Assembly (NCBI GenBank): GCA_964016885.1
Contig: OZ024748.1
Coordinates: 49,538,001-49,602,000, forward strand
Length of the DNA stretch: 64,000 nucleotides
Reading direction: 5' to 3'
From: Eledone cirrhosa
Taxonomy: Eukaryota
Positions 1 through 64,000 of the stretch are shown piece by piece. The position numbers were made by a program, and so were the translations under genes. The notes under the pieces were generated by a model that was given only the letters and a program-made list of their open reading frames with translations, was not told where the DNA came from and searched no databases. How positions within the stretch are numbered: position 1 is the stretch's first letter; each line of letters starts with the position of its first letter.

Positions 1-39424: not shown

Positions 39425-39890
39425 TTTCAAATCCCGCCGAGGTTAGCTTTGCCTTTCATCCTTACGGGGTCAATAAAATAAAGTACCTGTCACGCATTGG
39501 AGTCGATTTAATCGACTTTCCCCTTCCTTTCAAATTGGTGTCCTTGAGTCAAATGTAGAAAACATTACTATTATTGCAGTATCGGTAGAGGGTCGGACGC
39601 CATGCTTTTCGGCATAGTTACATCCCTTTACAATCTGAGTTCAAATCCCGCCGAGGTTGACTTTGCCTTTCATCCTTATGGGGTCGATAAAATAAAGTAC
39701 CAGTAATGCACTGGATAATTGCACTGGGTTGTGCTTAAAGTAGAAACAACTACTATTATTATTAGAGGTTAGCTTTGCCTTTCATCCTTACAGGGTCGAT
39801 AAATAAAGTACTAGTAATGTACTGGACAATTTAATAGACTTTCCCCTTTCCCTTAAAATTACTGACCTTGTGCTGATAATAACAATTATT
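39425..39890 (+). mobile_element. Cluster of SINE fragments (main family)
   Basis: Three repeats of the GCCTTTCATCCTTACGGGGTCGATAAAATAAAGTAC body. Confidence 0.85.
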
Positions 39891-40149
39891 ATCATTTCAA
39901 GGATTGTATTCATCAATGCGTTGTCTCTTTTCAAAAATGGTGCTGGTGTGTGGAGGAGGGGTGGTGGTGGTGGTGGTGGATGATTTGTATGTAGTTTGAC
40001 TGCTATTTCTAGCAGAATCGATGACCATGCATCTGTTCCCTCCCCTGCAATGGCTCGTGATTAGTTGATGCTGTTGTGTCGCTGTAGATTCTGTGTAGGC
40101 AACGTGACAAAGCGAGGCTATTTAGGTAATATGTGCTGGTGATATATAA

Positions 40150-40211
<62 letters not shown>

Positions 40212-40409
40212 TGGAAGCTTAGTAAAATCGAAGCTTTGGCTGTGGCCAAGCAAAGTCGACCTACAATACAATAAGGAATGAGTAGCAAAGCACTCAATAA
40301 GGGTGGGTACTTAGAGTAATAACATTACGTTTAAAATAGCTTGACAAATTGAAAAGTGCGAGTGTAGGTGTTGTGGTTATAGCGGTGATGATGTTTATTG
40401 CAGTGTAGG

Positions 40410-41600
40410 TGTTGTGATATAGATGACAATGTTGTGTTGATGATGTGATGATGTTGTTGTGATACAGGTGGCGATGTTGTGTTGATGATGTGATGTTGTT
40501 GCTGTGATATAGGTGGCGATGTTGTGTTGATGATGTGATGTTGTTGTTGTGATATAGGTGGCGATGTTGTGTTGATGATGTGATGATGTTGTTGTGATAT
40601 AGGTGGCGATGTTGTGTTGATGATGTGATTATGTTGTTGTGATATAGGTGGCGATGTTGTGTTGATGATGTGATGATGTTGTGTTGATGATGTGATGATG
40701 TTGTGATATAGGTGGCGATGTTGTGTTGATGATGTGATTATGTTGTTGTGATATAGGTGACAATGTTGTGTTGATGATGTGATGATGTTGTTGTGATATA
40801 GGTGACAATGTTGTGTTGATGATGTGATGATGTTGTTGTGATATAGGTGGCGATGTTGTGTTGACGATGTGATGTTGTTGTTGTGATACAGGTGGCGATG
40901 TTGTGTTGATGATGTGATGATGTTGTTGTGATACAGGTGGCGATGTTGTGTTGATGATGTGATGATGTTGTTGTGATACAGGTGGCGATGTTGTGTTGAT
41001 GATGTGATGATGTTGTTGTGATATAGGTGGCGATGTTGTGTTGATGATGTGATGATGTTGCTGTGATACAGGTGGCGATGTTGTGTTGATGATGTGATGT
41101 TGTTGTGGTATAGGTGGCGATGTTGTGTTGATGATGTGATGATGTTGTGTTGATGATGTGATGATGTTGTTGTGATATAGGTGGCGATGTTGTGTTGACG
41201 ATGTGATGTTGTTGTTGTGATATAGGTGGCGATGTTGTGTTGATGATGTGATGATGTTGTTGTGATACAGGTGGCGATGTTGTGTTGATGATGTGATGAT
41301 GTTGTTGTGATACAGGTGGCGATGTTGTGTTGATGATGTGATGATGTTGCTGTGATACAGGTGGCGATGTTGTGTTGATGATGTGATGTTGTTGTGGTAT
41401 AGGTGGCGATGTTGTGTTGATGATGTGATGATGTTGTTGTGATATAGGTGGCGATGTTGTGTTGATGATGTGATGATGTTGTTGTGATATAGGTGGCGAT
41501 GTTGTGTTGATGATGTGATGCTGTTGTTGTGATACAGGTGGCGATGTTGTGTTGATGATGTGATGATGTTGTTGTGATATAGGTGACAATGTTGTTATGT
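40410..41600. repeat. ~42-45-bp GT-rich minisatellite
   Basis: Unit GATATAGGTGGCGATGTTGTGTTGATGATGTGATGATGTTGTTGT repeated more than 20 times. Confidence 0.95.
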
Positions 41601-41608
41601 AGATGAGA

Positions 41609-41644
<36 letters not shown>

Positions 41645-41758
41645 TTAATGTTGTGGTTGTATTGATGTTTTGCTGATAATCTCACCATGGTGCTAATGTA
41701 GTACGTAGTTGTAATGGCAATACAGCGATGATGATGATGATGATGGTGATGGTGGTGG

Positions 41759-41790
<32 letters not shown>

Positions 41791-41797
41791 GTGGTGG

Positions 41798-41835
<38 letters not shown>

Positions 41836-42505
41836 GTGGTGATGCTGGTTGTTACTGTTGTACTGCCAGTCATTACACCCCTGTCATATTTAAAGATATA
41901 TATATATATATATATGTAGGACAACTATTATCTACTACCCTTCATTTCCTGAAGGGGGAATGTGGCTGCTATCTCTATGAGTAGGAGAGGTGATGTAGCT
42001 TGTATAGCTTTCGTTATATAAGACGGTAGAGACTGCGCGATGTGAGGGATATGCGGCTGCTATTTCTAGCATTGATTAAGTGACTATATAGAGGTTCCAG
42101 TCATGAAATCGATAGTAGCTGTTAATGGGGTAGCGGTGATGTTTTTTTTATCTCTATTTGTATTGTTTTTTTCTAGCAGTGATGATTTTGCCGTGATAAA
42201 CATGCAACTTGCACTTTAATTACTTGTGTATAAATATTCATTTTAAATGAATCGTAAACATTAATTAATAGTCATTATTTTCGCCTTCGCTTCTCTAGTA
42301 TAATGGATTGATTACTAGAATTCGCTGTTGTTGTTCTCGTAGTTTAACAGGGTGCAACCTGATCAAACCTTCCAGTAATAGGGGGCTGTTGAGGTTTTAG
42401 CCCTTCCAATAATTTCTTACAATATAATTGAGCTTTGGTTTATACAACACCCATTATGAACATGTAATTTCTTTCTTAATCTCATATTGGTGATATAACA
42501 GCCTG

Positions 42506-42570
<65 letters not shown>

Positions 42571-45500
42571 ATGCTTTCTTTATTAATCAAAATGGTTGAC
42601 ATAAAGTATAACATTAAGGACATCACAGGATGGTTACAAGTGGGCATTTCTGCGTGTAAAAAAAAACAAAACGTTTTATATAAAAAACAAAAAAAAAACA
42701 GGATGTAACAAAAAAATGAAAACAAAGGAAAATTTCCCAATAGAGTGGAGACTTCCGAGGGTCACTCGTGGAGAAAGCCTACAAAAAAAACCCCACGGTC
42801 ACCGTGACCGCTAGGTCAAGCGGCCTTTCCCACTTTTCCTCCTACGATACTATAGGCCTACGCTCAGGGCAGGCCCATTTACACGGGCCATTCTTGTTCT
42901 CTCACCCACCTGTCAACAAACTGGCTAGAAGGCAGCACTTCCCTCTCTCCTTCCTGATTTTCCTTTTTAGGTGAAACCTGAAAAAGTTAATGAGGGCGTC
43001 ACCGAAGAGGAAAGTGCCCTTTCAGACGTGTCCACCACACGACCTCTTTTACCATGGCCACCAGACAGATAAGACTGCCTGCCCTTCCTGATAATAATAA
43101 TAATTTTTTCTACTTTTGCCACAAGGCCAGCAATTACCCACTGATCAAAAGCATTCCAGCTTTGACCATCCTGTCTTTAGTGTTATCGGACATATATATG
43201 GGACATATGCGTATCATTTCTTTTAAGATTGTAAAGGGTCTAATTTGAGGGAGATGTGACTGCTATCTCAAGCAAATTCATCGACTGCGTGGTGACTCTC
43301 TCGTTTAGAATACATATAGGTATTTGTGTGTGTGTGTGTGTGTGTGTGTGTATTATTGCTGTTGTTGTTTAGCGCCAGGTCAGCCATGATCATGCAAGCC
43401 TACGATCAAAGGCATTCCATCCGTGACCATCGCGCTTTTCCCTTCTGTGCAAGGAGTCCCAGGCTCTATTATCCAATGTGTCTTACTCCACCTTTGTTTT
43501 ATAAAGACATTCTTATAAGACAGTGTGATTCGAGGTAAATGTGGCTGTTATTTCTAGTAATCGAGCAACCACATATAGGAATCCTTCGTTTAGGATTGGT
43601 TGTTTTGTTGTTGTTAAATAGTTCCAAGTTAATGCACATCGATCCAATCTGCTTACTAACATATTCCAGCCATGACCAGTCAATCACCCATGAGTCAGGA
43701 CCATACTAAAATTTAAGTGGGGGGGGGGGGGACAGCTATTTCTAGCCGGTTGAACGACCTTTAGAGGCTCGTTTAGTAGTAGTACTAGTAGAAGTAGTAG
43801 TAGGCAGAGAATGAGAGTGAGAGAGGGAGGAAGGGGGGGGGGGGGAAGAGTAGTACTATCGGCATGAATGCGATTGGCGCCTTAATTCTGAAATTGCTGT
43901 CGTATGTGTCCAAAGTGAATCACCACCCCTCAGCTTTTAAGTAATCTACACCCAGTGCTATAACTTAGGGCCACACCGCCCCAGAGGCTTCATTAAAAAA
44001 ATATTTTAATTTTTCTATGCGGCAAATGGAATAAATTAATTAGTTAAAAGGAACATTTTGTAACTAATGTAATTTTATAATTGTTTCTACGTTAGGCACA
44101 AGGCCAGCAAATACCCAGTGTATTACTGGTACTTTATTTTATCGACCCCGTAAGGATGAAAGGCAAAGTTAACCTCGGTGGGATTTGATGTAATTTTATA
44201 ATAAATTTTAATGTAATTTATAATAAATTTTAATGTAATTTTAATGTAATTTATAATAAATTTTAATGTAATTTTATAATAAATTTTAATCATGTATTTT
44301 AAATTGTTTCACCCGATTTTTTTTAAGAGAAGGGCCTCAAATTTCATATAGCTTAGGGCAGGCAAAAGTCCGGCCTTGTCTACAGCTTACCTTGGTCAAT
44401 AATAAAAGTAATATTTCTTCCATTTATTAGCCACAAGGGCCTTGTTTCAGGGTTGTACCAGGGAACAAGTCTACCCTCCCCACCTTTTCAAACGTCTATA
44501 TTTTATTTTTGGTTTATTTGATATAAATTCTTTTTAACCTTATTTTTTTTTATATCTGAACTTCATTTAAATATATAAAATTTAATTAGCATAACATTTT
44601 ACTTATGTGATAGGGTTCGGGAAAGGCATCATAAGCAATTTAGGCTCCTTTAAAAATCAACAAATTCTGGTTTGTCCCCCTCACATTTTTAAGGCAAACG
44701 AGGCTCCTAGCCACAAGGGATCCGATATAGAATACAATACACGTTATGTGAGAGGCTGGACAAAACAAAATTATATAAAGTCGAGGTTAAGGATGAGTAC
44801 ATTAAAAATATGAAATATATTTTTAAATATTTATAAAATACACACTCATTATAGCAGATATAATACTATAAGTAAGAAACTTTCAAGAGAGCTGGACAGC
44901 AGGTCTTCAGAGAAGAATATACACACTGAATATAAACACTGAAGCAATCCTGTTCATTTTCCCGTCTCTAGTACCTCATATGCTCGATTTGTTCAACTAT
45001 TTTTCTTAGTAAGAAAAACCCCTCCGTTGAAACAGTTAATCTCAAGCTAACATACATCCTAAATGAAAACAGAATATATAATATAATTGTTTCTACTTTT
45101 GGCACAAGGCCAGCAATTAACCAGTACATTACTGGTACTTTATTTTATCGACTCCGTAAGGATGAAAGGCAAAGTTAACCTTGGCGATTTTTGAACTCAG
45201 ACCATAAAGGGGCGTAACTCTATGCTGCTAAGCATGGCATCGGACCCTCTACCGATACTACCAAAATATGATATATGTCACCCCCATGTAGATTAGCTCT
45301 GTGAACTTCACCATCCGACGCTGTGCAGAACACATTTGTAATGTCAGTTTCGGATCTGGAACTGCCGGTCTACCTCTCCTCCAGTCGGACCCTCGTCAGC
45401 GAAGTCTTCAGCCAGACCGCTGAATCTGACGTGGCCCCAGAACCATGAGCAGGCTCTGGCCGACTGAAAAGTCGAAGGTTTATCTGTCCCTCAGTATACA

Positions 45501-46029
45501 AATGTCCATCGTAACTAGGACGACAGCAAGTGCAGGTCGTCCTTTAAGCGGATCGAGTCTGGCTTGGACCAACACCGCCTCGCCCACCTCCAATCCACGT
45601 CGCAGCCAAACAGCGGTGCGTGGCTCAATTCAGTGCCCTCCTCATCAACCGGTAAGCTTCTTGATGACGAATGCACTCACATCGGAGTGGCCCAACGCCT
45701 CGGCCTCCGTATTTGAGCCATACAAGTGCCTCGGCCTCCGTATGAGAGCCATACAAGTGCCGCTGTGAGGCTGTAGTTGACGAGTTTGGCCTGCACCCAC
45801 ATTCATGCCACCAAAGCGTAAACCGGTTCCCCCAACATGTCGCTCTAAACGACATATTGAGGAGCCTGGGTGCAGCTGGCTTCCCATCACAATTGGCACC
45901 AGCAGGCATCGGCGGCGATGACGGCAAGCACTCCGACAGACTTACACTCTACCCATTCGAAGGAGGTAAATCCCTCATCTAGGACGCCACATGCTGTGAC
46001 ACGTTCTCTGCCTCCCACTTAGTCGCTTG

Positions 46030-46170
46030 TGCCACAAACCCCTGTATTGCAGTCCGCAATGCGGACACGAAGGCAAGCAATACCGGGGTTTGCCCGGCAA
46101 CTTCCTCTTTGCACCGGTCACCGTCGAGAGCTCAGGCGTACTCGGACCCAATACTGCCGAGGAAGGAACT
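46030..46170 (+). mobile_element. Fragment of a CRE-like non-LTR element endonuclease C-terminus
   Basis: KQYRGLPGNFLFAPVTVESSGVLGP parallels KYRSLLDMFAVVPLAVEISSFLGP in the 54447-54956 ORF. Confidence 0.6.
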
Positions 46171-47149
46171 CTGCGAGGTGGGGTAGCTGTTGTACCGAGT
46201 GTCACTGGCCTTTGTCCGCGGAAATGTCTTTGCAGTTTTGTCCGCGTGGCGCAGCTTAAACATCACCCCGCCCCAGGCACAGAGCCTATCACCCTCTCCT
46301 TTTTACTTTCCCTCCTTTTCCTCTCATTTATGGCATCTATATCCCTTTCTCCTATTTCCCTATACAGTCAGGTTTGCCCTTCTTTACGCCTTCCTCTCTC
46401 TGTTCGTTACTTGGTTTGGTTTTTATCCTTTTCGTTTCTTTCATATTTCACTTAATATTTGTAATGTTATTTATACCACTGTGAATTGGGCCAGCAATCA
46501 CCCAGTACATTACTGGTACTTTATTTTATCGACCTCGTAAGGATGAAAGGCAAAGTTAACCTCGGCGGGATTTGAACTCAGATCGCAAAGGGACGTAACT
46601 ATGCTGGAAAGCATGGCGTCCGACCCTCTACCGATACTGCCTATTCACCGCCTTTCAACATTACAGATATAATGTCGTTGATAAACACAAATATAAACAC
46701 ATATAACAAATTCGTTAACCACTGCTAAGAACCTCATAAAATCAACGCACCAAAGTATATGACTAAAGCGAGAGAAAGGAGAAAAAAAGGGGGAAGCAAA
46801 GACAAAGCGATAACCACCATCAATTCACCACCAAGTGCGATAATCCACCGCACATCACAAAGGTCATCGGAATATTTTGAGGCAAGCCAATACGCTCGCA
46901 GCATTACCACGGGTGATGGCGTGGCTAAGGCGCTGAAACAACCAAACACCCTCACGAGCATCACATGACACCCCAGTAAGGGGTGCCGCCAGCGATGACA
47001 AGAACTTCGTTTGTCAGCGGCCCAACTCCACCAAACGTTTTGAGACGCCACAGTGTGGAAAAAATAATTTTTTAGATAGATCCAGGTATTTCCGAATTTT
47101 ATTACGTTCGGCAACGGAAGCAATGACCCCCACATTTATCAATGACCTT

Positions 47150-47478
47150 CACATCCAGGTCAACTCCATCTTGGTGACGTCATCAATGCCAAGTGCGAAA
47201 AGAGCAGGTCCAAGCAGGTCACTCTGTGGTAGATAATAGGAAACGGTCACCAAAAGGAGAGGTAGGAGGGCTCCCGATAGACTTGCCAAGCAAAGTGGTA
47301 AAGTTGCGGGGCCTCTCCTTTACTGAATGGAGAATGAAATCTTGATTGATGGAATTGAAAGCATTCCTGTGATCTATCTTGAGGATAACCTTGGAGTTTT
47401 CAGACGGCAAGTTGGTAAATGCTCTGGTGGCGTGAGCGGCAGCCTCACAGACCAGCTTGGTACCCACTCCCAGCTGAA
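47150..47478 (-). mobile_element. Fragment of a CRE-like reverse transcriptase
   Basis: QLGVGTKLVCEAAAHATR..KIDHRNAFNSI..LLGPALFALGIDD are RT subdomain motifs typical of CRE-clade elements. Confidence 0.7.
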
Positions 47479-47783
47479 TAGTAAATTCACATTCCTATCT
47501 CTTTGTTCTAACCCCAAATTATTGGTCCCTGTAAATAGTTATTTCTCCAAAGTTACTCCTACATTTATTCCTGTATGTCATTTGTACATAAATGCTGAAC
47601 ATTTATGTAATTAAATCCTTGAAATAAATTAAGATACCATTCTTATCCTTAATCACTCCTTAATCACTCATTAGTCAACATAAACTTATAGGGTTTCCTT
47701 TATGCAAACCATACATTTTTTTCAAAACACACATTTCCCATTTTGTATCATTGTTTATATATCCTTTAATCCTGGTATAGAAA

Positions 47784-47883
47784 GTATACCAAGCTGGCAG
47801 GTATACCAAGCTGGCAGGTATACCAAGCTGGCAGGTATACCAAGCTGGCAGGTATACCAAGCTGGCAGGTATACCAAGCTGGC
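47784..47883. repeat. 17-bp tandem repeat x ~6
   Basis: GTATACCAAGCTGGCAG repeated. Confidence 0.95.
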
Positions 47884-48116
47884 CGGACTTTCACCTGTTG
47901 ATTTGACGCCCTTCTCTAAAAAGATTCGGGTAAAATATCTTTGAATAGTTAGATATGATTATTATTTTTTCCGCCGAGGTTGACTTTGCCTTTCATCCTT
48001 ACGGGGTCTATAAAATAAAGTACCAGTAATGCACTGGGGGTAATTGCTGGCCTGGTGCCAAAAGTAGAAACAATTATTTTTTATATGAATTAACGATAGA
48101 GAATAAATAATATATG

Positions 48117-48198
<82 letters not shown>

Positions 48199-48203
48199 TG
48201 TAT

Positions 48204-48241
<38 letters not shown>

Positions 48242-48788
48242 ATGTATATAGTTTTAATATAGATGAGATTCTACAGGACTAGAACTGTTTCATTCTTGAG
48301 ATATATGATGATGATTTAGTGTTATAGAGTAAAACTAATGATAAAATAAAAATATATTTTAAAAGATGAGGCCTTTGAGGGTGTATGGCCTTAAGGTATA
48401 GGTTATTTAGATTATAGGTAAGCCCAGCACTGTATACCATACCAATCCTGGACGTTATTATTGACGACACTAGTACACTAGTATATAGACAACAATAAAT
48501 AATAATAACAGTATAAATATCAAAATAACAATAGAAAAACAACAACAGTATCTATATTCCTTGCATCTATCATCATTTTGATTGTTGTACTCCTTCTCCC
48601 GGGTATATCCGTACAATTAGTAGACACCCTTCTTCCGCAAAATCAGTTAAAATCTAGAAACAAATGCCAAGAAGCAAGGGAGATAACTCTAATAAAATCA
48701 CAATCTCCACAGCTGGTTCCGGATGATAATTTTAATCAGGTTTAATAAAAATGTATTATTGTGATATATATATATATATATATGTATG

Positions 48789-48934
<146 letters not shown>

Positions 48935-48944
48935 AATATTTATA

Positions 48945-49096
<152 letters not shown>

Positions 49097-49102
49097 AATA
49101 TA

Positions 49103-49133
<31 letters not shown>

Positions 49134-49152
49134 GTATTTATATATATATATT

Positions 49153-49207
<55 letters not shown>

Positions 49208-50120
49208 CAACAATATTATATATATATATGTATATAGTGGTAGAACACTGGAAGGTAATATCCGTAGTGGTAGAGCACTCAGTCCATGGGACGAGTTAGG
49301 TAGAAGTGGTTACACGACAGTTAGTTCACCATACCGGGAACAATTATTTCACCTTAGCAGATCCTCAGCTCGTAATGGACATGGTTCTCTCTCAAAAACA
49401 CTTTTAGTTTTATTTAATGTCTTTTTAAAATTATCGTGGTGGGGATTATCTGTAAAATATAGTCATGGATGCTTCACTACAATTTTGGGAACAGCGCCCG
49501 GCAACAAAATATGTTTGGGAAGCACTAATATAGATACAACAGTATTAAAGTGGATCTGGTCCTTTAAGCCAATCGGTGATGAACAAGGGACATGTTTCGA
49601 TCTTATTAGTCCTCAACTCCCCTCCCCAATTTCTTTAATTTTACACACATACGCTCGTGTTTACTTCTCCACCTTTACCCCGTCCGTTCTCACACCCGTG
49701 CGCGTACATTCACCCTAGGATCTTATGACTCTGTTATGGCCAGAAAAATACAACCTTACAGACCAACAAAAAACGCACACACACCTCTTAGGTTCGTAAG
49801 GACATATAAACACACAACACACACTCATACACACACACTTACACGCACGCACACATACGCGCACATATACACACACATACACGCACGCACACACACACAT
49901 ACGCACACACAGCTCTATATATAAAACGGCTTCTCAGATAAATGCGCTTGATCACCTCCTTTTCAAAAAAAGTATATCATACACAAAACGCCAGCATCAA
50001 CAGTTTTCCAAGAGATGGCAAGATGAATAGACCTTTTATTTTTCTCTAAAAAAATGTTTTTTCCGATTCCGCCCTACCCGTCCCTTCAATCTTTCTATTT
50101 CTTCTTTAACTTCTCATTCT

Positions 50121-50157
50121 ATTTTCTGATGAAGGACTAACGTTCGAAACGTTAAGA
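50121..50157 (+). ncRNA. Minimal hammerhead motif in a probable Penelope-like element 3' end (~49500-50245)
   Basis: TTTT-CTGATGA-A-GGAC-TAAC-GTTC-GAAA-CGTT-AAGA, with a palindromic AACGTT stem III as in dimer-type PLE hammerheads. Upstream WIWSFKPIG(MN) weakly resembles a GIY-YIG C-terminus. Confidence 0.6.
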
Positions 50158-50301
50158 CTCTTTTCCTATATCAAGCGTAAAACTAATAATATATTTCTTC
50201 ATTGTACTGTGTCGTTTGCTTTGTTATTTCTGTTTGCCTTTTGCATATATACATACATCCATCCATACATACGTACGTTCACACACACACACACACACAC
50301 A

Positions 50302-50336
<35 letters not shown>

Positions 50337-50602
50337 ATTTACATATACACAAACTAGACAAAGTCATAGATATATACGTTTTTGGCAACCATTCACGATG
50401 TGGCTCAATGATGAATTAATAAATTAAATAATCAGAGCAATATACTATAAATTATGTCCATAGAATCATTTGATAAGATATATACACCATTTCCTTTCCC
50501 AATTAGCATAATCAACCACACAAAAAACCAATTAAACCAGGCTATAAGATTAAAAGGCAGCTATGAAGAAATAATAGATAAATAAACGATAGCCATCTAT
50601 TA

Positions 50603-50865
50603 GCGATCAACAGCTATAGAATATTTACCCAGCATTTCAATAGCACGTGGAAATCGATTAAATATATCGTCAACCATACACAATTAGGTATAAAATTAAA
50701 GTTAGAAGAAAAAATGCATAGGCACATATCAAATCCTGGTATGTGTATATGCATTTTTTCTTCTAACTTTAATTTTATACCTAATTGTGTATGGTTGACG
50801 ATATATTTAATCGATTTCCACGTGCTATTAAAATGCTGGGTAAATATTCTATAGCTGTTGATCGC
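50603..50865. repeat. Near-perfect palindrome, ~125-bp arms, abutting (TA)n
   Basis: GCGATCAACAGCTATAGAATATTTACCC... mirrored by ...GGGTAAATATTCTATAGCTGTTGATCGC; loop near 50731-50737. Confidence 0.95.
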
Positions 50866-50920
<55 letters not shown>

Positions 50921-51105
50921 TTATCGAAGCCATACGAATTATATTCATTACAGCCATGGCTGCACTCATAATTCACTCAATGAGACAAGATTTGAACGTG
51001 GGACCGCGCAAACTTCTACCCAGAGTGTGCACAATATTTTATTCGTAATGGCGGTGGTTGCATGTGGATTGTGATAAATATATACCAAAGAATTTCGGTT
51101 TCGGC

Positions 51106-51146
<41 letters not shown>

Positions 51147-51148
<2 letters not shown>

Positions 51149-51407
51149 TTCACGCTCAGAGTTGCTGAAGCATGGAACAAATTCCCGGCATCAGTTGTTA
51201 GCTGTCGAGACACTGCATCTTTTAAAACCTCCATACTTCCTGAGATTCGCCAACACTACACCTAATGTTCCCCCTCCATACACACGCGCCCATGTAGATC
51301 ATGACTCATACACTATTCACTTCCCTGACATTTGTACATTATTCTATGTACTATACATGCACCTTTGATGAGTTGTAGTGCACCTGAGAATTGTACACAA
51401 TAATTTC
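51147..51407 (+). mobile_element. Short 3'-end copy of the CR1-like LINE
   Basis: Similar to 57030-57290. Confidence 0.85.
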
Positions 51408-51410
51408 ATG

Positions 51411-51493
<83 letters not shown>

Positions 51494-51958
51494 AAGAAAT
51501 ACAAGGAATGTAGTGAAGCACGAGGATTACGAATACCAACACAATGGCAGAGGGAAAATTACTCTCAGGGAGAGTCCTACCTACTGAATACAAATACGGT
51601 GAGGTTTCTTGTATGTGGTATGTAGTGTACAGAGTAGAAAAAAACACTCAAGGTTTTTTTCCCCTTACTATGTGAAACCGTATTTGTTAGTATGAAGAAT
51701 GCACCACTGCAGTATTGTCACCACCTCACCCCCACCACACACATTAGCTGGCATATTGTTATTATTCATAAATAGAGAAATCCCCGACCCCGACCCCCCC
51801 ATCTTACCCCATCAACAGTAACAGTACACGTCCTTATACATCTTCCAACGAATATAGATCTTGACGAGATACCTACCGTACTATAAAAATATACAATTCG
51901 AATGTGTATGTTTATGTGTGTGTGTGTATATATATATAGATGATATATGTTTATACAT

Positions 51959-52022
<64 letters not shown>

Positions 52023-52461
52023 TCATATATATATATTGTTGTACATAATGTATACTATGCAGTCCCTGTTGTAATTTTGTATGTGCTAAGTTAGATGATG
52101 TTTACAAAATATATCTAGTATTTGTTGTGAGAAGTAGCTTAACATAAAACTGGTGAGAAATTTGTCAAAATATCTGTCTTCTAATGTCACAGCGATGTTT
52201 ATGTTTAAGGAAAGCTGTGTTTATATGTACTAAAAGACATGCGTGTGTAACTCTGCAAATTTTATGTGCATTTGATTATTCCCTAAAAAAAGGGTCCTTA
52301 AAAAAGAAGCAAGATATAAATCTTCAACTATCGGTGTCACATTAAATAGGAATATATCTTACAGCAGTAATCGTTCGTGGTATTTATTCCTATTTATTAT
52401 AACAATTGTAATATCAAGGCGGGAGGGGGGGTATCTGTTGAGACTATGATTTATAAACACT

Positions 52462-52517
<56 letters not shown>

Positions 52518-52519
<2 letters not shown>

Positions 52520-52650
52520 AGTAAGTAAGACCCCGACGGCTGAGCTCAAGCCGTTTCGACGGCTAATTCTATTACCCACTCTACTACCCTAAGTATTGAG
52601 TACTTTAGTGCGTTATGGTCCACCTGGTTCCTTACCACTTTTCCCTCGCT
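52518..52650 (+). mobile_element. Family D element with only the inverted arm retained
   Basis: The left arm joins directly to CTATTACCCACTCTACTACCCTAAG. Confidence 0.8.
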
Positions 52651-52747
52651 ATATATATATATATATATGTGTGTATGTGTGTTATGTGAGTCCCAGGTTC
52701 AATCAGGGGTAACCACAGTATTTCTTTTGAATGAAACAGTTCTAGTC

Positions 52748-53418
<671 letters not shown>

Positions 53419-54079
53419 AAATGTATATATATATAGTATGAGAATAAAGGTACAAAGAATCAGTGTTGCATCATAACACATTTAATAACATATTACATAT
53501 TACATATGTTTCACTGTCGATCAGCTCGAGGAACGATCTATTAGTGATCGAACCTGACTCTGGTTCAGATATGCCTCCGTATGTAAGCTCGTCTTACATA
53601 TATATATATATATATTCATATTATTTTCTGATGATCTGAGTTCAAATCCCGCCGAGGTTAGCTTTGCCTTTCATCCTTACGGGGTCGATAAAATAAAGTA
53701 CCAGTAATACACTGGTTAATTGCTGGCCTTGTGCCTAAAGTAGAAACAATTATTTTCTGATGAATCAGAGCAAATGTCTTTAACCGAAACATGGTTACTA
53801 TATCTGAAAATATGAATAAGAGGCCGATAAAATTAGTACCAGACCTCAAAATATAAGATCTGAGGGACCGACTAAATCTCTTCTAGGTAATGAATGCTCC
53901 AGTGTAGCCGCAGTCGAATGACTGAAACCAGTAAAAGAATAAAATATTTTTTTCTTTCATACTGGAAGCACATTTTGTGATCTTTCGGAGCTTCTGTAGT
54001 TGAAATTTAAGATTTATTGATAATGTGACATCTTTCTTGTAGTTTTGTTGTGTTCTTACACCCACACACACAGAGACAG

Positions 54080-54226
<147 letters not shown>

Positions 54227-54539
54227 CTACGTAGTTGAATAAAATGAAAAGAAATGAAGAAAGGGGTGATCCGTCGATTGGACGCTTATCTCAATATGCA
54301 GGACATCACAAAATGACAAGTGACAGTAAAAAATGGACTGGTGGTATGCTAGAACTGACCTGTCTAAAGCCCGAAACTGTGAGAAGGGGCAGTGTAACAC
54401 AACCACAAGGATATGGTCCGAACGTGGAAGAGCCGACCTCCCACTGTCATCGCCACCATCTTTCTCGCCCTCCCCATCTCTCTGTATAGTGAGCAAATGG
54501 GGTCCCACGTGCTGGCCTCCCCACAGCCCCGGCGGACAG

Positions 54540-55320
54540 AATAGAGAAGGCGTTTCCCCGGAGGATGGTAAGGGAGATGCGCTGGAAGAACCATTCCAAC
54601 TCGCGAGGCTCACATCTGCGGTTGGCCAGCTCAGTGCCTATGGTGGTGAGTAGGGAGGTAGCTCTAGGGCCAAGGAAACTAGAAATCTCCACTGCCAAGG
54701 GCACGACCGCGAACATGTCCAAGAGCGACCGGTACTTGGAGAGTTTGGCCTCCTCAGCCCGACGTGCAGCAGAACCTGGGTTAGTTGCAGACTGCAACAG
54801 GCTGCGGCTGGAGAAAGTGTCGGTGTAAGTGACATCCCAGAGGAGGGTTTTGCCACGGCGGAACGGGAAGATGGTCATGCCATCTGGCCTTTTGCCGTCT
54901 CCTCGGTCCAGCCCCACCGGCTTGAGCTGGGGGGGGGGGGGGACTGCTACGTCCAAGCCATGCTTTATGACCTCGTTGAGAGCAGCATGGCGTGTAAGGC
55001 GGCCAGCACTGTGGCGACAGGAAAGTGGGTGGAGGCCAAAAGAGTCTACGGTGGATACACAGCGACATTTGTGTGGCTCGCAGATCCGGAGGCCAAGCCT
55101 CGGGGAAACGCCGCTGCGCAGGTTATCGTTATCCAGCTGCGTGCCAGTGGAGAAGGAGGGTAAAGCATGCAGCCAGGCACCACTGTAGGGTGTTGAGGCC
55201 GCACGTAAACAGGCAAGGCGGTGCTGGTTGAGCTGGGGCGTGAACCTGTCTAATGCCAGGCTGCACTAGATGGCATCCCAAATGCTTTGGGGGGACTTGA
55301 CATCAGCAGGGAGAGAAGGA
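54540..55320 (-). mobile_element. 3' fragment of a CRE-like non-LTR retrotransposon (Zn knuckle + restriction-like endonuclease)
   Basis: PVGLDRGDGKRPDGMTIFPFRRGKTLLWDVT...AARRAEEAKLSKY...FFQRISLTILRGNA. Confidence 0.85.
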
Positions 55321-55362
55321 GGAGGGACGTCTACAGAATTTTGGCAAACATTAAATTTAGAG

Positions 55363-55667
55363 CAGGGGTTTCCATCCTTTTTGCATTATCGCCCGCTCTC
55401 ACACGGAAAACTTTTCCATCACCCACCTGTATAGTAAATATTCAAAAGCATACCAAAAATGTTTGGTAAAAGTTTGTTGCTAGTACATTATTCCCAACTC
55501 GCCTCCTGTTTTATTATTTTATTATTTTTTTTTTATACAGGCTCTTTGCATATCTCCTCATATTTTTAAAGGGTTAGCATTGAAATACCTTCTGATATTT
55601 CCAATTGCAATGTTCAGTTGCTTATCATCCACCCAGAAGTTGAAATCTCTCAAGTTGGGAAACCCTG
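55363..55667. mobile_element. hAT (Charlie-type) MITE
   Basis: TIRs CAGGGGTTTCCA / TGGGAAACCCTG; TSD ATTTAGAG / CTTTAGAG. Confidence 0.75.
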
Positions 55668-56078
55668 CTTTAGAGAGACTTCCCTACTTCCAAGTGAAGA
55701 GTTTATGTAGATTTCATATTGACATTAAACTGAAAGTTCTGAGACGAAGGAAGATTCGTGTTAAGAAAGGCATGTTTTGACTACACACATGCATAAACAT
55801 AGATATATACATACACATATATATATACACAGATATATACATACGCATATATATATATACACACACATATATATATCCAAAATTAAATTAAGGGTGTCAT
55901 GTCCGAGAGACATGCGCCATATCCACTGTAGATATTTGAAGTTCTAGTTAAACTTTAATTAGTTACCTACTTAGCTGTGTGTGCTTACACACTTTACAAA
56001 TTATCCCCTGTGATAGTTTCATGTGTTTATTTTAGATATATATATACGTCAATCAATTTCTAGTTCATATATATATAT

Positions 56079-56266
56079 AACGAAGGAAATGTGGTAAGGA
56101 ACCAGGTGGACCATAACGCACCAAAGTACTCGATACTTGAGGCAGTAGAGTGGGTAATAGGAACCAGTAAGACCCCGACAGCTGAGCTCAAGCCGTTTCG
56201 ACGGCTAATTCTGCAGAATTAGCCGTCGAAACGGCTTGAGCTCAGCTGTCGGGGTCTTACTGGTTC
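56079..56266 (-). mobile_element. Family D fold-back element, perfect ~106-bp palindrome
   Basis: 56161-56266 is self-complementary around AATTCTGCAGAATT. Confidence 0.9.
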
Positions 56267-56339
56267 ATATATATATATATATATATAGATACACACATTT
56301 ATATATATACATCTGTTCTTGGCCCCCTTTTGTTTGTGG

Positions 56340-57305
56340 CATAGATGCCAACTTAAAGAATGCCACAGTACTGAAATACGCAGATGACACGAAGCTGTAC
56401 CTTGACATAAAAAGGACAGATCCTGAACACTATAGATCTTGCTTGCAGTCTGACCTGGACACAATGCAACAATGGATCACAGACTGGCAACTCAAGCTAG
56501 CTGTGGACAAGTGCACCACCATGCATTTTGGGAGTAAAAACCCAGCCTCCACATACTCCCTCCACAGCACTAATATCAAGAAGTCTTCTTGTGAACGTGA
56601 CCTGGGCATTACGGTCAGCAGCGATTTGCGTTGGACGAAGCACGTCTCTAAAATTGTCAAGAGGGCCGAGGGTGTCTTAGCATCACTCAGCTGTACATGG
56701 CTATGGTGCAGACACACTTAGAATTTGCATCACCAGTCTGGAACCCCTATCTTGCTCAGAACATTGACCGCCTGGAAACTGTTCAGAGACATGCAACCAA
56801 GCGAATACCCTCCATCAGGCATCTACCATACTCTGAGCGCATTGCTTCCCTGGGCATGGATACATTGAATCTCCGACGCCTGGCAACTGACTTGGTAAAC
56901 ACCCACAAAATTATTAACCATCTTGCCAACAACAATCCGGAGTACCTTTTTGATTTCCAAGTGTCTAACACACGTGGGCATGCCAACAAAGTCAGAAAAC
57001 AGCACGGTTCCCATGACTTTCGGAAACAATTTTTCACGCTCAGAGTTGCTGAAGCATGGAACAAACAACCTGCATCAGTTGTTAACTGTCGAGACACTGC
57101 ATCCTTTAAAACCTCCATGCTTCCTGAGATTCGCCAACACTACACCTAATACTCCCCTCCACACACATACACACATGTATATCATGACTCATACACTATT
57201 CACTTCCCTGACATTTGTATATTATTCTATGTACTATACATGCACCTTTGACGAGTTGTAGTGCACCTGAGTACTTTACACAATTATTTCATTATTATTA
57301 TATTA
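56340..57305 (+). mobile_element. 5'-truncated CR1-clade LINE, disrupted RT C-terminal region with an (ATT)n tail
   Basis: KYADDTKLY, LQSDLD..WQLKLAVDKC, ERDLGITVSSDL, HLEFASPVWNPY, LETVQRHATKRIP, FFTLRVAEAWNK. Confidence 0.9.
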
Positions 57306-57858
57306 TATAAACATATACCTATACATACACATATATACACATACATGCACATGCACATATACACATACGCATACATACACATATATACATATGTATACAT
57401 ATGCATACACATGTATACACATCTACACATATATATAGACATGTATAAACATGTATACATACTAATACAAATATATACACGCACACTCATGGACGACAAT
57501 AAAAAGGCATATATTAAAATAAACACAGGTGTAAGGGCGGTGGGTTGGCATTATCAGTGGAGCGTCGAACAACATGCTTGATGGCATAGAGTTACGACCC
57601 TTTATGATCTGAGTTCAAATCCTGCCGAAGTTAGCTTTGTCTTTCATACTTACGGGGTGAATAAAATGAAGTACCAGTAATGCACTGGGTCGATTTATCG
57701 ACTTTTCCCTTCCCCAAAAATGTTGGTCTTGCGCCTAAAATCAGAAACACCGGTGTGGACACACCCGATCACACACAAACACACGAACATCATACACTCA
57801 GAGTCCAGAAATAGCCGTCGAAACGGCTTGAGCTCTGCCGTCGGTTAAGCATTAACAT

Positions 57859-57932
<74 letters not shown>

Positions 57933-57974
57933 GATATTAAACAAATGGAAACTATATTTATAAAACCATATTTA

Positions 57975-58036
57975 TTTCATTATACATATTTCAGGGATAC
58001 CATATTAAAAATATGGCATGGCTTCGTCAGATAAAA
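57975..58036 (-). ncRNA. Hammerhead motif (family C)
   Basis: Minus strand: TTTTAT-CTGACGA-AG..TGCCATATT/TTT/AATATGGTA..CT-GAAA-TATGTA-TA-ATGAAA. Confidence 0.75.
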
Positions 58037-58163
58037 TACAATATATAACCAGTTTTATAAATAATTTTGACGTATATCTACTCCAAAAACTTGTCGAGTG
58101 CTTTATATCAGTTATAAAATATTTACTTGTTGTAACCCAACAATTTTAAATAAAACTGTTGCA

Positions 58164-58220
<57 letters not shown>

Positions 58221-58552
58221 TTCTGAAGACACCATATATATATGTGTAGGTATGTATATTCCCTCTGATAGTTTGTAAATTTTTTACATATATCTATATG
58301 ATATACATACCAACACACACATATATCCTAGAAACGATCGTAAAATGATGAATTTTTTTAATATAAGGAACTGTTTCTTTGTTTTTAATCATTATTTTTA
58401 TTAATTTATCTTGACTGTTTTCCTGTGTTTTTCATCGAAAAAATTTTGAATACATCTTCTCTTTTCATGATATTTGGATTACATTGTGTTCTTCATACGG
58501 ATTGGACACTACCGTATATTTTGGTAGATTTATCTATATATATATATATGTA

Positions 58553-59407
<855 letters not shown>

Positions 59408-59527
59408 TATATATATATATATATATATAGTAATAATAATAAATTTGAAGACTAAAATCCAAAGAGGGCTCAATAAGTATATATCAAATAGCAGCGATTC
59501 TTTGCTTAAACTTTAATCTGTTATTTT

Positions 59528-59599
<72 letters not shown>

Positions 59600-59638
59600 C
59601 ATTAACAAATGGAAACTATATTTATAAAACCATATTTA

Positions 59639-59699
59639 TTTCATTATACATATTTCAAGGACACCAAAGCAAATTATGGTGCGCTTTCATCAGATAAAA
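59639..59699 (-). ncRNA. Hammerhead motif (family C)
   Basis: Minus strand: TTTTAT-CTGATGA-AAG..CACCA/loop/TGGTG..CTT-GAAA-TATGTA-TA-ATGAAA. Confidence 0.75.
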
Positions 59700-60124
59700 T
59701 ATAATATAGATCAGTTTTATAAACAAATATTGACATACCCTTAAAGAATGCAACCATGTCGGTTGGAAGCTCCCGGATAGTGGGGTTACTAATTTTATTA
59801 TTGGTCTATTATGCAAATTAGTGTCGGAAAGGTTTAAATCCCATACATTTAAATTAAGCCGTTGGAATAGGGAAAAAAAGAAAAGGAAAAGGAAAAAGAA
59901 AGAACGAAAGAAAAACAAAAGAAAAGAAAGAGAAAGAGAGAAAACCCTAAGTGATTGAAATATGTATAATGAAATAAATATGGTTTTATAAATATAGTTT
60001 CCATTTGTTAATATATTGTATTTTTACTCCAAAAATTTGTTGAGTGCTTTATATCAGTTATAAAAATATTTGTTTGTTGAATCCCAACAAATTAAACTTC
60101 TACATATACATATAAATATATGTA

Positions 60125-60165
<41 letters not shown>

Positions 60166-60171
<6 letters not shown>

Positions 60172-60743
60172 ATACTTTGGGAGGGTCATGTTTCCAATAA
60201 GAAACACCCGCACCAGTTGCTTTCACTTCAATTTATTATAATAAATTTATAAATTTAGGAATTTATAAATTTCCGGGTGGTTGGTTGGTTGGTTCCACAA
60301 CCAGATGGTTGTTTATATATTGTCAAAGTTCTTTCGTCACACATTCTGTGACCTCTTCAGTGACTGGGGGTTCTTTTCTTTGTTTTTTGTGCCTCTCCTT
60401 TGTTCTGTCCTACGCCATCTTCAAACAAGATGGCGTAGGACAGAACAATGGAGAGGCACAAAAAAAAACAAAAAACAAAGAAAAGAACCCCCAGTCACTG
60501 AAGAGGTCACAGAATGTGTGACGAAAGAACTTTGACAATATATAAACAACCATCTGGTTGTGGAACCAACCAACCAACCGGAAATTTATAAATTCCTAAA
60601 TTTATAAATTTATTATAATAAATTGAAGTGAAACCACTGGTGCGTGTGTTTCTTATTGGCAACATGACCCTCCCAAAGTATAACAATATCGGTTTCAACA
60701 CACGTTTTCAGATAAAGAATCTTGCTAAACAAATTCAGAAACG

Positions 60744-60747
<4 letters not shown>
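60166..60747. mobile_element. Head-to-head palindromic dimer of the family B element, with two hammerhead motifs (60322-60364 minus, 60494-60536 plus)
   Basis: ~255-bp arms meet at CGCCATCTT-CAAAC-AAGATGGCG; (TA)n on both outer sides. Confidence 0.9.
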
Positions 60748-60783
<36 letters not shown>

Positions 60784-61009
60784 GTAAAGTAAACGAAAAG
60801 TTGATTTTACAATCAATTTAAAATAGGTATGGCAGAATATCTCATACAAACTATCAGGGACAGCGATTGTGTGACGAAGTTAAGATCAATAGATATACGT
60901 AATAGATATACGTAATAGATATACGTAAATTTTCATTTGATGTATGTATGTATGTAATTAGTAGACAGTATGTCTGTTTATTTATGTATGTATGTAATGA
61001 GTGTGTGTG

Positions 61010-61410
61010 TATGTATGTAATACGTTTGTTTATGTATATAAGTATGTAATATGTTTGTTTATGTATATAAGTATGTAATACGTTTGTTTATGTATATAAG
61101 TATGTAATACGTTTGTGTATGTATATAAGTATGTAATACGTTTGTGTATGTATATAAGTATGTAATACGTTTGTGTATGTATATAAGTATGTAATACGTT
61201 TGTGTATGTATATAAGTATGTAATACGTTTGTTTATGTATATAAGTATGTAATACGTTTGTGTATGTATATATGTATGTAATACGTTTGTGTATGTATAT
61301 ATGTATGTAATACGTTTGTGTATGTATATATGTATGTAATACGTTTGTTTATGTATATAAGTATGTAATTCGTTTGTGTATGTATATATGTATGTAATAC
61401 GTTTGTGTAT
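61010..61410. repeat. 29-bp minisatellite derived from (TATG)n
   Basis: GTATGTAATACGTTTGTGTATGTATATAA repeated ~13 times. Confidence 0.9.
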
Positions 61411-61494
61411 GTATGTATGTATGTATGTATGTATGTATGTATGTATGTATGTATGTATGTATGTATGTATGTATGTATGTATGTATGTATGTAT

Positions 61495-62103
61495 GTCAGG
61501 TCAACAGTTGGTGCTACTGGTAACATGTATCCCAGTACAACCTGTCTCATGGTCGGGTCGTTGGCGACTAAACTGGCAACCCCACCAAGTTTTCTTGGTG
61601 AGGAGGGTGACTTTGGACATCCTGCAGGACTAAAAACAAAACCTGTCAAAAGGCAAAGGAGCTCTTAAGAGTCAATGGCCATCCAAAATCACCGGGAGAG
61701 ATGACCCCTTAGCCTTTGTCAAGGCAGAATTCTAGGAGAAGGAAAACTCTGATATAACACCTGCAACTCTGATGGTATCCAATGATGTTGACTTGTCATT
61801 CTTTTTGATAAATATCATCTTGGTTAAGAGAGTGGGACTGGCTTTGTGCAGTGCCTTTGCTCACTATAAAAGCTTCCCAGCACAGGTATTGCTTTATATC
61901 TGGAGATCTCTCTGCACTTGTCGTCACATGGTACCATGGGCCCAGCACTATGTGTCAATAATTGTCGCAAGTGTAGTGTTTGTACCAGAGTTTTCAAGTC
62001 GCTGGCTGGACTAAAAAGTCACACTCGTTCAGCGTATCGGTAGGAGTTCTCCTACATGGATATAAAGTAGTGGCCGTACTCGAAAACGAGTTGGCAGCCA
62101 CCA
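61495..62103 (+). mobile_element. Longest copy of the ~600-bp RTE-derived non-autonomous element
   Basis: The 5' part is homologous to the RTE 5'UTR. The 3' part encodes a Zn-finger-like remnant (C..C.VCTRVFKSLAGLKSHTR) like the LINE C-terminus (CKSLAGLKSHIR). (TATG)n flanks. Confidence 0.92.
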
Positions 62104-62226
62104 TGTATGTATGTAACAAGTATATGTGTGTATATATGTACATACAGGAATTGTGACTAAGACAGATTAAATTTCCTTATTTTAATTAACTCTTTGTATA
62201 TACCACACACACACACACACATATAT

Positions 62227-62317
<91 letters not shown>

Positions 62318-62320
62318 CAC

Positions 62321-62355
<35 letters not shown>

Positions 62356-62445
62356 CATATATATATATATATACTGTATATATATATATACTGTGTGTGT
62401 ATATATATATATATATATACACATATATACATACATATATATACA

Positions 62446-62483
<38 letters not shown>

Positions 62484-62517
62484 CATATATATATATACTG
62501 TATATATATATATACTG

Positions 62518-62548
<31 letters not shown>

Positions 62549-62636
62549 GTATATATATATACTGTATATATATATATATATATACATACATATATATACA
62601 TATATATACATACATATATATACATATATATATATA

Positions 62637-62697
<61 letters not shown>

Positions 62698-62733
62698 TAT
62701 ACATACATATATATACATATATATATATATATA

Positions 62734-62795
<62 letters not shown>

Positions 62796-63214
62796 TGAGA
62801 GAGAGAGAGAGGTGGGGGAGATACAGAGATGCAGACATGTTTTGTAATTGATTGAATAAATATGTATGTGTTAACAAGATCGTGTGTAATTATCATTAGA
62901 GTCACTAATTATCTTCTGCTAAATGTCTGACATTTAGTACTATCATATATTATAGGTAGAAACAACTGTACCTAGTTAACTACTTCACACACCATTCTTA
63001 CCTCGTTACACTATCACATATATCTTCTTCTTCTTCTTCTTCTTCTTCTTCTTTTTCTTCTTTTTCTTCTTTTTTCTCCCTTTTTTTTCCTTTTCCTTTT
63101 TCTTCTTTTTTCTTTTTCTTCTTTTTCTTCTTTTTTTTTCTTTTCCTTTTTCTTTTTCTTCTTTTTCTTTTTCTTTTTGTTTCTTCTTCTTCTCCCCACC
63201 TCCCTGCTCCTCCT

Positions 63215-63285
<71 letters not shown>

Positions 63286-63288
<3 letters not shown>

Positions 63289-63482
63289 CGAGTAGGACCC
63301 CGACGGCTGAGCTCAAGCCGTTTCGACGGCTAATTCTGGACTAGTAGTCCAGAATTAGCCGTTTCGACGGCTTGAGCTCAGCCGTCGGGGTCCTACTCGT
63401 TCCTATTACCCACTCTACTACCCTAAGTATTGAGTACTTTGGTGCGTTATGGTCCACCTGGTTCCTTACCACATTTCCTTCG

Positions 63483-63484
<2 letters not shown>
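63286..63484 (+). mobile_element. Family D fold-back element
   Basis: Arms meet at GGCTAATTCTGGA-CTAGTAG-TCCAGAATTAGCC; (TA)n on both sides. Confidence 0.9.
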
Positions 63485-63518
<34 letters not shown>

Positions 63519-63522
<4 letters not shown>

Positions 63523-63835
63523 GTTTCTACTTTAGGCACAAGGCCAGCAATTACCCAGTGCATTACTGGTACTTTATTTTATCGACCCCGTAAGGATGAA
63601 AGGCAAAGTCAACCTCGGCGGGATATATATAATACACGTGTTTCTAAAAATCCTCAACAGACATTTAAATCTGGTGTTTTTATCTACAGTACATTCTGAG
63701 TTACGGCCCTTGCCATTCTGAGTTCGAATCCCGCCGAGCTTAACTTTGCCTTTCATCCTTACGGGGTCGATAAAATAAAGTACCAGTAATGCACTGGGTA
63801 ATTGCTGGCCTTGTGCCTAACGTAGAAACAATTAT
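63519..63835. mobile_element. Inverted pair of SINE fragments (~105-bp complementary arms)
   Basis: 63519-63624 is the reverse complement of 63728-63833 with few mismatches. Confidence 0.88.
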
Positions 63836-64000
63836 ATCTTAATACATAGGCTTCTTCACCTGATTGCATTAGCCTGTAGAGATGTGAGGGCAGAGGGTGT
63901 AACAACCCCGGGCATCTATTTCAGGGCAAGTGTGGAGTGGCATCAAACCAAATATTCATGCAGGGTTATCCATTTAATACGGTTGCTGAGTTCAGGGCCC

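Follow-up and report, generated by a model that had tools for sequence, protein, structure and literature searches.

By comparison with its other copies, the mirror-image repeat at positions 60164-60747 of the window (the whole stretch of 64,000 nt of Eledone cirrhosa DNA that was analysed) is a pair of back-to-back ends of a very abundant protein-coding element of the Penelope type, here called family B. The stub as such is ordinary debris from Penelope-like elements (PLEs), one of the known kinds of PLE footprint. The repeat spans ~580 bases between two (TA)n runs and consists of a left arm (60164-60421, minus strand) and a right arm (60423-60747, plus strand). An original prediction had described it as a head-to-head dimer with further copies at 24923 and 32035 and with far ends in (TA)n; the two arms, the solo arms and their (TA)n ends were all located, together with a fifth piece (22659-22735) that was absent from its list. 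With +1 denoting the first A of AAGATGG, the features are as follows.

22659-22735, minus strand: short solo arm from +188 to the short 3' end, a different 5' end within the window
24918-25173, minus strand: solo arm with the short 3' end, 5' end at +1
32035-32322, minus strand: solo arm with tail, 5' end at +1 abutting a (CA)n run
60104-60167, unstranded: (TA)n target microsatellite, left side (read from the sequence)
60164-60421, minus strand: left arm, a pseudo-LTR from +1 to the short 3' end, without tail (by sequence comparison)
60322-60364, minus strand: left-arm minimal type I hammerhead motif, predicted cut after 60326 (positions by offset from the right-arm motif)
60422-60426, plus strand: head-to-head junction, one extra base (60422) and then right-arm element positions -4 to -1
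60423-60747, plus strand: right arm, a pseudo-LTR (-4 to +263) plus tail
60427-60435, plus strand: YY1-like motif AAGATGGCG, a putative promoter site immediately 3' of the 5'-end hotspot (-25 to +5)
60494-60536, plus strand: right-arm minimal type I hammerhead motif, predicted cut after 60532
60664-60747, plus strand: codons 1-28 of the PLE ORF (84 nt, end of the right arm), which runs on in full units such as L099
60690-60747, plus strand: 58-nt tail lying between the two constant 3' ends, each of which falls at AATAT|CG in the most frequent full units
60746-60783, unstranded: (TA)n target microsatellite, right side

Several of the predicted dimensions hold for some of the arms. A common stop point had been proposed for the four long pieces: the left arm and the copies at 24923 and 32035 do start at the first A of AA(G/A)ATGG, while the right arm starts 4 nt earlier. 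The predicted ~70 nt between this end and the hammerhead fits the right arm, where the core starts at +72, and not the other window arms, where it starts at about +60; likewise, the length of ~320 bp applies to the tail-bearing arms, the left arm and the 24923 copy being ~260 bp long. The far end takes two forms: the short form stops at +263, the long form 58 nt beyond that point. The hammerhead motif is present in all four long pieces with the core variants that had been listed (CTGAAGA/CTGATGA and CUU/CUA). The description of the element as non-coding had to be abandoned, the last 84 nt of the right arm being the first 28 codons of an ORF, although a tblastn search of the 64,000-nt window with the reverse transcriptase-endonuclease (RT-EN) protein of the family gave no match.

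A search of the own genome (3.0 Gb) returned 30 loci, and 12 of the 29 non-self best arms run upstream of AAGATGG into a shared sequence, namely a ~150-nt 3'UTR preceded by an ORF whose last part encodes the RT thumb, followed by a linker of the type CX4CX2C and by a GIY-YIG domain. This ORF encodes a YVDD core, and the GIY-YIG pattern VVY..C..C..YIGET..R..EH is found in natural copies; the suggested linkage to an RT/GIY-YIG ORF is thus confirmed. Locus L099 holds a whole unit (pseudo-LTR, tail into the ORF start, ORF, 3'UTR, pseudo-LTR) with a period of about 4,050 bp, and a tandem in L285 has a period of 4,062. The suggested solo Penelope pseudo-LTR that targets (TA)n is the part of the original prediction that holds, in agreement with the L099 unit and the (TA)n ends of the arms. 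The ORF is about 1,225 codons in length, its N-terminal part being long; every long copy seen is broken, none of the six long loci that were translated is fully open, and the placement of RT and GIY-YIG in one frame is a reading across copies. Pfam recognised RVT_1 in the family B protein below threshold and gave no GIY-YIG match. Pseudo-LTRs from partial tandems, an inverted truncated copy and a tail on one end, all traits of EN+ PLEs, are present. Genome-wide counts of exact 22-mers were 28,723 for a site close to the 3' end, 6,521 for the YY1-like motif and 470 for the tail-ORF junction (reversed controls 0 each; a rare variant of the junction gave 3 matches), so that short stubs far outnumber ORF starts. 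In four contig sets of one study, the loose ends of the arms continue upstream of AAGATGG as element sequence, the junction being unspanned.

Some of the loci carry further sequences of interest. L094, L097 and L099 have a variable Asn/Thr/His-rich low-complexity stretch in the N-terminal third of the ORF, which recalls the N-rich inserts described for rotifer Penelope (PMC3846280). L062:1281-2455 is a chimera in which a family B 3' part is joined to RT sequence from a sister family (about 72% identity). A neighbouring PLE of another type with a Neptune-like ORF lies at L061:3298-5154 (minus strand), and L064:779-2718 contains a Hydra-like PLE ORF with CxCX5C within an inverted repeat. Twelve 46-bp units derived from the tail-ORF junction form a tandem array at C1:132947043-132947570.

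The 5' end, predicted to be fixed, proved heterogeneous. We used two overlapping samples, both from contig C1 only. For the first (3'-anchored arms), all 100 listed matches of a pattern at the 3' end, which follow one another along the contig, were mapped on the natural unit of L099; one arm extended past its locus, and internal duplications account for a few of the calls around -143. The second (motif-anchored arms) comprises 87 of the 100 listed matches of the YY1-like motif. The 3'-anchored arms end anywhere from +224 to -3735: 39 end before +51, 13 at +5 to -25 and 48 further upstream. Exactly at +1 (AAGATGG) end just two of these arms and one of the 87 motif-anchored arms, of which 63 run more than 25 nt beyond the motif, into the 3'UTR and ORF. 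Such genome-wide heterogeneity is what the original prediction had named as evidence against itself. In place of a fixed end there is a broad hotspot: 24 of the 87 motif-anchored arms have their 5' end upstream of the YY1-like motif by no more than 25 nt, at a density of 0.0126 compared with 0.0012 ends per nt (ratio 10, p 3e-12), and the corresponding figure in the 3'-anchored set is 13/61. A second end cluster lies at +51 to +77, the 5' half of the hammerhead (10/100 arms), while none of the 100 arms ends at +6 to +50, the 45 nt between the motif and the hammerhead (+6 to +77 corresponds roughly to window positions 60432-60515). A constant cDNA length behind the two end clusters was considered and rejected (tailed arms 4/13 and 3/13).

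The hotspot is confined to the first pass through the pseudo-LTR. For the second pass we took 72 tail-ORF junction loci less one second unit of a tandem, leaving 71; the 46-bp array, which accounts for 12 of the listed junction matches, and the remaining listed matches were set aside. Eight of the 71 end in the tail or the last bases of the pseudo-LTR and 63 have the pseudo-LTR upstream; 53 of the 63 stay in the ORF up to the end of the examined DNA, which is only about 200-280 bp for 40 loci. Among the copies that pass the ORF start and reach +5, 0/43 end at +5 to -25 and one ends at -26 (0/43 vs 13/61, p 6e-4; 1/43 vs 24/87, p 3e-4), while elsewhere in the pseudo-LTR second-pass copies stop at ordinary rates.

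The YY1-like motif is, as predicted, a reverse complement of the YY1 core GCCATCTT (core as given in PMC10620060), and in mouse L1 both the genomic 5' ends and the starts determined by RACE and CAGE are reported to cluster broadly near a YY1 core (PMC6454616, PMC10620060, PMC7778262). By this analogy we infer that hotspot copies would result from run-off at a promoter-set RNA start near the motif, so that the predicted internal promoter survives in a weaker form, as a broad 10-fold hotspot just upstream of the motif that is absent past the ORF start, and not as a fixed end. A pause, or microhomology set by the sequence, should act on both passes; the first-pass restriction is better matched by an RNA end that only part of the templates possess. 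The likeness to the mouse TF and GF promoters has its bounds, L1 being an unrelated element class whose starts were confirmed by CAGE and 5' RACE (PMC6454616, PMC10620060), and the promoter role in family B being putative. Neither YY1 in PLEs nor a 5'-end hotspot at a YY1-like motif in PLEs was found described in the open literature searched.

A rival of the same PLE origin, which we regard as unlikely though deserving of attention, holds that the hotspot is a copying artefact and not an RNA start: the cDNA would stall, switch template or fold back at a CA-rich low-complexity stretch. The hotspot does overlap such a stretch (positions -25 to -1 are CA/A-rich), several of the many fold-back junctions are perfect or join (TG)n/(TA)n, there is the other end cluster at +51 to +77, and microhomology may contribute to hotspot ends. 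As a proxy of the RNA cap, a G precedes 24/66 hotspot ends and 8/33 other ends, a difference that is not significant (p 0.26); at the ends exactly at +1 it is found in 4/6, two of which come from this window, some of these G's being templated by the partner arm. An artefact of copying is, however, hard to reconcile with the lack of any hotspot stop in the 43 second-pass copies, with the small share of ends at two further CA tracts, one near -55 (3/63) and one near -140 (1-2/57), and with the fact that 10 nt or less of upstream sequence suffices for 13/24 of the hotspot ends.

The discrete ribozyme-bearing element of the original prediction, a non-coding retrozyme or SINE-like sequence with a fixed 5' end amplified by PLE proteins, is largely refuted and we give it hardly any credence. 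The start base shared by three of the four window arms, the lack of family ORF sequence in the window by tblastn and the preponderance of stubs over ORF starts would suit it; yet the 5' ends spread over 30 nt within the hotspot and over 4 kb overall, the junction partners differ in every copy, tandem arrays of the 320-bp unit are absent among the 100 arms, and the sequence runs on into the ORF at either side, belonging to the end of an RT/GIY-YIG ORF unit. In addition, hotspot copies are scattered over a tree of 82 arms (5 skipped), with 21 label changes compared with 19.7 after shuffling (459/500 shuffles as low). This spread through the tree argues against one self-copying short element, and a separate short subfamily was rejected on the same grounds. 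Non-LTR retrozymes are described as non-coding tandem repeats, every unit of which bears a hammerhead (10.64898/2026.07.22.740005); family B arms differ, occurring singly or head-to-head and running on into an ORF.

The template, the role of the hammerhead and the origin of the inverted repeats are the points of the PLE cycle yet to be settled. Fifty-four of the 100 arms have the short 3' end and 46 are tailed; (TA)n follows 47/54 and 42/46 of them, respectively, and target-site duplications are unreadable inside (TA)n. Head-to-head pairs combine one tailed and one tail-less arm in 27/28 cases (p 1e-7), and between the two arms of a pair (70 pairs, one of them entered twice) 37/599 subfamily-diagnostic sites are different, compared with 37% in shuffled pairs (minimum 26%). 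The longer 5' reach belongs to the tail-less arm in 14 pairs and to the tailed arm in 10, and is equal in 3 (27 pairs); since either arm may be the longer one, a simple snap-back from one cDNA is rejected as the only route to the dimer. We infer that a dimer arises in one event from one source, with one start site per strand. An anole Poseidon protein cuts and extends both strands in vitro, and its RT uses two internal start sites, one at either limit of the tail, for which ORF sequence further downstream is required (PMC11167929). Two other points of the same account go against the scheme proposed here: the Poseidon priming sites lack homology with the cut DNA, and the hammerhead can be dispensed with in vitro.

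We consider it likely that the feature represents head-to-head pseudo-LTR ends of an autonomous-type PLE, one of them tailed, left by one insertion on (TA)n, with a promoter-set start that gives stubs. The endonuclease would cut (TA)n on both strands, and both cut strands would prime reverse transcription on RNA from the same source, RT starting on each strand from a different one of the two AATAT|CG sites via ATAT microhomology; the two cDNAs would then join at their far ends to form the dimer. The internal promoter with its YY1-like site would set a broad transcription start, at about -25 to +5, and on linear RNA primed in the first pseudo-LTR the RT would run off this start, leaving stubs of 260-345 nt as in the window. 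Longer copies and seamless partial tandems would come from templates without that end, most likely a circle cut by the hammerhead and re-ligated, otherwise a read-through transcript. If priming needs the pseudo-LTR-ORF junction, linear RNA from the internal start gives only stubs, and long copies need a circle or read-through. A circular template has been proposed for PLEs (PMC4209133); both templates fit the genomic counts. Family B offers rules that can be counted in the genome (a single tail in each dimer, a common source of the two arms, a first-pass-only hotspot), which turn the circular-template idea (PMC4209133) and the L1-like YY1 promoter into direct tests.

The right-arm hammerhead is composed of a stem I of 4 bp, CUGAAGA, an extra G, a stem II of 5 bp, GAAA, a stem III of 2 bp with an AA loop, and CUU. 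Variants shared by at least five copies (a threshold set after viewing the table) occur in 142 copies at 6/12 free positions and at 0/31 core or paired positions (p 1.5e-4), the seeds used to collect the copies biasing slightly toward intact stems; this confinement to free positions points to selection on the hammerhead in the source elements. Rfam at gathering thresholds gave 0 matches in the window, which is no evidence either way because minimal hammerheads fall outside its coverage. The monomer MFE fold contains stems I and II only, and the cofold of two motifs gave no clean dimeric hammerhead; the two motifs of the dimer lie on opposite strands, so that no cis dimer is possible in one transcript. 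Minimal PLE hammerheads are reported to cleave poorly in vitro (PMC4209133). The hammerhead cut was rejected as the usual template start, as 5' ends are not piled up at the predicted cut (+95 in L099 numbering; 0/100 first-pass and 1/63 second-pass copies). The minimal PLE hammerheads described in PMC4209133 share with family B the short helix I, the extra base between 9 and 10.1, the G10.1-C11.1 pair, the tiny helix III and opposite-strand pairs 100-700 bp apart, whereas the loop 3 of family B (AA) is not palindromic and its helix II has 5 bp.

The AlphaFold model of the natural 648-aa RT-EN frame of L101 (81-row alignment; mean pLDDT 91) has 7lma as its top Foldseek match (E 2e-7). By predicted fold the family B RT is closest to telomerase RT: TERT entries rank first (human TERT, VIA, Z 15.8, rmsd 3.9, 319 aligned), with a group II RT close behind (Z 14.3). 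A PDB sequence search with the alignment found only weak bacterial RT matches. Between motifs A and B', at the place of the telomerase IFD, this RT carries an insert of ~70 aa; the IFD is the feature by which PLEs with an N-terminal EN have been linked to telomerase. The distance from A to B' is 131 aa in family B, as compared with 62 in the Neptune-like ORF of L061; a count by eye in Fig. S1 of PMC8557442 puts Nematis_Cr at about 63 and human TERT at about 118. In the model the insert has a pLDDT mostly above 90 (71-79 in one stretch), and it is likened to the TERT IFD by position alone. The region measures 126-144 aa with conserved residues in 125/125 scorable homologs (of 266 proteins), a uniformity that is partly due to selection because the homologs are best matches to the query. 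These 125 homologs, many of them partial, have the C-terminal EN pattern in 86 cases and the N-terminal one in 1; DKS is found in 64 and KDHK in 91. The protein search yielded 262 clusters (50% identity) at E <= 1e-30 and 1,592 at 1e-10; among the homologs with a name, a protein of Octopus vulgaris (70% identity) comes closest, and a sea cucumber supplies another.

The EN+ PLEs described in PMC8557442 and PMC3846280 resemble family B in having a single ORF with a telomerase-like RT plus a GIY-YIG at the C-terminus, a pseudo-LTR that includes the first codons and a hammerhead, partial tandems, a head-to-head inverted truncated copy, a one-end tail and (TA)n targets. They differ in the tail, which is of 30-40 nt as described there and of 58 nt in family B, and family B is set apart by the long N-terminal part of its ORF and the ~70-aa insert. 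As in the Nematis clade, family B combines a C-terminal EN and CCHH with a short CX2-5CxxC linker, whose CX4CX2CX7C form has the spacing of Nematis_C4 (PMC8557442); unlike Nematis, it has an A-B' insertion, and its RT motifs read DKS, KDHK, YPSI and GAIG instead of DK(R/G), KTHK, YTNI and LAMG (PMC8557442). With the Hydra clade, as described in PMC8557442, it shares the C-terminal EN, (TA)n targets, a canonical hammerhead and motifs of the DK(S/T), KDHK and YPSI-like type; Hydra elements are characterised there by a CxCX5C linker and by the lack of CCHH and IFD, whereas family B has CCHH, the CX4CX2C linker and the insert. By motif comparison, neither Nematis nor Hydra would accommodate family B as a whole, its linker spacing being Nematis-like and several of its RT motifs Hydra-like.

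The Naiad and Chlamys elements share the (TA)n targets and an insert at the IFD position, but their EN is N-terminal, their IFD is of 20-40 aa and canonical hammerheads are described as mostly lacking (PMC8557442); in family B the EN follows the RT in L101 and, by pattern, in the 86 homologs given above. The Poseidon element PAc of Anolis (PMC11167929) is similar in its two RT start sites within the ORF start that bound the tail, in the extension of both target strands (there in vitro) and in its AT-rich targets; it differs in that the family B start sites share ATAT with the target, and its hammerhead overlaps the ATG, whereas that of family B lies about 130-165 nt upstream of it.

Canonical PLEs are described as lacking the IFD (PMC8557442), and a 2026 preprint still lists eight PLE clades (10.64898/2026.07.22.740005). 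In the open literature searched we found no description of this RT lineage or of an insert at the IFD position in PLEs with a C-terminal EN. The insert probably marks an undescribed PLE branch, and this possibly undescribed RT lineage is the most novel part of the present work. We propose, tentatively and at somewhat less than even chances, that family B belongs to a large undescribed ninth PLE clade, with a C-terminal GIY-YIG, a Nematis-type linker, a canonical hammerhead, an ORF of about 1,200 aa and, at the IFD position, an insert of ~70 aa that is conserved, folded and longer than in any PLE of the compared alignment, and that its 28,000 arms would record the life cycle: a YY1-set linear RNA start giving stubs, a ribozyme-made circle giving long copies and two RT start sites for the two target strands. 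A diverse lineage (262 clusters) with a C-terminal EN and an insert of telomerase length would alter both the telomerase link and PLE classification, if a tree and a structural overlay confirm it. One protein of the search, P0111 (1,517 aa), has an endonuclease pattern ahead of the RT and may be a read-through tandem or a permuted form.

The window contains other repeats besides family B. Hammerhead-like motifs of the CTGANGA...GAAA type at 50126 and 59307 (plus strand) and 45399 (minus strand) are unrelated to family B and probably belong to other PLE families. An inverted repeat at about 59595-59660 and 59955-60025, spotted by eye, adjoins the (TA)n left of the dimer; similar text flanks a family B arm in L155, and it may be another two-armed insertion. 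Tandem arrays occupy 1-769 (78-bp units), 23939-24545 (198 bp) and 27422-29724 (90 bp).
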